From the sequence record MK672798.1: a DNA stretch of 59,463 nucleotides; one strand, 5' to 3'. Of the stretch, positions 1 through 59,463 are shown piece by piece. The notes beneath the pieces are model-generated. The model saw only the letters and a program-made list of their open reading frames with translations. It was not told where the DNA came from and did not search any database. Each line of letters starts with the position of its first letter. Position 1 is the stretch's first letter. The DNA comes from Escherichia phage Skure. The position numbers and the translations under genes are program-made.

Positions 1-2
1 GT

Positions 3-92
3 AAACTGAGGGTTAAGGAAATCATACGCTATGAAGCTGAAAATGTTTCGCTTGATTTTGTAGGATCAAGCAATTATATTCAGCCTAAATAG
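3..92 (+). CDS. 3' end of an ORF entering from the window edge; possibly the tail of the o-spanin ORF that leaves the window at 59463 if the record is a permuted or circularised genome
   Basis: Frame open from position 3 to TAG at 90-92; joining 59463 to 1 keeps the o-spanin reading frame. Confidence 0.2.
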   Translation, partial: KLRVKEIIRYEAENVSLDFVGSSNYIQPK

Positions 93-112
93 CAATAAGA
101 AAGGGGGCTTCC

Positions 113-670
113 ATGAACGGGGCAAGTCAAGAGCAATATGATCGTGACTGGACGAATTACATCCAGTATGCAAATAGCTTGTCCGCTGAAGAGATGGCAA
201 TACGTGACAAAGTTGTTGCTGAGTACATGTTCGACTACAATTGGACTAACGCTTGCATGAGATGCGGGTTCAATGCTATGTTTGCACAGGAGCTTGGCCA
301 ACGCTTTGCCACGGACTGTTATGTTCGATGGAAGCTCAAGGAGATTGAAAGATCCCGTGTTCAACGTACTTCTGAGCAAGCTAACATTGAAGCAGACCTT
401 GAGCGTCAGCATATCATTGAAGCATTAAAACGTGAAGCTCATTATACAGGACCGGGATCTTCTCAAGCTGCTAGAGTCGCCGCATTGGGCAAGCTTGCAC
501 AAATTTATGATTTGGATGCTCCCAAGAAGGCTAAGATTGATGTTACTAACAGAGGCGGCGTAATGATAGTCCCTGCTGTAGCAAATATTGACGAATGGGA
601 AAAAACTGCATCCGAGTCTCAACAACGACTAGTTAAAGAGACTGAAGATGGAGCTAAACCGACAACCTGA
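113..670 (+). CDS. terminase small subunit (putative)
   Basis: 185 aa ORF immediately upstream of and overlapping the large terminase gene; assigned by position. Confidence 0.45.
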   Translation: MNGASQEQYDRDWTNYIQYANSLSAEEMAIRDKVVAEYMFDYNWTNACMRCGFNAMFAQELGQRFATDCYVRWKLKEIERSRVQRTSEQANIEADLERQHIIEALKREAHYTGPGSSQAARVAALGKLAQIYDLDAPKKAKIDVTNRGGVMIVPAVANIDEWEKTASESQQRLVKETEDGAKPTT

Positions 671-2207
671 TAACATGCCGCGAGTCGTCTGGAAACCACA
701 TCCAGGTTCACAGACACTCGCTCTATCCTGCCCCGCTGATATTATCCTATACCACGGAACTCGCGGTCCTGGAAAAACGGACTGCCAGCTTATGCGTTTC
801 CGTAAGAACGTTGGCGTAGGGTACGGTAAATTTTGGAAGGGTATTATATTCGACCGTGAATATAAAAACCTTGATGACCTTGTAACTAAATCCCAGCGTT
901 GGTTTCCTGAATTTAAAGACGGGGCTAAATTCCTTAGCTCTAAGTCTGATTATAAATGGGTTTGGCCTACAGGTGAAGAGCTACTGTTCCGCGTTGCTTG
1001 TAAAGAAAAGGATTACTGGTCTTATCACGGTCACGAATACCCATTTATCGGATGGAACGAATTAACAAAATATCCGGACGGGCGCTTGTTTGAAGCTATG
1101 ATGTCCTGTAACCGTTCATCTTTCTTACCAGAAGATAACCCAATTATTAATCCAGATGGTACGGTCACATATTTACCGGATATCCCTCTTGAAGTGTTTG
1201 CTACCAGTAACCCGTTCGGTGCGGGGCATAACTGGGTTAAGAAACGCTTCATTGACGCTGCACCGATGGGTAAAATACTCAGGAAGACTACGCGAGTGTT
1301 TAACCCGAGGACGCAGAAAGACGAAGATGTGGTTACGACGCAATGCCATATCTTTGGTTCGTACCGTGAAAACAAAAACCTAAGTCCAAAATATATTGCA
1401 GAACTTATGTCTATCACAGACCCGAACAAGCGTGCTGCATGGTTGGGCGGGAGCTGGGATATTACATCCGGTGGTATGTTCGATGATCTGTGGCGTAGCA
1501 CTGTTCACAAAGTACGTCCATTTCCGATTCCAGCGAGTTGGAAGATTACACGTTCTTTCGACTGGGGTTCTTCAAAACCGTTCTCTGTCGGTTGGTGGGC
1601 TATTAGTGATGGTTCGGATGTTGTGCATGAAGATGGCACTACATTCTCCACGGTCCGCGGTGACCTGTTTAGGATTAACGAATGGTATGGGACCAACGGT
1701 AAAACAAACGAAGGTCTACATTTGCTGGACTCAGAAATTGCAAGCGGTATACTGGAGCGGGAATTGGCCTGGGGTATACACGATCGTGTAGTTCCTGGTC
1801 CTGCGGATAACTCCATTTGGGATCTGGAGAACAATAACTCCACCGCTGCAACAATGGCGAAGAAAATTCGTCTTAACGGGAAGTTATACGACGGTATACA
1901 TTGGAAGCGCAGTGATAAGTCTGCTGGGTCACGTAAACGGGGCTGGCAGAAAATGCGTGAGTTCCTTAAAGCTGCACTGCGGCAAGATGCGAACGGTAAA
2001 CCTTTGCCCGGTCCGCGCGAGAATCCAGCAATGTACATTTTTGATAACTGCAACTATTTCTTTGAGCTGGTTCCAAGTCTGCCTCGCGATGAAGTGGATC
2101 AGGACGACGTTGATACGGAATGTGAAGACCATATGGGTGATGAAGTTCGTTATATGGTTCTGGATCAAGCTGTTTATACAGGTGTTGGCAAAACTATCGG
2201 TATTTAA
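648..2207 (+). CDS. terminase large subunit
   Basis: 519 aa; Walker A-like HGTRGPGKTD near N-terminus; first gene of morphogenesis operon; AAGAG RBS-like sequence upstream. Confidence 0.8.
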   Translation: MELNRQPDNMPRVVWKPHPGSQTLALSCPADIILYHGTRGPGKTDCQLMRFRKNVGVGYGKFWKGIIFDREYKNLDDLVTKSQRWFPEFKDGAKFLSSKSDYKWVWPTGEELLFRVACKEKDYWSYHGHEYPFIGWNELTKYPDGRLFEAMMSCNRSSFLPEDNPIINPDGTVTYLPDIPLEVFATSNPFGAGHNWVKKRFIDAAPMGKILRKTTRVFNPRTQKDEDVVTTQCHIFGSYRENKNLSPKYIAELMSITDPNKRAAWLGGSWDITSGGMFDDLWRSTVHKVRPFPIPASWKITRSFDWGSSKPFSVGWWAISDGSDVVHEDGTTFSTVRGDLFRINEWYGTNGKTNEGLHLLDSEIASGILERELAWGIHDRVVPGPADNSIWDLENNNSTAATMAKKIRLNGKLYDGIHWKRSDKSAGSRKRGWQKMREFLKAALRQDANGKPLPGPRENPAMYIFDNCNYFFELVPSLPRDEVDQDDVDTECEDHMGDEVRYMVLDQAVYTGVGKTIGI

Positions 2208-2218
2208 CTGGAGGGTAT

Positions 2219-3715
2219 ATGGGTATTGATGCAACTCACCCGCTATATGACAAGTGGAAGGACGCATGGGTTAAGTGCAACGACTGCTATGAGGGTGAAG
2301 ATAAAATTAAGGAAGAAGGTGTTAAATATCTACCACCTTTAGCTTCCATGATTATTGATGGGATGAATAATCCTAATGATTTGGGCTTTCAACGTTGGCT
2401 CGCTTATCGTCTGCGTGCCAACTTCCCTGACGATTATTCAAGTGCGGTTACAAACAATTTAGGTCTGCTGCACCAGAAGCCCCCTACAATCCAGCTTCCA
2501 CCTGAAATGGAATACATGCGGGAGCTGTGTACTGCGGACGGTGAAGACATTATTGCTCTGCTACGTCGCATCAATGAAATGCAGTTAAAAAATGGGCGTT
2601 TGGGGCTGCTGCTGGACTTGCCTAAAGGTGAGGATGTAAATAACAGACCTTATATTAGTGTTTATGATGCTTTATCCATTATCAACTGGGATGATGGTAA
2701 AGATGAATTGGGTAATATCAACTTGAACATGGTTGTTCTGGATGAAAGCGGCCCTGTACGTGTCAATCAGTTTGACTGGAAAGAAGAGAAGCGTTATCGC
2801 GTTCTACAATTAGGTCCAATGGACACAGATGAAGTTGCAGGTGGGGCGGTCTACTCCCAACATCTGTTTATTAACAATACCAATTATGATGAAGGGCAAA
2901 TGATTGCTCCTTATTATAAAGGTAATACGCTGGATGAAATTCCTTTCCAGTTTGTCAATACAACAGATATTACCCCAGCACCGGAAGCGCCGCCATTGTT
3001 GGGTCTTGCTAACATTTGTCTAAGCATGTACCGAAGTGACGCGGATTACCGCCAATGCTTGCATATGCAGGGTCAGGATACTTTAGTTGTTGTTGGTGGT
3101 TCCATGGAAAATGGAGATAAAGCCCCTCAGCGTATTGGTCCTGGTGCAGTCATTAACGTTTCTCAGGGAGGTGACGCTAAATATGTAGGTGTTAGCGGTG
3201 ACGGTTTGTCCGAGCAACGTCTCGCACTGGCAGCGGATAAGCAGGAAGCCCAAATTAAAGCCGGGCAAATGGTAAACAATACCAAGAGTACGCAGGAATC
3301 AGGCGAAGCTATGAAAACGCGTATTGCTGCGCGTACAGCTAGTTTGATTCGAATTGCGTATACTGGTGCGGCTGGTTTGGAGAACTTGCTGAAGGTTTGC
3401 GCTAAGTGGATGGGTGCTGATCCCGAGAAAGTTGTGGTCAAGCCTAATCTTGAATTTACCAAGAGCATGTTTAACGGTCAGGACTTTGTTCAAATTATTA
3501 CTGCACGCAACCTTAAGGCTCCGATTAGCTTGCAGTCTATTCATGGCTGGCTTGTTGATCAGGGCTTAACCACACTAAGCTTTGAAGAAGAAATGGCAAT
3601 TCTTGAAGAAGAGCTTAAGAAGTGGCCTCTGCCCGATGATGCTAAAGCTGATTTAAACGCAGAGCAGCAAGTAAGCAAAGATCCTAAGGAAGACGACGCT
3701 TCCGATAAAGAATAG
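2219..3715 (+). CDS. portal protein
   Basis: 498 aa ORF directly after terminase; GGAGGG RBS; acidic C-terminus. Confidence 0.7.
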   Translation: MGIDATHPLYDKWKDAWVKCNDCYEGEDKIKEEGVKYLPPLASMIIDGMNNPNDLGFQRWLAYRLRANFPDDYSSAVTNNLGLLHQKPPTIQLPPEMEYMRELCTADGEDIIALLRRINEMQLKNGRLGLLLDLPKGEDVNNRPYISVYDALSIINWDDGKDELGNINLNMVVLDESGPVRVNQFDWKEEKRYRVLQLGPMDTDEVAGGAVYSQHLFINNTNYDEGQMIAPYYKGNTLDEIPFQFVNTTDITPAPEAPPLLGLANICLSMYRSDADYRQCLHMQGQDTLVVVGGSMENGDKAPQRIGPGAVINVSQGGDAKYVGVSGDGLSEQRLALAADKQEAQIKAGQMVNNTKSTQESGEAMKTRIAARTASLIRIAYTGAAGLENLLKVCAKWMGADPEKVVVKPNLEFTKSMFNGQDFVQIITARNLKAPISLQSIHGWLVDQGLTTLSFEEEMAILEEELKKWPLPDDAKADLNAEQQVSKDPKEDDASDKE

Positions 3716-3810
3716 TTGCAACTTCCAAGTTGATTGGTTTATATTAACGAACACGGGGCTGGGACGGCTCAGCTCCAAAAACGTCACACGGGTGACAACG
3801 GAGATAAGAA

Positions 3811-4683
3811 ATGAAAAAGAGTTCTGTAGCTATTAGTGTTGGTATGGCTTTAATTAATCCACGCGCTCGCGGTGAAGGTGATGTGGAACTGGAATACGAA
3901 TATGCATCTGCGGAAGAGATCCCGGCAGAGTTTGCAACTCTTTACGCAGAGCAGGGCGGTAAATACGTTCTTGCAAAAGTTAAAGGTGTAGCCCCTGCTG
4001 ATAGCGTTCGTCGTCTGGAAAGTGCATTGGCAAAAGAACGTAACGACCATCGTCAGGTGAAGCAACAGATTAGCGCACTTGGGCGTCCGGTTGAAGAAGT
4101 CCTTGCGGACCTTGATCGTATCCCACAACTGGAAGCTGCCGCTAACGGTAAAGGTACTCCGGAAGACATCGAAAAGATGGTTAAAGCTCGTCTTGCTCCG
4201 CTCGAGCGTCAATTGCAAACTGTAGCAGCTGAACGCGATTCCGTTAAGCAGGAAATTGAAGGCTACCGCACTCGCGAAACTAAAGCGAAAATTAAAGACG
4301 CAGTTATTGCCGCTGCATCCGGTGCTAAGCTGCGTCCGTCTGCTATCGAAGATGCGGTGACTTATGCACAGTTGCAAATGACCGTCGACGAGAACGGCAA
4401 TGTGGTTACGAAAGATGGGGCGGGTGTAACTCCATACCTAACCCCAGCGGATTGGCTTAACGAGATCCTCCCGAAACGTCCTCACTGGGTTGAGGGTTCT
4501 GCTGGTGGCGGTGCATCTGGTCCGGGCGCTGGCGGTCATCACGGTGAAGACCCATACAGTCACGACGGTTGGAACATCTCTAAGCAGATGAATCTCTGGA
4601 AAACTAATCAATCTTTAGCTAAACGCTTAGCTGAAAAGAATGGCGTAGATCCGCTGAAGCCTGTACGTCCTGCTAAGAAATAA
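3811..4683 (+). CDS. capsid scaffolding protein (putative)
   Basis: 290 aa, charged helical protein between portal and major capsid gene; GGAG RBS. Confidence 0.5.
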   Translation: MKKSSVAISVGMALINPRARGEGDVELEYEYASAEEIPAEFATLYAEQGGKYVLAKVKGVAPADSVRRLESALAKERNDHRQVKQQISALGRPVEEVLADLDRIPQLEAAANGKGTPEDIEKMVKARLAPLERQLQTVAAERDSVKQEIEGYRTRETKAKIKDAVIAAASGAKLRPSAIEDAVTYAQLQMTVDENGNVVTKDGAGVTPYLTPADWLNEILPKRPHWVEGSAGGGASGPGAGGHHGEDPYSHDGWNISKQMNLWKTNQSLAKRLAEKNGVDPLKPVRPAKK

Positions 4684-4697
4684 GTTGACATCCCGAC

Positions 4698-4730
4698 GTC
4701 CCTGATGTTAAGTTTCAACACATCAGGGAC
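4698..4730 (+). promoter_or_regulatory. perfect 11-bp stem-loop between scaffold and major capsid genes
   Basis: GTCCCTGATGT-(11 nt loop)-ACATCAGGGAC; no following U-tract; overlaps a TTGACA hexamer at 4685-4690. Confidence 0.45.
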
Positions 4731-4805
4731 ACGGGTTCCTAAACAGCCTTCCACGGGGAAAGGCTACCAACAGTAAACAAATCAATCCTTTTCCTGGAGA
4801 CAAGT

Positions 4806-5867
4806 ATGTCTAAATCTAAAATTATTCTGCCATTTGGTCGTGGCGAAACTGACCTGACTCGTTTGACGGATGTCATTGTCCCTGAGATCTTCACTGGTTA
4901 TGTGCAGACGCAGACCGCTGAACTTTCTGCCCTGATCCAATCCGGTGCGGTTGTGATGGACGAGCGTTTATCAGCTAACCTTGCTGGTGCAGGTCTGACT
5001 TTTAACGAGCCGTTCTATAACGACTTGAAAGATGAAGACGAAGATATCGCGGTTGATAAAGGTAATCCGTCAAAACCGTCTAATATCACTACTGGATCTG
5101 AAGTTCAGGTTCGTATGAGTCGTTCAAAATCCTGGGGTTCTGCGGATCTGGTATCAGCTTTGATTGGTAACGACCCAATGACCGCTATCGGTAACCGCGT
5201 GTCTGCGTGGTGGGTCCGCCGTCTGCAAGCTGCATACATCGCAACCTGGAAAGGTGTATTTGCTAATGCGAAGAAATCTCATAACGACGATTTGACTTTC
5301 GACATCTCTGGTTCTTCTTTTGTAAATAACCAGACCAACTTTACCGCGTCTAACTTCATCAACGCAACTGCAACGATGGGTGATGCTGCCCGCGGTCTGA
5401 CTATGATTATGGTACACTCTACCGTTCGTAACCGTATGCGTCAGTTGAACCTGATCGACTTCATTCCAGATGCTCGCGGCGAAACTCAGTTTGAGTATTA
5501 TCAGGGTCTGCGTATTATTGAAGACGACTCCATGCCACACGATCCGTCTACTGGTGTGTTTGAAAGCTGGCTGTTCGGCCCGGGCGCAACTGCAATGGGT
5601 GCTGGGTCACCGAAAGTTCCGACCGCTGTGGTGCGTGACGAAGCTGCTAACCAAGGCGCTGGTGAAGAAGTTCTTCACAACCGTGTTGAATGGATTCTGC
5701 ATCCAGTTGGGCATGCTTGGGCTGCTGCTCAAACTGCTAAAGGTGGTCCGTCTAACGCTGCTACCACTAACAACCTGGCCCATGAAGATTCCTGGCGTCG
5801 TGCGTTCCCTGAGCGCAAGCAGCTTAAAGTTGCACGCCTGATCACTCGTGAGTATCAGGGTTCCTAA
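4806..5867 (+). CDS. major capsid protein
   Basis: 353 aa; position after scaffold; followed by strong intrinsic terminator typical of a highly expressed capsid gene. Confidence 0.7.
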   Translation: MSKSKIILPFGRGETDLTRLTDVIVPEIFTGYVQTQTAELSALIQSGAVVMDERLSANLAGAGLTFNEPFYNDLKDEDEDIAVDKGNPSKPSNITTGSEVQVRMSRSKSWGSADLVSALIGNDPMTAIGNRVSAWWVRRLQAAYIATWKGVFANAKKSHNDDLTFDISGSSFVNNQTNFTASNFINATATMGDAARGLTMIMVHSTVRNRMRQLNLIDFIPDARGETQFEYYQGLRIIEDDSMPHDPSTGVFESWLFGPGATAMGAGSPKVPTAVVRDEAANQGAGEEVLHNRVEWILHPVGHAWAAAQTAKGGPSNAATTNNLAHEDSWRRAFPERKQLKVARLITREYQGS

Positions 5868-5898
5868 GGCTTCACTCAACGCTGCGCTGTAGTATTTT

Positions 5899-5925
5899 GG
5901 GGACATCTTATGTCCCCTCTTTTTT
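5899..5925 (+). terminator. rho-independent terminator after major capsid gene
   Basis: GGGGACAT-ctt-ATGTCCCC followed by TCTTTTTT. Confidence 0.6.
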
Positions 5926-5937
5926 AGGAGAACAACC

Positions 5938-6261
5938 ATGCGTTATCAACGTTATGAACGACATGACTTGATGGAAAAATCGTTGCAGGTGGAGCCAATT
6001 TCGATTACTCTCGATCCTGCTACGATTGACACCACAACTTCAGAAGTAAAAACGGTTACTGTTAAAATAAACTTTGTCCCAGGCGGAACTACAAACAAAG
6101 CGTATAGCGCGTCAGTTGACGGTTCCTCTGCTACAATTAAAGACAACGGGGACGGTACAATTACTGTGACCACAACCGAAAGCAGCGGTACTTCAAACTT
6201 GACAGTAACGTCCAAGGCAAAGGATAGTGTTACTGGTACATGTGTTATTAATGTGACCTAA
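5938..6261 (+). CDS. Ig-like (Big_2-type) domain protein, possible head decoration protein
   Basis: 107 aa, Thr/Ser/Val-rich beta-strand pattern resembling bacterial Ig-like group 2 domains; AGGAG RBS. Confidence 0.45.
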   Translation: MRYQRYERHDLMEKSLQVEPISITLDPATIDTTTSEVKTVTVKINFVPGGTTNKAYSASVDGSSATIKDNGDGTITVTTTESSGTSNLTVTSKAKDSVTGTCVINVT

Positions 6262-6277
6262 AAATAAGGATTAAACA

Positions 6278-6931
6278 ATGAAGACATTAATTGAAGCATT
6301 GTTAGAACTTGATCCGGAAAACCCGAATCATTGGACCAGCGATGGCTTACCTAAAGTAGACGCTCTGCGTTTCGCTACCGCTAACCCGTCTTTAACCCGC
6401 GACGATATTACGACTGCTGCTCCTCTATTTACCCGCGACAACCGCGTGCTGGAAGAGCCCGAGCCTGTGGAACCCGTTAAATCTGCTGATCCAGTTTTAC
6501 ATGAAGCAGTTAAACAGGAGAAAGCTCATGAAGAACAAAAGAAAGTCGCGGTTGCAACGATGCAAATCGAAGTTAAGATTAGCGAAGCACTGCGTGCTCT
6601 TCTGGAGCCGGAAAAAATCGGTGACGCTACCAGCTTAACCGATGAAGAACTGAAAGCGAAGCGCGAAAAGCTTAGCAATGTGGTTAAAGAGATTGCCCAC
6701 ACTAAGCACGCGTTGGAGCTTGCTATCGCAGACGTTCAAGCGGATCTGGATAAGATTATCGTTGAGCAGGAGCGTCGTCGTCCTAAGTCCGGTCTTACTG
6801 CAACTCAGATGTATCTTGAAGCGCAGAAAAAACGTAAACCGGAAGACATGCTTTCTGACCATCGCTTCCAGAACCCTATTGACGATCCTGTCGCCCGTAT
6901 GGTTGCACGTAATATGATGCGTCGAGGTTAA
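6278..6931 (+). CDS. hypothetical head-associated protein
   Basis: 217 aa ORF with RBS, in head module. Confidence 0.4.
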   Translation: MKTLIEALLELDPENPNHWTSDGLPKVDALRFATANPSLTRDDITTAAPLFTRDNRVLEEPEPVEPVKSADPVLHEAVKQEKAHEEQKKVAVATMQIEVKISEALRALLEPEKIGDATSLTDEELKAKREKLSNVVKEIAHTKHALELAIADVQADLDKIIVEQERRRPKSGLTATQMYLEAQKKRKPEDMLSDHRFQNPIDDPVARMVARNMMRRG

Positions 6932-6984
6932 CCATGGAAATGAGCCATAGACAATATGTGTTGTGGCTCCTCCGACGTAATAGA

Positions 6985-7015
6985 AAACGGCGTCAAGAAG
7001 ACGCCGTTTCTGTTC
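6985..7015 (+). terminator. candidate intrinsic terminator / attenuator
   Basis: AAACGGCGTC-aagaa-GACGCCGTTT then CTGTTCC; weak U-tract. Confidence 0.35.
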
Positions 7016-7069
7016 CTGAAGAAGAGCTCCCGTCACTTATCCCTACAACCATCGCAATGAGGAAGAAAG

Positions 7070-7576
7070 ATGGAGATTCCACTGATAGTTGAAGATGGTA
7101 CTGGTGTACCGGACGCCAACAGTTATGTCACCATTGAACAAGTCCGCATGTATGCCGCAATGCGAGGTATTGTACTTCCAAGTGAAGACGAAGATCTAAA
7201 GACAAAGATCTTTGACGCTATGGATTTTGTGGAAGGGTACAGCCAACGCTTTAAAGGTTATAAAATTGACCCACAGCAACCGCTAAATTGGCCACGCTAC
7301 GGGGTGTTTGTGGATGGGTTCGAGCTACCCCAAAGCCCCTTACCAAAGGCGCTTATAAACGCTGTTTGCCAGCTTACAGCGGACTCAGCTACTGGCGGTC
7401 CTCTTAATGGGAAAACTACCGCATATGCGGTCAAAAGAACTAAAGTAGAAGGTCTTGAGATTGAATATGCAACTGGTAGCACAGCACAGTCAGGTCCAGC
7501 AAAAACATACGATAAAGCTATGACGTTTTTATCACCTTTGCTGGGTTATCAAATGGGTAACAGATTAATACGGTGA
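7070..7576 (+). CDS. head-tail connector/adaptor protein (putative)
   Basis: 168 aa; position between head and tail genes; AGGAAG RBS. Confidence 0.4.
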   Translation: MEIPLIVEDGTGVPDANSYVTIEQVRMYAAMRGIVLPSEDEDLKTKIFDAMDFVEGYSQRFKGYKIDPQQPLNWPRYGVFVDGFELPQSPLPKALINAVCQLTADSATGGPLNGKTTAYAVKRTKVEGLEIEYATGSTAQSGPAKTYDKAMTFLSPLLGYQMGNRLIR

Positions 7577-7579
7577 TTT

Positions 7580-7960
7580 ATGAGCTTTCCTTATGAGCAG
7601 TTAGTTGAAGCTGCAAAGCAAATGATCAACGACGCTGGCGTGAACTGTACCCTTGTGGTCATGGAAGAAGGAGAAGGTCAAGATGAGTGGGACGATCCTA
7701 GTGTTGAAAAACGCTACCCATTTATCGGAGCTTTCCTTTCTCCGAAGGAAAAAATGATCGGTGGGAGTCTTGTTGCTGCTGGCGAATTGAAAGTCTTAAC
7801 CTATCCAATGACTCCACCATTGACACGAGATAAAGCAATGACTGCACGCATTGAGCGTATGTCTCCTGATGGTGAGTTGGAAGTATGGACAATTAACGAG
7901 TTCGTTGATACAAGACCTGCTAATGTTTCTGTTCTTTATACTTTCAAGGTGACGCGATAA
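7580..7960 (+). CDS. head-tail joining protein (putative)
   Basis: 126 aa, tightly packed in connector gene series. Confidence 0.35.
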   Translation: MSFPYEQLVEAAKQMINDAGVNCTLVVMEEGEGQDEWDDPSVEKRYPFIGAFLSPKEKMIGGSLVAAGELKVLTYPMTPPLTRDKAMTARIERMSPDGELEVWTINEFVDTRPANVSVLYTFKVTR

Positions 7961-8367
7961 TGGGATTCGGGGCGGATATACGGCGTGCAAGTCAAAAGGT
8001 GCTTGTCCAGACTGGGGAGCAAGCCAAAAAGGTTGTTGTCAAGTTCACGGAGAATGTAATTCAGGATACTCCTGTTAAGACCGGACGTACAAAAGGCGGT
8101 TGGCGTTCATCCATTGGTGCACCATATGCGACGGAAACAATCCGCCTCGATCCTACTGGGGAGTTAGCTAAAGCGGAAGCTAGAGTTGTTGTTCGACAGC
8201 TACCAGATAATAAAGACTGGACTTTCTATTTTAGCAATTTGACTCCCTATGCTTCAAAACTTGAATATCTTGGATGGTCGCAGCAAGCGCCAAATGGTAT
8301 GGTGCGTATTAACGTTGCGAAGCTGCCAATGCTAATACGTCAAGCTATTGTAGAAGGAAAACTATAA
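7960..8367 (+). CDS. neck protein, HK97 gp10-like (putative)
   Basis: 135 aa; start overlaps previous stop; position in neck series. Confidence 0.4.
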   Translation: MGFGADIRRASQKVLVQTGEQAKKVVVKFTENVIQDTPVKTGRTKGGWRSSIGAPYATETIRLDPTGELAKAEARVVVRQLPDNKDWTFYFSNLTPYASKLEYLGWSQQAPNGMVRINVAKLPMLIRQAIVEGKL

Positions 8368-8816
8368 TGCTGGGATATGATTATATTAATGACGCATTTA
8401 ATACAATGCTTCGTGAAGCGGTTGGACCGGATATTGGTATAGCTTGGAAGAATAAGAAGTTTACACCTAAAGCCAACCAGATGTGGTTAAAGGCAATCAA
8501 TGCGCCCGCTTCAACTTATGCAGCAACTCTAGGTGATAACGGTCTGAATGAAATTCCAGGCTTCTATCAAATTACAGTATATAGTCCTTTAAACACCGGA
8601 ACGTCTAAACAGAATCAAATCTTGGATTCTATTCGGAAAAAGTTTAAACTGGGCTTGCGTATCCCGTGCCCGGATGACCACACGTTACGGATTGTCAGTT
8701 TAGACTTTTCGCAGGGTGGACAAACTTCGCTGAACGATTTTACCAAAGGCGGGGTTGAAGATAACTGGGACGTTAACTTTATCACAATCTATTGGTCGGC
8801 TCGTGAGCCGAGGTAA
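8367..8816 (+). CDS. tail terminator/tail completion protein (putative)
   Basis: 149 aa immediately upstream of major tail protein gene. Confidence 0.35.
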   Translation: MLGYDYINDAFNTMLREAVGPDIGIAWKNKKFTPKANQMWLKAINAPASTYAATLGDNGLNEIPGFYQITVYSPLNTGTSKQNQILDSIRKKFKLGLRIPCPDDHTLRIVSLDFSQGGQTSLNDFTKGGVEDNWDVNFITIYWSAREPR

Positions 8817-8830
8817 GAGAGGAACTAAAT

Positions 8831-9754
8831 ATGGCTACAGGTTCACGTTATTCGTGCTACTACGTCAAAGAAGATGTAAGTAACACTACACCAGCTAGTG
8901 CGAAGTTTACTCCGTTCCGTGTAACCAGCTCCGGTCTGGACATCAATATTGCAACGCTGGAATCTGAAGAACTGCGTGACGATGCTGAAACCGCATACTT
9001 CCGTCTTGGTGCTCGTAGCGTTGAAGGTACTGTAACTGGCGAAATGTCCTTTGGTACATTTGACGATCTTATTGCTGCTGCACTTCGTGGGGAATGGCAA
9101 GACAACGTCCTCAAAGGCGGCATTGTGCGTCAATCGTTTACTTTTGTAGACTATAACGCAGATCTCCCGTCAGGTAAATATACAATTTATCGCGGATGTG
9201 AAGTTAACAGCATGACGTTCTCACTTTCTGCGGAAAACATGACCACAGTGGAGTTTGGCATTGTTGGACGTTCAATGGAAATTGCGGAATCTCTTCCGTC
9301 CGGTGCAACCATTAAAGACCGCACCACTACATCTCCTATGGACGGCTTCTCCGGTCGCTTGCTGGAAAACGGCGAAGAAATCAGTGTTATTACGGAAATC
9401 GGTCTTACTGTTGAAAACGATATTGCCCCGCGCTTTGTTGTTGGATCGAAGTTCTCCATCGAACCGTCTGCTGGTCGTCGTGCTGTAACTGGTACGGCTA
9501 ACGTATACTTCCTGGATAACAAGCTGCGTATGAAGTATCTGGATGAAGTGGAAACTTCAATCAAGTTTGACCTGATTGATCCTACTAATCCGGAACAAAA
9601 ATACACAGTTGAAATTCCGCGCGTGAAGTTTACCGAAGCTCCGCGTCCTATTGACGGCGAAGGTGATATCATGCTTAATATGGGCTATCGCGGTTTGCTG
9701 GACCCAACAACCGCAAGTTCCATCAAAATTACCCGCGTTTTAGCGGCAGCATAA
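8831..9754 (+). CDS. major tail protein
   Basis: 307 aa, upstream of the chaperone pair and tape measure gene. Confidence 0.6.
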   Translation: MATGSRYSCYYVKEDVSNTTPASAKFTPFRVTSSGLDINIATLESEELRDDAETAYFRLGARSVEGTVTGEMSFGTFDDLIAAALRGEWQDNVLKGGIVRQSFTFVDYNADLPSGKYTIYRGCEVNSMTFSLSAENMTTVEFGIVGRSMEIAESLPSGATIKDRTTTSPMDGFSGRLLENGEEISVITEIGLTVENDIAPRFVVGSKFSIEPSAGRRAVTGTANVYFLDNKLRMKYLDEVETSIKFDLIDPTNPEQKYTVEIPRVKFTEAPRPIDGEGDIMLNMGYRGLLDPTTASSIKITRVLAAA

Positions 9755-9769
9755 TATCAAGGATAAGTA

Positions 9770-10177
9770 ATGACCGACACCAAAAAAGCCAAACAAGCTG
9801 TATCTAAAAGCTTTCGTGATTTCAAAACTGTAAGTCGTGCTAACGACCCAGCCAACACCAAACCATTAGATGTGGTTATTCCTGGTGTTGGTAATACAGG
9901 TGAAAAGCTGTATATCCGTAGCCGTTATTGCACAGAATATCGCGAAGCTGAACTGAAAGCGCAACGTCAATTGTTAGCACTCATGCAGGGTAACGACGGT
10001 GAAGTAACGGACAGCATGAAGGAAGATATCCTTACTCGCTCGTTAGCTAACCTTGTTGCAGGTTGGACGTTTGAAGAGCCGCCGACTATTGATAATGTGT
10101 TTGAGTTCTTGACAGAGAACCCAACGGTTCGTGAAGACATTAACGTATTTGCCGCTAAAGATAGTAATTTTTTCTAA
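9770..10177 (+). CDS. tail assembly chaperone (lambda G-like)
   Basis: 135 aa between major tail and tape measure; ends ...AAT TTT TTC TAA with a slippery heptamer. Confidence 0.6.
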   Translation: MTDTKKAKQAVSKSFRDFKTVSRANDPANTKPLDVVIPGVGNTGEKLYIRSRYCTEYREAELKAQRQLLALMQGNDGEVTDSMKEDILTRSLANLVAGWTFEEPPTIDNVFEFLTENPTVREDINVFAAKDSNFF

Positions 10178-10575
10178 AAGCGCGCAGACAGTTAATTGAT
10201 AAGAAGATCCTCCAATGGGAACTAAATAGCAAAGTCCCCGGCGGGGGATCTTCTTTATTATCGCAACTACAAAAGGTTGAAGAACAGTCTGGTAAGACGC
10301 CTCAAAAACTTAAAGACTATCGGGAAAAGGAAATACCTGTTTGTTTTGAGTACCTTTCTAACTTGTTTGATGATTTTTACACAGGAGGTGATTTTAGTTA
10401 TACGGAGTTGCATAACTATCAGACAACTATGCGATTAAGCTTACAGCCGTACGAATGCGAAATACTGCGACAGTTATGGCTTGAAAAGCGCGTGTCTGAA
10501 GCTGAACAAAATGCTAAACTCATGGAAAGTCAAATGCAAAATCAGAATAAAGGTAGAAGGAAAAGGAGAAGATAA
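9770..10575 (+). CDS. tail assembly chaperone -1 frameshift product (lambda GT-like), shift at T TTT TTC 10168-10174
   Basis: The -1 frame is open from 10168 to TAA at 10573-10575 without needing a start codon; the extension ends exactly where the tape measure ATG begins (TAATG). Confidence 0.5.
10168..10174 (+). promoter_or_regulatory. slippery heptamer T TTT TTC for -1 programmed ribosomal frameshift
   Basis: X XXY YYZ heptamer in frame at the last two sense codons of the chaperone gene; -1 frame open downstream to 10575. Confidence 0.5.
10201..10258 (+). promoter_or_regulatory. nested stem-loop downstream of the slippery site
   Basis: Outer stem AAGAAGATCC/GGATCTTCTT enclosing TCCCC-ggc-GGGGA; lies within the frameshift extension ORF. 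Confidence 0.35.
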
Positions 10576-13500
10576 TGGCTGAAACTGCTTCGCTAGTAAT
10601 CAGAGTTGACGCGAAAGGGATTAGCACAGCGGACTCCATGCTGCGTAACCTTGCGCGTACAGGTGACACAGCGGAGCGTTCCGCTCAACGTGTCACTTCA
10701 AGCTATAAAACATTATCCAACACGTCAAACGAGCTTGCAACTGTCACAGGTCGTTTGGATGCTGCAATTGTAGGTATGATTAGCGTTGACACAATTAACC
10801 GTGTTATTTCGCTATCAGACTCCTGGACTATCCTTACTAACAAACTTGAACTAGCTCGTATGGGTAACGAAACCGTTGCGGATTCTCAGCAACGTGTGTT
10901 TGATATTGCGCAGCGTTCCCGTACTAGCTTAGAAGCAACTGCAACTCTGTATTCCCGTCTTCAGCGTGCAATGAAGAATACTGGCATGACGGGGTTGGAG
11001 CTTGGGCGCATCACAGAAACTATCAACAAAGCGATGATTGTTTCTGGTGCAACTTCCCACGAAGCAAGTGCTGCTCTTATTCAGTTTTCGCAGGCTATGG
11101 CTTCCGGCGTTCTTCGCGGTGACGAATTTAGATCGGTTGCAGAACAGGCTCCGCGTTTAACTCAAATTATGTCCGACGCGTTAGGCGTTACCATTGGACA
11201 ATTGCGTGAAATGGCTTACAGCGGCAAGTTAACCGCCGATGTGGTTATCAAATCATTGTCTGGTGCTGCGGATACAATTGATAAAGAATTCAGCCGCACT
11301 ATGCCAACGTTCAACCAACAATGGACGATTGCAACAAACAACCTGACTAAATTTATGGGTGAATCCCAAAAGACTCAAGGTGCGGTCGCTGCATTGGGTC
11401 AGACGTTTGTTGCATTATCTAAAAACTTAGGAACGGTTGTAACGGTTGGTTCAGCTTTAGCCACAGTGATTACCGCCCGTATCATTACGGCAATGCTTGC
11501 TAAGACTAAAGCGTCTATAGCTGCTGCAAAAGCATCACAGATGGAGGCTGCACAGACTGCGGCAACTACTGCGGTTATGCAAAGCTCCATTGGCGTTACT
11601 GCACAAAAGGCGGCTGCGGATCGTGCTGCGTCGCTTGCTGCGTTACAGGTTGCTCGCGGATCATTAGCGGTTGCTAAGGGCACGGCAGCGGAAGCAGGTG
11701 CACGTCTTGCACTTATTAACGCTACCCGTGCACACTCTGCGGCAATTGTGGCGGACGTACAAGCGCGACAGGCGCTTAATGCTGCGCTTAACGCAACCGT
11801 ACCAGCGGCAAGCCGTGCTGCTACAGCAATGAGCGTGCTGCGCGGTGCTATGGGGTTAATTGGCGGTCCGGTTGGTGTAGCAATGCTGGCAGCGGGCGCT
11901 ATTTACTCGTATAAAGCATCGCTGGAAGCTGGTCGTGCTGAAAATAATCAGTTCGCAGATAGCGTTGACAGTGTACGCGATAAATTGATGCAAATGACGG
12001 AAGCTCAGCTGGCAGCTAACGCGGTCAAAGCTAGAGCAATCCTTCCGGAACTTGAAGAGCAACTGAAGCGGGAGCAGAACGCTCTAAAATCTGCAACAGA
12101 AACACAGAAGTTCTATGAAGCACAATTAAAACGCCGTGCCGCGTCCGGTCGTGATACAGCTAGTGCTGAGAAGAACTTACAAATTGCAACGGATAACGTC
12201 AAGCTTGCTGCCGAGCGTGCTGAAGAAGCTCAACGCCGTTACAACAATGTCTTAGAAATGACAAGCCCTGCTATCGAGAAGATAATTCCGTTAGCTCGTC
12301 AGCTTGCTGCTGATATGAAGGCAGTTCTTAACATCAAATCCGGTCCACTTATTGACGAGAAAGTCCTTGACCGTTTTAAAGGTCAGCTAGGTGATGTCAA
12401 CCGTGAGATTGATGTTAACACGGTTAAGGGTGCTGGCAATGCTCGCCAAGCTGCAATCCTTAGTGGACTGTATCAGACGCTGGGCAAGGATGCAGACACC
12501 TATGGAAGTCTAATTCGCAAAGTAGCTATGGGGCAGGACGTTAGCTCAGAGGCAACAAGCGAATCCGCTAAAGAGCTTGTTAAATATGCTCAAGATTTAG
12601 CCCAAGCTCTTGGCAAAAACTACGATCTTGAAGAAGCAGAGAGAAACCGAACTAAAGCGACAAAAGACGGTATTAAAGCAGAACAACAGAACGCCAAAGT
12701 TATTGACGATTTACGCAATAAGCTTAACGAAGTAACCACAGGGGTTAAGGAAAACGCCAAAGCGAAAGCGCAAGCGGTAGCACTTAATAAGCTCAATGCG
12801 TCTGCAACGGCTGCGGAAAAAGCAGAAGTCGTTAGTCTTGCTGCTGCAATTTACGATGCAGAAGAAGCTCAAAAGAAACTGGACGAGCGTAAGAAGAATC
12901 GTAAAGCTGCCGAAGACTTGTTAGGGGAAGGTAGAACAGACTACGCTAAAATTGAATACGAAATGCAAGAAAAGATCATGAAGCTTCATAGGGATCAAGA
13001 AGCAGATGACCTTGAGCATTACAAACTGTATGAGGACGCTAAGACTCAAGTATTGGCGCAAGCTAACCTTCAAAGGGAAAACCTGAATAAAGTTCTTATG
13101 AACAGGATGATATCCTTTTCTCAGGACTCCTTAGGTATTATAATGGATGGTCTGTCACAGGCTGTAAGCCAGCAGAACTTCTTTTATAAAGCTATGTTTG
13201 CAGCACAGAAAGCAATGCAAATCCCGTCAATCCTTGCCAACACGGAAACGGCAGCATCCGCGGCGCTTGCATGGGGTACACAGCAAGGCGGTGCTACAAT
13301 GGGCGCAACAATGGCAGCTATAGTGAAAACTATGGGTTATGCCTCGGCTGCTACTGTGGGTGGCTTAGCAATTGCTGGTATGGCTCACGACGGTATTGAT
13401 AACGTTCCGCGTGAAGGTACGTGGCTGCTGGATAAAGGGGAGCGTGTTCTTAATGCTCCGTCAAATGATAAGCTAAACAGATTTCTGGACAGTCAATCCT

Positions 13501-13691
13501 CACAACAAGGTGGCATGAATATGTCCGGTGGTGTTAGCATTATTCAGTATATCACGGTGCAAGGAAATGGCGATGCCGCACTCACGCAAGCCATGCAGAA
13601 AGCAGCTCGTGATGGCGCAGAGCAGGGATATAACAAAGTTCTTAATGACTTTGCATCCCGAGGAACAATTCGTAGGACTGCAATGGGGTAA
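10575..13691 (+). CDS. tail tape measure protein
   Basis: 1038 aa, Ala/Gln-rich helical protein, largest gene in tail module. Confidence 0.85.
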   Translation: MAETASLVIRVDAKGISTADSMLRNLARTGDTAERSAQRVTSSYKTLSNTSNELATVTGRLDAAIVGMISVDTINRVISLSDSWTILTNKLELARMGNETVADSQQRVFDIAQRSRTSLEATATLYSRLQRAMKNTGMTGLELGRITETINKAMIVSGATSHEASAALIQFSQAMASGVLRGDEFRSVAEQAPRLTQIMSDALGVTIGQLREMAYSGKLTADVVIKSLSGAADTIDKEFSRTMPTFNQQWTIATNNLTKFMGESQKTQGAVAALGQTFVALSKNLGTVVTVGSALATVITARIITAMLAKTKASIAAAKASQMEAAQTAATTAVMQSSIGVTAQKAAADRAASLAALQVARGSLAVAKGTAAEAGARLALINATRAHSAAIVADVQARQALNAALNATVPAASRAATAMSVLRGAMGLIGGPVGVAMLAAGAIYSYKASLEAGRAENNQFADSVDSVRDKLMQMTEAQLAANAVKARAILPELEEQLKREQNALKSATETQKFYEAQLKRRAASGRDTASAEKNLQIATDNVKLAAERAEEAQRRYNNVLEMTSPAIEKIIPLARQLAADMKAVLNIKSGPLIDEKVLDRFKGQLGDVNREIDVNTVKGAGNARQAAILSGLYQTLGKDADTYGSLIRKVAMGQDVSSEATSESAKELVKYAQDLAQALGKNYDLEEAERNRTKATKDGIKAEQQNAKVIDDLRNKLNEVTTGVKENAKAKAQAVALNKLNASATAAEKAEVVSLAAAIYDAEEAQKKLDERKKNRKAAEDLLGEGRTDYAKIEYEMQEKIMKLHRDQEADDLEHYKLYEDAKTQVLAQANLQRENLNKVLMNRMISFSQDSLGIIMDGLSQAVSQQNFFYKAMFAAQKAMQIPSILANTETAASAALAWGTQQGGATMGATMAAIVKTMGYASAATVGGLAIAGMAHDGIDNVPREGTWLLDKGERVLNAPSNDKLNRFLDSQSSQQGGMNMSGGVSIIQYITVQGNGDAALTQAMQKAARDGAEQGYNKVLNDFASRGTIRRTAMG

Positions 13692-13694
13692 AAT

Positions 13695-14279
13695 ATGCTC
13701 ACCTGGCCTGAAGAACTTAGACCGTCCGAGATGGAATGGTATTTAGTCTCAAACTCTGTAGAATTTACAAGCCCCTTCAATGGGGCTTCCCAAACTGTGT
13801 CCTATCCAGGATCTCGATGGGAAGCAACATTAACTTTTAACAATTTGAATGACTGGCAATCAAGAAAGCTGGAATCGACTTTAGCTAAGCTTGACGGTAA
13901 AGCTGGTCGAATTATGCTTCAAGATTTTGGTCGTTGGGGTCGTGCACCGATCGGATCACCTGTGGTTAATGGTGCTAACAATACGGGGACAACTTTATCA
14001 ACTAAAGGCTGGACACCTAACAGAAAGGTTTTATGGGAAGGAGATTACATTGCAGTAAACAATGAATTAAAACTAATAACAGAAGACGCTTGGAGCGATT
14101 CGTCTGGTAATGTAATCTTAAACATTGCACCAATGTTAAGGACCATACCTCCAAATGGTTCGAAGATTGAAACTCAAAAGCCGCAAGGAGCTTTCCGGTT
14201 AGCAGAAAATACTAACGGAGTTAAGCGTCAACCAGCTTTTAATAATTCATTCACTTTAAAATTTTCGGAGGCGTTCTAA
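13695..14279 (+). CDS. minor tail protein (lambda gpM-like position)
   Basis: 194 aa, first gene after tape measure. Confidence 0.45.
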   Translation: MLTWPEELRPSEMEWYLVSNSVEFTSPFNGASQTVSYPGSRWEATLTFNNLNDWQSRKLESTLAKLDGKAGRIMLQDFGRWGRAPIGSPVVNGANNTGTTLSTKGWTPNRKVLWEGDYIAVNNELKLITEDAWSDSSGNVILNIAPMLRTIPPNGSKIETQKPQGAFRLAENTNGVKRQPAFNNSFTLKFSEAF

Positions 14280-14863
14280 TGCTATTTAGTCCATTTAGTG
14301 ACGAACTTCTTACCGCAATGGAGCAGCCGAACGTCGGATTAGTGTTAGCAGCGGAAATAGACTTTCCGTCCGGTGTAACGCGTGTGCATACTGGGACAGG
14401 TGTTGTTGTTATCAATGGTCAAACTTTCCTGGGCGTCGGTACGCTCGGAGACGTAGGATCTGTAACAGAAGAAAACAGCACAAGTTCCAGCACGATGTCA
14501 ATGGCGCTTAGCGGTTTGGACATGAGTCTAGTTGGGGAAACTTTAAACGAAGAAGTCATTGGCCGTAATGTTGTTTGCTATCTAGCTGTAATGAATGATC
14601 AAGGTGTAGTGTCTGCTGCCAATATCTTGTTTGAAGGCTTTATCACAGATACAGCATTACAAGCAGGGCAACAGAACGCATTAAGTTACGTTATATCTAA
14701 TGTGTTTGAAAGATGGTCGCAGGGTTTACCTGATCGTTATACAGATGAAAGTCAACAGCGGCTATATCCGGGCGATCGTTTTTTCCGATATGTTGCACAA
14801 ATGGCTGAACGTTCTATCTTTTGGGGGAGTAAAAAAGATGCGCCAGGTTTCTCATATGAGTAA
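14279..14863 (+). CDS. minor tail protein (lambda gpL-like position)
   Basis: 194 aa, second gene after tape measure. Confidence 0.45.
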   Translation: MLFSPFSDELLTAMEQPNVGLVLAAEIDFPSGVTRVHTGTGVVVINGQTFLGVGTLGDVGSVTEENSTSSSTMSMALSGLDMSLVGETLNEEVIGRNVVCYLAVMNDQGVVSAANILFEGFITDTALQAGQQNALSYVISNVFERWSQGLPDRYTDESQQRLYPGDRFFRYVAQMAERSIFWGSKKDAPGFSYE

Positions 14864-15272
14864 ATTGCCGGGCTGGCAGACACGTTTGTTAACCACAGTA
14901 AAGGAGTTGTCATCGACTCCTTTTTCTTGGGGCGAGAATGATTGCTGCACATTTGCGGCAAGATGTGTTGATGCTCAATATGGTACTAATATCTATGATC
15001 AAATCGCTGGAAAATATAATACAGAACTAGGAAGTAAAAAATTCACTTTGCAAAGAGTTGGAACCTCTTATCTTCCTTTACTTCTGGATACATACCTGAG
15101 CGAGCGGGTTGAAGCAAACTTTGCGCAAAGAGGCGATGTGGTTACATTTGAGGGAGCATTGGGCTTAACTGCTGGCATATTATGGACTGGATATGTATGG
15201 GCTATGGGTCCGAACGGTGTGGAAACATTCCCGCTTAATAAGATCAAAATTACGGATATTTGGAGGGTCTAA
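14838..15272 (+). CDS. tail assembly protein, NlpC/P60-like (lambda gpK-like)
   Basis: Start moved to ATG 14838 (GGGGGAG RBS upstream) instead of 14700; GENDCCTFAARC motif consistent with NlpC/P60 catalytic Cys. Confidence 0.5.
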   Translation: MRQVSHMSKLPGWQTRLLTTVKELSSTPFSWGENDCCTFAARCVDAQYGTNIYDQIAGKYNTELGSKKFTLQRVGTSYLPLLLDTYLSERVEANFAQRGDVVTFEGALGLTAGILWTGYVWAMGPNGVETFPLNKIKITDIWRV

Positions 15273-18200
15273 TGCCACCAGCAATAATTGGAGCAGCGAT
15301 AGCTTTAGGTGCGTCGGCTGCTGCCGCGGCTAGTATTATTTCAGCAACTACCGCTCTCGTTATTGGTATTGCTGCAACTGCGGCAGGTGCTCTTTTAACT
15401 AAGACACCAAATATGAACTTTGATGCTTACAAGGGGCAGCAAGAGCGTAAACAGGTTCTGCGTGCGGCTACAGCCTCACGTTCTGTTGTATATGGCACGA
15501 CCGTAGCGTCCGGACTATTAGCATTTGCGGAGGAAGAAGCTGGAGATCAAGATGAAGGTGAATGGATGCATCTTGTTGTTGTTCTTGCTAGTCATAAATT
15601 GGAAGGTATTGAAACGATTTGGTTGGGTGATGACGGAATTGATTGGTTTGGTGAAAACGCTACTTGGGAGTTTCATAACGACCGTCAGACTGTTGACCCA
15701 TTCATGTTAAGACATTGTCCTTCCTGGAAGGAGGATATGATTGGCAAGGGTATTGCATGGCTACGTTTAAGCTTAAAGTTTGATGCTGAAAAATTCCCAT
15801 CCGGTTTGCCAAACGTCAAGGTGTTGAAAAAGGGACGTAGAGTCTATGACCCACGTTCCGGTCAAACTGTGTTTAGCGATAACGCTGCTCTTGTTATTCT
15901 TGATTATTTCCGCACGTATTTAAAGCGCAAGGACGAGAATATTAACTGGGACCAATTCAAGGAAGCTGCTAACATCTGCGACGAGTTTGTAACTAATGCG
16001 GATAACACTACGGAAAGACGCTACCGCATTAACGGTGAGTTTGAAGTGGACGAAGCACCTGCCAAGATCCTTGATGCTATGCTTGAAGCTTGCGGTGGGG
16101 AACTAACCTATATTGGCGGTAAGCATGGTCTGTTAGTTGGTGCTTATTACGGCCCAGCCACCATGACTTTGGATGAAAGCTGCATTGCTGGGGATATCAA
16201 AATAATCCCTGAGACGTCTTATAAAGAGCGTACCAATACCATTACAGGTACATTCGTCGACCCGAAGCAAACATACGCTGAAGCAGATTTCCCTCCAGTT
16301 GTGGTTAAGGAATGGGTGGAAAAAGATGGCGGTGAAATAACGCAAGACATGGATTTCCGCTTTGTTACAAGTGAATATCAAGCTCAACGTCTTGCTAATA
16401 TTATTTTACGTCGTAAGCGTGTTGGTCGAACAATTGAAGTTCCGTGTAACATGAAGGGGTATAAATTCCGCCCAGGCATGTATGTCAACGTAACCATTTC
16501 AAATATCGGAATGAAAAACGTTGAGATGCGCGTTACTAAATGGTCATTCGATCCTAAAGGTGGGATTAATCTTGTTCTTCGTCAAGACTTCCTGGAAATG
16601 TGGGACGACGCTATTGGTAAACCAATGGAGCGCCCGGATCTGGTAGACCTTCCGTCTGGTGCTATTGCTCAGCCTCAAAACCTTCAGTATCAGGTATTGC
16701 AGATTAGCGATGTTGTGCAAGGTGTTTTAACGTGGAGCAATATTGGACAGGTAGCATATAACCGCGTAGCCGTGCGACAGGGAGGTACAACGGTTTGGAC
16801 CGCACAAGTCCCTGGCCAAAACGTTCGCGTTACTGGGCTGCTGCGTGGCGCGTATACAGCGCATGTTCAAGCGGTAGCTTATAGCGGGGCAATATCGCCG
16901 GAAGCATATCTGCAATTCAATATTCAAGCACCACCTCCGCCAACTTCTGTTGAAGTGCAACAGGGTTACTTTGCTATAAGTTTGATCCCAAAATCTGCGG
17001 ATATTGCAAACGTTAGCACGCAGTATGATTTCTGGACTTCCGGTGAAACAAGATTGTCTTCCGTGTCTACAGACATTGTAGAACGCGAAGCAACTCGTAA
17101 AGGTATGGGTGCAACTTGGACGTCGGAAGGGTTGAAGAATGACCACACTTATTACTGGTATGTCCGCACCATTAACGCTTTCGGATCATCTGCATTTGTA
17201 GAAGTAGCTGCATTGTGCTTTACAACAGCTACAGATTTGATGCCACAAATTGATTCTGAATTCAAGAAGACGGAGACTTACAAAGAGCTCACTTCAGAAA
17301 TCAAAGGCGTTAAAGACGGGATTACATCTGTCAATGAAAGCCTTGTAGACGCAGAAAAGAGACTCAGCCAGAGTATTAACAGTGTTCAGGAGACTGTGAA
17401 TGGTGTTAGTGCAACTGTGCAGGAAACAAGTAAAGCGGTAGTAACGCTCGAAGGTAAAGTTAACGCTCAATGGGGCGCTAAAATACAAGTTGACAGTAAA
17501 GGGCAAAAATACGTTGCTGGTATCCAGTTAGGTATGGAGGGCTCCGGTGGTGCTGTTCAATCTTACTTCATGGTGAGTGCAAACAACTTTGCTGTTTATA
17601 ACCCGACAAACAGCGTAGCAGAACTGGCATTTGCTGTTAAGAACGGTCAAGTGTTCATGAAGGCTGCGTTTATTGAAAACGGTACGATTGACAGTGCTAA
17701 GATTTCACAGCAAATTCAGTCAACCAATTATGCAGCTGGATCTGCTGGTTGGATGATAAATAAGAACGGTAATGCGGAATTAAATAACGTAACGATAAGA
17801 GGTACTGTATACGCTAGCAACGGGTCTTTTACTGGTACAGTCAACGCTACAAGCGGTAAATTCAAGGGTACTGTGGAAGCCACCAGTTTTGTGGGTGATG
17901 TTGCGAATATGTGTGTCATTGCTGAGTCTGCAATACCAAACACACAAACTACAAGTTCAAGAACCTGGACAAAAACTTTCAAAGACTCATCTGGTTCAAC
18001 ATTATCTAAAGACTTTGTGTTGCTATTAAGTTATAGTTTAACCGCATATACATCAAAACAGGCAAGTCGTATAATTGTGACTGCTAACATAGGGGGGACA
18101 TCAATGACAAGGAGGATTGAGCGAGCTGCTAATGGTCCTGCCATGGATGTAACCATACCTTTAGCAGTGAAAGGAAAGACAGCGTCGAGCGTGACAATAA

Positions 18201-18289
18201 GCGTTACGGAGGAATATACGAATGTCTATGGGAGTTACTTGCGCCCGTCTGTAATATTGATGACTCGCGGAACTGGTAGTTGGTCGTAA
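15260..18289 (+). CDS. tail tip / host specificity protein (lambda gpJ-like) with gpI-like hydrophobic N-terminal region
   Basis: 1009 aa; C-terminal two thirds resemble lambda J (fibronectin-like region DFWTSGETRL...YYWYVRTINAFGSSAFVE and ...KYVAGIQLGMEGS...FMVSANNFAVYNP); N-terminus Gly/Ala-rich as in lambda gpI C-terminus. Confidence 0.8.
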   Translation: MEGLMPPAIIGAAIALGASAAAAASIISATTALVIGIAATAAGALLTKTPNMNFDAYKGQQERKQVLRAATASRSVVYGTTVASGLLAFAEEEAGDQDEGEWMHLVVVLASHKLEGIETIWLGDDGIDWFGENATWEFHNDRQTVDPFMLRHCPSWKEDMIGKGIAWLRLSLKFDAEKFPSGLPNVKVLKKGRRVYDPRSGQTVFSDNAALVILDYFRTYLKRKDENINWDQFKEAANICDEFVTNADNTTERRYRINGEFEVDEAPAKILDAMLEACGGELTYIGGKHGLLVGAYYGPATMTLDESCIAGDIKIIPETSYKERTNTITGTFVDPKQTYAEADFPPVVVKEWVEKDGGEITQDMDFRFVTSEYQAQRLANIILRRKRVGRTIEVPCNMKGYKFRPGMYVNVTISNIGMKNVEMRVTKWSFDPKGGINLVLRQDFLEMWDDAIGKPMERPDLVDLPSGAIAQPQNLQYQVLQISDVVQGVLTWSNIGQVAYNRVAVRQGGTTVWTAQVPGQNVRVTGLLRGAYTAHVQAVAYSGAISPEAYLQFNIQAPPPPTSVEVQQGYFAISLIPKSADIANVSTQYDFWTSGETRLSSVSTDIVEREATRKGMGATWTSEGLKNDHTYYWYVRTINAFGSSAFVEVAALCFTTATDLMPQIDSEFKKTETYKELTSEIKGVKDGITSVNESLVDAEKRLSQSINSVQETVNGVSATVQETSKAVVTLEGKVNAQWGAKIQVDSKGQKYVAGIQLGMEGSGGAVQSYFMVSANNFAVYNPTNSVAELAFAVKNGQVFMKAAFIENGTIDSAKISQQIQSTNYAAGSAGWMINKNGNAELNNVTIRGTVYASNGSFTGTVNATSGKFKGTVEATSFVGDVANMCVIAESAIPNTQTTSSRTWTKTFKDSSGSTLSKDFVLLLSYSLTAYTSKQASRIIVTANIGGTSMTRRIERAANGPAMDVTIPLAVKGKTASSVTISVTEEYTNVYGSYLRPSVILMTRGTGSWS

Positions 18290-18296
18290 TAAATAA

Positions 18297-18326
18297 TTAA
18301 CCCCTCGTTTGAGGGGTTAATTTTCA
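18297..18326. terminator. bidirectional intrinsic terminator between convergent tail tip and lipoprotein genes
   Basis: TTAACCCCTC-gttt-GAGGGGTTAA flanked by T-rich sequence on both strands. Confidence 0.65.
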
Positions 18327-18557
18327 ATAATCAATCACACAGTTTGAAGGTGAACCAATTCGTCGGTATTCATGATCAATCTCATGGCACCATTGCCCAG
18401 TCATTGGAAGCTTTTCGGTATCATAAATTAAAGAACCGTTACCATCACGGTCTAACGGTTTTGGGATAACGCCGGAATTAGGTTTACCAGTATTCAGACC
18501 GTTACCACATGCAGTGAGGGATAAAGTTAATGCCAGCATAATTAAAGCGCGTTTCAT
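18324..18557 (-). CDS. small lipoprotein, putative receptor-blocking superinfection exclusion protein (Cor/Llp-like)
   Basis: 77 aa; signal peptide MKRALIMLALTLSLTAC with lipobox; AAGGAG RBS; opposite strand between tail tip and tail fibre genes. Confidence 0.5.
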   Translation of the reverse strand: MKRALIMLALTLSLTACGNGLNTGKPNSGVIPKPLDRDGNGSLIYDTEKLPMTGQWCHEIDHEYRRIGSPSNCVIDY

Positions 18558-18627
18558 CAGGACTCCTTTGTGTTGTTGTGAATGTTCAATTCTAATATAC
18601 TTGTTGTGTTGAGTAAGTCAAATTAAT

Positions 18628-19254
18628 GTGGGAGATATTATGGCGACTCGTTTATACGGCGTTTTATTGGATGGTTTGAATAAACCTATTATCAACGCCA
18701 CAGTAGCACTTATTTCGAAAGGAAATACTCTTACCGTATTAAACGGAAGCGAGGCAATATTCCGTACAGACGCACAAGGTGCGTATAACGTAACAGTTCA
18801 GACTGGTCGTTATAAAGTTATTATTGGACCGCAAGGTATTGAGCCATATAAAGCTGGTGAGATTGTTATTTATTCAGATAGTAAAGAAGGTTCACTAAAT
18901 AACTATCTTACTAACTGGGTCCCGGAGGAATTAACTCCGGAAGTAATTGCACAAGTAAAAGAACTTGTGGCTAATTCTGAAGCCTATGCACTCCAAGCAG
19001 GTCGATCTGCGGCTTCTGCACAAGCGGACGCTACCGATGCGCGTAACAGCAAGGCAGCTTCTGCAACGTCTGCGGCGGAAGCATTGACTTATAAAAATGA
19101 CTCAAAGGCAAACGCAGATGCAGCTAAACAAGCCCAAGCTGGAGCGGCGGGATCTGCTAACACTGCAACACAAGCTGTAACCACAGTTACTCAGCTTAAA
19201 GCTGATGTTGCTCAGTTAAAACAGATACTCAAGCAATTAAAGACTCCGCGTTGA
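18628..19254 (+). CDS. tail fibre protein, N-terminal segment
   Basis: 208 aa; Ala-rich coiled-coil C-terminal part shares composition with the start of the next ORF, which overlaps in the -1 frame. Confidence 0.55.
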   Translation: MGDIMATRLYGVLLDGLNKPIINATVALISKGNTLTVLNGSEAIFRTDAQGAYNVTVQTGRYKVIIGPQGIEPYKAGEIVIYSDSKEGSLNNYLTNWVPEELTPEVIAQVKELVANSEAYALQAGRSAASAQADATDARNSKAASATSAAEALTYKNDSKANADAAKQAQAGAAGSANTATQAVTTVTQLKADVAQLKQILKQLKTPR

Positions 19255-20612
19255 CTGAAGTCGCAACAGCTAAAGCCGACGCAGTCAAAGAAGTTAATAC
19301 AGCTAAAACATCGGGTGTTGCTGCGGTCAACACCGCTAAGACGGAAGCAATTAATGCAATAACCCCGCTAAAAGACGCTGCCGCAGCTTCTGCAACTCAA
19401 GCGGGTGCTAGTGCAACCGAAGCGGTGAAACAAGCTACAGCAGCCGCAGGCAGCGCTGCAACCGCAGGGCAGAAAGCTACCCTAGCAACAGAGGAAGCTA
19501 ACCGCGCGAAAGGGTATGCGGATTCAATGGACCCCTCCAGCATAGCTAAACTTGATGCTGAAAATACTTTTACCAAAAAGCAGAAGTTTAACCTTAATGC
19601 AGAATTTGGGGCAAACGCTGGTAATCCTCTTTTAATCAAGAGTGTTAACCCAACAATTAAATTTGAAGAAGTTGACGCCACAGGTGATGTAACTGGCTAT
19701 GTTATGGTCATGGAGGGCGGTAACATACAACTCCAGGAGAACGATACTGGTAGCACTAATGTTGTCTTTAACTACAGCGCTTCAGCTAAAACAGTCAGGC
19801 TACCATCTCACAAGACTGGTTCATTTGGGGAAGTTGGTCAGCTCAGGACAACTGGGAGTTATAGTCAAGACAGCATATTAATTAGAGCGACGGGAGCGGG
19901 TTCGGCTTACACAGCTTATACCGGATCTTCCAGTCCATCTATTGTAAGATGGCGATCAGGGCTTGCTACCAGCGGGGGCTATGCATTCTACAACTACAAT
20001 GAGGATGGCACGTATCATTCTACTCCGGTAGCCATTGGGGGTGCGGGTACTGGGATTGCAATTGCGTTCTCTACCAATATTACCGGGCGAATTACAGCAG
20101 GTGGCGGGGACGCAGGAACCGACGCTGCAACGTTTAGATCCAATGGTTCAGCGTCTTATGTTTGTAACTTAGCATCAAATGGAGTTATTCGAACCCGTGT
20201 GGGATTTAGCGACACTGTAGGGAGCTATGGATTTCAAACATATACCACAGCAGGTTCGCCTGAGTATTGGATTAGACTTCCGAGTGCTGGCGGAACCCTT
20301 GCACTGCAAGGAACATCGGGCTTAGCATATAAAAAGGCGATCAATGACGGTAATCCTATTGATGCTTTAAACCGCATCATGGCACAACGCATGGTCACTT
20401 TTATTTATAAGGACGATAAACAAGAAAGAATAAGATTTGGTATTATTGCAGAAGAATCGGAGAAAGTCACACCACAATATGTGAAGCACAATGAAGAGAT
20501 TTATGAGGATGTATACGAGGATGTTATACGAGGATGTACCTGTAGAGGTTACTGTAGATCATACCGACCCCGAAACTGGTATTACAGAACAAATCAAAGA
20601 ACAACGCATTGA
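19251..20612 (+). CDS. tail fibre protein (central/distal segment), TTG start in ORF track
   Basis: 453 aa; Ala-rich N-terminus, Gly/Ser/Thr-rich body; its C-terminus begins an intramolecular-chaperone-like region (GIIAEESEKVTPQYV); frame 0 is open from 19206. Confidence 0.6.
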   Translation: MTEVATAKADAVKEVNTAKTSGVAAVNTAKTEAINAITPLKDAAAASATQAGASATEAVKQATAAAGSAATAGQKATLATEEANRAKGYADSMDPSSIAKLDAENTFTKKQKFNLNAEFGANAGNPLLIKSVNPTIKFEEVDATGDVTGYVMVMEGGNIQLQENDTGSTNVVFNYSASAKTVRLPSHKTGSFGEVGQLRTTGSYSQDSILIRATGAGSAYTAYTGSSSPSIVRWRSGLATSGGYAFYNYNEDGTYHSTPVAIGGAGTGIAIAFSTNITGRITAGGGDAGTDAATFRSNGSASYVCNLASNGVIRTRVGFSDTVGSYGFQTYTTAGSPEYWIRLPSAGGTLALQGTSGLAYKKAINDGNPIDALNRIMAQRMVTFIYKDDKQERIRFGIIAEESEKVTPQYVKHNEEIYEDVYEDVIRGCTCRGYCRSYRPRNWYYRTNQRTTH

Positions 20613-20805
20613 ACAGAAATTTATTCGTCGTGAAGTCGAGAAGAAAATTGTTTCACAGAAGACCCGAGACAGACCTTCAATTGATACTAACCCTATTGTT
20701 ATGGACTTGATGGGCGCCACTCAAGCGCTCAAAGCAGAAATTGATAGTTTGAAAGCGGAGATAGCTGCGTTGAAGGGCAATGTGGTTAATAACAATCTGC
20801 CATAA
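20491..20805 (+). CDS. C-terminal intramolecular chaperone-like segment of the tail fibre, in +1 frame relative to 19251-20612
   Basis: Ends ...ALKAEIDSLKAEIAALKG, resembling the tail-fibre intramolecular chaperone C-terminus; frame joins the upstream ORF if one T is removed from the tandem repeat at 20505-20540. Confidence 0.45.
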   Translation: MKRFMRMYTRMLYEDVPVEVTVDHTDPETGITEQIKEQRIEQKFIRREVEKKIVSQKTRDRPSIDTNPIVMDLMGATQALKAEIDSLKAEIAALKGNVVNNNLP

Positions 20806-20816
20806 CCACAATAATT

Positions 20817-20845
20817 AAGGAGCCAAACGGCTCCTTTTTTTTTTT
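20817..20845 (+). terminator. rho-independent terminator after tail fibre genes
   Basis: AAGGAGCC-aaac-GGCTCCTT followed by ten T. Confidence 0.75.
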
Positions 20846-21066
20846 AGTTGTCACTTTCTCACCTACCTGCGACCGCACCGCGTTTAAACATAACTCCCTC
20901 CTTTTGTTCAAGTCGTGACGTCCATTGCATTATAAGGGTACCAATGCCAGGCTATTTACAATTTATTTACACGCATATCATGGTAAATAATATGTTAACG
21001 AGTATACTTACCAGCGTAACCCGTTGGTTACATCCGCTTAACAAATCCATATATGGAGATTTTCCT

Positions 21067-21774
21067 ATGTCTGACATGACTCTTTTACCTACTAATCTCG
21101 GTGGCGACGGTTTCGGTGGTGAAGCTGGTGCGGCTGGTATCGGTGGCGCGATCGGTGGCTTAATTGGTTCCTGGATCGGTAATGGTTGGGGTGGCAATGG
21201 TGGTTGGGGTGGTCGCGGTAACTTCGCTGGTCCGGTAGAAGTGCAAGCTTCTGTTGACACCAACGCAATTCTGCAAGCTATCAACAACGGTACTCTTCAG
21301 ACCATTCAGGGGTAGAACGGTACTAACCTGACTGTTGAGCGCTCCGCTGCTTCTACCTATAACGGTATTACTCAGCAGAACACTCAAAACCTGCTGGCTT
21401 CCGTTCAGGGCTTTGCTGGTCTGAACACGCAAATCCAGGGCGGCACCAGCCAAGTGCTCGCGGCTCTGTGTAACAACGAAGCAGCTAACATTACCCGCTC
21501 CTTCCAGGCTCAGTTAGAAGCTCAGAAGTGTTGCTGCGAAACCAACCTGAACATCGAGCGTCAAGCAGAAGCTACTCGTGCTCTCCTGCGCGATCAGCAC
21601 GCACAAGCGCAAGCTGTTCTGATCTGTGACCTGAAGTCCCAGTTGCAGGAAGCTCGCTTTGCAAACTCTCAGTTGGCGCAGACGGCTGGCCTTACCTGTA
21701 AAATCAATCAGGTTGAGCAGTTAGTTAACTTTAAACTGCCAACTCCTCCAACTCCTCCGACTGGCTGCTGCTAA
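21067..21774 (+). CDS. Gly-rich N-terminus / Cys-containing C-terminus protein interrupted by in-frame TAG at 21313-21315
   Basis: ATG 21067 with GGAG RBS; same frame open on both sides of the TAG; coding-like composition continues 46 codons to the annotated downstream ORF 21454-21774. Confidence 0.4.
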
Positions 21775-21845
21775 TCGTTGAAGTGCGGTTAAACTAAAGC
21801 GCCTTTCGCTCCTCCGCTTGGGGCGCTTTTAACAGAGGTAATATC

Positions 21846-22214
21846 ATGAGCCACATTAAAATTGCAACGATGGGAATGCCACGGGTCAAATTGCCTAAGG
21901 TTGCTTTACCTCGCATTAGCGTAGGTGAGCACCACCATGAACATGAGAAAGAGGAATATAAACATGCTCACTCTTATGCTCGAGATCATGAACATATGGC
22001 AGCTATGTCAAATGTTCTTGACCGGATGGAAGAACCTCCGCATACGTGGGCGGCGTACCACGACAAGCCCGGCGGTATGATGTCCATTGTTGAAATGGAA
22101 TACCGCGAATTAATGGAGTGTAAGAAAGAAGGCGACCGCGCAGGGATCATGAAAGAGTTGACTGATCTTGCCGCAGCTTGTACTTGCGCTCTTCAAAAAA
22201 TGAAAGATATGTAA
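21846..22214 (+). CDS. MazG-like nucleotide pyrophosphohydrolase (putative)
   Basis: 122 aa; EMEYRELMECKKEGDRAGIMKELTDLAA resembles the E-x-x-E...E-x-x-D metal-binding helices of all-alpha NTP pyrophosphatases. Confidence 0.35.
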   Translation: MSHIKIATMGMPRVKLPKVALPRISVGEHHHEHEKEEYKHAHSYARDHEHMAAMSNVLDRMEEPPHTWAAYHDKPGGMMSIVEMEYRELMECKKEGDRAGIMKELTDLAAACTCALQKMKDM

Positions 22215-22229
22215 GAATAGGAAGCCGAC

Positions 22230-22760
22230 ATGCAAAACGTAAACGCAGGAATGGGCGTAACCCAGTTCAACGGGATGAAACCGAAAAACTCCATCAACAT
22301 GGGCGGTGTTGATTGGACGTTACGTCGGGACGCTACCGATTCAACTACCATGTTCCCACACCAGAAGGTGAGCTGGCTTAATGCTGGATGTGAACCTATG
22401 GGTGATGGAAGGGTTCATTACTGTTGGATTATGGGAGTGATACCGCCTACGCCGGGCACTATCGAACGACCCGTGAATGTGATGTATGTCGGCTTCCACC
22501 AGTTCAAGATCACAATTGCTCCAAACTCCATTAGTCAGTCAGATCTTGATCGTATGCATGTTTACGTCAGCGATGGTACAGACTTCGCAGGGGATTTTAT
22601 TAGTAAGTTTCTTGGTATGCAACCAGAGCAGCCTGTAGAAGTACGCGAGCATATTAGCCCGTGGCCACCCATGATTGATCAGGAAGTGCTGCAACCAAAG
22701 ACCGCTCAAACGGTCCCTCAGAAACCGGAGCAGAAGGTGAAACCAAATGACGAAGAATGA
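22230..22760 (+). CDS. hypothetical protein
   Basis: 176 aa ORF with RBS at distal end of late operon. Confidence 0.4.
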   Translation: MQNVNAGMGVTQFNGMKPKNSINMGGVDWTLRRDATDSTTMFPHQKVSWLNAGCEPMGDGRVHYCWIMGVIPPTPGTIERPVNVMYVGFHQFKITIAPNSISQSDLDRMHVYVSDGTDFAGDFISKFLGMQPEQPVEVREHISPWPPMIDQEVLQPKTAQTVPQKPEQKVKPNDEE

Positions 22761-23031
22761 AGGTATTGATAAAGTCGTTGAAGGGCTTTCTATTCGTGCT
22801 CATGTTATAGCAGACGAAGGTCATGATCAACTCACAATTATGAAATCTGCATTCAGCGATTTTAAGTCTCTTGGAAACTTAAGCGGGTTAATGACTGTGG
22901 TGTCGACCGGAAAATTAACCCAGCAGCAAATCAGTCTGGCTCAGCGTATTGCTGTTAAAGTTATTGCGGTACTTGGGATGATTGAAGCTGAAAAGCCTAG
23001 TTCCAAGCAGGATAACGAAAGCGACCTTTAA
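22747..23031 (+). CDS. hypothetical protein
   Basis: 94 aa ORF overlapping previous stop. Confidence 0.35.
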   Translation: MTKNEGIDKVVEGLSIRAHVIADEGHDQLTIMKSAFSDFKSLGNLSGLMTVVSTGKLTQQQISLAQRIAVKVIAVLGMIEAEKPSSKQDNESDL

Positions 23032-23042
23032 GGAGGTCTACT

Positions 23043-23246
23043 ATGTGTGGTAATACTAACCGTTGCTGTCTAGGCAGTCCTGCAACACAAGCAGGTATAC
23101 TTCAGGGGCAATTAGCTCAAGCAGCGTGTAATTGCAAAACTTTTCAACCAGTAGCGCCAACTCCTGTGTTTGTGAATGCTTTTGCACCGCCTGTTTTCAA
23201 TACTTTTGGCGTATACCCATACGGTGCTTTCTTTCGTATATTCTAA
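23043..23246 (+). CDS. hypothetical Cys-containing small protein
   Basis: 67 aa, GGAGG RBS, last + strand gene before bidirectional terminator. Confidence 0.3.
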   Translation: MCGNTNRCCLGSPATQAGILQGQLAQAACNCKTFQPVAPTPVFVNAFAPPVFNTFGVYPYGAFFRIF

Positions 23247-23252
23247 GAAGAG

Positions 23253-23277
23253 AAAAGGGGCAAACGCCCCTTTCTTT
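23253..23277. terminator. bidirectional intrinsic terminator at convergence of + and - strand blocks
   Basis: AAAGGGGC-aaac-GCCCCTTT with T-rich flanks on both strands. Confidence 0.6.
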
Positions 23278-23557
23278 AACGCTTATGAAAAGCTGACAGG
23301 ATTGCAAGTGTTACAGCACCCAATCCAACGACGGTAGCATAAGTGAGTTGGCGTTGAACTTTAACAAAGCCATAATAGGTGCTAGGGATGTCTACAATCC
23401 CAAACGCCATAGCAAAGCTGGTCCCAAGTAGTGCTACAGCAAGGGCGCGTAATAACGCCCTGCTCATTGCTGTAAAACCCTTCTCATTACTATCTCCGGT
23501 CATTATAACAACAATGATTAGAAATAGCGAAACGACAACTAATAGATATTCCATCAT
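23276..23557 (-). CDS. small membrane protein
   Basis: 93 aa with hydrophobic helices. Confidence 0.4.
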   Translation of the reverse strand: MMEYLLVVVSLFLIIVVIMTGDSNEKGFTAMSRALLRALAVALLGTSFAMAFGIVDIPSTYYGFVKVQRQLTYATVVGLGAVTLAILSAFHKR

Positions 23558-23760
23558 TTGCGCCTCCTGTACATGTATTGATCATACGCAGTCGCAATAA
23601 TAGTGACTGGCCAGCAAGCGAGTATACATAGAAGACTTACAATCTTCTCCCAACGTTTCTTATGGGCTAGCGCATAATCATAGTTATTCCAACAAAAGAA
23701 ATAAGTCATTGCTGCAATAATTGCGCCAATTACAAAATACATAACCACATACTCACTCAT
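23554..23760 (-). CDS. small membrane protein
   Basis: 68 aa, two hydrophobic helices, basic C-terminus. Confidence 0.4.
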   Translation of the reverse strand: MSEYVVMYFVIGAIIAAMTYFFCWNNYDYALAHKKRWEKIVSLLCILACWPVTIIATAYDQYMYRRRK

Positions 23761-23947
23761 TGGTAAATTCCCATTCTAAAGAGTTACGATAACTTGATGG
23801 TACATAGCGCCCTGGACGTGGATCGAAGCTTTTCACTGAAAATTCCAGCGTTCCGGCGCTATATAGTTGCACCTTTTGTCCGTCCCACGGTCCGCCTATC
23901 AATTTAAAAGTCTGTCGATAACCTTTTGCAGCTCTAGCCATGCTCAC
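23753..23947 (-). CDS. hypothetical protein
   Basis: 64 aa ORF in operon context. Confidence 0.35.
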   Translation of the reverse strand: MSMARAAKGYRQTFKLIGGPWDGQKVQLYSAGTLEFSVKSFDPRPGRYVPSSYRNSLEWEFTNE

Positions 23948-23983
23948 TCCTTAAATACCCGCGCGAACGCGGGTATTATTTTA

Positions 23984-24190
23984 TTACGCTTCCGGTGTTT
24001 CCGGTGATGGTTCATCAGGAACAACAATAACGTCGGCTAAAACTTTTAACGCTTCTTGCTGCTCCGCGGTCATATTATTCCAGTAATAGACGTGAATGTA
24101 AACTACTGGTTTGTCACCATGTTGCCACGGTTCGCGACTTACTACATCCGCAGCTAAATCGCTTGCTACGCTCTTTTCTTTACCAGCCAT
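23984..24190 (-). CDS. hypothetical acidic protein
   Basis: 68 aa ORF. Confidence 0.35.
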   Translation of the reverse strand: MAGKEKSVASDLAADVVSREPWQHGDKPVVYIHVYYWNNMTAEQQEALKVLADVIVVPDEPSPETPEA

Positions 24191-24222
24191 GCTAATATAC
24201 CCCTTTAAGGTTTTACACGCGG

Positions 24223-24516
24223 CTAGCCCCCAAAAGTACCCATATGATCAAGGGTTCTAATGCGCTGCTCCAGCCAACGTGCGTTCTTTTCAAAATGTTT
24301 ATTGGTACGCGCTGCTTTGCACGCATCAATAATACCTAACTCACATCCAAGCTGCGTTTGTCCCATCACGTAAGAATGGGTTAACATGCTGGATACAAGC
24401 TCTTCACATTGTAACTTAATAGGATGGTCTTGGCATAGTTTCTTTGCTGCATCTTTTAAATCCACAGCTTGGACACCAGGCGCTATCAGCAAAGTTACGA
24501 GTAATAAACGTTTCAT
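24223..24516 (-). CDS. secreted/periplasmic small protein
   Basis: 97 aa; N-terminal signal peptide MKRLLLVTLLIAPGVQA; four Cys. Confidence 0.4.
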   Translation of the reverse strand: MKRLLLVTLLIAPGVQAVDLKDAAKKLCQDHPIKLQCEELVSSMLTHSYVMGQTQLGCELGIIDACKAARTNKHFEKNARWLEQRIRTLDHMGTFGG

Positions 24517-24800
24517 TATACTTTCCCTTTACGACATAAGGCTTGAAGTTCCAGAAGCGCATCAATGTCTTCCTGTGGAGTTACACCAACGTGAATTGGA
24601 TATTTATCGCGGCATTCGTTACCGACCTCAACAGTGTGGTTAATGTAGCCGTAAACACATCCACCAATAACAGTGAAGATAAGCGCAACAATCATTGTAA
24701 GGTACTTACCTTGTTTGCGTTCTTCATTTTGTTTATTAAGCTGACGGTTAAGTTCTACCGCGTCGATTTTACCTTTATTGTAATCGTCTACTAAGCTCAT
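24516..24800 (-). CDS. small membrane protein
   Basis: Start moved to internal ATG (MSLVDDYNK) with GAGGAG RBS; one TM helix. Confidence 0.4.
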   Translation of the reverse strand: MSLVDDYNKGKIDAVELNRQLNKQNEERKQGKYLTMIVALIFTVIGGCVYGYINHTVEVGNECRDKYPIHVGVTPQEDIDALLELQALCRKGKV

Positions 24801-24864
24801 TTTGTATCTCCTCTTGTTGTATGCATATATTAAAACAGACCCGCGAAGGGTCTGCAAGTAGAAT

Positions 24865-26850
24865 TTAGGCGTATCCCATGTCTTCGAGATACTTCTCTGC
24901 TTTAGCTATATAAGCATCATAATCTATGTCGTCCGGTATTTTATCCGGTAGCGTCATAATCGGGACACCTCCCGCGCTACCAGCTACACGGTTGCCCGAG
25001 TTAGCATAGATTATTTCAGGTGTTTCTTCATTAGTGCTTAAGTACCAGCGTACAACCTTACCCAAAAATTCGCCATTCCATACCGCGCCGCCTTTTACCG
25101 CACGTAGGATAATGAATTTTCTAATATCGTTGCAATTGCGTATAGTACGAGAAACAGGCGTACCGTGGGCCAAACATTCACATACAGCTTCCATAATGAT
25201 CTCACCAGTACAGTTCTTTTGAAGACCTGTCTTTGCGAACCACCCTTTACGTTTAATTTCAACATTTCCTTCCTTGTCAGGTTCTTTTACTGCAACATAG
25301 TTATTGACGTTAGCACTGTACAGCTTGTCATAGTAGTTGGATTCCATTTCAAAACCTGTTACGGATTCCCACCACTTGATCATATTATCAACGAAGTCCT
25401 GCATGTGGTCTGGATACTTAACCACAATGCCGTCCGTGTTGGCTGAAATTACTTTAACACCATTCAATTCAAATGCTTCAATAAGCATCAATAGTGAAAG
25501 TTGTCCAGTTAATGTAACTTGTATCAATAATTGAGGCGCGTACAGTACAGACCACATGGACCCCAACTTACCAAACGATCCGTTGATAACGATCTTCAGC
25601 GTGTTGGCTGTGTTCTTGTCCCCGCTGTGCTTTGCAGCAATACGTCGGTCTACAATACTTTTATAAACACGAAGGAACGCTGGTCCTAACTGTTCTGGAT
25701 ATAATCCCTGATTAAGAATAATTGAAGGATAATAAGACGTTACGTCAATGTCCCGCTTTTTGATACCTGGCTCTTTACCGTGCCCAGCACACTCTTCGGA
25801 GCTATGTAAACCACCAATACCCATACGGTACACACCGTCCGCAATCTTGATCTCAAGACCTGTTAATGCAGGAGGTAAGCTAACACCACCGTTATCGCTA
25901 ACAATAAAGCGACAGTCCCGAACAATATCCAAAACACTATTCATCAAAGGTGTTTGAAAACGAATAAAGTCCGGTATGTTGTATGCATACTTTGTTCCAG
26001 GATAAACTTGCGGACGCTGTGGGCGCACGCCCGTTAACGCTTGAATTTCGTGCTTAATTACGTCTTCTGCAATCTGTGCATCGGAGCGTGAACGTAGATC
26101 CACACCGTATTCTTGCGACATAATTTCACGCAAGTGAATAGGCTCTTGCAATGCAATAAAACATTCTTCTGTCTGTACAAGGTCGTTAATACAGTACCAG
26201 CGCACAATAAGCATCTGGTCTTGCGTCAACATTGTATTAGGCTTGAACGGTAAATCCTGCATACGACGAGTATGTACACGTCCGCCGTATTGTTTCAAAC
26301 CGCCGGACCCAGGCAGCACTTCCATGATATCAATGTGGTTAACGTTCTGCATACGCTTGAGACGGTAACTTTTCAATACATCCGAAGGACGCCAGTCTTC
26401 AACGATTATCTTATCGGTCGCGTCTTTAAGCTGCGCATTAGAACAGCCGTTAAGCGCAAGCGTAGCAATGGGCATATCGTACCCGTTACCGTTAAAGCTT
26501 ACGATAAGGAAGTTTGTCATTACCCAGTTAAGTAATAAGCAATTCAAACTACAACCGTGATACATCTCGAAGTAGACAACTTTCTTAGTTCGCACTCCGC
26601 GAAATGCAATTAAAAAATAATTTGGATAACATTCTATATCATATACAAGCGGTTCGCGGTTAATCCATGCTTGAATAAGTTCGTCCTGTGTGTACAGGTT
26701 GTATTGGAAGTTCCGCGCTTCCTCAAGATTAGGCAAATAATCCGGGCGCTCCCAAGTGCGCTCCGGCGGTAAACGTTTAACCTTTTCTTTTTTTGCTTTT
26801 GGCTCAGGCGGTAAGTCCTGCCAAAAGAAACCAATAGCATCTGTCCGCAT
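24865..26850 (-). CDS. DNA polymerase, family B, with 3'-5' exonuclease domain
   Basis: Exo motifs YDIECY, FNGNGYD, YCIND; polymerase motifs DVTSYYPSI (A), KIVINGSFGKLG (B), ANTDGI (C); start ATG 26850 overlaps upstream stop (TAATG). Confidence 0.8.
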   Translation of the reverse strand: MRTDAIGFFWQDLPPEPKAKKEKVKRLPPERTWERPDYLPNLEEARNFQYNLYTQDELIQAWINREPLVYDIECYPNYFLIAFRGVRTKKVVYFEMYHGCSLNCLLLNWVMTNFLIVSFNGNGYDMPIATLALNGCSNAQLKDATDKIIVEDWRPSDVLKSYRLKRMQNVNHIDIMEVLPGSGGLKQYGGRVHTRRMQDLPFKPNTMLTQDQMLIVRWYCINDLVQTEECFIALQEPIHLREIMSQEYGVDLRSRSDAQIAEDVIKHEIQALTGVRPQRPQVYPGTKYAYNIPDFIRFQTPLMNSVLDIVRDCRFIVSDNGGVSLPPALTGLEIKIADGVYRMGIGGLHSSEECAGHGKEPGIKKRDIDVTSYYPSIILNQGLYPEQLGPAFLRVYKSIVDRRIAAKHSGDKNTANTLKIVINGSFGKLGSMWSVLYAPQLLIQVTLTGQLSLLMLIEAFELNGVKVISANTDGIVVKYPDHMQDFVDNMIKWWESVTGFEMESNYYDKLYSANVNNYVAVKEPDKEGNVEIKRKGWFAKTGLQKNCTGEIIMEAVCECLAHGTPVSRTIRNCNDIRKFIILRAVKGGAVWNGEFLGKVVRWYLSTNEETPEIIYANSGNRVAGSAGGVPIMTLPDKIPDDIDYDAYIAKAEKYLEDMGYA

Positions 26851-27803
26851 TAGACACGTTCTCCAATTAATACACCGCGAAGATTTTCCCCAAAGAATGC
26901 GCAAGGTTGCGGATATAAACTAAAGTCCGCAGTCTTAACCACATTTTCGAGTAATAACAGGATGTCGATATTGTAAACTCCCGTTATTGATCTGTCCTGC
27001 AATACGAAGCTTGCACCTTCTGCATCATCATAATGAGTACGCGCTAGACCGTTTTCAATATATACGCGAGGACGATCTTCCGCAAAAGGTTTGATTTTAT
27101 GCAAGCCCTCAAAAAGACCTGGATCAACAGGATGTGCATTGCATTGAACATTTAAAATACGACGTATATCAGGCCACTCCGCATCAATAAGCTGTGTTCG
27201 CAACCAGCGACCTTCCGGATAATGAAACGTCACATTGTTCTTGCTGACCTGAATATGTGTCGGGTTAGCTTTAATGCGCAGTATTTCTTTAATAGCAACA
27301 GACGGTATTATGCAGTCAATAGGGAATTGATTACCGAACCAATATTCCGCAATGGTGACGTTATTTGTAGCAAACAGGCTACCGTTATTAATCAGAATAC
27401 CGCAAGCCCACGGGCGGGATGCATCTGAGCCTACGAACGGAGCAACGGACTTCACACCGTGTACGAAGCGAGCACCGTCTATTTCGTATAAATCGCCTTC
27501 AGGGAATACGTGAGGTGTTTCCTTGTCAATACAGCGTATAGCAACACGAAACGGTCCGGACTTGATATTAAGTTTACCGTTAGCCATCATTGTTAACTGT
27601 ACGGTTTCGTCACAGTTTGAAATAGCTTTAATCATAGGCCCAGCTTCGGGTTTGCAATCAATATCCAGCTCAATAGGGCTACCCAGTGCAATAACACCGT
27701 TAAAGCCCTGTACCTGTCCATCACGGATAAGAAAGCTGGTAAGCCCTTCTACCAGTTCCTTTCGAGCGACGGAGCCTTGAACAAATTTAAGAGCGTCTAA
27801 CAT
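26850..27803 (-). CDS. hypothetical protein, possible polymerase processivity factor (sliding clamp-like)
   Basis: 317 aa, translationally coupled to the polymerase gene; function guessed from position and size only. Confidence 0.3.
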   Translation of the reverse strand: MLDALKFVQGSVARKELVEGLTSFLIRDGQVQGFNGVIALGSPIELDIDCKPEAGPMIKAISNCDETVQLTMMANGKLNIKSGPFRVAIRCIDKETPHVFPEGDLYEIDGARFVHGVKSVAPFVGSDASRPWACGILINNGSLFATNNVTIAEYWFGNQFPIDCIIPSVAIKEILRIKANPTHIQVSKNNVTFHYPEGRWLRTQLIDAEWPDIRRILNVQCNAHPVDPGLFEGLHKIKPFAEDRPRVYIENGLARTHYDDAEGASFVLQDRSITGVYNIDILLLLENVVKTADFSLYPQPCAFFGENLRGVLIGERV

Positions 27804-28030
27804 TAGCGATCCTCGATTGCTCTAATTGTGGTTAAATCTAATTCGCAGGTTGGAGGGTATCCATAAAGTCCCATTTGTTTTCCTTGTGCATTAAACCATG
27901 TACCTGACGGATCCTGCCATTGCTTAGGTGTCTTGTGGAGAAATACTACTCTGTTTTCACCGTAATAATTAATTCTTACGCCTGTGTGAGTATATTTACG
28001 TTTACCTTTTGGTCTTCTTAAGTTAGCCAT
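27803..28030 (-). CDS. hypothetical protein
   Basis: 75 aa between DpdA and the polymerase accessory gene. Confidence 0.4.
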   Translation of the reverse strand: MANLRRPKGKRKYTHTGVRINYYGENRVVFLHKTPKQWQDPSGTWFNAQGKQMGLYGYPPTCELDLTTIRAIEDR

Positions 28031-28950
28031 CAGAACAACTCCATTACACGATCACGGAATGTGCCGTCATGGGTGGCGTTAATGTTTGCAGCAATTACAC
28101 CATACGCCCATAAGTTGAAGGCAGCACGTGATTCATAGATTGTTGATAAACGTTCGTAAGTGAAACCGTTTTGCTCAAGGTATTTAAGGACAGCGTCTTG
28201 TTCAATTTCAGTTAATGTTGAAACATGCTTACCAAAATGATGGCGGTCCGGTGACTTATCTGAAACGCGCATTGGTCCCCACGGAGGGGTAACCACACTT
28301 CCAAACGCTGCCGCTTGTATCCAGGAGGATGAGTCGCAGCTATACCACGGGTAACGTTCCATAATGGTTGTGGACGTAATACCAAACGCATGAAGTTTAA
28401 TCTTAGCACGTCCGCTACCGTCGCAAATGTATTTGTCCCACATGCGGTCAAGCCAAGTCTTAAGCGTGTCCGTGGAACGCCCTACCATGCCCCCGATGGT
28501 GATATATTCGTAGTTCTTCATGTAGTATTCAAGATAGCGGAAGTCCTCCCCAAAGTGAAAGCAAGGTAACGGTTTAGCACCGCGTGCTTCCATTTCAAGC
28601 TGGTTACGGTAGGTTTGTAGCGGATCACCGATACCATCGAGCACCGATGCCATCACCGCACCATCTTCTACGCGAAGGATGTCTTTGTTACGCTTAATGT
28701 ATTCGCAGTATTCAACAATATCAATGTGAGCACCCAAAGAGTGCGCGGAGAATGCACCGGAGTCGAGAAACACTTTAGCCCCGTCCGCACGCATCTGATC
28801 AACATACTTTTGACGTCCAACGTAGTGGTATGATTCCAAAATATGGGGCAGATTGCGCGTGATATTTTTCTCATGCTCCGACAGCTTTTCATAACGCTGC
28901 TGCCCGGGCATATATCCGTTTGTGTAAACTGCTGCCATAAAAACGTTCAT
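28030..28950 (-). CDS. dpdA: DpdA-like DNA-guanine transglycosylase (TGT superfamily)
   Basis: 306 aa; KVFLDSGAFS resembles the TGT catalytic DSGGFQ region; embedded in preQ0 biosynthesis genes; GGAGGA RBS. Confidence 0.7.
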   Translation of the reverse strand: MNVFMAAVYTNGYMPGQQRYEKLSEHEKNITRNLPHILESYHYVGRQKYVDQMRADGAKVFLDSGAFSAHSLGAHIDIVEYCEYIKRNKDILRVEDGAVMASVLDGIGDPLQTYRNQLEMEARGAKPLPCFHFGEDFRYLEYYMKNYEYITIGGMVGRSTDTLKTWLDRMWDKYICDGSGRAKIKLHAFGITSTTIMERYPWYSCDSSSWIQAAAFGSVVTPPWGPMRVSDKSPDRHHFGKHVSTLTEIEQDAVLKYLEQNGFTYERLSTIYESRAAFNLWAYGVIAANINATHDGTFRDRVMELF

Positions 28951-29180
28951 TTTTGGAATGGTCCTCCAAACTGATCAATTAGTTCTAAGGTACGCCATGC
29001 ATTATTAAATGCTTCGTCCGCTTGATGTTTAGCGTCAATAAGCTGCTGCTTTAAGACATTTGTAGGAGCATCATTCTGTATCGCAGAGCAAGCATCCGCA
29101 GTACCTGCTTTAAGCTTGTAGAATGCAGCTTCTAAAATTAATTGTCTTGACATATTTCCCCCAATGACTAAAAAGCCCAT
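28947..29180 (-). CDS. hypothetical protein
   Basis: 77 aa; stop overlaps dpdA start (ATGA). Confidence 0.4.
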   Translation of the reverse strand: MGFLVIGGNMSRQLILEAAFYKLKAGTADACSAIQNDAPTNVLKQQLIDAKHQADEAFNNAWRTLELIDQFGGPFQK

Positions 29181-29224
29181 ACCAGTATTATGACCGATAT
29201 GGGCTTGATCTGTAAAGCTATCTA

Positions 29225-29815
29225 TTATTTACAAGCTTCAAGGAACTCCCGGCGCCATTCTTTACCAATATCGCTACCATGCTCCAGTTCTGTAGCGCCC
29301 CGGAACGCTTTGGTAATAGTAGAGCTTCCGCATACCTGCTTGACGCCACGACTTTCCATGCACATATGCTTGGCGTCAATATAAACACATACAGCTTTCG
29401 GGTTTAAATGCTCCTGAATAGCGTCTGCAATCTGGTTAGTAAGACGTTCCTGAACTTGCAGTCGACGACTAAAAGCATCCACAACGCGAGACAGCTTACT
29501 AAGCCCAACGATCTTCCCATTGGGGACATAACCCACAACAGCACGCCCGATAATAGGAGCCATGTGATGCTCACAATGACTGTATACAGGAATATCACGG
29601 ACAATGACCATTTCATCCGCACCTTCCGCACCATCTTCAAAGGTTTTAAACAATCCAGCGATATCTACATCGTAACCGCTGAACCACGTTGCATAAGCTT
29701 TCGCTACACGCTCCGGAGTTTCCATCAACCCATCACGCAGACCTTCTTCTGCTTTTACGCCTTCAATCTGACGCAGGATAGAAATAATATTCGCTTCGAG
29801 TATTGTTTTATTCAT
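29225..29815 (-). CDS. folE: GTP cyclohydrolase I
   Basis: 196 aa; canonical CEHH motif and VGYVPNGKIVGLSKL region. Confidence 0.9.
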   Translation of the reverse strand: MNKTILEANIISILRQIEGVKAEEGLRDGLMETPERVAKAYATWFSGYDVDIAGLFKTFEDGAEGADEMVIVRDIPVYSHCEHHMAPIIGRAVVGYVPNGKIVGLSKLSRVVDAFSRRLQVQERLTNQIADAIQEHLNPKAVCVYIDAKHMCMESRGVKQVCGSSTITKAFRGATELEHGSDIGKEWRREFLEACK

Positions 29816-29851
29816 GGTTTGCAGTTTCCTTGTTTGTTAATGTGGTCATAC

Positions 29852-30373
29852 TTACAGGCTATAATTTACGTGACATTTCGAAGTTTCTTCGATGGTGCAT
29901 TCTACAAGTTGAACACCATGCTCGTCAAGCAGTTGCGGCCCAATTACTTCAACCATGTATGCAGCTAAGTTTTCCGCAGTTGGGTTGAACGGTAGAGCTA
30001 CCAGTGAATCAACGAAATGTGAGTGCTCTTCTTCTGTAATATAACCTTCACTTTCATCCGCTAAAACATCACGAAGACCGATAAGTAAGTGATCTTTTTC
30101 CCAATGCAGGAACTTATGATCCCAGTTATCTTCCAGCCACTGGCAAAGCGTAGTTTTAACCACACTGAAGTCGATAACACGACCAACACTGTCCAGGCCT
30201 CCTTCTAGCGTCAGTTTACCGCACGTAATCTTTTTAACATCCGTGCGACCTTTCGGGGCAACCTTAAAGTGAAACTTATAGTTATGTCCGTGAAGATGTC
30301 GACATTTGCTTTCATGTCCTACAACACGGTGCCCAGCGCAAATTTCATGTGAACGGATCACTGTATAGCTCAT
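29852..30373 (-). CDS. queD: 6-carboxy-5,6,7,8-tetrahydropterin synthase
   Basis: 173 aa; CxxxHGH zinc motif (CRHLHGHNY); AGGAGA RBS. Confidence 0.85.
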   Translation of the reverse strand: MSYTVIRSHEICAGHRVVGHESKCRHLHGHNYKFHFKVAPKGRTDVKKITCGKLTLEGGLDSVGRVIDFSVVKTTLCQWLEDNWDHKFLHWEKDHLLIGLRDVLADESEGYITEEEHSHFVDSLVALPFNPTAENLAAYMVEVIGPQLLDEHGVQLVECTIEETSKCHVNYSL

Positions 30374-30374
30374 T

Positions 30375-30698
30375 TTATTCTCCTAACTCTGCTTTAACCG
30401 CTGCTTCGATATCTTCAAGGGCTTTAAGTTCATGAGTATAGTAACTCATATCATCTGGTTCAGTCGACTCTTCGTGCATGGTTTCTAATGCTTGACGCCA
30501 TATAGCTATGTGACCTTTAATCATACATGCAAGCGAACTATGACCTTTGTAAACTGCTTTGTCCACTTGCATCTGTGGGTTGAATTGCACAATAGCATCT
30601 TCAACAAGATCAATCAGATCATATGCTTGTTGAGGGACTGGGTTTCCAAATGCTTTATGAGCTATACCCATTCTTGCTAAATTACTTATCCTATTCAT
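30375..30698 (-). CDS. hypothetical protein inside deazaguanine cluster
   Basis: 107 aa, AAGGAG RBS, no recognisable motif. Confidence 0.45.
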   Translation of the reverse strand: MNRISNLARMGIAHKAFGNPVPQQAYDLIDLVEDAIVQFNPQMQVDKAVYKGHSSLACMIKGHIAIWRQALETMHEESTEPDDMSYYTHELKALEDIEAAVKAELGE

Positions 30699-31264
30699 TT
30701 CGATACTCCTTTCGATTGTTCAATTTCTAACGCACGCTGTGCGGACGCAATAATGTCTTTTAAGTCTTCTACCAGACTTTTATGCCCGCGCTCACCGGGT
30801 TGCAATGCTTTTTTGATAAGGTGTTGCAGAGCTGGGTTCGTTGTTTCCCAGGCGGTAAGAACATCATACACATCTACAACAATTGAAGCAACATGCCCGT
30901 CAATATCTTTACCGCGGATAAGGCGCTGGTATTTGGTCAGACGGTTATCTTCAGGATAGCTCTGGTAACGCGCTTCTGGAACCGTCATTGCAATTTCCAT
31001 CACTTCTTTAAACTTGTGCTCGGTTATTGGGTCTTTGCTGGTCATTTGTTGATTAATTGGCTCTTCAATGATGTAACGCCAAGCAGTCACATCAAATTGT
31101 GTGGTCATTGGGATTGGCGAATATGACCATATCCAACCAGCTCCGCGATGGTTTCTTAAAACGTTACCATTTCTTAGTTTCACTTCAAAATGGTCATTCT
31201 GAAGATAGACGGGCATCCCTTTGCCGTCGTGTTTGTGCCAAATTTTATCCAGATTATCTTTCAT
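30695..31264 (-). CDS. hypothetical protein inside deazaguanine cluster
   Basis: Start placed at internal ATG (MKDNLDK) one nt after upstream stop; about 189 aa; no recognisable motif. Confidence 0.45.
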   Translation of the reverse strand: MKDNLDKIWHKHDGKGMPVYLQNDHFEVKLRNGNVLRNHRGAGWIWSYSPIPMTTQFDVTAWRYIIEEPINQQMTSKDPITEHKFKEVMEIAMTVPEARYQSYPEDNRLTKYQRLIRGKDIDGHVASIVVDVYDVLTAWETTNPALQHLIKKALQPGERGHKSLVEDLKDIIASAQRALEIEQSKGVSK

Positions 31265-31265
31265 T

Positions 31266-31745
31266 TTATGCTCTCGCTGTACGTGAATGAACTTCGTAAA
31301 CAACCCAAAGGATAGCTGATGCTGTGAACTTACTTAAGCTCATTGCTACCATCGATCCCGGATTTACAATACCAATAATACTTAAGAATACAATGGAGTC
31401 AATTGGTACTGCGACCAAAGAGCTGATAAATACTCGTTGATGGAAAGGCTTCTTGGTGACCGTGTATACCACATAGTCAGCAAACTCGCTAAGTGCAAAT
31501 GACGCAACGGATGCAACTACAACCGCAGGATCCCCGAACACCCAGCTAAGAATGCAACCGACAATCATTGCAGGGATAACGCCTTTGCCAGCGTTACGCT
31601 GTGCGTAGTCACGCAGGACGAAGATAATACCTACGAAGAAAGCCATCATGGGTACTACGCCAAGCGGCGTGTTAAGTATTGGAAGGTAGGAAAAGCCCAG
31701 GTTTACGAACGTAATTGCAGCCAGGTAAGCAACGATAAATTTCAT
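31266..31745 (-). CDS. integral membrane protein, putative queuosine-precursor (preQ0/preQ1) transporter of the YhhQ/COG1738 type
   Basis: 159 aa, about 5 TM helices; sits between queC and queD; assigned by context, not by motif. Confidence 0.4.
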   Translation of the reverse strand: MKFIVAYLAAITFVNLGFSYLPILNTPLGVVPMMAFFVGIIFVLRDYAQRNAGKGVIPAMIVGCILSWVFGDPAVVVASVASFALSEFADYVVYTVTKKPFHQRVFISSLVAVPIDSIVFLSIIGIVNPGSMVAMSLSKFTASAILWVVYEVHSRTARA

Positions 31746-31865
31746 ACTTTTGTTCTCCAGTTTTAACAGCGTTATTCGCTGGTTGTTGGGTTTAAAAGCT
31801 TTAGTAGTATAGTTGGGTTACCGCACCCTAAACAATGCGCTAGCGGTGCGGTTTTCGCGGTAAGA

Positions 31866-32588
31866 TCAAACGTGTTTGCTGTAAGCGTTATCCATAAATT
31901 CAGTGTAACCCTTAGCACGGAGTTTACACGCTGGGCATTCCCCGCAACCGTATCCCCAGTCATGCAAAGTTCGACGAATGCCGTTATAGCAGGTGTGCGA
32001 CTGTTCAATAACTGTGGTTAAGAAACCAACCTTGTCCGCCAGCTCAAACGTTTCAGCTTTGTTTAAACGCATAAGTGGGGTAACAAAATGAATATCTGTT
32101 TCATATCCAACGTTTAAGGTAGCTTCAAGCAAATCAACAAACTGCTGACGGCAATCCGGATAACCGCTATAGTCCGTTTCACATACGCCTGTAACCACAT
32201 ATCGGGCTCCGACCTTCTGCGCGTAAGCGTGCGCGGTTGTCAGAAAAAGCGCATTACGATTTGGCACAAAACTTGCCGGAAGGTTATTGTGCTGTTCGTG
32301 ATGCTCGTTGACATCACCTTCGTTCCCGATCAAAGCGCTATTACCAATCTGTTTCAAAGCTGGTAATTCGAAGACAACAAACGGGACATTGTGCTCTTTA
32401 CAAATTTGATTAGCACAAGCCAGCTCAATGTTATGACGTTGACCGTATGCAAAACCAATAGCGTAAACTTTATCATAGTTATTAAGCGCAAGACCTAGAC
32501 AAGTCACGCTGTCCTGACCGCCAGACAGGACCACAACGGCGGAGTTATGATTTTTTACAGGGAACACCAGTTTATCTAATTTATTCAT
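31866..32588 (-). CDS. queC: 7-cyano-7-deazaguanine synthase
   Basis: 240 aa; PP-loop VVLSGGQDS; C-terminal zinc ribbon CxxCxxC (GCGECPACK); no fused amidotransferase domain. Confidence 0.9.
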   Translation of the reverse strand: MNKLDKLVFPVKNHNSAVVVLSGGQDSVTCLGLALNNYDKVYAIGFAYGQRHNIELACANQICKEHNVPFVVFELPALKQIGNSALIGNEGDVNEHHEQHNNLPASFVPNRNALFLTTAHAYAQKVGARYVVTGVCETDYSGYPDCRQQFVDLLEATLNVGYETDIHFVTPLMRLNKAETFELADKVGFLTTVIEQSHTCYNGIRRTLHDWGYGCGECPACKLRAKGYTEFMDNAYSKHV

Positions 32589-32589
32589 T

Positions 32590-32787
32590 TTAGAAACCTT
32601 TAAGGCTAATATTAAGGTTAACGACTACTTGTTCAACTACATCTTCACAGGTCACCTGACGCTTGTGAATTTCAAGTTCCGAATATATTTTCTTTGAAGC
32701 TGCGCGACATAGGGCGTCATTCAATTCGTCTTGTAGACGTTGAATCTTGTGCATAAGCACTACAGTTTCTTCATTCATTTTCCACAC
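32590..32787 (-). CDS. hypothetical small protein inside deazaguanine cluster
   Basis: 65 aa between queE and queC. Confidence 0.35.
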   Translation of the reverse strand: MWKMNEETVVLMHKIQRLQDELNDALCRAASKKIYSELEIHKRQVTCEDVVEQVVVNLNISLKGF

Positions 32788-32983
32788 CTTTAATATAACA
32801 AGGGTTGATTGTTACATTTGACATTACAATTGGATGATTACGTGCTCCAATTGTACTAACGTGATTAATATCTAATTCTACATGCACACCCTGCATAGTA
32901 GCATGGGCAATTGCAGAATTAAGTTTTTCTACCAGCTCAGTAATCATTTCCTGATGCTGTTTTGCTTCTTCTAAAGTGATCAT
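32771..32983 (-). CDS. hypothetical small protein inside deazaguanine cluster
   Basis: 70 aa; stop overlaps next start. Confidence 0.35.
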   Translation of the reverse strand: MITLEEAKQHQEMITELVEKLNSAIAHATMQGVHVELDINHVSTIGARNHPIVMSNVTINPCYIKGVENE

Positions 32984-33690
32984 TATTCCACTCCGATATA
33001 TTTGTGAACCTGAAGCTGCAACGTGTAACCGTGTTTCATACAGCTTTGGACAACGGCTTGGATATTACTGTGGTTAAGGTCTTCATCCTGCTCGTCCATT
33101 GGCTGTAAATATATCTTACCCTTGAACCCCTTCGGAGGTCTAGCGATAAATGGCGTAGCTTGATGATCTAATGCTTGAAGAGGTAAACCATCTTCCACGT
33201 TTACACAGCACGCTTTAAGTACATATTTAAATGCATTAGCGCGGCGCAGCACAGAAGGATGAATCTTTGAGGTCTTAGGACTACATACAATCACAGGTAA
33301 CTGGGAAAAGTTCTTAGGTAAAGGCATAGACCCATTAGTTTCAATTTGCACCAAATAGCCGCGCGATAACAGTTGTTCAATAAACGGGTTAATTTGCTGA
33401 CGGAACGGTTCACCCCCAGTGATAACCACAAGTGAGGTGCTATTGCCGGATTCCAGCTTACGGCTTTCGATTAAACGCATAATATCGACAATATGATAAA
33501 GACTACGACCAACAGTATAATCCGTATCACAGCCAGGACATTGCAGGTTGCACCCAGCAAGACGCACAAATACAGCAGGTTGGCCGCAGAATGGACCTTC
33601 ACCCTGAATGGTAGAGAATACCGAATGCACGTCTAAATACATATCGTTTTCTTTAGAACGGGGCTCGGGAGCTTGTTGATTAATATTCAT
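32983..33690 (-). CDS. queE: 7-carboxy-7-deazaguanine synthase (radical SAM)
   Basis: 235 aa; LAGCNLQCPGCDTDYT cluster-binding motif typical of QueE. Confidence 0.85.
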   Translation of the reverse strand: MNINQQAPEPRSKENDMYLDVHSVFSTIQGEGPFCGQPAVFVRLAGCNLQCPGCDTDYTVGRSLYHIVDIMRLIESRKLESGNSTSLVVITGGEPFRQQINPFIEQLLSRGYLVQIETNGSMPLPKNFSQLPVIVCSPKTSKIHPSVLRRANAFKYVLKACCVNVEDGLPLQALDHQATPFIARPPKGFKGKIYLQPMDEQDEDLNHSNIQAVVQSCMKHGYTLQLQVHKYIGVE

Positions 33691-33699
33691 CTTAAATCC

Positions 33700-33735
33700 T
33701 CTAGTGAAAAAGAAAGCGCCTCATTGGGCGCTTTC
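33700..33735 (-). terminator. rho-independent terminator (- strand) downstream of the Ala-rich protein gene
   Basis: Plus-strand GAAAGCGCC-tcattg-GGCGCTTTC; on - strand followed by TTTTTCAC. Confidence 0.5.
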
Positions 33736-33759
33736 ATTATAACGTGATATGTTTTGATA

Positions 33760-34563
33760 TTACAAGCCGTTCAGGGCTTCCGGTACTGGCATAGGTACGC
33801 GACCAGTCACACCATTAAACTTCTTCCAACGTGCATACTGAGTTTTAACAGTATCTTCGTTCAGACCGTGACGACCTGCCAGATTCAGAACATAAGAGAT
33901 CGGAGCAGGCTGACCCAGCGTAGCGCTAATCTGGTCCATCAGAGCCCAGGCACGACCGCAGGAAGTTTCCGGTTGCGGACGACGAACACCATTCTGTTCA
34001 GGCATACGGTTCGCTTCTTTCGCTTTTTCACGTTCAGCTTTTTCGCGGGCTTTTTCAGCAGCCTTTTCAGCCTGTTTAGCAGCGCGGATCTTGTCTTTGA
34101 AGCCTTTGATAGACGAATCCAGTTCGTCGACCATGCTCTGAGCAGCAGTTACTGCACCGGACAGATCTTCACCTTTGGATTTTTTAACAACTGCTTTCAG
34201 ATCTTTCAGAGCATTCTTTAAATGCTTCAGCTGTTCGGAACCCTTAGATTCTGCTTCCGTAATCTGTTCAACAGTGCTTTCATCGGTAATACCGGATAAA
34301 GCAAACTTCACGGTTTCAACTGCCTGGGAAAGAGCGGTAAATTTATTTTCCGCTTCAGTACGAATTTCAGCTTGTTTCTTTTCAGCGGCAGCTTTTTTCT
34401 CTGCTTCTTTTTTCTCTTTTGCTACGCGTGCAGCTTCAGCGGCAGCGGCTTTTTTAGCTTCTGCGTCGTTAGCAGTAGCTTCTTTCTTTGCAGGCTTAGC
34501 AGATTTTGCAGCGGCAGCAGCGGCTGCGGCAGCAGCGGCTTTCTTATCTTCAATATTACTCAT
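33760..34563 (-). CDS. Ala/Lys/Glu-rich protein with poly-Ala tract and conserved C-terminal domain (function unknown)
   Basis: Start at ATG 34563 (GGAG RBS) rather than GTG 34572; 12-residue poly-Ala; C-terminus ...QYARWKKFNG paralogous to the protein at 50611-51225. Confidence 0.5.
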   Translation of the reverse strand: MSNIEDKKAAAAAAAAAAAKSAKPAKKEATANDAEAKKAAAAEAARVAKEKKEAEKKAAAEKKQAEIRTEAENKFTALSQAVETVKFALSGITDESTVEQITEAESKGSEQLKHLKNALKDLKAVVKKSKGEDLSGAVTAAQSMVDELDSSIKGFKDKIRAAKQAEKAAEKAREKAEREKAKEANRMPEQNGVRRPQPETSCGRAWALMDQISATLGQPAPISYVLNLAGRHGLNEDTVKTQYARWKKFNGVTGRVPMPVPEALNGL

Positions 34564-34690
34564 TTTCTTCACTCCGAATTATTATGGGTTCGTTTGTTAC
34601 CAACGGGGTTAAATGTACCAAAGGATTTTGTGACACGCAACCCCTTACATAAACATTTTTAAAAATATTTTTGATCAGGGTTAGAACTTA

Positions 34691-35185
34691 TTAGCTCTTC
34701 GCACCTCTGCCCGGTGTCCATGCTGCTTGCAATGCGGGTCGCTCACAAATGACCCTGGCACCGGAAATAATACTACCCTCCCGTTCAGCATCGTATTTGA
34801 CACGGGCAGGTTTCCAAAGTCCTTCATCCATTGACGGAACGTATTGCCCAATTTGAGGTGAGCAAAAGCCTTGGATATCGTATTCCACACAGAATTCGGC
34901 TTGTGCGCTAATTTGGGTGTGATCCAGGATTGTTTCTGGAAGTTGCGTAAAGTAATCAGACAAAATGCGCTCAACGATTTCCCGTTCATATGGTGCAGCT
35001 CCTAAGTTTTCTGTCAGGTTAATATAAAGCATTTGAAGATCAACATCTTCAAGATCTTTTAAATCGTTTACTGGTGTTACCAGTGTTGACTCCGGACAAC
35101 AGATAATTCCAAGTTGGTGTAGTGTCAACCAATTGGGATGTTTTGCCAAGAGTTCAAATTTATCTGTATCAATTAGGACGTACAT
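34691..35185 (-). CDS. hypothetical protein
   Basis: 164 aa ORF. Confidence 0.45.
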   Translation of the reverse strand: MYVLIDTDKFELLAKHPNWLTLHQLGIICCPESTLVTPVNDLKDLEDVDLQMLYINLTENLGAAPYEREIVERILSDYFTQLPETILDHTQISAQAEFCVEYDIQGFCSPQIGQYVPSMDEGLWKPARVKYDAEREGSIISGARVICERPALQAAWTPGRGAKS

Positions 35186-35244
35186 TGCAATCCCCTATAA
35201 ATAAGTAATGCCCCAATAGTAGGGGCATTAGATGTTGAAGTCAA

Positions 35245-37221
35245 TTAGAACGGGACGTAATCCGGATCATCTACTTGTACAGGGTTAACCACATTGTTCA
35301 CCGTTATGCCTTGCGTATTCTGCGAAACAATATCGTCCCAGCTTACATCATCGTTATAGCTCGGACCTTCTGTTGTTCCATCCTGCCCGTATACTTTAAC
35401 CTGAATAGCTTCGTCGTCCTGTGGAGCTTCAAACTTACCGAAACAAGTACCATCATAATCATAGTTCAATATCTCAGGCCATTTCTTATTGGTATGAACT
35501 TTGATGTATTTTGGTGTTTTAAGCATTGCAGCAACATCAAGAGCTTCTTCAATAGTTTGTGGTAAAGGTAAGTGAGTCCTTTTCTTCCACCATGCAACAG
35601 CTTTACGACCTGCCCAGTCCCCATGAAGCAGAGCTACCCATTCGCTGAATATTTTACTACCGCAATAATAAGTCACCTTCATTGTTGGAGGTTTAGAGCT
35701 GTCATTGCGTTTAGTATGCTTTGCATAAGTCACATGCGTAACTTTAAAGTCTTCAACTACTGGAATATCCTGCTTGATCAGGGCTTCCGTACTTGCTGCT
35801 TTCTTGAGTTTGGTCTGGAACTTAAACTCATGACCGCAAAAGCCTTCTTTAACGTAATCCGTCCCGCGTAGCCTAAATCCTTTCAGATATAATTGTTGAA
35901 CTTGTTCCTGTGTGACGCTGTCCATTGGGATTGGTGCGAAGCCACCGCAATAGCGAGCGGATGCATGATTATACGACCCACATACATCGCATTCTTTAAC
36001 CGGAGCAGTACCAGCACCTTTTTCGCCAGGGCGCTTGGGTTTAACAGGGTCGTTAATAGGGCCCAAACGGCGCGTATTACCGCTGAAATCCAGTACAAGG
36101 CAGTTCTGCTTGGGGCTTGCCGCAATAGCTTGTAAGCGCCCCTCCTGCGTGGAAAGATCAAAGCCCTCCGCGTACACCGGACGCGTACCACGACCCAGCA
36201 TCTGAACCCATAGCACCGCCGACGCAGTGGGACGGAGCATGATAATTAAGTCCAGCATTGGATGATCAAAACCTGTGGTTAAGACGTTGTTGTTCGTTAA
36301 TGCTCGAAATTCACCGCGCTTGAATTTTTCAATAATCTCGTCACGTTCTTTTGCATCAAGCTTAGAGTGAATACATCCACAGCTAATACCCATATCGTTC
36401 AGCATATCACACGCGTCTTTAGCGTGTTCAATGCCAGAACAAAATATAAGCCAGCTTTGACGGTCTTCACCACATTCAATCGCTTCCTCAAGTGCGCGGA
36501 GTGTTGCGTCATCGCGGTTTACCGCACTTTGCAGCTCACTCTGGATAAACTCACCGCCGCGTTTACCTACCCCGTTGAGGTCCAGCTCCATCTTAGTACG
36601 CTTTGGCACAACCGGAAGAAGATAACCTTGTTCCAGAAACCAGTTGAAGGCTTCCGGAGTAGTTGCATCAAACGTTACCTTATCAAATAACGCATCATCG
36701 TCTTCGTTTTCCTTAACAATTGAACCATACCCCAGTCGATAAGGTGTAGCAGTAAGACCGATGATTTTTAAGTAAGGGTTAACTTCACGCAACGCTGCAA
36801 AGAACTTCTTATACATTGTTGCATCACGCGGACTAATAAGATGCGCTTCGTCCACAAAAATAAGATCAACTTTGCCGAACTTTTTCGGATGCTTAGCAAC
36901 GGACGCAATCCCTGCAAAGGTAATAAGATTGTAGACTTCTTTACGCTTCAAACCCGCGCTGTAAATACCTGCTGGCGCTTCGGGCCAGACTTTCATTAAT
37001 TTATCATAGTTTTGTGCAATTAACTCTTTGACGTGAGTTAACATCATTACTCGCTGGTTTGGATACCATTTGTAAAGCAGATCGAGGAACCCCGCGATAA
37101 CGAGCGATTTTCCTGTCCCTGTTGGTAACAGGATCAAAGGGTTCCCCGCGTTACCCTTTTCAGCATCAAAATAGCGGAATACGCTATAAACTGCTTCCTG
37201 TTGATAATCGCGGAGTTGCAT
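35245..37221 (-). CDS. SF2 DEAD/DEAH-box helicase
   Basis: 658 aa; LRDYQQEA (Q motif), LLPTGTGKS (Walker A), FVDEAH (DEAH), LTATP, QMLGRGTR. Confidence 0.8.
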   Translation of the reverse strand: MQLRDYQQEAVYSVFRYFDAEKGNAGNPLILLPTGTGKSLVIAGFLDLLYKWYPNQRVMMLTHVKELIAQNYDKLMKVWPEAPAGIYSAGLKRKEVYNLITFAGIASVAKHPKKFGKVDLIFVDEAHLISPRDATMYKKFFAALREVNPYLKIIGLTATPYRLGYGSIVKENEDDDALFDKVTFDATTPEAFNWFLEQGYLLPVVPKRTKMELDLNGVGKRGGEFIQSELQSAVNRDDATLRALEEAIECGEDRQSWLIFCSGIEHAKDACDMLNDMGISCGCIHSKLDAKERDEIIEKFKRGEFRALTNNNVLTTGFDHPMLDLIIMLRPTASAVLWVQMLGRGTRPVYAEGFDLSTQEGRLQAIAASPKQNCLVLDFSGNTRRLGPINDPVKPKRPGEKGAGTAPVKECDVCGSYNHASARYCGGFAPIPMDSVTQEQVQQLYLKGFRLRGTDYVKEGFCGHEFKFQTKLKKAASTEALIKQDIPVVEDFKVTHVTYAKHTKRNDSSKPPTMKVTYYCGSKIFSEWVALLHGDWAGRKAVAWWKKRTHLPLPQTIEEALDVAAMLKTPKYIKVHTNKKWPEILNYDYDGTCFGKFEAPQDDEAIQVKVYGQDGTTEGPSYNDDVSWDDIVSQNTQGITVNNVVNPVQVDDPDYVPF

Positions 37222-37222
37222 A

Positions 37223-38131
37223 TCAATCTTTCCCGTAATAATTAGCTACTTGATAGTTTTGACAACCAACTTTCTGCCCTTGCGTATCCACTGCGGCGGA
37301 ATGGAAATTGCAATACCATGTTCCATCTTCTTTTGGTTCAAGGAATTGGCATGTGCGGCAGTTTACTTCCGGCATAGTTTTACGCCAGCATAGTGAGGAG
37401 TGATCGCACCATTTACATTCGAAGAAAGTGGAATCTTTAAATGCGCGGTCCGGAATATCTGTAGCAATAGCAATCTGCACACCACGATCAATATACATGT
37501 CCGCGGTAACAGGATCAAACGGAATAATTTCTGCGTAAACTTCATCGTCATTCTTGTTTACTGCAAGATATAACGCTGCGCCAAGACCTAGTTTTCGCAT
37601 ATACACGTTCATCTGTACATAGTGCTCAGGTTTAGCTTCTTTGACACCTTTAGCTTTCAGCTTTTTAAAAGACTTATCGTTATGCGTCTTCATTTCGGTG
37701 AGCACGGGCATCCCAGGCTGCACGTCCGGACAACCTATAACCACACCATCACAGGAACCGCCAAAGTGTCCGCCAGCTTCGCTGATACGGAACTGGTGTC
37801 CGTTTTCGTCCTGCTGGTAGACCTGCATACCTGCCGCAAGCAGCATAGCAATGAAACGGGCTTCTTCCAGATGTCCGCGGTTAAACAGTCGAAGCTGGCG
37901 TCCGTCAAACTCTTTGCGTGTAGCCCAGCGATATCCATAGAAAAGCTTGCGTGCGCATTGCTGCCCAATAAGGGAAGCGCCTAAGTGACTGCGGTTACCG
38001 CTTTCAGGGCGATAAGCGTCTTCAATTGTGGGAATGACTACGCCAAGATACTTACGGTAAGTCCCACCCTGATCTTTTTGCACACCGTCATTGATCGCTT
38101 GAAGTGTTTTTTCTGCAATATAAATAGCCAT
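37223..38131 (-). CDS. PD-(D/E)XK nuclease with C-terminal Cys cluster (Cas4/RecB-like exonuclease)
   Basis: 302 aa; C-terminal CKWCDHSSLC...CRTC...C pattern; adjacent to annealing-type ATPase and SSB-like gene. Confidence 0.55.
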   Translation of the reverse strand: MAIYIAEKTLQAINDGVQKDQGGTYRKYLGVVIPTIEDAYRPESGNRSHLGASLIGQQCARKLFYGYRWATRKEFDGRQLRLFNRGHLEEARFIAMLLAAGMQVYQQDENGHQFRISEAGGHFGGSCDGVVIGCPDVQPGMPVLTEMKTHNDKSFKKLKAKGVKEAKPEHYVQMNVYMRKLGLGAALYLAVNKNDDEVYAEIIPFDPVTADMYIDRGVQIAIATDIPDRAFKDSTFFECKWCDHSSLCWRKTMPEVNCRTCQFLEPKEDGTWYCNFHSAAVDTQGQKVGCQNYQVANYYGKD

Positions 38132-38196
38132 TGGAATACCTTAGAAAAATAAGCCGTCTTTCGACGGCTTATGGACACTACAGAGGGAGGGTTATC

Positions 38197-39081
38197 TTAC
38201 TGCTGCCACGGCGGGACTGCTGCTTGTGCCGGATGCGGTTCAGCTTGCTGCTGCGGCTGAGCTTGCTGCTGAGGTGCTGCTGCCTGGCCCGGCTGTGCTA
38301 CCTGCTGCGTCCACGGCTGCTGAGCTGCTTCCGGTGCTACTGGCTGTTGTACCGGAGCTTGCTGCACTGGCTGCTGTGGTGCTGCGTTTTGAGCAGGATT
38401 ATCCCACGGCTGCGGTGCGGCATTCTGCCACGGTTGTGCTGCTGCGCCCTGCTGTGGTGCTGGTTGCTGCACAGGCTGCTGAACTGGTTGCTGTTGCTGC
38501 ACCGGAGCTTGCTGCTGTACAGGCGCTTGCTGTTGCTGTGCAAACGGGTTAGCTGCTGGTTGCTGAGGTGCTGCGCCCGGGAAAGCTGGCTGCTGTGCTG
38601 GCGCACCTGCACCGAACGGGTTAGCTACTGCCGCTTGAGCACCCATTGCTGGAGCACCTGCTTCTTTTTCTGCATACTTAACCGGATCGTTGATGTTAGC
38701 ATAACCGTTAGGCTCGTTGCTGTCTTCATAACCTTCCTGAGAACGAACTTTCAGACGCAGGTTCAGCGGAATGTTATGCAGTTGAGCAGGAGTATCCCAG
38801 CGAATTACGCCAACCGCATGGGAAAGCGCGCCCAGTTGCTCGTATGCAATACGCACAGTATCTTCGTTGTCGTTGATAACGTTGTAACGAGCAAAGATTT
38901 TACGGCCTTTAGCAAAACCATCAATAATGCTAAACGTTACCTGGATCGCCATACCGCCATTTTTGGTCGGTTTAAATTCAGATGCTTCAATTACTGCTTT
39001 ATACCAACCTTTCGGCAATGCGCCGTAAGAAGGTGCTTGATAGCTGCTCGCGTCAAAGTGGAAATTAGTTGGCATAGTCAT
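38197..39081 (-). CDS. putative ssDNA-binding protein with long Gln/Pro/Ala-rich low-complexity C-terminal tail
   Basis: 294 aa; globular N-terminal half then QQPV/QQAP repeats; position between Sak4-like ATPase and nuclease. Confidence 0.4.
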   Translation of the reverse strand: MTMPTNFHFDASSYQAPSYGALPKGWYKAVIEASEFKPTKNGGMAIQVTFSIIDGFAKGRKIFARYNVINDNEDTVRIAYEQLGALSHAVGVIRWDTPAQLHNIPLNLRLKVRSQEGYEDSNEPNGYANINDPVKYAEKEAGAPAMGAQAAVANPFGAGAPAQQPAFPGAAPQQPAANPFAQQQQAPVQQQAPVQQQQPVQQPVQQPAPQQGAAAQPWQNAAPQPWDNPAQNAAPQQPVQQAPVQQPVAPEAAQQPWTQQVAQPGQAAAPQQQAQPQQQAEPHPAQAAVPPWQQ

Positions 39082-39809
39082 TAGTTGATACCTTTCATTT
39101 TGTTGATAACAGAACCTAAGTGTGGGACTTCAACCGCATCTAAACGTCCCGAACGATCCTTAGCGATTGTATTAAAGTCCGGTTGAGTTTGCAAGTAACG
39201 ATACGAGTTACCTTGCTGATCCTTATTTACATTCAGACGAAATACTTCGTCGAAGAAGTAAGGGAGCATTTGCCCCAATTTGGACCCAGGCATAGATGGA
39301 GCATACGCGGTAACACCGGAGACTTCATCTTTGTCTTTGCCCATTTTAGCAGACATATAAACATGTTTGCCAGGAATATCGCGAAACTTACGGATCAGAT
39401 CTTGCATCTTTTCAAGCAAAGTACCATAAGCTTGACGAGGATCTTTCGTTCCCTTTTTTGCGTTGTTTAAACATTGTTCAGCAATTTCGCTCAAGCTGTC
39501 AAGTGCAATAGAATCGAAATACTGCTGGTTAGCTGGAGTTACACACCACTGATAAGCCGCTTCAACGTCTTCCAGACATTTCACTTCAATTACCGGAATA
39601 TCGTAGACGATGGGCAAACCCATGTTACCATAAACACGGTTAAGGTTTTCCGCTGCAATAGACAACAGACCGGATTCTGCGCTGATTAAAATTGGTTTAG
39701 GTAGTGTGGCTACAAGGCTGGTTTTACCCATACCTGCTTCACCGTAAACCAGAATTTTAACACCTGTGTCCTGCACAACTTGTGAAGACATTTTAATTTC
39801 AATGGCCAT
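39081..39809 (-). CDS. RecA-core ATPase, Sak4-like recombination protein (putative)
   Basis: 242 aa; Walker A GEAGMGKTS; AGAGAGG RBS; recombination module context. Confidence 0.45.
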   Translation of the reverse strand: MAIEIKMSSQVVQDTGVKILVYGEAGMGKTSLVATLPKPILISAESGLLSIAAENLNRVYGNMGLPIVYDIPVIEVKCLEDVEAAYQWCVTPANQQYFDSIALDSLSEIAEQCLNNAKKGTKDPRQAYGTLLEKMQDLIRKFRDIPGKHVYMSAKMGKDKDEVSGVTAYAPSMPGSKLGQMLPYFFDEVFRLNVNKDQQGNSYRYLQTQPDFNTIAKDRSGRLDAVEVPHLGSVINKMKGIN

Positions 39810-39874
39810 TTAACGCCTCTCTTTTAAGTTCGCGCTCATTGTAACGTAATATACTTTGAACCCTCAATTACTTT

Positions 39875-40789
39875 TTAATCTAAAGCCTGATCACTTTCAT
39901 CGCGGAAATGCATAAAGTTTGCAAAACGCGGTTTATCTTTCACGCCATGAGGGAAGTGTTTATATGAAATAGTCCGACCTTTAATTTTGTCAGGGTTATT
40001 CCAATAATAAATCTTATCCTCTTGCGTTAGTTTACCAGGACTAACGTTGATTGTATTGCCCGTCTTAACGTCTTTACAAACCAACGTCCCGATCATACCG
40101 TTAGGAACTTTATTTTCCTGATGTGAAGATCGTGTAGTCCTTCCCAGCTCGTTAACAGTAGCTTCATTAAGATTAGTTTCACCCTCAATAATATCAAGGA
40201 CAATAGCATCTTCCTGAATAAAGCGTTTAATACGAAGATATCCACCTTCACGAACTGTGCCGCGCCCATGTTTATAAGGCTTGTCAGGATCACGGATAAT
40301 AATACCTTCATAACCCATATCAAGCCAGATGTTTTCCCAGTAGAGCAACTCTTCTAAAGACTTAACCACATACATTGGCACAACTTGCAGGTCGAGCAAT
40401 TCACCTTTCGCGTGCTGTGTGGTTATAAAATCTTTCATCATGTTGTAGCGGGCTTCATAGCCCAGCTCTGCAACACTCTCAGCGCACAGATCAAAGATGT
40501 GCCATTTCAGGAACGGTTCACCTTCAATTGTGTTTACCGCACTGGTTGTTTTACGACACAGGTCTGGATCTGTTTCCACCCCTGCCGCAAGCTCACCGTC
40601 ATAGCCCATGTATTGAGAACCGCTGAAAATTGCGCTGGTATGGCGGTTTTTAAACAGCTTTAAGCTTCGCCCTACTATCCGCCCGTCCGGATTTAAACCG
40701 CGCACACCGTCGATTTTAGGCAGTATACAGCACGGAAACTTAATCTTTTCTTCAACCGCGTCAGTCGCTAAATGTGGCTTGAATGCCAT
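39875..40789 (-). CDS. ATP-dependent DNA ligase
   Basis: 304 aa; adenylation motif I KIDGVRG; later motifs EGIIIR and LRIKR. Confidence 0.7.
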   Translation of the reverse strand: MAFKPHLATDAVEEKIKFPCCILPKIDGVRGLNPDGRIVGRSLKLFKNRHTSAIFSGSQYMGYDGELAAGVETDPDLCRKTTSAVNTIEGEPFLKWHIFDLCAESVAELGYEARYNMMKDFITTQHAKGELLDLQVVPMYVVKSLEELLYWENIWLDMGYEGIIIRDPDKPYKHGRGTVREGGYLRIKRFIQEDAIVLDIIEGETNLNEATVNELGRTTRSSHQENKVPNGMIGTLVCKDVKTGNTINVSPGKLTQEDKIYYWNNPDKIKGRTISYKHFPHGVKDKPRFANFMHFRDESDQALD

Positions 40790-40798
40790 ATGTCCTCC

Positions 40799-41452
40799 TT
40801 ACATTTCATAGTCAAAGTCTGACCAGTCTGAGCGAGTTGTAATTGAATTTACGCCCATACCTTTACCCATAGAACGCCGCCAAACGGTTGCAGCTTTTTG
40901 AGCTTTCTCTTTCATACGAGTATTGCGACGTAAATGTCCGCTGCCCTTTTTAGGTCTATTTTCCTTTTTCTTTGCTTTGGAAATAAGCTCTTTGCATTCC
41001 TGCAAACGGATTTTGCTTCTTTCCAATCGCATAGCAGAACGCGCACGTTCATCGCAGAATCTTTGTGCTTTACTACGTTGGTCTTGCGTGCTCGTATGAC
41101 CTTTAACGTGGCGGAACTCAATAGTTAGATTATATTTACGCAATTGATCGTTCAACCATTTGAAAGCTACACCTTCCTGTTCACTTTTCCAGCTTGCTTC
41201 TTTATACACTTTAATAGCTGTTGAACAATCTGTTTGCACAATTAAATGATCGCCCGGATGGATTAATTTAGCCTTCATTCCCTCCCAAATAACATTACAG
41301 ATTGCCATTGTTTCAGCTGCATTATTATCAGGAGCTCCGCGTAACGGTCCACCGTTAGCGTTATTTCCACGGTTGCACACTACCCATCCACCGTATCCCG
41401 CAGCTTTTGTATTTGGACAAAAACTTGCATCAGATATAATTGTTACTCTCAT
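40799..41452 (-). CDS. ribonuclease H
   Basis: 217 aa; catalytic-motif equivalents IISDAS, AETMAI, VQTDCS, HVKGH, CDERA match RNase HI D-E-D-H-D; basic C-terminal tail. Confidence 0.7.
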   Translation of the reverse strand: MRVTIISDASFCPNTKAAGYGGWVVCNRGNNANGGPLRGAPDNNAAETMAICNVIWEGMKAKLIHPGDHLIVQTDCSTAIKVYKEASWKSEQEGVAFKWLNDQLRKYNLTIEFRHVKGHTSTQDQRSKAQRFCDERARSAMRLERSKIRLQECKELISKAKKKENRPKKGSGHLRRNTRMKEKAQKAATVWRRSMGKGMGVNSITTRSDWSDFDYEM

Positions 41453-41493
41453 TGTTTATCCTTAATAAAAAGGGGTCTGTTGACCCCTTATAG

Positions 41494-41724
41494 TTATGCA
41501 GGAATGGATTCTTCCGGTGCTTCCGGAATAACAATCTCGATCTCTTCCTCATTCTGGAAGGTTAGTCGAAACCCGTCTCCTGGACGCCCGAAAGCAAAGG
41601 TAAGGGCTATCGTATTATCCTGCTCGTAATGACAGATACTTTCTACTTTCATTTCGTTACCGTAAAAGTCACGGTAAATCATTCCAGGTAGCGCATCGGT
41701 CGCTTTGATCTTTCTTACAGCCAT
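41494..41724 (-). CDS. hypothetical protein
   Basis: 76 aa ORF. Confidence 0.4.
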   Translation of the reverse strand: MAVRKIKATDALPGMIYRDFYGNEMKVESICHYEQDNTIALTFAFGRPGDGFRLTFQNEEEIEIVIPEAPEESIPA

Positions 41725-41735
41725 TATTCCCCCGT

Positions 41736-42527
41736 TTACAGTTTGTCTTTGAACTCTTCGATATATTGCTCGATCGGATACTGCTTACGCTTGAAACGAT
41801 CAAACAAGATTTTAGCAGATTCTACGTCTTCGTCGCTCTCTTTACTTGCGCCCGGTGCCATAAAATCACGCCATGTAAAACCGTTCAGATTATGCATCTT
41901 AGCGATGTGTTTATTGTAACGACTTTCCCAGTCCACGCGCGGACCTTCCATCTTGCGCAAACCGCGTCCAAGAACTTGCACATATACATCTTTCTGACGT
42001 TGTACAGCTTCACCATTATAAGGTCCGGTTTTAAACTCAACAACACTACCGTTAAGATCTGCACCATCCGCAAAGTTGTGTAGCATAGTTTCAATGACGT
42101 CATTCAATGTTGGAACCGTCACTTTGCCCTGGGCAATACCTGCCAAATAACCGACGTTTTCTTCACCGTACAACTCGATCAGTTCTTTCTTGGTCGCTTC
42201 TGCTTCTTTGTTTGCGGACAAAGCCAACATCTGTTGTTCGAACATGTGCTCCTGTTCCAGGAAGTGCGTATATCGCTCTTCATCCACTTTACAGACAATC
42301 CATTTGTATTCAACATCCTTGCTGAAGTCCGGATACTGATCTACTTCTACTACTTCCGTAGTAAAGAACTTGCCGTTATATTGAATAACAACTGTATCGC
42401 CCGGCTGCAATTCGTCACTTTCCAGAGCACGGTAGGTATAAAGACGACCACCTGCTTCAAACTTAACTTTGACAGTTACAACGCCTTTTAACAGAGCATG
42501 ATAAGCTTTCTGAAATTCTTTACGCAT
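41736..42527 (-). CDS. hypothetical protein
   Basis: 263 aa ORF. Confidence 0.5.
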   Translation of the reverse strand: MRKEFQKAYHALLKGVVTVKVKFEAGGRLYTYRALESDELQPGDTVVIQYNGKFFTTEVVEVDQYPDFSKDVEYKWIVCKVDEERYTHFLEQEHMFEQQMLALSANKEAEATKKELIELYGEENVGYLAGIAQGKVTVPTLNDVIETMLHNFADGADLNGSVVEFKTGPYNGEAVQRQKDVYVQVLGRGLRKMEGPRVDWESRYNKHIAKMHNLNGFTWRDFMAPGASKESDEDVESAKILFDRFKRKQYPIEQYIEEFKDKL

Positions 42528-42568
42528 TTTAGTTTCCTCTTGGGCGGATTGACCGCCCGTTAATGTGG

Positions 42569-42979
42569 TTAGGCTTTATTTGGCACAATTTCCAGAGACG
42601 CGGAACCAACTTTCGATTCAACGCACTGGTTAAAGACTGCGGCTTGCTCCGCTGTAAGTTTACGCCAAGCCGCAACTTTCAACACAGGTTTATTTTCCAC
42701 AAGCTGATCAACGTTAACACCAACTTTAATTAGATCGCCCAGGATTCCGTTGAGGCTTGGAAGATCAATCTTGCGATCAATCTTGTGAGTCATTTTCATA
42801 ACCCCGCCAGTGATTTCAACTTTATTAGTCCCTTCAGATGGAGCAGGGAAATAGGACTTAATAATCTTTTCGCGTAGTGCTCGCTCGCGAGCTTGAAGCT
42901 TTTGTAATTCTGCTTTGGTTTTATACCACTCAATTACATCTGCTTCTGTTGCTTGTACTGCTTTATCTGCGTCGAACAT
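42569..42979 (-). CDS. hypothetical protein
   Basis: Start placed at internal ATG (MFDADKAV) with GAGGAT RBS. Confidence 0.4.
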   Translation of the reverse strand: MFDADKAVQATEADVIEWYKTKAELQKLQARERALREKIIKSYFPAPSEGTNKVEITGGVMKMTHKIDRKIDLPSLNGILGDLIKVGVNVDQLVENKPVLKVAAWRKLTAEQAAVFNQCVESKVGSASLEIVPNKA

Positions 42980-43220
42980 TTTTCTATCCTCTGTTGTGTT
43001 TCGATGTATGTATAATAGCACATCCATGTGACAGGGCAAGACTCAATTCGTATCAATTAATCTTTTTAAACGGATTTGTAATCTAGCAACCTTCCTCCAT
43101 TCAGCATCCTCCATTAAGGGTGAAGGCTTATACGCTTCGGGTATCGGACAAGGTATATAGGGTTCCATGTCAGATATTACTTGCTTTGATAACTTTTTCT
43201 TCCGTTTACCCATAAATAGC

Positions 43221-43877
43221 CTATTTCAAATAGCGGGAAGTCATGATTGGATGCAAAGACACTTCTTCCTCAGATGTAACCACATCAGTGGCAGGTACAA
43301 AGTTGTTTGACTGCTCGTCTCCAACTTTCCACCCTTTGCCGTTACCCTTTTTAAGTTCTCCCGTACCAGTGGACCCAAAGCCATTAACACCGCGCTCAGT
43401 GGTCTTAAGCTCGTCCACTTCTACCAGTTGCACGCTGGGCAGCTTAATAAGCATAGCTTGCGCAATGCGATCACCATGATTGACAGTAAAATTACCATCG
43501 TTATCAATAGTAATCTTAACCTTAAGTTCCCCAGTGTAGTCGCTATCAATGACGCCCACGCAGTTTGCCAGACGCACGTCGTTTTTGAATCCGTGTCCGC
43601 TACGGGAATACACCATAAGCGCGTGACCTTCAGGAATATCAAACGCCAATCCTGTGCGGAATATGTGCTCGTAAGAGAAAATAATTTGCTCACATCCATC
43701 TTCACTCTTAAGATCCGCGTGCAGGTCAAAGCAAGCTGCCCCCGCACTGGCAAACGATGGAAGAATTGCGCTGTCTGTTAAGCGTTTCACCCCGAGAAGA
43801 GTTGGCGCAAAGGATGCAGCAGTTACGCTACAATTAGTTATAGAAATAGTGTGCATATTATTTAATACGTCCGTCAT
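43221..43877 (-). CDS. dut: dUTP diphosphatase
   Basis: 218 aa; dUTPase motif 3 GVIDSDYTGE and motif 5 ERGVNGFGSTG; AAGGTG RBS. Confidence 0.85.
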   Translation of the reverse strand: MTDVLNNMHTISITNCSVTAASFAPTLLGVKRLTDSAILPSFASAGAACFDLHADLKSEDGCEQIIFSYEHIFRTGLAFDIPEGHALMVYSRSGHGFKNDVRLANCVGVIDSDYTGELKVKITIDNDGNFTVNHGDRIAQAMLIKLPSVQLVEVDELKTTERGVNGFGSTGTGELKKGNGKGWKVGDEQSNNFVPATDVVTSEEEVSLHPIMTSRYLK

Positions 43878-43909
43878 AATTTCACCTTATTGGATTGAAC
43901 CGCGATCAA

Positions 43910-44431
43910 TTAACCATTGTTGGAAAATTCACCGTGCAAAATTGCACGCATTTCCTTCAGCCATTGTGTCGCTTTATTTTTACCTTCATCATTAAATGGA
44001 AAATACCTATAATAGTTTTTACCATTCAGTCGAATCTGCGCTAACCAACTATTGCTGGTTTTAGATTTGTTATGTGTAAGACCTTTAACCCCGCTTGAAT
44101 TGTTACTGTATTTAAATCTATTATGTGCGTTCTGACTAGAATCGCAAGCCCTCAAATTGTATTGAGCATTATTCAGTTTATTGCAGTCGTCATGATCAAT
44201 TTCTTCAGGTTCTTCATCATAGAGCATTTTCCAGATTATGCGGTGGACAAAATATGAAATGCCATCAATCTTTGTTCTAAGATGACCAGTTGTATGAACC
44301 CATCCAACGCAAGATCCCTTTGGAGCTCTGTTGCTTCTATGGATCTTCCATGTTAATGCACCCGTCGACGGATCATAGTCAAATAGCTCCAGAAGCTGCT
44401 CTTGTGTAAGGTGTATAGGCTTCGCTTTCAT
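43910..44431 (-). CDS. HNH homing endonuclease with AP2-type DNA-binding domain
   Basis: 173 aa; HRIIW...EIDHDDCNKLNNAQYNLRACDSSQNAHN (HNH) followed by SGVKGLTHNKSKTSNSWLAQIRLNGKNYYRYF (AP2-like). Confidence 0.75.
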   Translation of the reverse strand: MKAKPIHLTQEQLLELFDYDPSTGALTWKIHRSNRAPKGSCVGWVHTTGHLRTKIDGISYFVHRIIWKMLYDEEPEEIDHDDCNKLNNAQYNLRACDSSQNAHNRFKYSNNSSGVKGLTHNKSKTSNSWLAQIRLNGKNYYRYFPFNDEGKNKATQWLKEMRAILHGEFSNNG

Positions 44432-44898
44432 GACATGAGTGAACCCCTCTCAATCAAGTAGCATTTCGCGTGCGCTTTAAAAATAATGCGGTAGTCATCA
44501 AGACTAATTTCCGCGCGGATGGAATCTTTAACTTCATACCACTGCCATTCACCATTACTGAAGACAACCGGATTAAGTGGTAGAACAACCTTCCATCCTT
44601 TACGTTCTATTTTATACATCAGAACTGGATATCTGCCAAGCTCTTTAGCAGATTGAACAGTCTGCTTCCACCATGTGTTTACTTGTGGTGTAGCATGGTT
44701 TTTTACTTCAACTGCATGGTGACATGTATTGCTAATGTCGCAACCACCGACCGCACTTTGATTCTGGTTACGCTGAGCAATAGGTTTTTCCGGTAACTGC
44801 ATCCCCAGCTCTGCGTAGATTTCGGCATAAATTGCATTAAAGAAATCACATACTTCCCGCTCACCGCGTTGACCTTTAGCGCGAATATTTACTGCCAT
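44428..44898 (-). CDS. PD-(D/E)XK nuclease, possible Holliday-junction resolvase-like
   Basis: Start at ATG 44898 (GGAGA RBS); KGQRGEREV...GGCDIS...VEVK pattern; function guessed. Confidence 0.4.
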   Translation of the reverse strand: MAVNIRAKGQRGEREVCDFFNAIYAEIYAELGMQLPEKPIAQRNQNQSAVGGCDISNTCHHAVEVKNHATPQVNTWWKQTVQSAKELGRYPVLMYKIERKGWKVVLPLNPVVFSNGEWQWYEVKDSIRAEISLDDYRIIFKAHAKCYLIERGSLMS

Positions 44899-44938
44899 GT
44901 TTGTCTCCATAACTTTAATGTAAAACACTTCATAAAGA

Positions 44939-44967
44939 ATTTTATATTGAAGTTCTGTTGATCTCAA
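44939..44967 (-). promoter_or_regulatory. sigma70-like promoter (- strand): -35 TTGAGA, 17-nt spacer, -10 TAAAAT
   Basis: Hexamers read on - strand at 44967-44962 and 44944-44939; lies between terminator and the 44898 start codon. Confidence 0.4.
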
Positions 44968-44969
44968 GG

Positions 44970-45003
44970 AACAAAAAAGCCCAGGCATAAGGATTCCTGG
45001 GCT
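44970..45003 (-). terminator. rho-independent terminator (- strand)
   Basis: Plus-strand AGCCCAGG-(10 nt)-CCTGGGCT; on - strand followed by TTTTTTGT. Confidence 0.5.
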
Positions 45004-45315
45004 CTCTTGATTGTCGGATAGCTTACTTTGACTGCCGTCTTCGTCTATCCTGGCCTACTTGTACAGCCTCGCCAAAGGCTGGTGACGGTTTGGTACATCT
45101 GGCGCCGTCGCGTTAAACATCGTTCACATCGTTCAGTAAGTTGCGGGTTTACCCTGTCCGCTCCAGGAAGCCCAGCGAAAGTAGTTGCTGTAAGGAGGTA
45201 CAGCTACCGCTTTCAAGGGCTTGAGTTAAGCATCGTTCACTAAGTTAATGTTGTTAAATTGTTAAACCTCGTTAACTGTGGTTATCTTAAAGGATGCAGT
45301 CTTGAATGGCAAGCT

Positions 45316-45633
45316 TCAATTTTGCGCGGTTCCCTTTGCCGCTTTTGGTGCTAAAGTACCATCATTTAACATCAACTCAAAACCTGTTACTTGATCGGTT
45401 GGAACAATAGGGTAATTCATAATAGCCATGTGAATACAATGTCCACCGTCACATTCCTCGATGTATTCATTACCCCAATAGTATAAATGCCCATCTCTTC
45501 GAATATCCATTGCCGTTGGGAAATCTACAAGAATTCTTTTAATTTCTTTTCGTCCTTCTTTATGCAGATTAGTTTCAATACGGATAAGCTCCGCATAAAT
45601 TGCTTCACAGATAGTGTTTACAATTCCCATCAT
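45316..45633 (-). CDS. hypothetical protein
   Basis: 105 aa, Cys/His-containing. Confidence 0.4.
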   Translation of the reverse strand: MMGIVNTICEAIYAELIRIETNLHKEGRKEIKRILVDFPTAMDIRRDGHLYYWGNEYIEECDGGHCIHMAIMNYPIVPTDQVTGFELMLNDGTLAPKAAKGTAQN

Positions 45634-45827
45634 TTACCCCTTAAGTTTTGAATCATTCTGTCGCAGGCAGCTTTTACAGAAGAGTTTTGCCAGTCTTCCT
45701 CGATTTGTGAAGGTTCTTCAGGTGAATAAGCAGCACTAATTAAGCACTGATTATAACCTTCAATATAAGCCTGCTTTGCGGTATCTATTATTGCTTGTAA
45801 AGCAATATTGAATAATTGTTGAGACAT
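45630..45827 (-). CDS. hypothetical protein
   Basis: Start at internal ATG (MSQQLFNIAL) with GAGGTG RBS; about 65 aa. Confidence 0.35.
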   Translation of the reverse strand: MSQQLFNIALQAIIDTAKQAYIEGYNQCLISAAYSPEEPSQIEEDWQNSSVKAACDRMIQNLRGK

Positions 45828-46068
45828 TTTACACCTCACAGAATATACATAAACCAGAAATAACCAGCTACGAAAATAGCACCCGCAAATAATTTTAAAA
45901 GCTCGAACATTGTCCCCTCCGTTAACTTTATGCTGTAAGTATAGCAAGACTTACGATGTATGCAACAACTTTAGACTTGAAATACATCTATGAAATAGCA
46001 CGATTTGCCTTTACCTCTGATCCGTCTAGCTGTACTATTAACCCATAAACAGAGCGGAGGATTACAAA

Positions 46069-46293
46069 ATGGTCATGCTGAATAAAGTATATAGCACAAT
46101 GGGCGCGGATTATAAAGTTGTACGTCACCCGCGTACTGGTAAATTTGAAGCATACATCCGTCCAATGGGTGAAGGTTGGATGTATTACGGTACTTATGAT
46201 GACGCTGAGAAAGCTTATGAAGAAGCGGAAAGTGCGGCGGAAGCATCCGAAATTATGGCAAGGTACGACGTCGACGATTACTATTTCAACTAA
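46069..46293 (+). CDS. small acidic protein on opposite strand (moron-like)
   Basis: 74 aa; GGAGG RBS 7 nt upstream; followed by intrinsic terminator; antisense ORF 45988-46296 looks non-protein-like. Confidence 0.4.
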   Translation: MVMLNKVYSTMGADYKVVRHPRTGKFEAYIRPMGEGWMYYGTYDDAEKAYEEAESAAEASEIMARYDVDDYYFN

Positions 46294-46297
46294 CAAT

Positions 46298-46326
46298 AAA
46301 GGGCCGAAAGGCCCTTTATTTATTTG
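46298..46326. terminator. bidirectional terminator between primase gene (-) and small + strand gene
   Basis: AAAGGGCC-gaaa-GGCCCTTT followed by ATTTATTT on + strand. Confidence 0.6.
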
Positions 46327-48659
46327 CTTAAGTCCTTGAAAACACTCTCAATTGACTCGTCTATATACCATCCCAATCCCCTGAAATTACGCTTCAACGC
46401 ATCTTCACGCGTGACTGGAACGAGCGCACCCATGTCTACAAGTTGCTTGATGGTAAGGTCTGTTGCAGTACCTGCTCCCATCCTGTGATTCTTGAATGCT
46501 GCTAGACCGTAGGTTCTGCGTGTGATAGTTGCCTTTGGAATAATACCGTCAACGCGCAGCTCCTTACGATCACATGCAATCTTACCGCCAAGATAATCTT
46601 TGCAGACCTGACAGATAGCCTTCACACGTGTTTCGTCATCACCGCCAATAGTACCTTTTTCCCATGCGTTGATCATGATGTCTTGTCCATGCGTAACAAA
46701 ATCTACCGCCCATTGCATGTGGTTTGGTTGCACCACAGGATTGATCCAGTTTTCCCCCACCGCTAACAGAGACGCAAGACGCAGAGCTTTAAGGTGAGCA
46801 CGGTTCCACGGCTGACGGATTGCTTCGTCTTTGGTTGCGTTAATGTGTTCATCACATAACAGGTTAAACTCCCGTTCAATCCTTTCAGCTTCAGGACTTA
46901 ACTGGACTGTGACAGTTTGAAACTTCGCCATTGTTACTAAGGTGTGGTTAACAAGATGGCACACCATGTCCTTTAACTGCTGGGGCATTATAATCTCAGG
47001 GTTTTCGTTTGCAGGAACTCGATCTCCTTCATATTGCACAATGTGGAAACGGGACAAGAAACCGTCTTCCATCATTTCACGAGTTAATGCTTCAAAGAAA
47101 GTGTCCGGTGTTGTTTCTCCCAGCACGCTGAACGCCACCCCTTCCATTGTTTTGGTATTATTAGCCTTATCAGAATATCCAATACCGCCAACAACATCCA
47201 TCGCACCAGATTTTTGATACACATCTGTGATAGTTTGCTTCAGGGTATAGTTTGCAGTGCCAGGCTGAGCTGTCGCCATACCTTTAATGGTTTTACCAAA
47301 CTCACCGTTAATATTCACAAACGAAGTATGATCCGCAAAACTTTTACGCAAGGCAGGACCGGAAGCATAGTTAGTCATATCTACAAATTCATGCACTTGC
47401 GGTAATTGCTCGCCTACTTGCTTACAGATATAACTAGGCCCAGCGTGAAGCATTTCTTTACCCACACCAGATCGGGCAATAAGGACAAAGTAACCGTTCA
47501 GCCCTGTGTTGGTGATAGTATTCCATACCTTACCGCATACGCCGGACAAGAATGCTAACGATGCAGTGATTGCAATTTCTTTCACCGGACGCTGCGATGC
47601 TTTGTAGATATACTTCGCAAGCTCACCAGCAAGACCCGGCGGCCATTCAATAGCTGTTGCATCAATGGACGTGCTTTCTGCTACTACTATTTCACCGGAC
47701 GGGCTGACTGTGGTTACAGGCATTTCCGTTACCTGCTGCATTGTGCTGTGTGCGGCTTGCATACGGGCAGCGTAATCCCGCGCCAGCGCCGCTACGTTTT
47801 CCTGGGCAATGCGCTCACGTTCCATGCGACCGCGACACATACGCAAGCAACGGTCAATATGAACATTGTTCTTATTAGCCTTCTCACGTTTGCCCAGTGC
47901 ACTATAACGGAACAGACGACGACATTGCTCATTACTTTCCGTGTAGAATGCATACATAGAAATAAGGGCAAGGTCTGCTTCAGACTGGGAAGGGAATCCC
48001 ATTTCAACCCATTCACCGTTAAATAACCGTGCATACTTATCGCCGTTGTCTGCTTCAAGTGCACGCTGATGAATAGTTGCATCATCTTCTACCGGATCTT
48101 TTTCTACCAGTTCAATTTCATATGTCTTGCGCTGAAGATCAATTTCATTCACAAGCATAGTAAGGTAATGATCACGTTCTGCAACTGGTTTGTTGTAAAC
48201 GGGATTGCCCGTGCAGATAATAAAACGCTCCTGACTATAAACCTCGACACCATCACGTCGACGACCTTTACCGATGTTACCTCTTAACCACAGGTGAACA
48301 CCCAAGCCTGAGCGACTCACTTCGGTGTAAGTATCGAACGCAGTCATGATCTGTTCGAAGCGGCGCAACTGCTCCGGCGTCGTGTGCTTCTTGGGGTCCG
48401 GTTCATTGGTTGCATTCTTCACATCCAGGTCGATGCAGGTGAACGGGTCTTGTGCAGTAAGCACAAAGCCAATATAAGGTTTATTGAAATGAGCAGCACA
48501 ACCTTTGGCAGCTTCAAACGTCATAAGCATATCCGGATCGGTAACGTCCGCCGCCATCAAACGTCCAATATCGTTATCCCATACGAGCGGCTTTTTATCC
48601 GCATCGGCGACCGCCCATTGTGGGAAAGCTTTAATTTCAGCGGGAAACAGTTCCATCAT
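46320..48659 (-). CDS. DNA primase / replication initiation protein (primase-polymerase-like N-terminal region)
   Basis: 779 aa; SRSGLGVHLW resembles the primase-polymerase active-site region; ARSGVGKE nucleotide-binding-like segment; next to candidate origin. Confidence 0.45.
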   Translation of the reverse strand: MMELFPAEIKAFPQWAVADADKKPLVWDNDIGRLMAADVTDPDMLMTFEAAKGCAAHFNKPYIGFVLTAQDPFTCIDLDVKNATNEPDPKKHTTPEQLRRFEQIMTAFDTYTEVSRSGLGVHLWLRGNIGKGRRRDGVEVYSQERFIICTGNPVYNKPVAERDHYLTMLVNEIDLQRKTYEIELVEKDPVEDDATIHQRALEADNGDKYARLFNGEWVEMGFPSQSEADLALISMYAFYTESNEQCRRLFRYSALGKREKANKNNVHIDRCLRMCRGRMERERIAQENVAALARDYAARMQAAHSTMQQVTEMPVTTVSPSGEIVVAESTSIDATAIEWPPGLAGELAKYIYKASQRPVKEIAITASLAFLSGVCGKVWNTITNTGLNGYFVLIARSGVGKEMLHAGPSYICKQVGEQLPQVHEFVDMTNYASGPALRKSFADHTSFVNINGEFGKTIKGMATAQPGTANYTLKQTITDVYQKSGAMDVVGGIGYSDKANNTKTMEGVAFSVLGETTPDTFFEALTREMMEDGFLSRFHIVQYEGDRVPANENPEIIMPQQLKDMVCHLVNHTLVTMAKFQTVTVQLSPEAERIEREFNLLCDEHINATKDEAIRQPWNRAHLKALRLASLLAVGENWINPVVQPNHMQWAVDFVTHGQDIMINAWEKGTIGGDDETRVKAICQVCKDYLGGKIACDRKELRVDGIIPKATITRRTYGLAAFKNHRMGAGTATDLTIKQLVDMGALVPVTREDALKRNFRGLGWYIDESIESVFKDLSK

Positions 48660-48925
48660 TTACCTTCGTTAACAATCACTTTTAACAGAGATGTAATTAC
48701 ATCCTTGACTTTATCGATAGTGACGAAAGCTGTATCCATTGTGGCATATGTGCCAATATACTGATACTCATCCATGACTCTAATAAATGCGCGATATTGT
48801 GTAATCCCACCTTTTAATTCCACCTCTTCAAAATAAGCGCATACATCCTCAAATTGTCCTTCTCCCAGCCATGGAGCAGGGAATCGAATCATCTCTTTAC
48901 CTATATATGGTATTTTTCTAGCCAT
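48656..48925 (-). CDS. hypothetical protein
   Basis: Start at internal ATG (MARKIPYI) with GGAGG RBS. Confidence 0.4.
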   Translation of the reverse strand: MARKIPYIGKEMIRFPAPWLGEGQFEDVCAYFEEVELKGGITQYRAFIRVMDEYQYIGTYATMDTAFVTIDKVKDVITSLLKVIVNEGK

Positions 48926-49217
48926 AGATCTGTTTCCTCCGCCATTCTTCGTATGCTGAATTATTTGCGTCATATACTTCGCAAGCGTCTTTCATGCTGT
49001 CATACAGTCCAAGGAAAGTTCGCCTTGTTTCTCCACCTGCATCTACCCATGTTAATCGGGCGAGCCATTTACCAGTTTTATAATCGAAAGTAACTCCCTC
49101 ACGCCCGCTCACATTTTCCCGCGGCACTCGGGGCTTTCGGCGTGCGAGTCCACGACCTTTGAAATTACTACCCGGGACAGTCCTGCACTTACGACCCACG
49201 ACCAACCTCCGGCACAA
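48918..49217 (-). CDS. AP2-like DNA-binding domain ORF, possibly a degenerate homing-endonuclease fragment
   Basis: GVTFDYKTGKWLARLTWVDAGGETRRTFLGLYDSMKDACEVY resembles the AP2 domain of HNH endonucleases; Arg-rich N-terminus, no HNH motif. Confidence 0.3.
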   Translation of the reverse strand: MCRRLVVGRKCRTVPGSNFKGRGLARRKPRVPRENVSGREGVTFDYKTGKWLARLTWVDAGGETRRTFLGLYDSMKDACEVYDANNSAYEEWRRKQIYG

Positions 49218-49404
49218 CCCGGCCAGCGTGCAACATTAAGACAGGTTCTGCAACTGCACGAACATAGACATACACGTTAGCAATTTTAACTTCGCCCGGC
49301 AGCTTACCGCGAAGCGAACATAATTTGCGACGACTAAGACCGAAGCGGTTTTCAATTTCTGATGTGGTTATGTATTTAAGATCAAATTCTTTTTGACAGT
49401 CCAT
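49189..49404 (-). CDS. small protein with HTH-like segment
   Basis: 71 aa; AGGAGG RBS; ITTSEIENRFGLSRRKL resembles a helix-turn-helix; C-terminal part overlaps the next ORF out of frame. Confidence 0.35.
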   Translation of the reverse strand: MDCQKEFDLKYITTSEIENRFGLSRRKLCSLRGKLPGEVKIANVYVYVRAVAEPVLMLHAGRVVPEVGRGS

Positions 49405-49560
49405 ACCTACCTCCTAACAGCACTATACACAATCCATAGTAAGCCAGCCACAATTATTCCACCTGAAGTTATGATGTGAGCGGATTGTTAACATATAACC
49501 ACATGTGATGGAAAGTTTTGGGTAGGAATAGTTGGTGCTCCGCAGTTTGCACAATGTGAC

Positions 49561-49600
49561 GGAAAGTTTTGTGAGTTTTGCAAAGTTTTGCGAAGTTTTG
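49561..49600. repeat. four tandem (A)AGTTTTG repeats at about 10-bp spacing
   Basis: ggaaagttttg tgagttttg caaagttttg cgaagttttg; a fifth copy at 49513-49520. Confidence 0.6.
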
Positions 49601-50075
49601 TGGTGCCACTGTTGCTAAAAACTTTAATAAAAACAATAAGTTGGTGCAGTAAGTTTTTGCGTTTTGGGGTAAAACGCATTTTTTACCCTAATACCCTAAT
49701 CCCGACTGTTAGTAAAAAACGTATATAAATCAATAAGATAGATACTAAATGAATAGTGAATGGAATGGGTAGAAATCCAAATGATGGAAGTGGAATAAAT
49801 TATTCCTACTTGATGGAATAATGGAATCGGTACTCTGGAGCGCAAAAACCTAAAACTTTCAGTCAACAGACTAAAAACGGATAGAAACTAAAAGTTAATA
49901 AGTAATACCATAAATATATATAAAATAAGGATTTATTAGTAATGTATATAGTACCTATTGGTATTTATTTGAATGTTTTTGGGTCTGCAATAAAAAGTCG
50001 CAAAACTCACAAAAAGTGAAAGAATACAATTCGTGACAGGATTGTTAATGGAATATGGTGTATGGATATACAGTA

Positions 50076-50113
50076 TTATTCCAGATTCCGGAATAATTGG
50101 AATAATGGAATAA
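50076..50113. repeat. GGAATAA repeat cluster with embedded 10-bp palindrome ATTCCGGAAT
   Basis: TTATTCC-agattcc-GGAATAA-tt-GGAATAA-t-GGAATAA; related palindrome GGAATAA-a-TTATTCC at 49792-49806. Confidence 0.6.
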
Positions 50114-50233
50114 ATTATTGAACTATTGTGGTCGGAAGGTATATCAAGCTATAATGCGCTTAATCGCGGGATATTGGAGGAGGACTTTATTGCGCGGTTA
50201 ACCGGACCAGTAGGAGGGCTGGCCCGGAGTAGT

Positions 50234-50566
50234 TTAGAGCTGTACAGGTATGAAGTGGGCTAATGTGTCGTCGGACATGATACCCGACAATTTTTCGCTT
50301 ACCCATTCGGACCAAATGCTATCCGGTTCCTGGCGGTGCACAAACCAGATTTCGGAAGTGCCTTCTTTGCGCATCGGCTGCACTTCTACAAGGAACTTGT
50401 CCTGCATGAGGCGGGTGAAGCAGACGCTGGTCATTGGAACCGGCTTTTCGTGTTTATTGTAATAAGGAGTCAGTAATTTATTTCCGAAGTTGGCAACTTC
50501 ATAAACTGTTCCTTTGCGAAGCCCTCTGATGTCTGTGTAAGAGCGGATAAATGTTCTCATGTTCAC
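50234..50566 (-). CDS. hypothetical protein
   Basis: 110 aa ORF, first gene downstream (on - strand) of the iteron region. Confidence 0.45.
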   Translation of the reverse strand: MNMRTFIRSYTDIRGLRKGTVYEVANFGNKLLTPYYNKHEKPVPMTSVCFTRLMQDKFLVEVQPMRKEGTSEIWFVHRQEPDSIWSEWVSEKLSGIMSDDTLAHFIPVQL

Positions 50567-50610
50567 TCCTAGGGCTCCCGCAGAAGCCCGTTGGTTGATG
50601 TGGTTATAGA

Positions 50611-51225
50611 TTATGCGTCCAGTCCGTTATATTTGCGCCAGGCGTAGAACTGAATGGCGACTGTTGTCCCGTTGTGAGAAGGCATTGCCGCTTTCATTTC
50701 TTTCAGCTCCGGCGTGCGGCCCAGTTTGGCTAAAAGTTTGTCGCCCATTGCCCACACTTCGGCGGTTTTTCCTTTCAGAGGCTTGCGAGCGCCATTTTTG
50801 AAATCACAGCGAGCAGCTTTTGCATCCTGTTTTGGCGCAGCAGCTTTTGGCTCTTCAATTTTGATTTCAGAAACCTGCGTGGCAGCTTTTGCATGTTTCA
50901 TATCTTTCTCTTCCTCCTGCTCCAGAGCTTCGAGGCAGCTTTTGACGATTTCCGGATTTACCATCGGGCGCAGTACCGAGACGCTGGCAGCTGGCGCGGC
51001 GGTTGGTGCTGGGACTTTCTGCTCCGGTTGTTGCGCTTTTTTATGGTCGCGCAGTACCTGAAGGACTTCCTTCTCGACGATGTAAAAACCGATCTCGTCC
51101 TGATGGATAAGTTGTTCGTGTGCATCGCGTGCAACCTGGCCCCAACGGGTCTTAAGGGCGCGGCGTGCATTCGTTTTCATGGTGTAACGCATTTTGTCCT
51201 GTTCGCGGTGAGTTACTTTAGACAT
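50611..51225 (-). CDS. hypothetical protein with C-terminal domain paralogous to the 33760-34563 protein
   Basis: Start at internal ATG (MSKVTHREQ) with AAGGAG RBS; C-terminus ...VAIQFYAWRKYNG. Confidence 0.45.
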   Translation of the reverse strand: MSKVTHREQDKMRYTMKTNARRALKTRWGQVARDAHEQLIHQDEIGFYIVEKEVLQVLRDHKKAQQPEQKVPAPTAAPAASVSVLRPMVNPEIVKSCLEALEQEEEKDMKHAKAATQVSEIKIEEPKAAAPKQDAKAARCDFKNGARKPLKGKTAEVWAMGDKLLAKLGRTPELKEMKAAMPSHNGTTVAIQFYAWRKYNGLDA

Positions 51226-51298
51226 GGTATAGCTCCTTTCATTAATATTAGTTTGCTTATTACTGCCCACCGTAATGATGAGCAGTGTATAAGAAAAC

Positions 51299-51547
51299 TT
51301 ACTGCACGATTGCTACGAAATCGACGGTTGCGATATCCATACTTGCGAAAGCAACAATGCTGTAGTCGGTGTCGTTGTCCGCGTTAAAAGCTTTGAGGAA
51401 CTGCTGTACTGCTGCTTTATGGTTAAGCGTTACGTCGATAGCATAGTCCCAGCTATAGACTTTGCGCTTGCCAAAACCTTTAACTGCAATGCGAGCGCTT
51501 TTAGTGTTGGTCGGTGCCAAAAATTTGGTGACGATAGAAGTAGCCAT
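51299..51547 (-). CDS. hypothetical protein
   Basis: 82 aa ORF. Confidence 0.4.
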   Translation of the reverse strand: MATSIVTKFLAPTNTKSARIAVKGFGKRKVYSWDYAIDVTLNHKAAVQQFLKAFNADNDTDYSIVAFASMDIATVDFVAIVQ

Positions 51548-51615
51548 GATGTAATCCTCGTTTTGTTTAAGTTGACTTATTATTGCCCAGTCAGATCAAC
51601 TAGGCAAGATATAAA

Positions 51616-51768
51616 TCACTTAATTTGGACTAAATCGTATTCCTTGTAGATATCGCTAATGTACATGTCGAACTGTCCCATTAAGAAGATTTCAGCCTCC
51701 TCCCAGCTTGGGGCAGATACATAACCAGCTATTTTACCGGACGCGAGTTCCACTAATTTGAATTCCAT
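51616..51768 (-). CDS. hypothetical small protein, first gene of the - strand block
   Basis: Start at internal ATG (MEFKLVEL) with AAGGG RBS; about 50 aa. Confidence 0.3.
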   Translation of the reverse strand: MEFKLVELASGKIAGYVSAPSWEEAEIFLMGQFDMYISDIYKEYDLVQIK

Positions 51769-52088
51769 GATGTAACCCTTAATGTGGTTAAGCAGTATTG
51801 CTTTGTTGAAGTAATAATAGCCTTGCATCGTGATATTGAATAGGCCAAAAGTGCTATTTTGATATTGTTTTGCATCTAGTGAAAATTATGCTTGCCTTGC
51901 ATGTTTAGCACAAATGGCCTAACTAACATCACATTATCTGGAGTATTCGCACGGGCGCACACATACATATAAAGCTGCCAAAATATTTTTATAAAAAGAT
52001 GCAAAAAGGTGTAGACATATGATCGGTCTAGCACTACTATATACACATACCGCAAGGGTACTACAAATTAACTTAAAGGGTACACATT
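51769..52088. promoter_or_regulatory. divergent promoter/operator region between - strand and + strand blocks
   Basis: 320-nt AT-rich spacer; repeated motifs CCTTGCAT (51821, 51895) and TGATATTG (51831, 51860); candidate + strand promoter TAGACA-17-TACTAT at 52012-52040. Confidence 0.35.
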
Positions 52089-52373
52089 ATGTCCATCGTT
52101 ACTATGTCGTTCTTCGACCATTGCAATAACGAAAAACAAATTATCGTTAACTTGCAAAAAGGATCTGTTGTCGCACGCAATGCTAACCGCCAATGCATCG
52201 CGCTAACCGATTTTGCTTTCCGTCTTAACGTGGACAACACCACCGCCAAAAATATCGTTCACGATACAGCGTTGCAAGCTGCTCACGCTGCGAAGGATGA
52301 AGGTATCCGCGCCGCACGCAAAATCATGCATAAGGTGCTCGGCATCACGTTCTTCATTGGCATTAAGGGGTAA
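52089..52373 (+). CDS. hypothetical protein
   Basis: 94 aa, first gene of right-hand + strand block. Confidence 0.45.
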   Translation: MSIVTMSFFDHCNNEKQIIVNLQKGSVVARNANRQCIALTDFAFRLNVDNTTAKNIVHDTALQAAHAAKDEGIRAARKIMHKVLGITFFIGIKG

Positions 52374-52378
52374 CTACT

Positions 52379-52519
52379 ATGGCTCGCAAATACACGCTTA
52401 CACGCGCACAGCACGCGTTATTAATTGCAGCAATGCGCGCAGAATATGCAGTTCATGGCTGGCATAGTGCCATGATGCGCGGTAAAAGCATATATGCGGA
52501 CATACGCTCGCAAGGATAA
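52379..52519 (+). CDS. hypothetical small protein (46 aa)
   Basis: ATG 52379 with AAGGGG RBS; below ORF-track size cut-off; hand translation MARKYTLTRAQHALLIAAMRAEYAVHGWHSAMMRGKSIYADIRSQG. Confidence 0.3.
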   Translation: MARKYTLTRAQHALLIAAMRAEYAVHGWHSAMMRGKSIYADIRSQG

Positions 52520-52561
52520 CGCACACAGCAGCACCACAGCGAGCTAAAGCTCAAAGGTAAT

Positions 52562-52575
52562 GGTAATGCATTACC
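52562..52575. repeat. perfect 14-bp palindrome GGTAATGCATTACC
   Basis: Preceded by a direct GGTAAT copy; inside the 52520-52982 noncoding region. Confidence 0.4.
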
Positions 52576-52982
52576 AACACACAATAAGCACGCTGTACCC
52601 AGCAAAGCGGCGCTAATTTCAACACTCACAGGCTGTACGTTAACGCGTACGGCCTGCTATGCTATATGCGCGCCATGTATATAGCCAGCTCACACTGTGC
52701 ATCGATATAATTACGAATGAAATGGATTCGTCTGGAACAATAACAGATCTTACAGTCACAGACCGGTCCAATGAGCCGACTCATAGACCCCACCTAGGAT
52801 CATCAGGGTACTAATAATCACCCGAGGGTGCCTTATCCATCCTGATAGTAAGTCCTTGTCTAAATCTCACCTGTCACATACCCCACCTACCATAAAAAGT
52901 GACCCTTAGGAGTTTCACACTTTCTATATACTGGGTTTAGTGCTAAAATATAGGTGATGTAAACTTGATCAGAGGTATTGAA

Positions 52983-53456
52983 ATGAACTGGAATAACATA
53001 TTTGAATACAGGGATGGTGTTCTGTATTGGAAGGTGAGTAGACGATGTATAAACGCAGGAGACAGAGCTGGATATGTTCAAGAGGACGGATACACGAGAA
53101 TAGCATTTGAAGGCAAGCAATACCTGCGCCACCGAATAGTGTGGTTAATGCACGGAAGAACTATTCCGGAAGGTATGGAAATTGACCACATTGACCATGA
53201 CCGCCAAAATGACCGAATTGAAAATTTACGTTTAGTTACTGCTGTAGTAAACTGTCAAAATAAAGGAAAATATATCAGTAACACAAGCGGCGTTACTGGT
53301 GTAAGCTGGGACAGAAAGAATTTAAAATGGTTTGTAACTATAAGAGTCAATAAAAAGAATGTATTTTTAGGTCGTTTTGACAAATTTGATGAAGCAGTTA
53401 AGGTACGAAAGGAAGCGGAATTGCTGTATAATTTCCACGAAAACCACGGTAAATGA
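52983..53456 (+). CDS. HNH homing endonuclease with AP2-type DNA-binding domain
   Basis: HRIVWLMHG...EIDHIDHDRQNDRIENLRLVTAVVNCQNK (HNH) then SGVTGVSWDRKNLKWFVTIRVNKKNVFLGRFDKFDEAVKVR (AP2); ATG 52983 preferred over TTG 52965. Confidence 0.75.
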   Translation: MNWNNIFEYRDGVLYWKVSRRCINAGDRAGYVQEDGYTRIAFEGKQYLRHRIVWLMHGRTIPEGMEIDHIDHDRQNDRIENLRLVTAVVNCQNKGKYISNTSGVTGVSWDRKNLKWFVTIRVNKKNVFLGRFDKFDEAVKVRKEAELLYNFHENHGK

Positions 53457-53475
53457 TGGTTAAGCGGAGGAAATT

Positions 53476-53661
53476 GTGAGACTTGGACCTTATCTTGGTT
53501 TCTATGGTCGTGCTTTTTGGAATGATGAAACAAACAGGTTTGAAGGTTGGCTAATTACACCGGATCGTTTTACATTTCACAGTGTAAAAGAGAAGAATAT
53601 CGTTCTTAATTTTCAAAAATGTGTCGCTAAATATGTAGAGGAGCAAGAAGAATGCGTGTAG
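53476..53661 (+). CDS. hypothetical protein
   Basis: 61 aa, GGAGG RBS. Confidence 0.35.
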   Translation: MRLGPYLGFYGRAFWNDETNRFEGWLITPDRFTFHSVKEKNIVLNFQKCVAKYVEEQEECV

Positions 53662-53945
53662 AAGAAATTGTTGAAGGTAAAGAGTACCGTCTGCTAACTG
53701 ATATCGGTGCTGTAGGCTATACTCCGGATGGTGCAGCTTGTTTTAATGTCTTACCGCAAGCGGCAATTGTCACAGTTAATAAGGTTGTGACAAATTTATA
53801 CACTACTTCGCCTGACGGGAATTGGCCACATGCGGTTATTGTCACCTTCGGTAAAGATGGCTATGTTGACCTTGACGGCGAAGAAGACACTTACGAAGTT
53901 GCTTATACAGGTCTTGTCAGCCCCAATTTCCTGGAAGAAGTATAA
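53652..53945 (+). CDS. hypothetical protein
   Basis: 97 aa ORF. Confidence 0.4.
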   Translation: MRVEEIVEGKEYRLLTDIGAVGYTPDGAACFNVLPQAAIVTVNKVVTNLYTTSPDGNWPHAVIVTFGKDGYVDLDGEEDTYEVAYTGLVSPNFLEEV

Positions 53946-53996
53946 TTATCAATCTATAATGGGCTCTACGGAGCCCTTAATTATCTGGAGGTTGTT

Positions 53997-54293
53997 ATGC
54001 TGTATCTAGGAATGGATGAAACTGGTCACGCAATTCCTTCTGTTAACAAAGAAACGCAAGTATTTACAGACTATTACGGGTCTGCTATCCCTGTAGAGCC
54101 CTGGGCTAACTTTATCGCTGTAGATGCAGACGGTAAAGTACATTGTTATGATGCAAAACCTTCTTGCTATGAATCTGGTAAGCAGTGGATGCTTGGCGTA
54201 TACGGTTTGCATGTTCGCTACTGCGGCGAAGTTGACATTGAAGGTGTGGACTGGCGCGATACGTTGAAGGAGATTAAAGATGTCCGCGGCTGA
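53997..54293 (+). CDS. hypothetical protein
   Basis: 98 aa ORF. Confidence 0.45.
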   Translation: MLYLGMDETGHAIPSVNKETQVFTDYYGSAIPVEPWANFIAVDADGKVHCYDAKPSCYESGKQWMLGVYGLHVRYCGEVDIEGVDWRDTLKEIKDVRG

Positions 54294-54366
54294 AGTTACG
54301 ACATTTATAATAGCTTTTGCTGTTGCTTTATTCCTTATAGCTAAGTTAGATTTAATGATGGGATAG
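54280..54366 (+). CDS. 28-aa hydrophobic peptide
   Basis: ATG 54280 with AAGGAG RBS; hand translation MSAAEVTTFIIAFAVALFLIAKLDLMMG; overlaps upstream stop. Confidence 0.3.
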   Translation: MSAAEVTTFIIAFAVALFLIAKLDLMMG

Positions 54367-54369
54367 TTT

Positions 54370-54594
54370 ATGCGCTTACTCATGGTGTTAGGCGTTATAC
54401 TTGCCGCTTTCGTTGTATTTGCAATTGTAGACTCTAAAGAAATGGAGCGGCAAAACTGCCAACGTACTGGTAACAGCCGGGATGATATTATTTGGCAATA
54501 TATTTACGATGCAAAAGGTAATGTTATGTCAATGTATCCTCAGGTTATTACTGAGTATGAATATAAATGCAATGACCGTAACAGGTGGAGATAA
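54370..54594 (+). CDS. small membrane-anchored protein
   Basis: 74 aa; N-terminal TM helix LLMVLGVILAAFVVFAIV. Confidence 0.4.
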   Translation: MRLLMVLGVILAAFVVFAIVDSKEMERQNCQRTGNSRDDIIWQYIYDAKGNVMSMYPQVITEYEYKCNDRNRWR

Positions 54595-54596
54595 TA

Positions 54597-55076
54597 ATGG
54601 AAGTTACTGAAGCTGCTAAACGCATGGTAAAATTCTATGTCGGTTCTGATGCACCTTTAATTCGCGCTTTTGGTCAGGAACTTTATGTTTTCCAGGGCGA
54701 TCGAGAGGAGGCTGAAGAAATTGCTCAGGCAATCCTCGATCTGCAAGCAAAAGCGGATCGTGCGGAAGCCCTTGAAGCAGAATGGCGAGCTCAGGAAGAA
54801 CGTGCTGAAAATGCTGAAACGAATCTTGTCAACATGCGTGCTGCTGAGCACGCTCTATCCGATTCTTATATTCGTTTGCGTCAAATTGTTGGTGCAATGA
54901 ACCCGCCTGGTGTGAGCAGCGAAGAGGTGTGGGCGCATACCGAGAAGAAGGCTCAAGAGTTGCGTGATCGTTGCGAAGCTCTGGAAGCTGTAGCAAAGGA
55001 CTTCCTGCGCCGTAACAAATATGGTCCTTTGTTCTATCGTGATTTGTATAACCGTTTTAAGGAGATTGTGGAATGA
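54597..55076 (+). CDS. hypothetical protein (coiled-coil)
   Basis: Start at ATG 54597 with GGAG RBS. Confidence 0.45.
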   Translation: MEVTEAAKRMVKFYVGSDAPLIRAFGQELYVFQGDREEAEEIAQAILDLQAKADRAEALEAEWRAQEERAENAETNLVNMRAAEHALSDSYIRLRQIVGAMNPPGVSSEEVWAHTEKKAQELRDRCEALEAVAKDFLRRNKYGPLFYRDLYNRFKEIVE

Positions 55077-55342
55077 TTACCGCTCAAGAAGCTCGTGAAT
55101 TAAGCGATAAACTGGATATTAGCGAAGATATTGAATTTATCAGTGACAGCATTCGCGTAGCTGCTACAAAGGGATACAATAAAGTATCACTGGTAACCAA
55201 ATACGGAGCTGTTGGCAATCCTGACACTCAAGACCCGACCACTATGAAGATTGCTAAATGGTTAGCTGATTCTGGTTTTACGGTGTTATATTATCCTTCA
55301 ATGGACCAACGTGATAACGAGCGTACTGAGGTGGTCTGGTGA
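55073..55342 (+). CDS. hypothetical protein
   Basis: 89 aa ORF, start overlaps previous stop. Confidence 0.4.
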   Translation: MITAQEARELSDKLDISEDIEFISDSIRVAATKGYNKVSLVTKYGAVGNPDTQDPTTMKIAKWLADSGFTVLYYPSMDQRDNERTEVVW

Positions 55343-55409
55343 TTGAACAACATATGCAACACTGGAAAGATTTTATTGAAGAAATGCTGAAACCTTTGGA
55401 GAAGAAATA

Positions 55410-55802
55410 ATGTTATTAGTCGTCACCGGAGGGCGTAATTTTAAGCATGTGGAATATATTTATGCTCAACTGGATAAGTTGCATATGCAAAGAAGGATAA
55501 CCACACTTCGCCACGGTGACGCTGACGGTGTTGACCGCATTTGCGCACAGTGGGCAGAGCGCAACGGTATTAAGACAGAAGCGTTCCCTGCCCCGTGGGA
55601 CAATCTTTCCTTACCAAATACCAAGATACGGTATAACGCCAAGGGTGCTTATAATGCACAAGCTGGCGCTTACCGCAATCAATTGATGCTGGATACTGAT
55701 CCTAAACCAGATCACGCTATTGTATTTCCTGGCGGAGCTGGTACTATGGATATGTACAGACGGATTAAAGCATCCGGTATCCCTTACACATTAGCGGAGT
55801 AA
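55410..55802 (+). CDS. LOG/SLOG-like Rossmann-fold protein (putative nucleotide-binding or N-glycosidase-like)
   Basis: 130 aa; N-terminal LLVVTGGRNF and C-terminal VFPGGAGTMDM resemble the LOG family PGGxGTxxE motif. Confidence 0.35.
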   Translation: MLLVVTGGRNFKHVEYIYAQLDKLHMQRRITTLRHGDADGVDRICAQWAERNGIKTEAFPAPWDNLSLPNTKIRYNAKGAYNAQAGAYRNQLMLDTDPKPDHAIVFPGGAGTMDMYRRIKASGIPYTLAE

Positions 55803-55805
55803 ATA

Positions 55806-56276
55806 ATGGCTGACGTTAAAACTATTGTTGATGCAATGGACGAATCCAAAGACGACCAACTGAAGAAGTCGTTTGAAGTAAAACAGGTTACAGAGACTCA
55901 GTTGGTCTGTAATTTTGCGCGTTATTGTGGACTGGGGCGCGGGAAAGACTGGAACGGGCTTATTGTTATGCCCACATCACAAATCCTCGTTTACGTTCGC
56001 AATATTCTTGAGGATTTATTATATCTTCAGATTGATATCGGTGATGTAGAAATCAATATGACTGCGAGCTCTACCATTGTGGTTAAATGGCAGTCGGGCG
56101 AGACACTGCGTTTGGAAGCGTGCCATTGTGCTAAGAGCCTACACCACCTGCGCGGTTGTCATTACCAGTTCGTTGGGTTTGTACATCCGCAAGGGTTAAG
56201 CGAGCGTACGGCGCTGGTAGCGCGTTTGCTGCTGCGTCCTTATAATAACGAGCCGGAAGTTATATACGAGGCATAA
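55806..56276 (+). CDS. hypothetical protein
   Basis: 156 aa ORF. Confidence 0.45.
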   Translation: MADVKTIVDAMDESKDDQLKKSFEVKQVTETQLVCNFARYCGLGRGKDWNGLIVMPTSQILVYVRNILEDLLYLQIDIGDVEINMTASSTIVVKWQSGETLRLEACHCAKSLHHLRGCHYQFVGFVHPQGLSERTALVARLLLRPYNNEPEVIYEA

Positions 56277-56278
56277 AC

Positions 56279-56635
56279 ATGAGAAGCGGGCGATGTCGTT
56301 TTGTATTTTTTATTGGGCGTTACGCGATAAAAATACCTCGTCTAAATAGTTACGAAGGGTTCCTACAAGGCTTATTAAGTAATATTACAGAGCGGAAATG
56401 GCGTAATTATCCTGATAAACACTTGTGTCCTGTAGTGTATGCTAATTGTATTGGTTTAATTGTGATAATGCTAAGGGCGCAGGAAGTAACAGATTTTGAA
56501 AAGTTTAAAAAGGATTTGGATGTCATATGCAACGATGAAAAAGGGCTTGGCGAAGAGTTTTATCGCTGGGATGGTACAGCAAAAAACTTTGGATACCTTA
56601 ACGGTAAGTTAGTTAAAGTAGATTACGGTGATTAA
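56279..56635 (+). CDS. hypothetical protein
   Basis: 118 aa ORF. Confidence 0.4.
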   Translation: MRSGRCRFVFFIGRYAIKIPRLNSYEGFLQGLLSNITERKWRNYPDKHLCPVVYANCIGLIVIMLRAQEVTDFEKFKKDLDVICNDEKGLGEEFYRWDGTAKNFGYLNGKLVKVDYGD

Positions 56636-57064
56636 ATGACAAAAATACGATTTGTTAAACAGCCAACTTTAAATACATGCGTTTCTGCGTGTTTGGCAAT
56701 GATCCTTAATAAACCTGTTGAGAAGGTCATTGAGGAATTTCATAGTCGTTATTATAACAACTGGGAAATCACTATCAGCGAATATTTGACTAAAAACGGC
56801 GTCAAGCATCATTGTTCAGAAGGTGGTGGGCGTGAAGCTTTGCATATGGGAGGTCTGTTCCTGTGCACGGTGCCAAGTCTTAATATTCCGGGCGCATTGC
56901 ACCAGATTGTGATTGATATGACAGATCACAAGTTTATTGTGCATGATCCAATTAAAGGATGGGAAGGTAAAAAGTTCTATGTTGGTCCGGATCAAGATCC
57001 TGAAGAGCCTGGAGCTTTTATCATTCATACTTGGGTCAAAGACGTTGAAATCCTGCCTTATTAA
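56636..57064 (+). CDS. papain-fold cysteine peptidase-like protein (C39-like)
   Basis: 142 aa; QPTLNTCVSACLAMIL resembles the Q...C(G)xAxLxMI active-site region of C39 peptidases; later H in IVHDP. Confidence 0.4.
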   Translation: MTKIRFVKQPTLNTCVSACLAMILNKPVEKVIEEFHSRYYNNWEITISEYLTKNGVKHHCSEGGGREALHMGGLFLCTVPSLNIPGALHQIVIDMTDHKFIVHDPIKGWEGKKFYVGPDQDPEEPGAFIIHTWVKDVEILPY

Positions 57065-57126
57065 TTTTCTTGCTATCACATAACCATTCATTGTATTGTG
57101 TACCCATCGAATAAGAGGGGTACACA

Positions 57127-57312
57127 ATGACCAAACTATACGCCGGATTGTTTTTATTTGCGACGTTGATGTTCGCTGGGCTTTATACCTATACAGTAGT
57201 CGAACAACCTTCCACGGTTATCCGAATCTTTGCAAGTACAGGGCTTTGCATCTGTCTTATTCTATTTGTTTTATGCATTGTTATTATCCAAGACCAAAGG
57301 AAAGTTAAATGA
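57127..57312 (+). CDS. small membrane protein (two TM helices)
   Basis: 61 aa; AGAGGGG RBS. Confidence 0.35.
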   Translation: MTKLYAGLFLFATLMFAGLYTYTVVEQPSTVIRIFASTGLCICLILFVLCIVIIQDQRKVK

Positions 57313-57773
57313 CCACAATTGCGTTTGATGGAAAAGTATTAGCTGCGGACCGTGGCGTTATGCGCGGGGAAGCTGTGACTGCTTATAAGAAAGTTCATAG
57401 CGTGAATGGACATCGTGGACGGTTTTTACTGGGCTTGTGCGGTTTGACAGCATTTACCGATCAGGTGTTGCGTTATTTTAATAGCGCGGAACCTGTTAAG
57501 TTCCCTGATATTAAACTTTACAGCAAAGATGATGATTACGGGCAAACTTGCGGTCTTGCTATCACTCCGGAAGGTACTTGCCATTTTATTTATAATGATG
57601 GTACTTTGAGCGAGCCCATGCTGGATGGATGGGGATCTGAGGGTAGCGGTTGTGTGTTTGCCGCTGGTGCATTAGCCGCTGGTGCAAGCGCAAGCGAAGC
57701 TATTGAGCTGGCAATTAAACACACCACATGCGCATTCCTGGGAGTTGATACAATATCATTTGAGGGTTTTTAA
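57309..57773 (+). CDS. Ntn-hydrolase, HslV/proteasome beta subunit-like protein
   Basis: 154 aa; begins MTTIAFDGK (Thr right after Met as in HslV MTTIVSV); GSEGSG and AGALAAGASASEAIELAIK resemble HslV GSGG and C-terminal helix. Confidence 0.4.
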   Translation: MTTIAFDGKVLAADRGVMRGEAVTAYKKVHSVNGHRGRFLLGLCGLTAFTDQVLRYFNSAEPVKFPDIKLYSKDDDYGQTCGLAITPEGTCHFIYNDGTLSEPMLDGWGSEGSGCVFAAGALAAGASASEAIELAIKHTTCAFLGVDTISFEGF

Positions 57774-58034
57774 ATGACTACATTCAGTCACCTGATCCCA
57801 CCTGCTTATCATAGTAAGGTAGTTGACCACGGGACGCATGTTGTAATTGGTGGCGAAATCTTTATCACAGATAACGAGGAAATCGCCATTGCAATTATTG
57901 ACAGCACTCAGCATGACTTTATGGTTATCCTGCAACACGAACCAGATAACTTCACTTTTTACTCCAGCTACGGGGTCGATAAAGGTGGAAAAAGCCTTGT
58001 TAGCTGGTATATTAGCGAGTGGTTTGACGGGTAA
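57774..58034 (+). CDS. hypothetical protein
   Basis: 86 aa ORF. Confidence 0.4.
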   Translation: MTTFSHLIPPAYHSKVVDHGTHVVIGGEIFITDNEEIAIAIIDSTQHDFMVILQHEPDNFTFYSSYGVDKGGKSLVSWYISEWFDG

Positions 58035-58116
58035 TCTCCTTAGATCAATTCTCCTTGCGCCGTATCAAGTTTCTCTGTTACCCTTGAGTGGTTCATGTCA
58101 AGCGGAGGAACTCGAT

Positions 58117-58554
58117 ATGGCACTTCAACCTCGTGGTATTCGTAATAACAATCCAGGCAATATTCGCTGGGGTGATAATTGGCAGGGCTTAGTTCCTGCT
58201 GATAAGCGAACCGATAAATCTTTTGCTCAATTCACGCAACCGATTTACGGCATTCGTGCGCTAGCGAAAATCCTGACAAACTACACCAAACGTGAAGGCT
58301 TGCCCAATGTAGGTAAGAAAAACATCGACACTGTACGTGAAATTATCGCTCGCTGGGCACCGCCTAACGAAAACGATACGGAAGCGTATATTCGCTCTGT
58401 TGCTAAAGCAATTGGTGTTCAACCTAACGATCCAATTAATGTCTTCGACAAGGCAATTATGTCAGGATTGGTGAAAGCAATCATTCGTCATGAAAATGGC
58501 ATGATGCCCTATACCGACGACGTAATTAACCGCGCTATTGCAATGGTACTTTAA
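58117..58554 (+). CDS. putative endolysin
   Basis: Start at ATG 58117 (GGAGG RBS) rather than 57847; 146 aa soluble protein immediately upstream of holin and spanins; catalytic family not identified. Confidence 0.45.
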   Translation: MALQPRGIRNNNPGNIRWGDNWQGLVPADKRTDKSFAQFTQPIYGIRALAKILTNYTKREGLPNVGKKNIDTVREIIARWAPPNENDTEAYIRSVAKAIGVQPNDPINVFDKAIMSGLVKAIIRHENGMMPYTDDVINRAIAMVL

Positions 58555-58590
58555 CTGACGGGGCGTTAGCCCCTTTTGTTTGGAGGGAAC

Positions 58591-58935
58591 ATGTTCAATT
58601 CACCCAACGAACATTGGGCAGTTCTAGCGGGGTTTGCGTTTATCTCCCTCATTGGGGGAGCTCTCGGTTATGTCATGCGTACAATAGACGCTGGTAAGAA
58701 AGTACGGGCAAGCATTGCGTTTCTTGAAGGCTTATCCGCCGCTTTCTTTGGCGTTATAATGTATGCGATCTACAGGGAGTTTAACATCAGCCTTTGGTTC
58801 GCTTTTGGCCTTGCTGGCCTATTTGCTTGGGCAGGTTCACGTGCTACGCTAAAAGCCCTAACGTCGCTTATAGCTTCACGGACAGGGATCAAACTCGATT
58901 CAGGGGACTGCAAACATGAAAACGATTCTAAATAA
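58591..58935 (+). CDS. holin (three TM helices, class I-like)
   Basis: Start at ATG 58591 with GGAGGG RBS; three hydrophobic helices and charged C-terminus. Confidence 0.5.
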   Translation: MFNSPNEHWAVLAGFAFISLIGGALGYVMRTIDAGKKVRASIAFLEGLSAAFFGVIMYAIYREFNISLWFAFGLAGLFAWAGSRATLKALTSLIASRTGIKLDSGDCKHENDSK

Positions 58936-59392
58936 CTTCTTCAGTTTTATAAAAACTAAACCGCGTCTGTTTATCGAGTATTTGATGATCGGCGCGGTTG
59001 TGTTTTTATGCGGGGTGGCTGCATACTTGTGGTCACAGAACGAGCTTAGCAAAACTAATTTAAATCATGCTGAGCAAAGACTAACCGTTGTAGAACGGGA
59101 CAATGCAAAGCTGGGCGAAGCTGTTGTATTTCTTGCATCCCAACGGGAGAAGGATACTGAATCCTATCGAAAATTGGCTTCAGCAATTGAAAGTGAGCAA
59201 CATAACCACAGGTTGCTTCAGGACAAATTAAAAGCACTGGAGAAAAGCAATGCCGACGTCAAAGCTTATCTTAATGAGCGTGTTCCTGATGATTTGCGCA
59301 GGCTGCTCGACGGAGATACAACCTCCACCACCGCCGCAGATAGTGAAGATAAAACTTCCGGCCCATCTGTTGGTAGAATGTCGGGAAGTTGA
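58916..59392 (+). CDS. i-spanin (Rz-like)
   Basis: 158 aa; N-terminal TM helix then coiled-coil periplasmic domain; overlaps holin end and contains the o-spanin start. Confidence 0.6.
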   Translation: MKTILNNFFSFIKTKPRLFIEYLMIGAVVFLCGVAAYLWSQNELSKTNLNHAEQRLTVVERDNAKLGEAVVFLASQREKDTESYRKLASAIESEQHNHRLLQDKLKALEKSNADVKAYLNERVPDDLRRLLDGDTTSTTAADSEDKTSGPSVGRMSGS

Positions 59393-59463
59393 TAAATATC
59401 CTTTGGTTTATACAAGGGACATTATCCAACGTTTGCAGGATACAGAAACAGCTCTGACTGAAT
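59250..59463 (+). CDS. o-spanin (Rz1-like lipoprotein), partial, starts in +1 frame inside the i-spanin gene and runs off the window
   Basis: Hand translation MPTSKLILMSVFLMICAGCSTEIQPPPPPQIVKIK...; lipoprotein-like signal with Cys and a poly-Pro stretch typical of Rz1. Confidence 0.5.
   Translation, partial: MPTSKLILMSVFLMICAGCSTEIQPPPPPQIVKIKLPAHLLVECREVDKYPLVYTRDIIQRLQDTETALTE

What the first reader, a model, noticed from the sequence alone, without database searches (positions are those of the whole stretch)
57309..57773. HslV/proteasome-like Ntn-hydrolase encoded by the phage
The protein begins MTTIAFDGK, with Thr directly after the initiator Met as in HslV, where Thr1 is the nucleophile. 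It also has a GSEGSG segment and an Ala-rich C-terminal helix resembling HslV. A phage-borne proteasome-type peptidase two genes away from a papain-like peptidase is unusual.
Basis: partly seen in the sequence, partly recalled or inferred. Interest (0 to 1): 0.5.

Follow-up and report, generated by a model that had tools for sequence, protein, structure and literature searches.

The report
Phage mini-proteasome-like threonine peptidase (PPH)
The gene encodes a small proteasome/HslV-like enzyme with an intact threonine active site, but it belongs to a phage protein family that was described in 2021 and is already annotated, so only its unknown function and a conserved cysteine-peptidase neighbour remain of interest.

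The parts
57309..57773 (+). CDS of the 154-aa PPH-type proteasome-like Ntn hydrolase (stop codon included)
57297..57301 (+). Shine-Dalgarno-like AAGGA, 7 nt before the ATG; the ATG overlaps the stop of the upstream ORF (ATGA at 57309-57312)
   Evidence: Read directly from the sequence
57312..57314 (+). Codon of Thr2, the predicted N-terminal nucleophile (Thr1 once the initiator Met is removed)
   Evidence: T in 94% and S in 6% of 167 family members; 98% start directly with Met followed by Thr or Ser
57348..57350 (+). Codon of Asp14, equivalent to proteasome/HslV Asp17
   Evidence: 99% conserved; aligned to HslV D17 by hhalign
57390..57392 (+). Codon of Lys28, equivalent to Lys33
   Evidence: 100% conserved; aligned to HslV K33
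57441..57443 (+). Codon of Gly45, the oxyanion-hole glycine (proteasome Gly47, E. coli HslV Gly48)
   Evidence: 100% conserved; aligned to HslV G48
57447..57482 (+). Helix H1 (residues 47-58), the only helix on this face of the fold
   Evidence: DSSP on the AF2 model
57483..57545 (+). Non-helical loop (residues 59-79) that replaces helix H2 of HslV and the proteasome; contains the family-conserved Pro66
   Evidence: AF2 secondary structure; 11-14-residue deletion relative to HslV; P66 97% conserved; loss of H2 is the PPH/RPC hallmark (PMC8665760)
57633..57650 (+). GSEGSG (residues 109-114); Gly112-Ser113-Gly114 corresponds to HslV Gly123-Ser124-Gly125 (proteasome Ser129)
   Evidence: G112 100%, S113 86%, G114 100% conserved; hhalign
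57651..57719 (+). Ala-rich helices H3 (115-123) and H4 (128-137)
   Evidence: AF2 secondary structure; A118, A121, G125, A128, A131 and A135 are 95-99% conserved
56636..57064 (+). Neighbouring 142-aa C39-type (double-glycine-peptidase-like) papain-fold cysteine peptidase; syntenic partner of PPH in Queuovirinae
57127..57312 (+). 61-aa hydrophobic small protein between the two peptidase genes (Seuratvirus-specific, phrog_22841)
   Evidence: no counterpart in JenK1
57774..58034 (+). 86-aa ORF directly abutting the PPH stop codon (phrog_23528, function unknown)
58117..59392 (+). Lysis cassette downstream on the same strand: endolysin (58117-58554), holin (58576-58935), Rz-like spanin (58916-59392)
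   Evidence: Pfam/PHROG hits; 67% identity to the JenK1 endolysin; CAjan annotation

Best explanation
[quoted passage not shown] PPH is a minimal, roughly 150-residue version of the proteasome-beta/HslV fold. Shown here: the fold; the complete proteasome-type catalytic set (Thr2, Asp14, Lys28, oxyanion Gly45, Gly112-Ser113-Gly114); the absence of any propeptide; the absence of helix H2; strong purifying selection; and placement in the late, same-strand gene block just upstream of the lysis cassette and terminase. Inferred mechanism: host methionine aminopeptidase removes Met1, as it does for E. coli HslV, which also starts MTTI. This exposes Thr1, whose hydroxyl attacks a peptide or amide bond, with Lys28/Asp14 and the free alpha-amine acting as the proton relay and Gly45 stabilising the oxyanion. 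Because H2 and the HslU-tail pocket are missing and the phage has no unfoldase gene, the enzyme most likely works without HslU. It may work alone or as a self-assembled oligomer held by the retained H3/H4 helices, as BPH does. It would be made late in infection and cleave one or a few phage or host proteins that are still unidentified. In Queuovirinae it may act together with the conserved C39-type cysteine peptidase two genes upstream.
Against: No biochemical or genetic data exist for any PPH; none was found. Activity, oligomeric state and substrate are therefore all inferred. The Pfam Proteasome model scores below its gathering threshold (15.4 versus 22.4 bits). Skure has Thr at position 139 where 75% of the family has Asp, probably the Asp166 equivalent. 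Isolated proteasome and HslV subunits are inactive, so activity would depend on an assembly I could not model. HslU independence rests on a sequence alignment that has low confidence in the H2 region. Direct clustering with the published PPH reference (WP_042125023.1) could not be done.
Confidence: 0.75

Rival explanations
1. It is a phage-encoded HslV substitute. It would dock onto the host HslU ATPase and form a hybrid ATP-dependent protease that redirects host proteolysis.
For: HslV chains are the best sequence and fold matches. The N-terminus MTTIA resembles E. coli HslV MTTIV (translation of L086). The E. coli host has hslVU. Several depositors annotate relatives as 'ATP-dependent protease'.
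Confidence: 0.08
2. It is a virion-morphogenesis protease, acting in head maturation, scaffold removal or connector processing. It would fill the role of the prohead protease that these SPP1-like head modules lack.
For: In distant phages the gene lies inside packaging, head or connector modules: PPH-TerS-TerL, TerL-PPH-portal, portal-x-PPH, Ad1-PPH-Hc1. Seuratvirus, Nonagvirus and Jerseyvirus have no annotated prohead protease. Many PPH-bearing phages share the SPP1-type capsid protein. There is a precedent: Rrp (SP_1145), a proteasome-like Ntn hydrolase on a mobile element, performs site-specific removal of the bL27 N-terminal extension, a motif also present on staphylococcal phage capsid and scaffold proteins (bioRxiv 10.64898/2026.08.10.744006).
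Against: The position within late modules is variable, as expected for a mobile accessory gene. In Skure it is about 7 kb upstream of the head genes, with the lysis cassette and terminase in between. From my own knowledge, SPP1-type capsids assemble without a protease. In the portal-x-PPH loci a protease-like gene sits next to PPH (phrog_458, E=8e-6). PPH also occurs in jumbo and phiCbK-like phages; that these encode their own prohead proteases is my own knowledge, not checked here. Virion proteomics of the related phage Vid5 lists no peptidase, although I did not verify that Vid5 has a PPH.
Confidence: 0.12
3. It is not a protease. It could be a connectase-like protein ligase or transpeptidase, an amidohydrolase acting on a non-protein substrate, or a catalytically dead structural or regulatory protein.
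Against: All proteasome-type catalytic residues are conserved at 86-100% under strong purifying selection, which argues against a dead enzyme. Similarity to the proteolytic members HslV, BPH and beta subunits is much higher than to connectase or the other Ntn amidases. There is no connectase-type helical insertion between S3 and S4.
Confidence: 0.05

Closest known systems
[quoted passage not shown]
   Same: About 140-155 aa. Compact proteasome-like core without helix H2, without a propeptide and without a C-terminal extension. Thr1/Asp17/Lys33/Gly47 equivalents present. Found in tailed phages of Proteobacteria and their prophages. Nearest characterised relatives are HslV and BPH.
   Different: Nothing structural. 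Skure carries Thr139 where most members have Asp. Direct clustering with the published reference sequence could not be done. No PPH has been characterised experimentally, so 'same function' cannot be stated.
HslV (ClpQ), peptidase of the bacterial HslVU protease
   Different: About 22-25% identity and some 20 residues shorter. H2 is replaced by a loop. The HslU C-tail pocket residues are not conserved. There is no adjacent hslU. No NCBIfam HslV model matches.
BPH (beta-proteobacteria proteasome homologue; PDB 5OVS/5OVU)
   Different: BPH is about 185-200 aa with H2 and a long acidic pore loop, and it forms heptameric double rings. The oligomeric state of PPH is unknown.
Rrp (SP_1145) of S. pneumoniae TIGR4, a proteasome-like Ntn hydrolase on a mobile element (bioRxiv 10.64898/2026.08.10.744006)
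   Same: Proteasome-like fold carried by a mobile or phage-related element. It shows that such proteins can be site-specific processing proteases rather than bulk degraders.
   Different: Gram-positive host, closer to Anbu and beta subunits, with extra domains. It is a different subfamily. Its substrate, the bL27 N-terminal extension, does not exist in E. coli.
Peptidase family C39 (double-glycine leader peptidase domains of PCAT1 and ComA), for the neighbour at 56636-57064
   Different: It is a stand-alone 142-aa protein not fused to an ABC transporter. The Pfam C39 score is below threshold (13.7 versus 22 bits). Its substrate is unknown.

Membership tests
Proteasome-like (MEROPS T1-type) Ntn hydrolases | Alpha-beta-beta-alpha sandwich fold of proteasome beta/HslV subunits | tested here: met
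Proteasome-like (MEROPS T1-type) Ntn hydrolases | Thr (or Ser) nucleophile at the mature N-terminus | tested here: met
   Thr2 follows Met1 and no upstream in-frame start exists; T 94% and S 6% of 167 relatives. Actual Met removal cannot be tested here.
Proteasome-like (MEROPS T1-type) Ntn hydrolases | Asp17, Lys33, oxyanion Gly47 and the Ser129 (Gly-Ser-Gly) equivalents | tested here: met
   D14 99%, K28 100%, G45 100%, G112-S113-G114 100/86/100%; each aligned to its HslV counterpart
Proteasome-like (MEROPS T1-type) Ntn hydrolases | Score above the Pfam PF00227 gathering threshold | tested here: not met
   15.4 bits versus cutoff 22.4. The family profile and the fold do reach significance, so this reflects divergence and not exclusion from the superfamily.
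Proteasome-like (MEROPS T1-type) Ntn hydrolases | Thr1-dependent peptidase activity | not testable with these tools
   Needs purified protein, inhibitor labelling and a T2A mutant
HslV proper (partner of HslU) | Match to curated HslV models (orthology) | tested here: not met
   No NCBIfam family at E<=0.1; about 22-25% identity to HslV
HslV proper (partner of HslU) | H1/H2 helix pair and the inter-subunit pocket that receives the HslU C-terminus (F54, F57, A79, K80, Q114 in E. coli/H. influenzae HslV) | tested here: not met
   H2 is absent in the model. An 11-residue deletion covers HslV 66-76. F54, F57 and Q114 align to D51, L54 and E102.
HslV proper (partner of HslU) | An hslU gene encoded alongside | tested here: not met
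   No AAA+ unfoldase is annotated in the near-identical KS_A8 and CAjan genomes; the neighbours are unrelated
HslV proper (partner of HslU) | Dodecameric double hexamer | not testable with these tools
   No multimer prediction was available
PPH (Fuchs et al. 2021) | Compact size of about 140 residues, no propeptide, no C-terminal extension (which distinguishes it from RPC) | tested here: met
   154 aa; family median 149 aa; matches start at residue 1; the protein ends 4 residues after the last strand
PPH (Fuchs et al. 2021) | Lacks helix H2 but keeps H1, H3 and H4 | tested here: met
   Helices at 47-58, 115-123 and 128-137 only; residues 59-79 are non-helical; published criterion
PPH (Fuchs et al. 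2021) | Carried by tailed phages and prophages of Proteobacteria | tested here: met
   486 phage records, including Salmonella, Escherichia, Caulobacter, Klebsiella and Vibrio phages; 145 confirmed IMG/VR stretches, the best 80 kept as loci
PPH (Fuchs et al. 2021) | Clusters with the published PPH reference set (e.g. WP_042125023.1) | not tested
   The reference sequence could not be retrieved. The PHROG 1040 match at E=5.7e-32 is the nearest proxy.
Prohead (head-maturation) proteases, as a functional class | Gene located between portal and scaffold/capsid genes, with capsid or scaffold proteins being cleaved | tested here: not met
   In Skure the gene lies upstream of the lysis cassette, not in the head module. 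That position is met only in a minority of distant loci. Cleavage itself cannot be tested here.
Peptidase C39 (neighbour 56636-57064) | Papain fold with Gln-x5-Cys ... His ... Asp | tested here: met

The most novel reading that the evidence does not exclude
In Queuovirinae the PPH threonine peptidase and the C39-type cysteine peptidase could form a conserved two-protease late module that processes a specific phage or host protein just before lysis and packaging. More broadly, PPH could be a new, proteasome-fold class of phage morphogenesis or processing protease in phages that lack a conventional prohead protease. Rrp, which trims bL27, offers a parallel.
Probability: 0.15. Interest if true: 0.6.

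Novelty: already known. Interest (0 to 1): 0.27.

Why it matters
As a discovery it matters little. The gene is already labelled 'peptidase HslV family' in RefSeq records of sister phages, and the family was named and described in 2021. It matters somewhat as a pointer. PPH is the most compact proteasome relative known. It is very abundant in phage and metagenome data, with about 7,900 clusters at 50% identity and E<=1e-10. It is under strong purifying selection and sits consistently in late operons, yet no member has a known substrate, oligomeric state or phenotype. Skure, CAjan and the BASEL Seuratviruses infect E. coli K-12, so they are a convenient system in which to find out what a viral mini-proteasome does. 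The conserved C39 partner gives a concrete second gene to test alongside it.

Tried and rejected
1. A single-sequence phmmer search against PDB found nothing significant. Pfam Proteasome scored below threshold. Only profiles and the fold gave significance.
2. NCBIfam and PADLOC gave no hits for PPH or its neighbours, so there is no support for an HslV orthologue or a known defence or anti-defence system.
3. I first assumed the sister genus Nonagvirus lacks the gene, because the first tblastn found only 39 records. That would have argued against a core function. It was wrong: JenK1 gp80 is a diverged PPH in the syntenic position.
4. I tested whether the C39-like gene travels with PPH generally. 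It does not. It is present only in the Seuratvirus loci among the 80 viral loci searched, plus Nonagvirus JenK1.
5. The head-maturation-protease idea was examined and downgraded. The position is variable, the capsid is SPP1-type, and a protease-like gene co-occurs in some loci.
6. The promoter and terminator scan gave counts no higher than shuffled sequence, so I make no claim about a dedicated promoter.
7. My first ORF selection lost the PPH gene in 23 GC-rich loci. I redid it with seeding and a GC3 filter.
I reran it without that row.
9. Literature searches for experimental work on phage HslV-like or PPH proteins found none.
10. The published PPH reference sequence could not be obtained.

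Full report
**1. Observation.** Window 57309-57773 (+) is an uninterrupted 154-codon ORF that begins MTTIAFDGK. The ATG is the first start codon after the preceding in-frame stop, so no N-terminal propeptide can be encoded. It overlaps the stop of the upstream 61-aa ORF (ATGA) and is preceded by AAGGA at a 7-nt spacing. The next ORF starts immediately after the TAA. GSEGSG lies at residues 109-114 and the Ala-rich stretch at 115-137.

**2. Source.** The region is 91-98.6% identical to Seuratvirus coliphages such as KS_A8, CAjan and Seurat. The neighbouring protein is 100% identical to one from Escherichia phage Skure, on a contig of exactly 59,463 bp. The window is therefore that phage's whole genome. 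The same gene is already annotated 'peptidase HslV family' in the CAjan, Seurat and slur01 RefSeq records and the pharokka-style KS_ records, 'putative protease' in the CAjan GenBank record, and 'proteasome subunit alpha type-2' or 'ATP-dependent protease' elsewhere.

**3. Identity.**
- Single-sequence searches are weak. Pfam Proteasome scores 15.4 bits, below the 22.4-bit cutoff, and PDB phmmer finds nothing.
- PHROG 1040 'peptidase HslV family' matches at E=5.7e-32 over the full length.
- A profile of 21 homologues (A1) finds HslV chains first (E=2.8e-9), then archaeal and eukaryotic 20S beta subunits and BPH.
- hhalign against E. coli K-12 HslV gives 92% probability.
- The AlphaFold2 model is confident (pLDDT 94.7, pTM 0.89).
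- The fold is therefore the proteasome-like Ntn-hydrolase fold.

**4. Active site.** I examined 167 sequences: the query, the 150 best hits of the exhaustive search, and hits of the earlier protein search. The conserved positions are:
- Met1: 98%.
- Thr2: 94%, with Ser in the rest.
- Asp14: 99%.
- Lys28: 100%.
- Gly45: 100%.
- Gly112-Ser113-Gly114: 100/86/100%.
- Asp147: 87%.

hhalign places Asp14, Lys28, Gly45 and Gly112-Ser113-Gly114 on HslV D17, K33, G48 and G123-S124-G125. This is the Thr1/Asp17/Lys33/Gly47/Ser129 set of the proteasome family. dN/dS between Skure and the CSP1 orthologue is 0.033 at dS=0.51. One local departure exists: Skure has Thr139 where 75% of the family has Asp, probably the Asp166 equivalent. 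From established knowledge, E. coli methionine aminopeptidase removes Met before Thr, and E. coli HslV itself starts MTTI. Exposure of Thr1 is therefore expected, but it is inferred and not shown.

**5. Not HslV proper; it fits PPH.**
- The model has one helix (47-58) where HslV and the proteasome have the H1/H2 pair. Residues 59-79 are loop.
- Alignments show an 11-14-residue deletion relative to HslV at H2.
- The residues reported to accommodate the HslU C-termini are F54, F57, A79, K80 and Q114 (PMC6429459). They correspond to D51, L54, the loop region and E102.
- No NCBIfam HslV model matches.
- No unfoldase is annotated in the near-identical genomes.
[quoted passage not shown] It has about 140 residues, is found in Caudovirales and their hosts, has no propeptide, and is, together with RPC, the only family that lacks H2.
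- The Skure protein meets every diagnostic feature I could test. I could not obtain the reference sequence for direct clustering.

**6. Frequency.** The exhaustive profile search found 11,472 representatives at 50% clustering with E<=1e-3, and 7,918 with E<=1e-10. The top 150 are almost all 140-160 aa and match from residue 1. A tblastn with a central member hits 486 of 50,697 phage records. These include Jerseyvirus, Kagunavirus, Klebsiella, Vibrio, Caulobacter phiCbK-like and jumbo phages, and many are already labelled as HslV-family peptidases. BFVD holds an identical protein and 39 significant viral structural matches. The claim that a phage-borne proteasome-type peptidase is unusual is therefore not supported.

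**7. Genomic context.**
- In Skure the gene lies in a same-strand, tightly packed block that runs into the endolysin, holin and spanin genes. The terminase, portal, scaffold and SPP1-type capsid genes follow at the start of the genome.
- Nonagvirus JenK1 has a 36%-identical PPH (gp80, profile E=6.7e-31) in the same place.
- Jerseyvirus 'sidste' has PPH, then two holin genes, lysozyme, further small genes, TerS, TerL and portal.
- I analysed 80 IMG/VR loci (63 non-redundant) with my own ORF calling and clustering. The gene is co-oriented with late genes and falls into several layouts: PPH-TerS-TerL-portal, TerL-PPH-portal, portal-x-PPH, or Ad1-PPH-Hc1-Neck1-tail terminator. A few lie after DnaB or NinB.
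- The recognisable immediate neighbours are mainly terminase subunits, Ad1, Hc1 and portal.
- Late expression is therefore a consistent inference. The variable position looks like that of a mobile accessory gene and not a fixed morphogenetic component.

**8. The neighbouring peptidase.**
- ORF 56636-57064 (142 aa) has invariant Q9, C15 (Q-x5-C), H89 and D104.
- Its model is confident (pLDDT 91.4).
- JenK1 gp78 is 34% identical (E=2e-25) and again lies two genes upstream of PPH, while the intervening and flanking genes are unrelated.
- The pairing is absent from the other PPH loci.
- This conserved pairing within Queuovirinae is the one observation here that I did not find described.

**9. Mechanism and rivals.**
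- Best-supported reading (0.75 for identity plus general mechanism): a late-expressed, HslU-independent N-terminal-threonine peptidase of the PPH family, with unknown substrate and assembly state.
- HslU-dependent HslV substitute (0.08): contradicted by the missing H2 and pocket.
- Morphogenesis or maturation protease (0.12): favoured by the module context, the lack of annotated prohead proteases, and the Rrp precedent. Weakened by the variable position, the SPP1-type capsids, and the co-occurring protease-like genes.
- Non-protease or inactive protein (0.05): contradicted by the conserved proteasome-type catalytic set and its closeness to proteolytic members.
- I found no experimental study of any PPH.

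**10. Verdict.** Interest is modest. What remains open is the unknown biology of an abundant viral mini-proteasome homologue and its conserved C39 partner in Queuovirinae.

Noticed in passing
window 56636-57064 and 57309-57773; L085 8319-8759 (JenK1 gp78) and 9113-9607 (gp80): The C39-type cysteine peptidase and the PPH threonine peptidase stay two genes apart in both Seuratvirus and Nonagvirus at only about 35% identity, while the genes between and around them are replaced. This suggests a functional pair specific to Queuovirinae.
   Followed up: partly
window 56279-56635: A 118-aa ORF (phrog_4301, function unknown) lies between the homologues of CAjan gp83 and gp84 and is absent from CAjan and KS_A8. 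This explains the 91% query coverage. It contains a 'GRYAIKIP' segment reminiscent of a protein-kinase N-lobe, but Pfam gave no hit.
   Followed up: no
window 55410-55802: A 130-aa protein with a YspA/cpYpsA-related SLOG domain (PF10686, E=3.5e-18). Depositors annotate it variously as 'GTP-binding domain', 'DprA' or 'phosphoribosyl transferase'. It lies in the same late block upstream of the peptidases.
   Followed up: no
window 1-8800 (TerS 113-670, TerL 648-2207, portal 2219-3715, scaffold 3811-4683, capsid 4806-5867): The window is the complete genome of Escherichia phage Skure. Its major capsid protein is SPP1 gp13-like (35% identity), a type shared by 748 phage records, and no prohead protease is annotated in the head module of near-identical genomes.
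   Followed up: partly
L012, L023, L043, L046, L049, L051, L063-L066 (IMG/VR contigs), PPH at about 6001 in most: In one group of uncultivated siphophages the PPH gene is inserted exactly between head-tail adaptor Ad1 and head-closure protein Hc1. This is an unusual slot for an enzyme gene.
   Followed up: partly
L085 9113-9607 (JenK1 gp80): The Nonagvirus PPH has Gly-Ser-Ala where the family has the otherwise 100%-conserved Gly-Ser-Gly, and a 10-residue longer C-terminus. Thr2, Asp and Lys are kept.
   Followed up: no
window 58555-58573: A GC-rich hairpin followed by a T-run, terminator-like, lies directly after the endolysin stop and before the holin gene. Overall terminator-like counts in the region were not above the shuffled expectation.
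   Followed up: no
L083 28856-34382 (KS_A8, 98.6% identical over window 55400-59463); the corresponding minus-strand region of the window: A 7-deazaguanine (queuosine-type) DNA-modification gene cluster (queC/D/E-like, GTP cyclohydrolase, tRNA-guanine transglycosylase-like DpdA), typical of Queuovirinae.
   Followed up: no
protein family level: The PPH-like family has about 7,900 representatives at 50% clustering with E<=1e-10 in the 1.8-billion-protein library. The 2021 description reported 324 nr90 sequences.
   Followed up: partly
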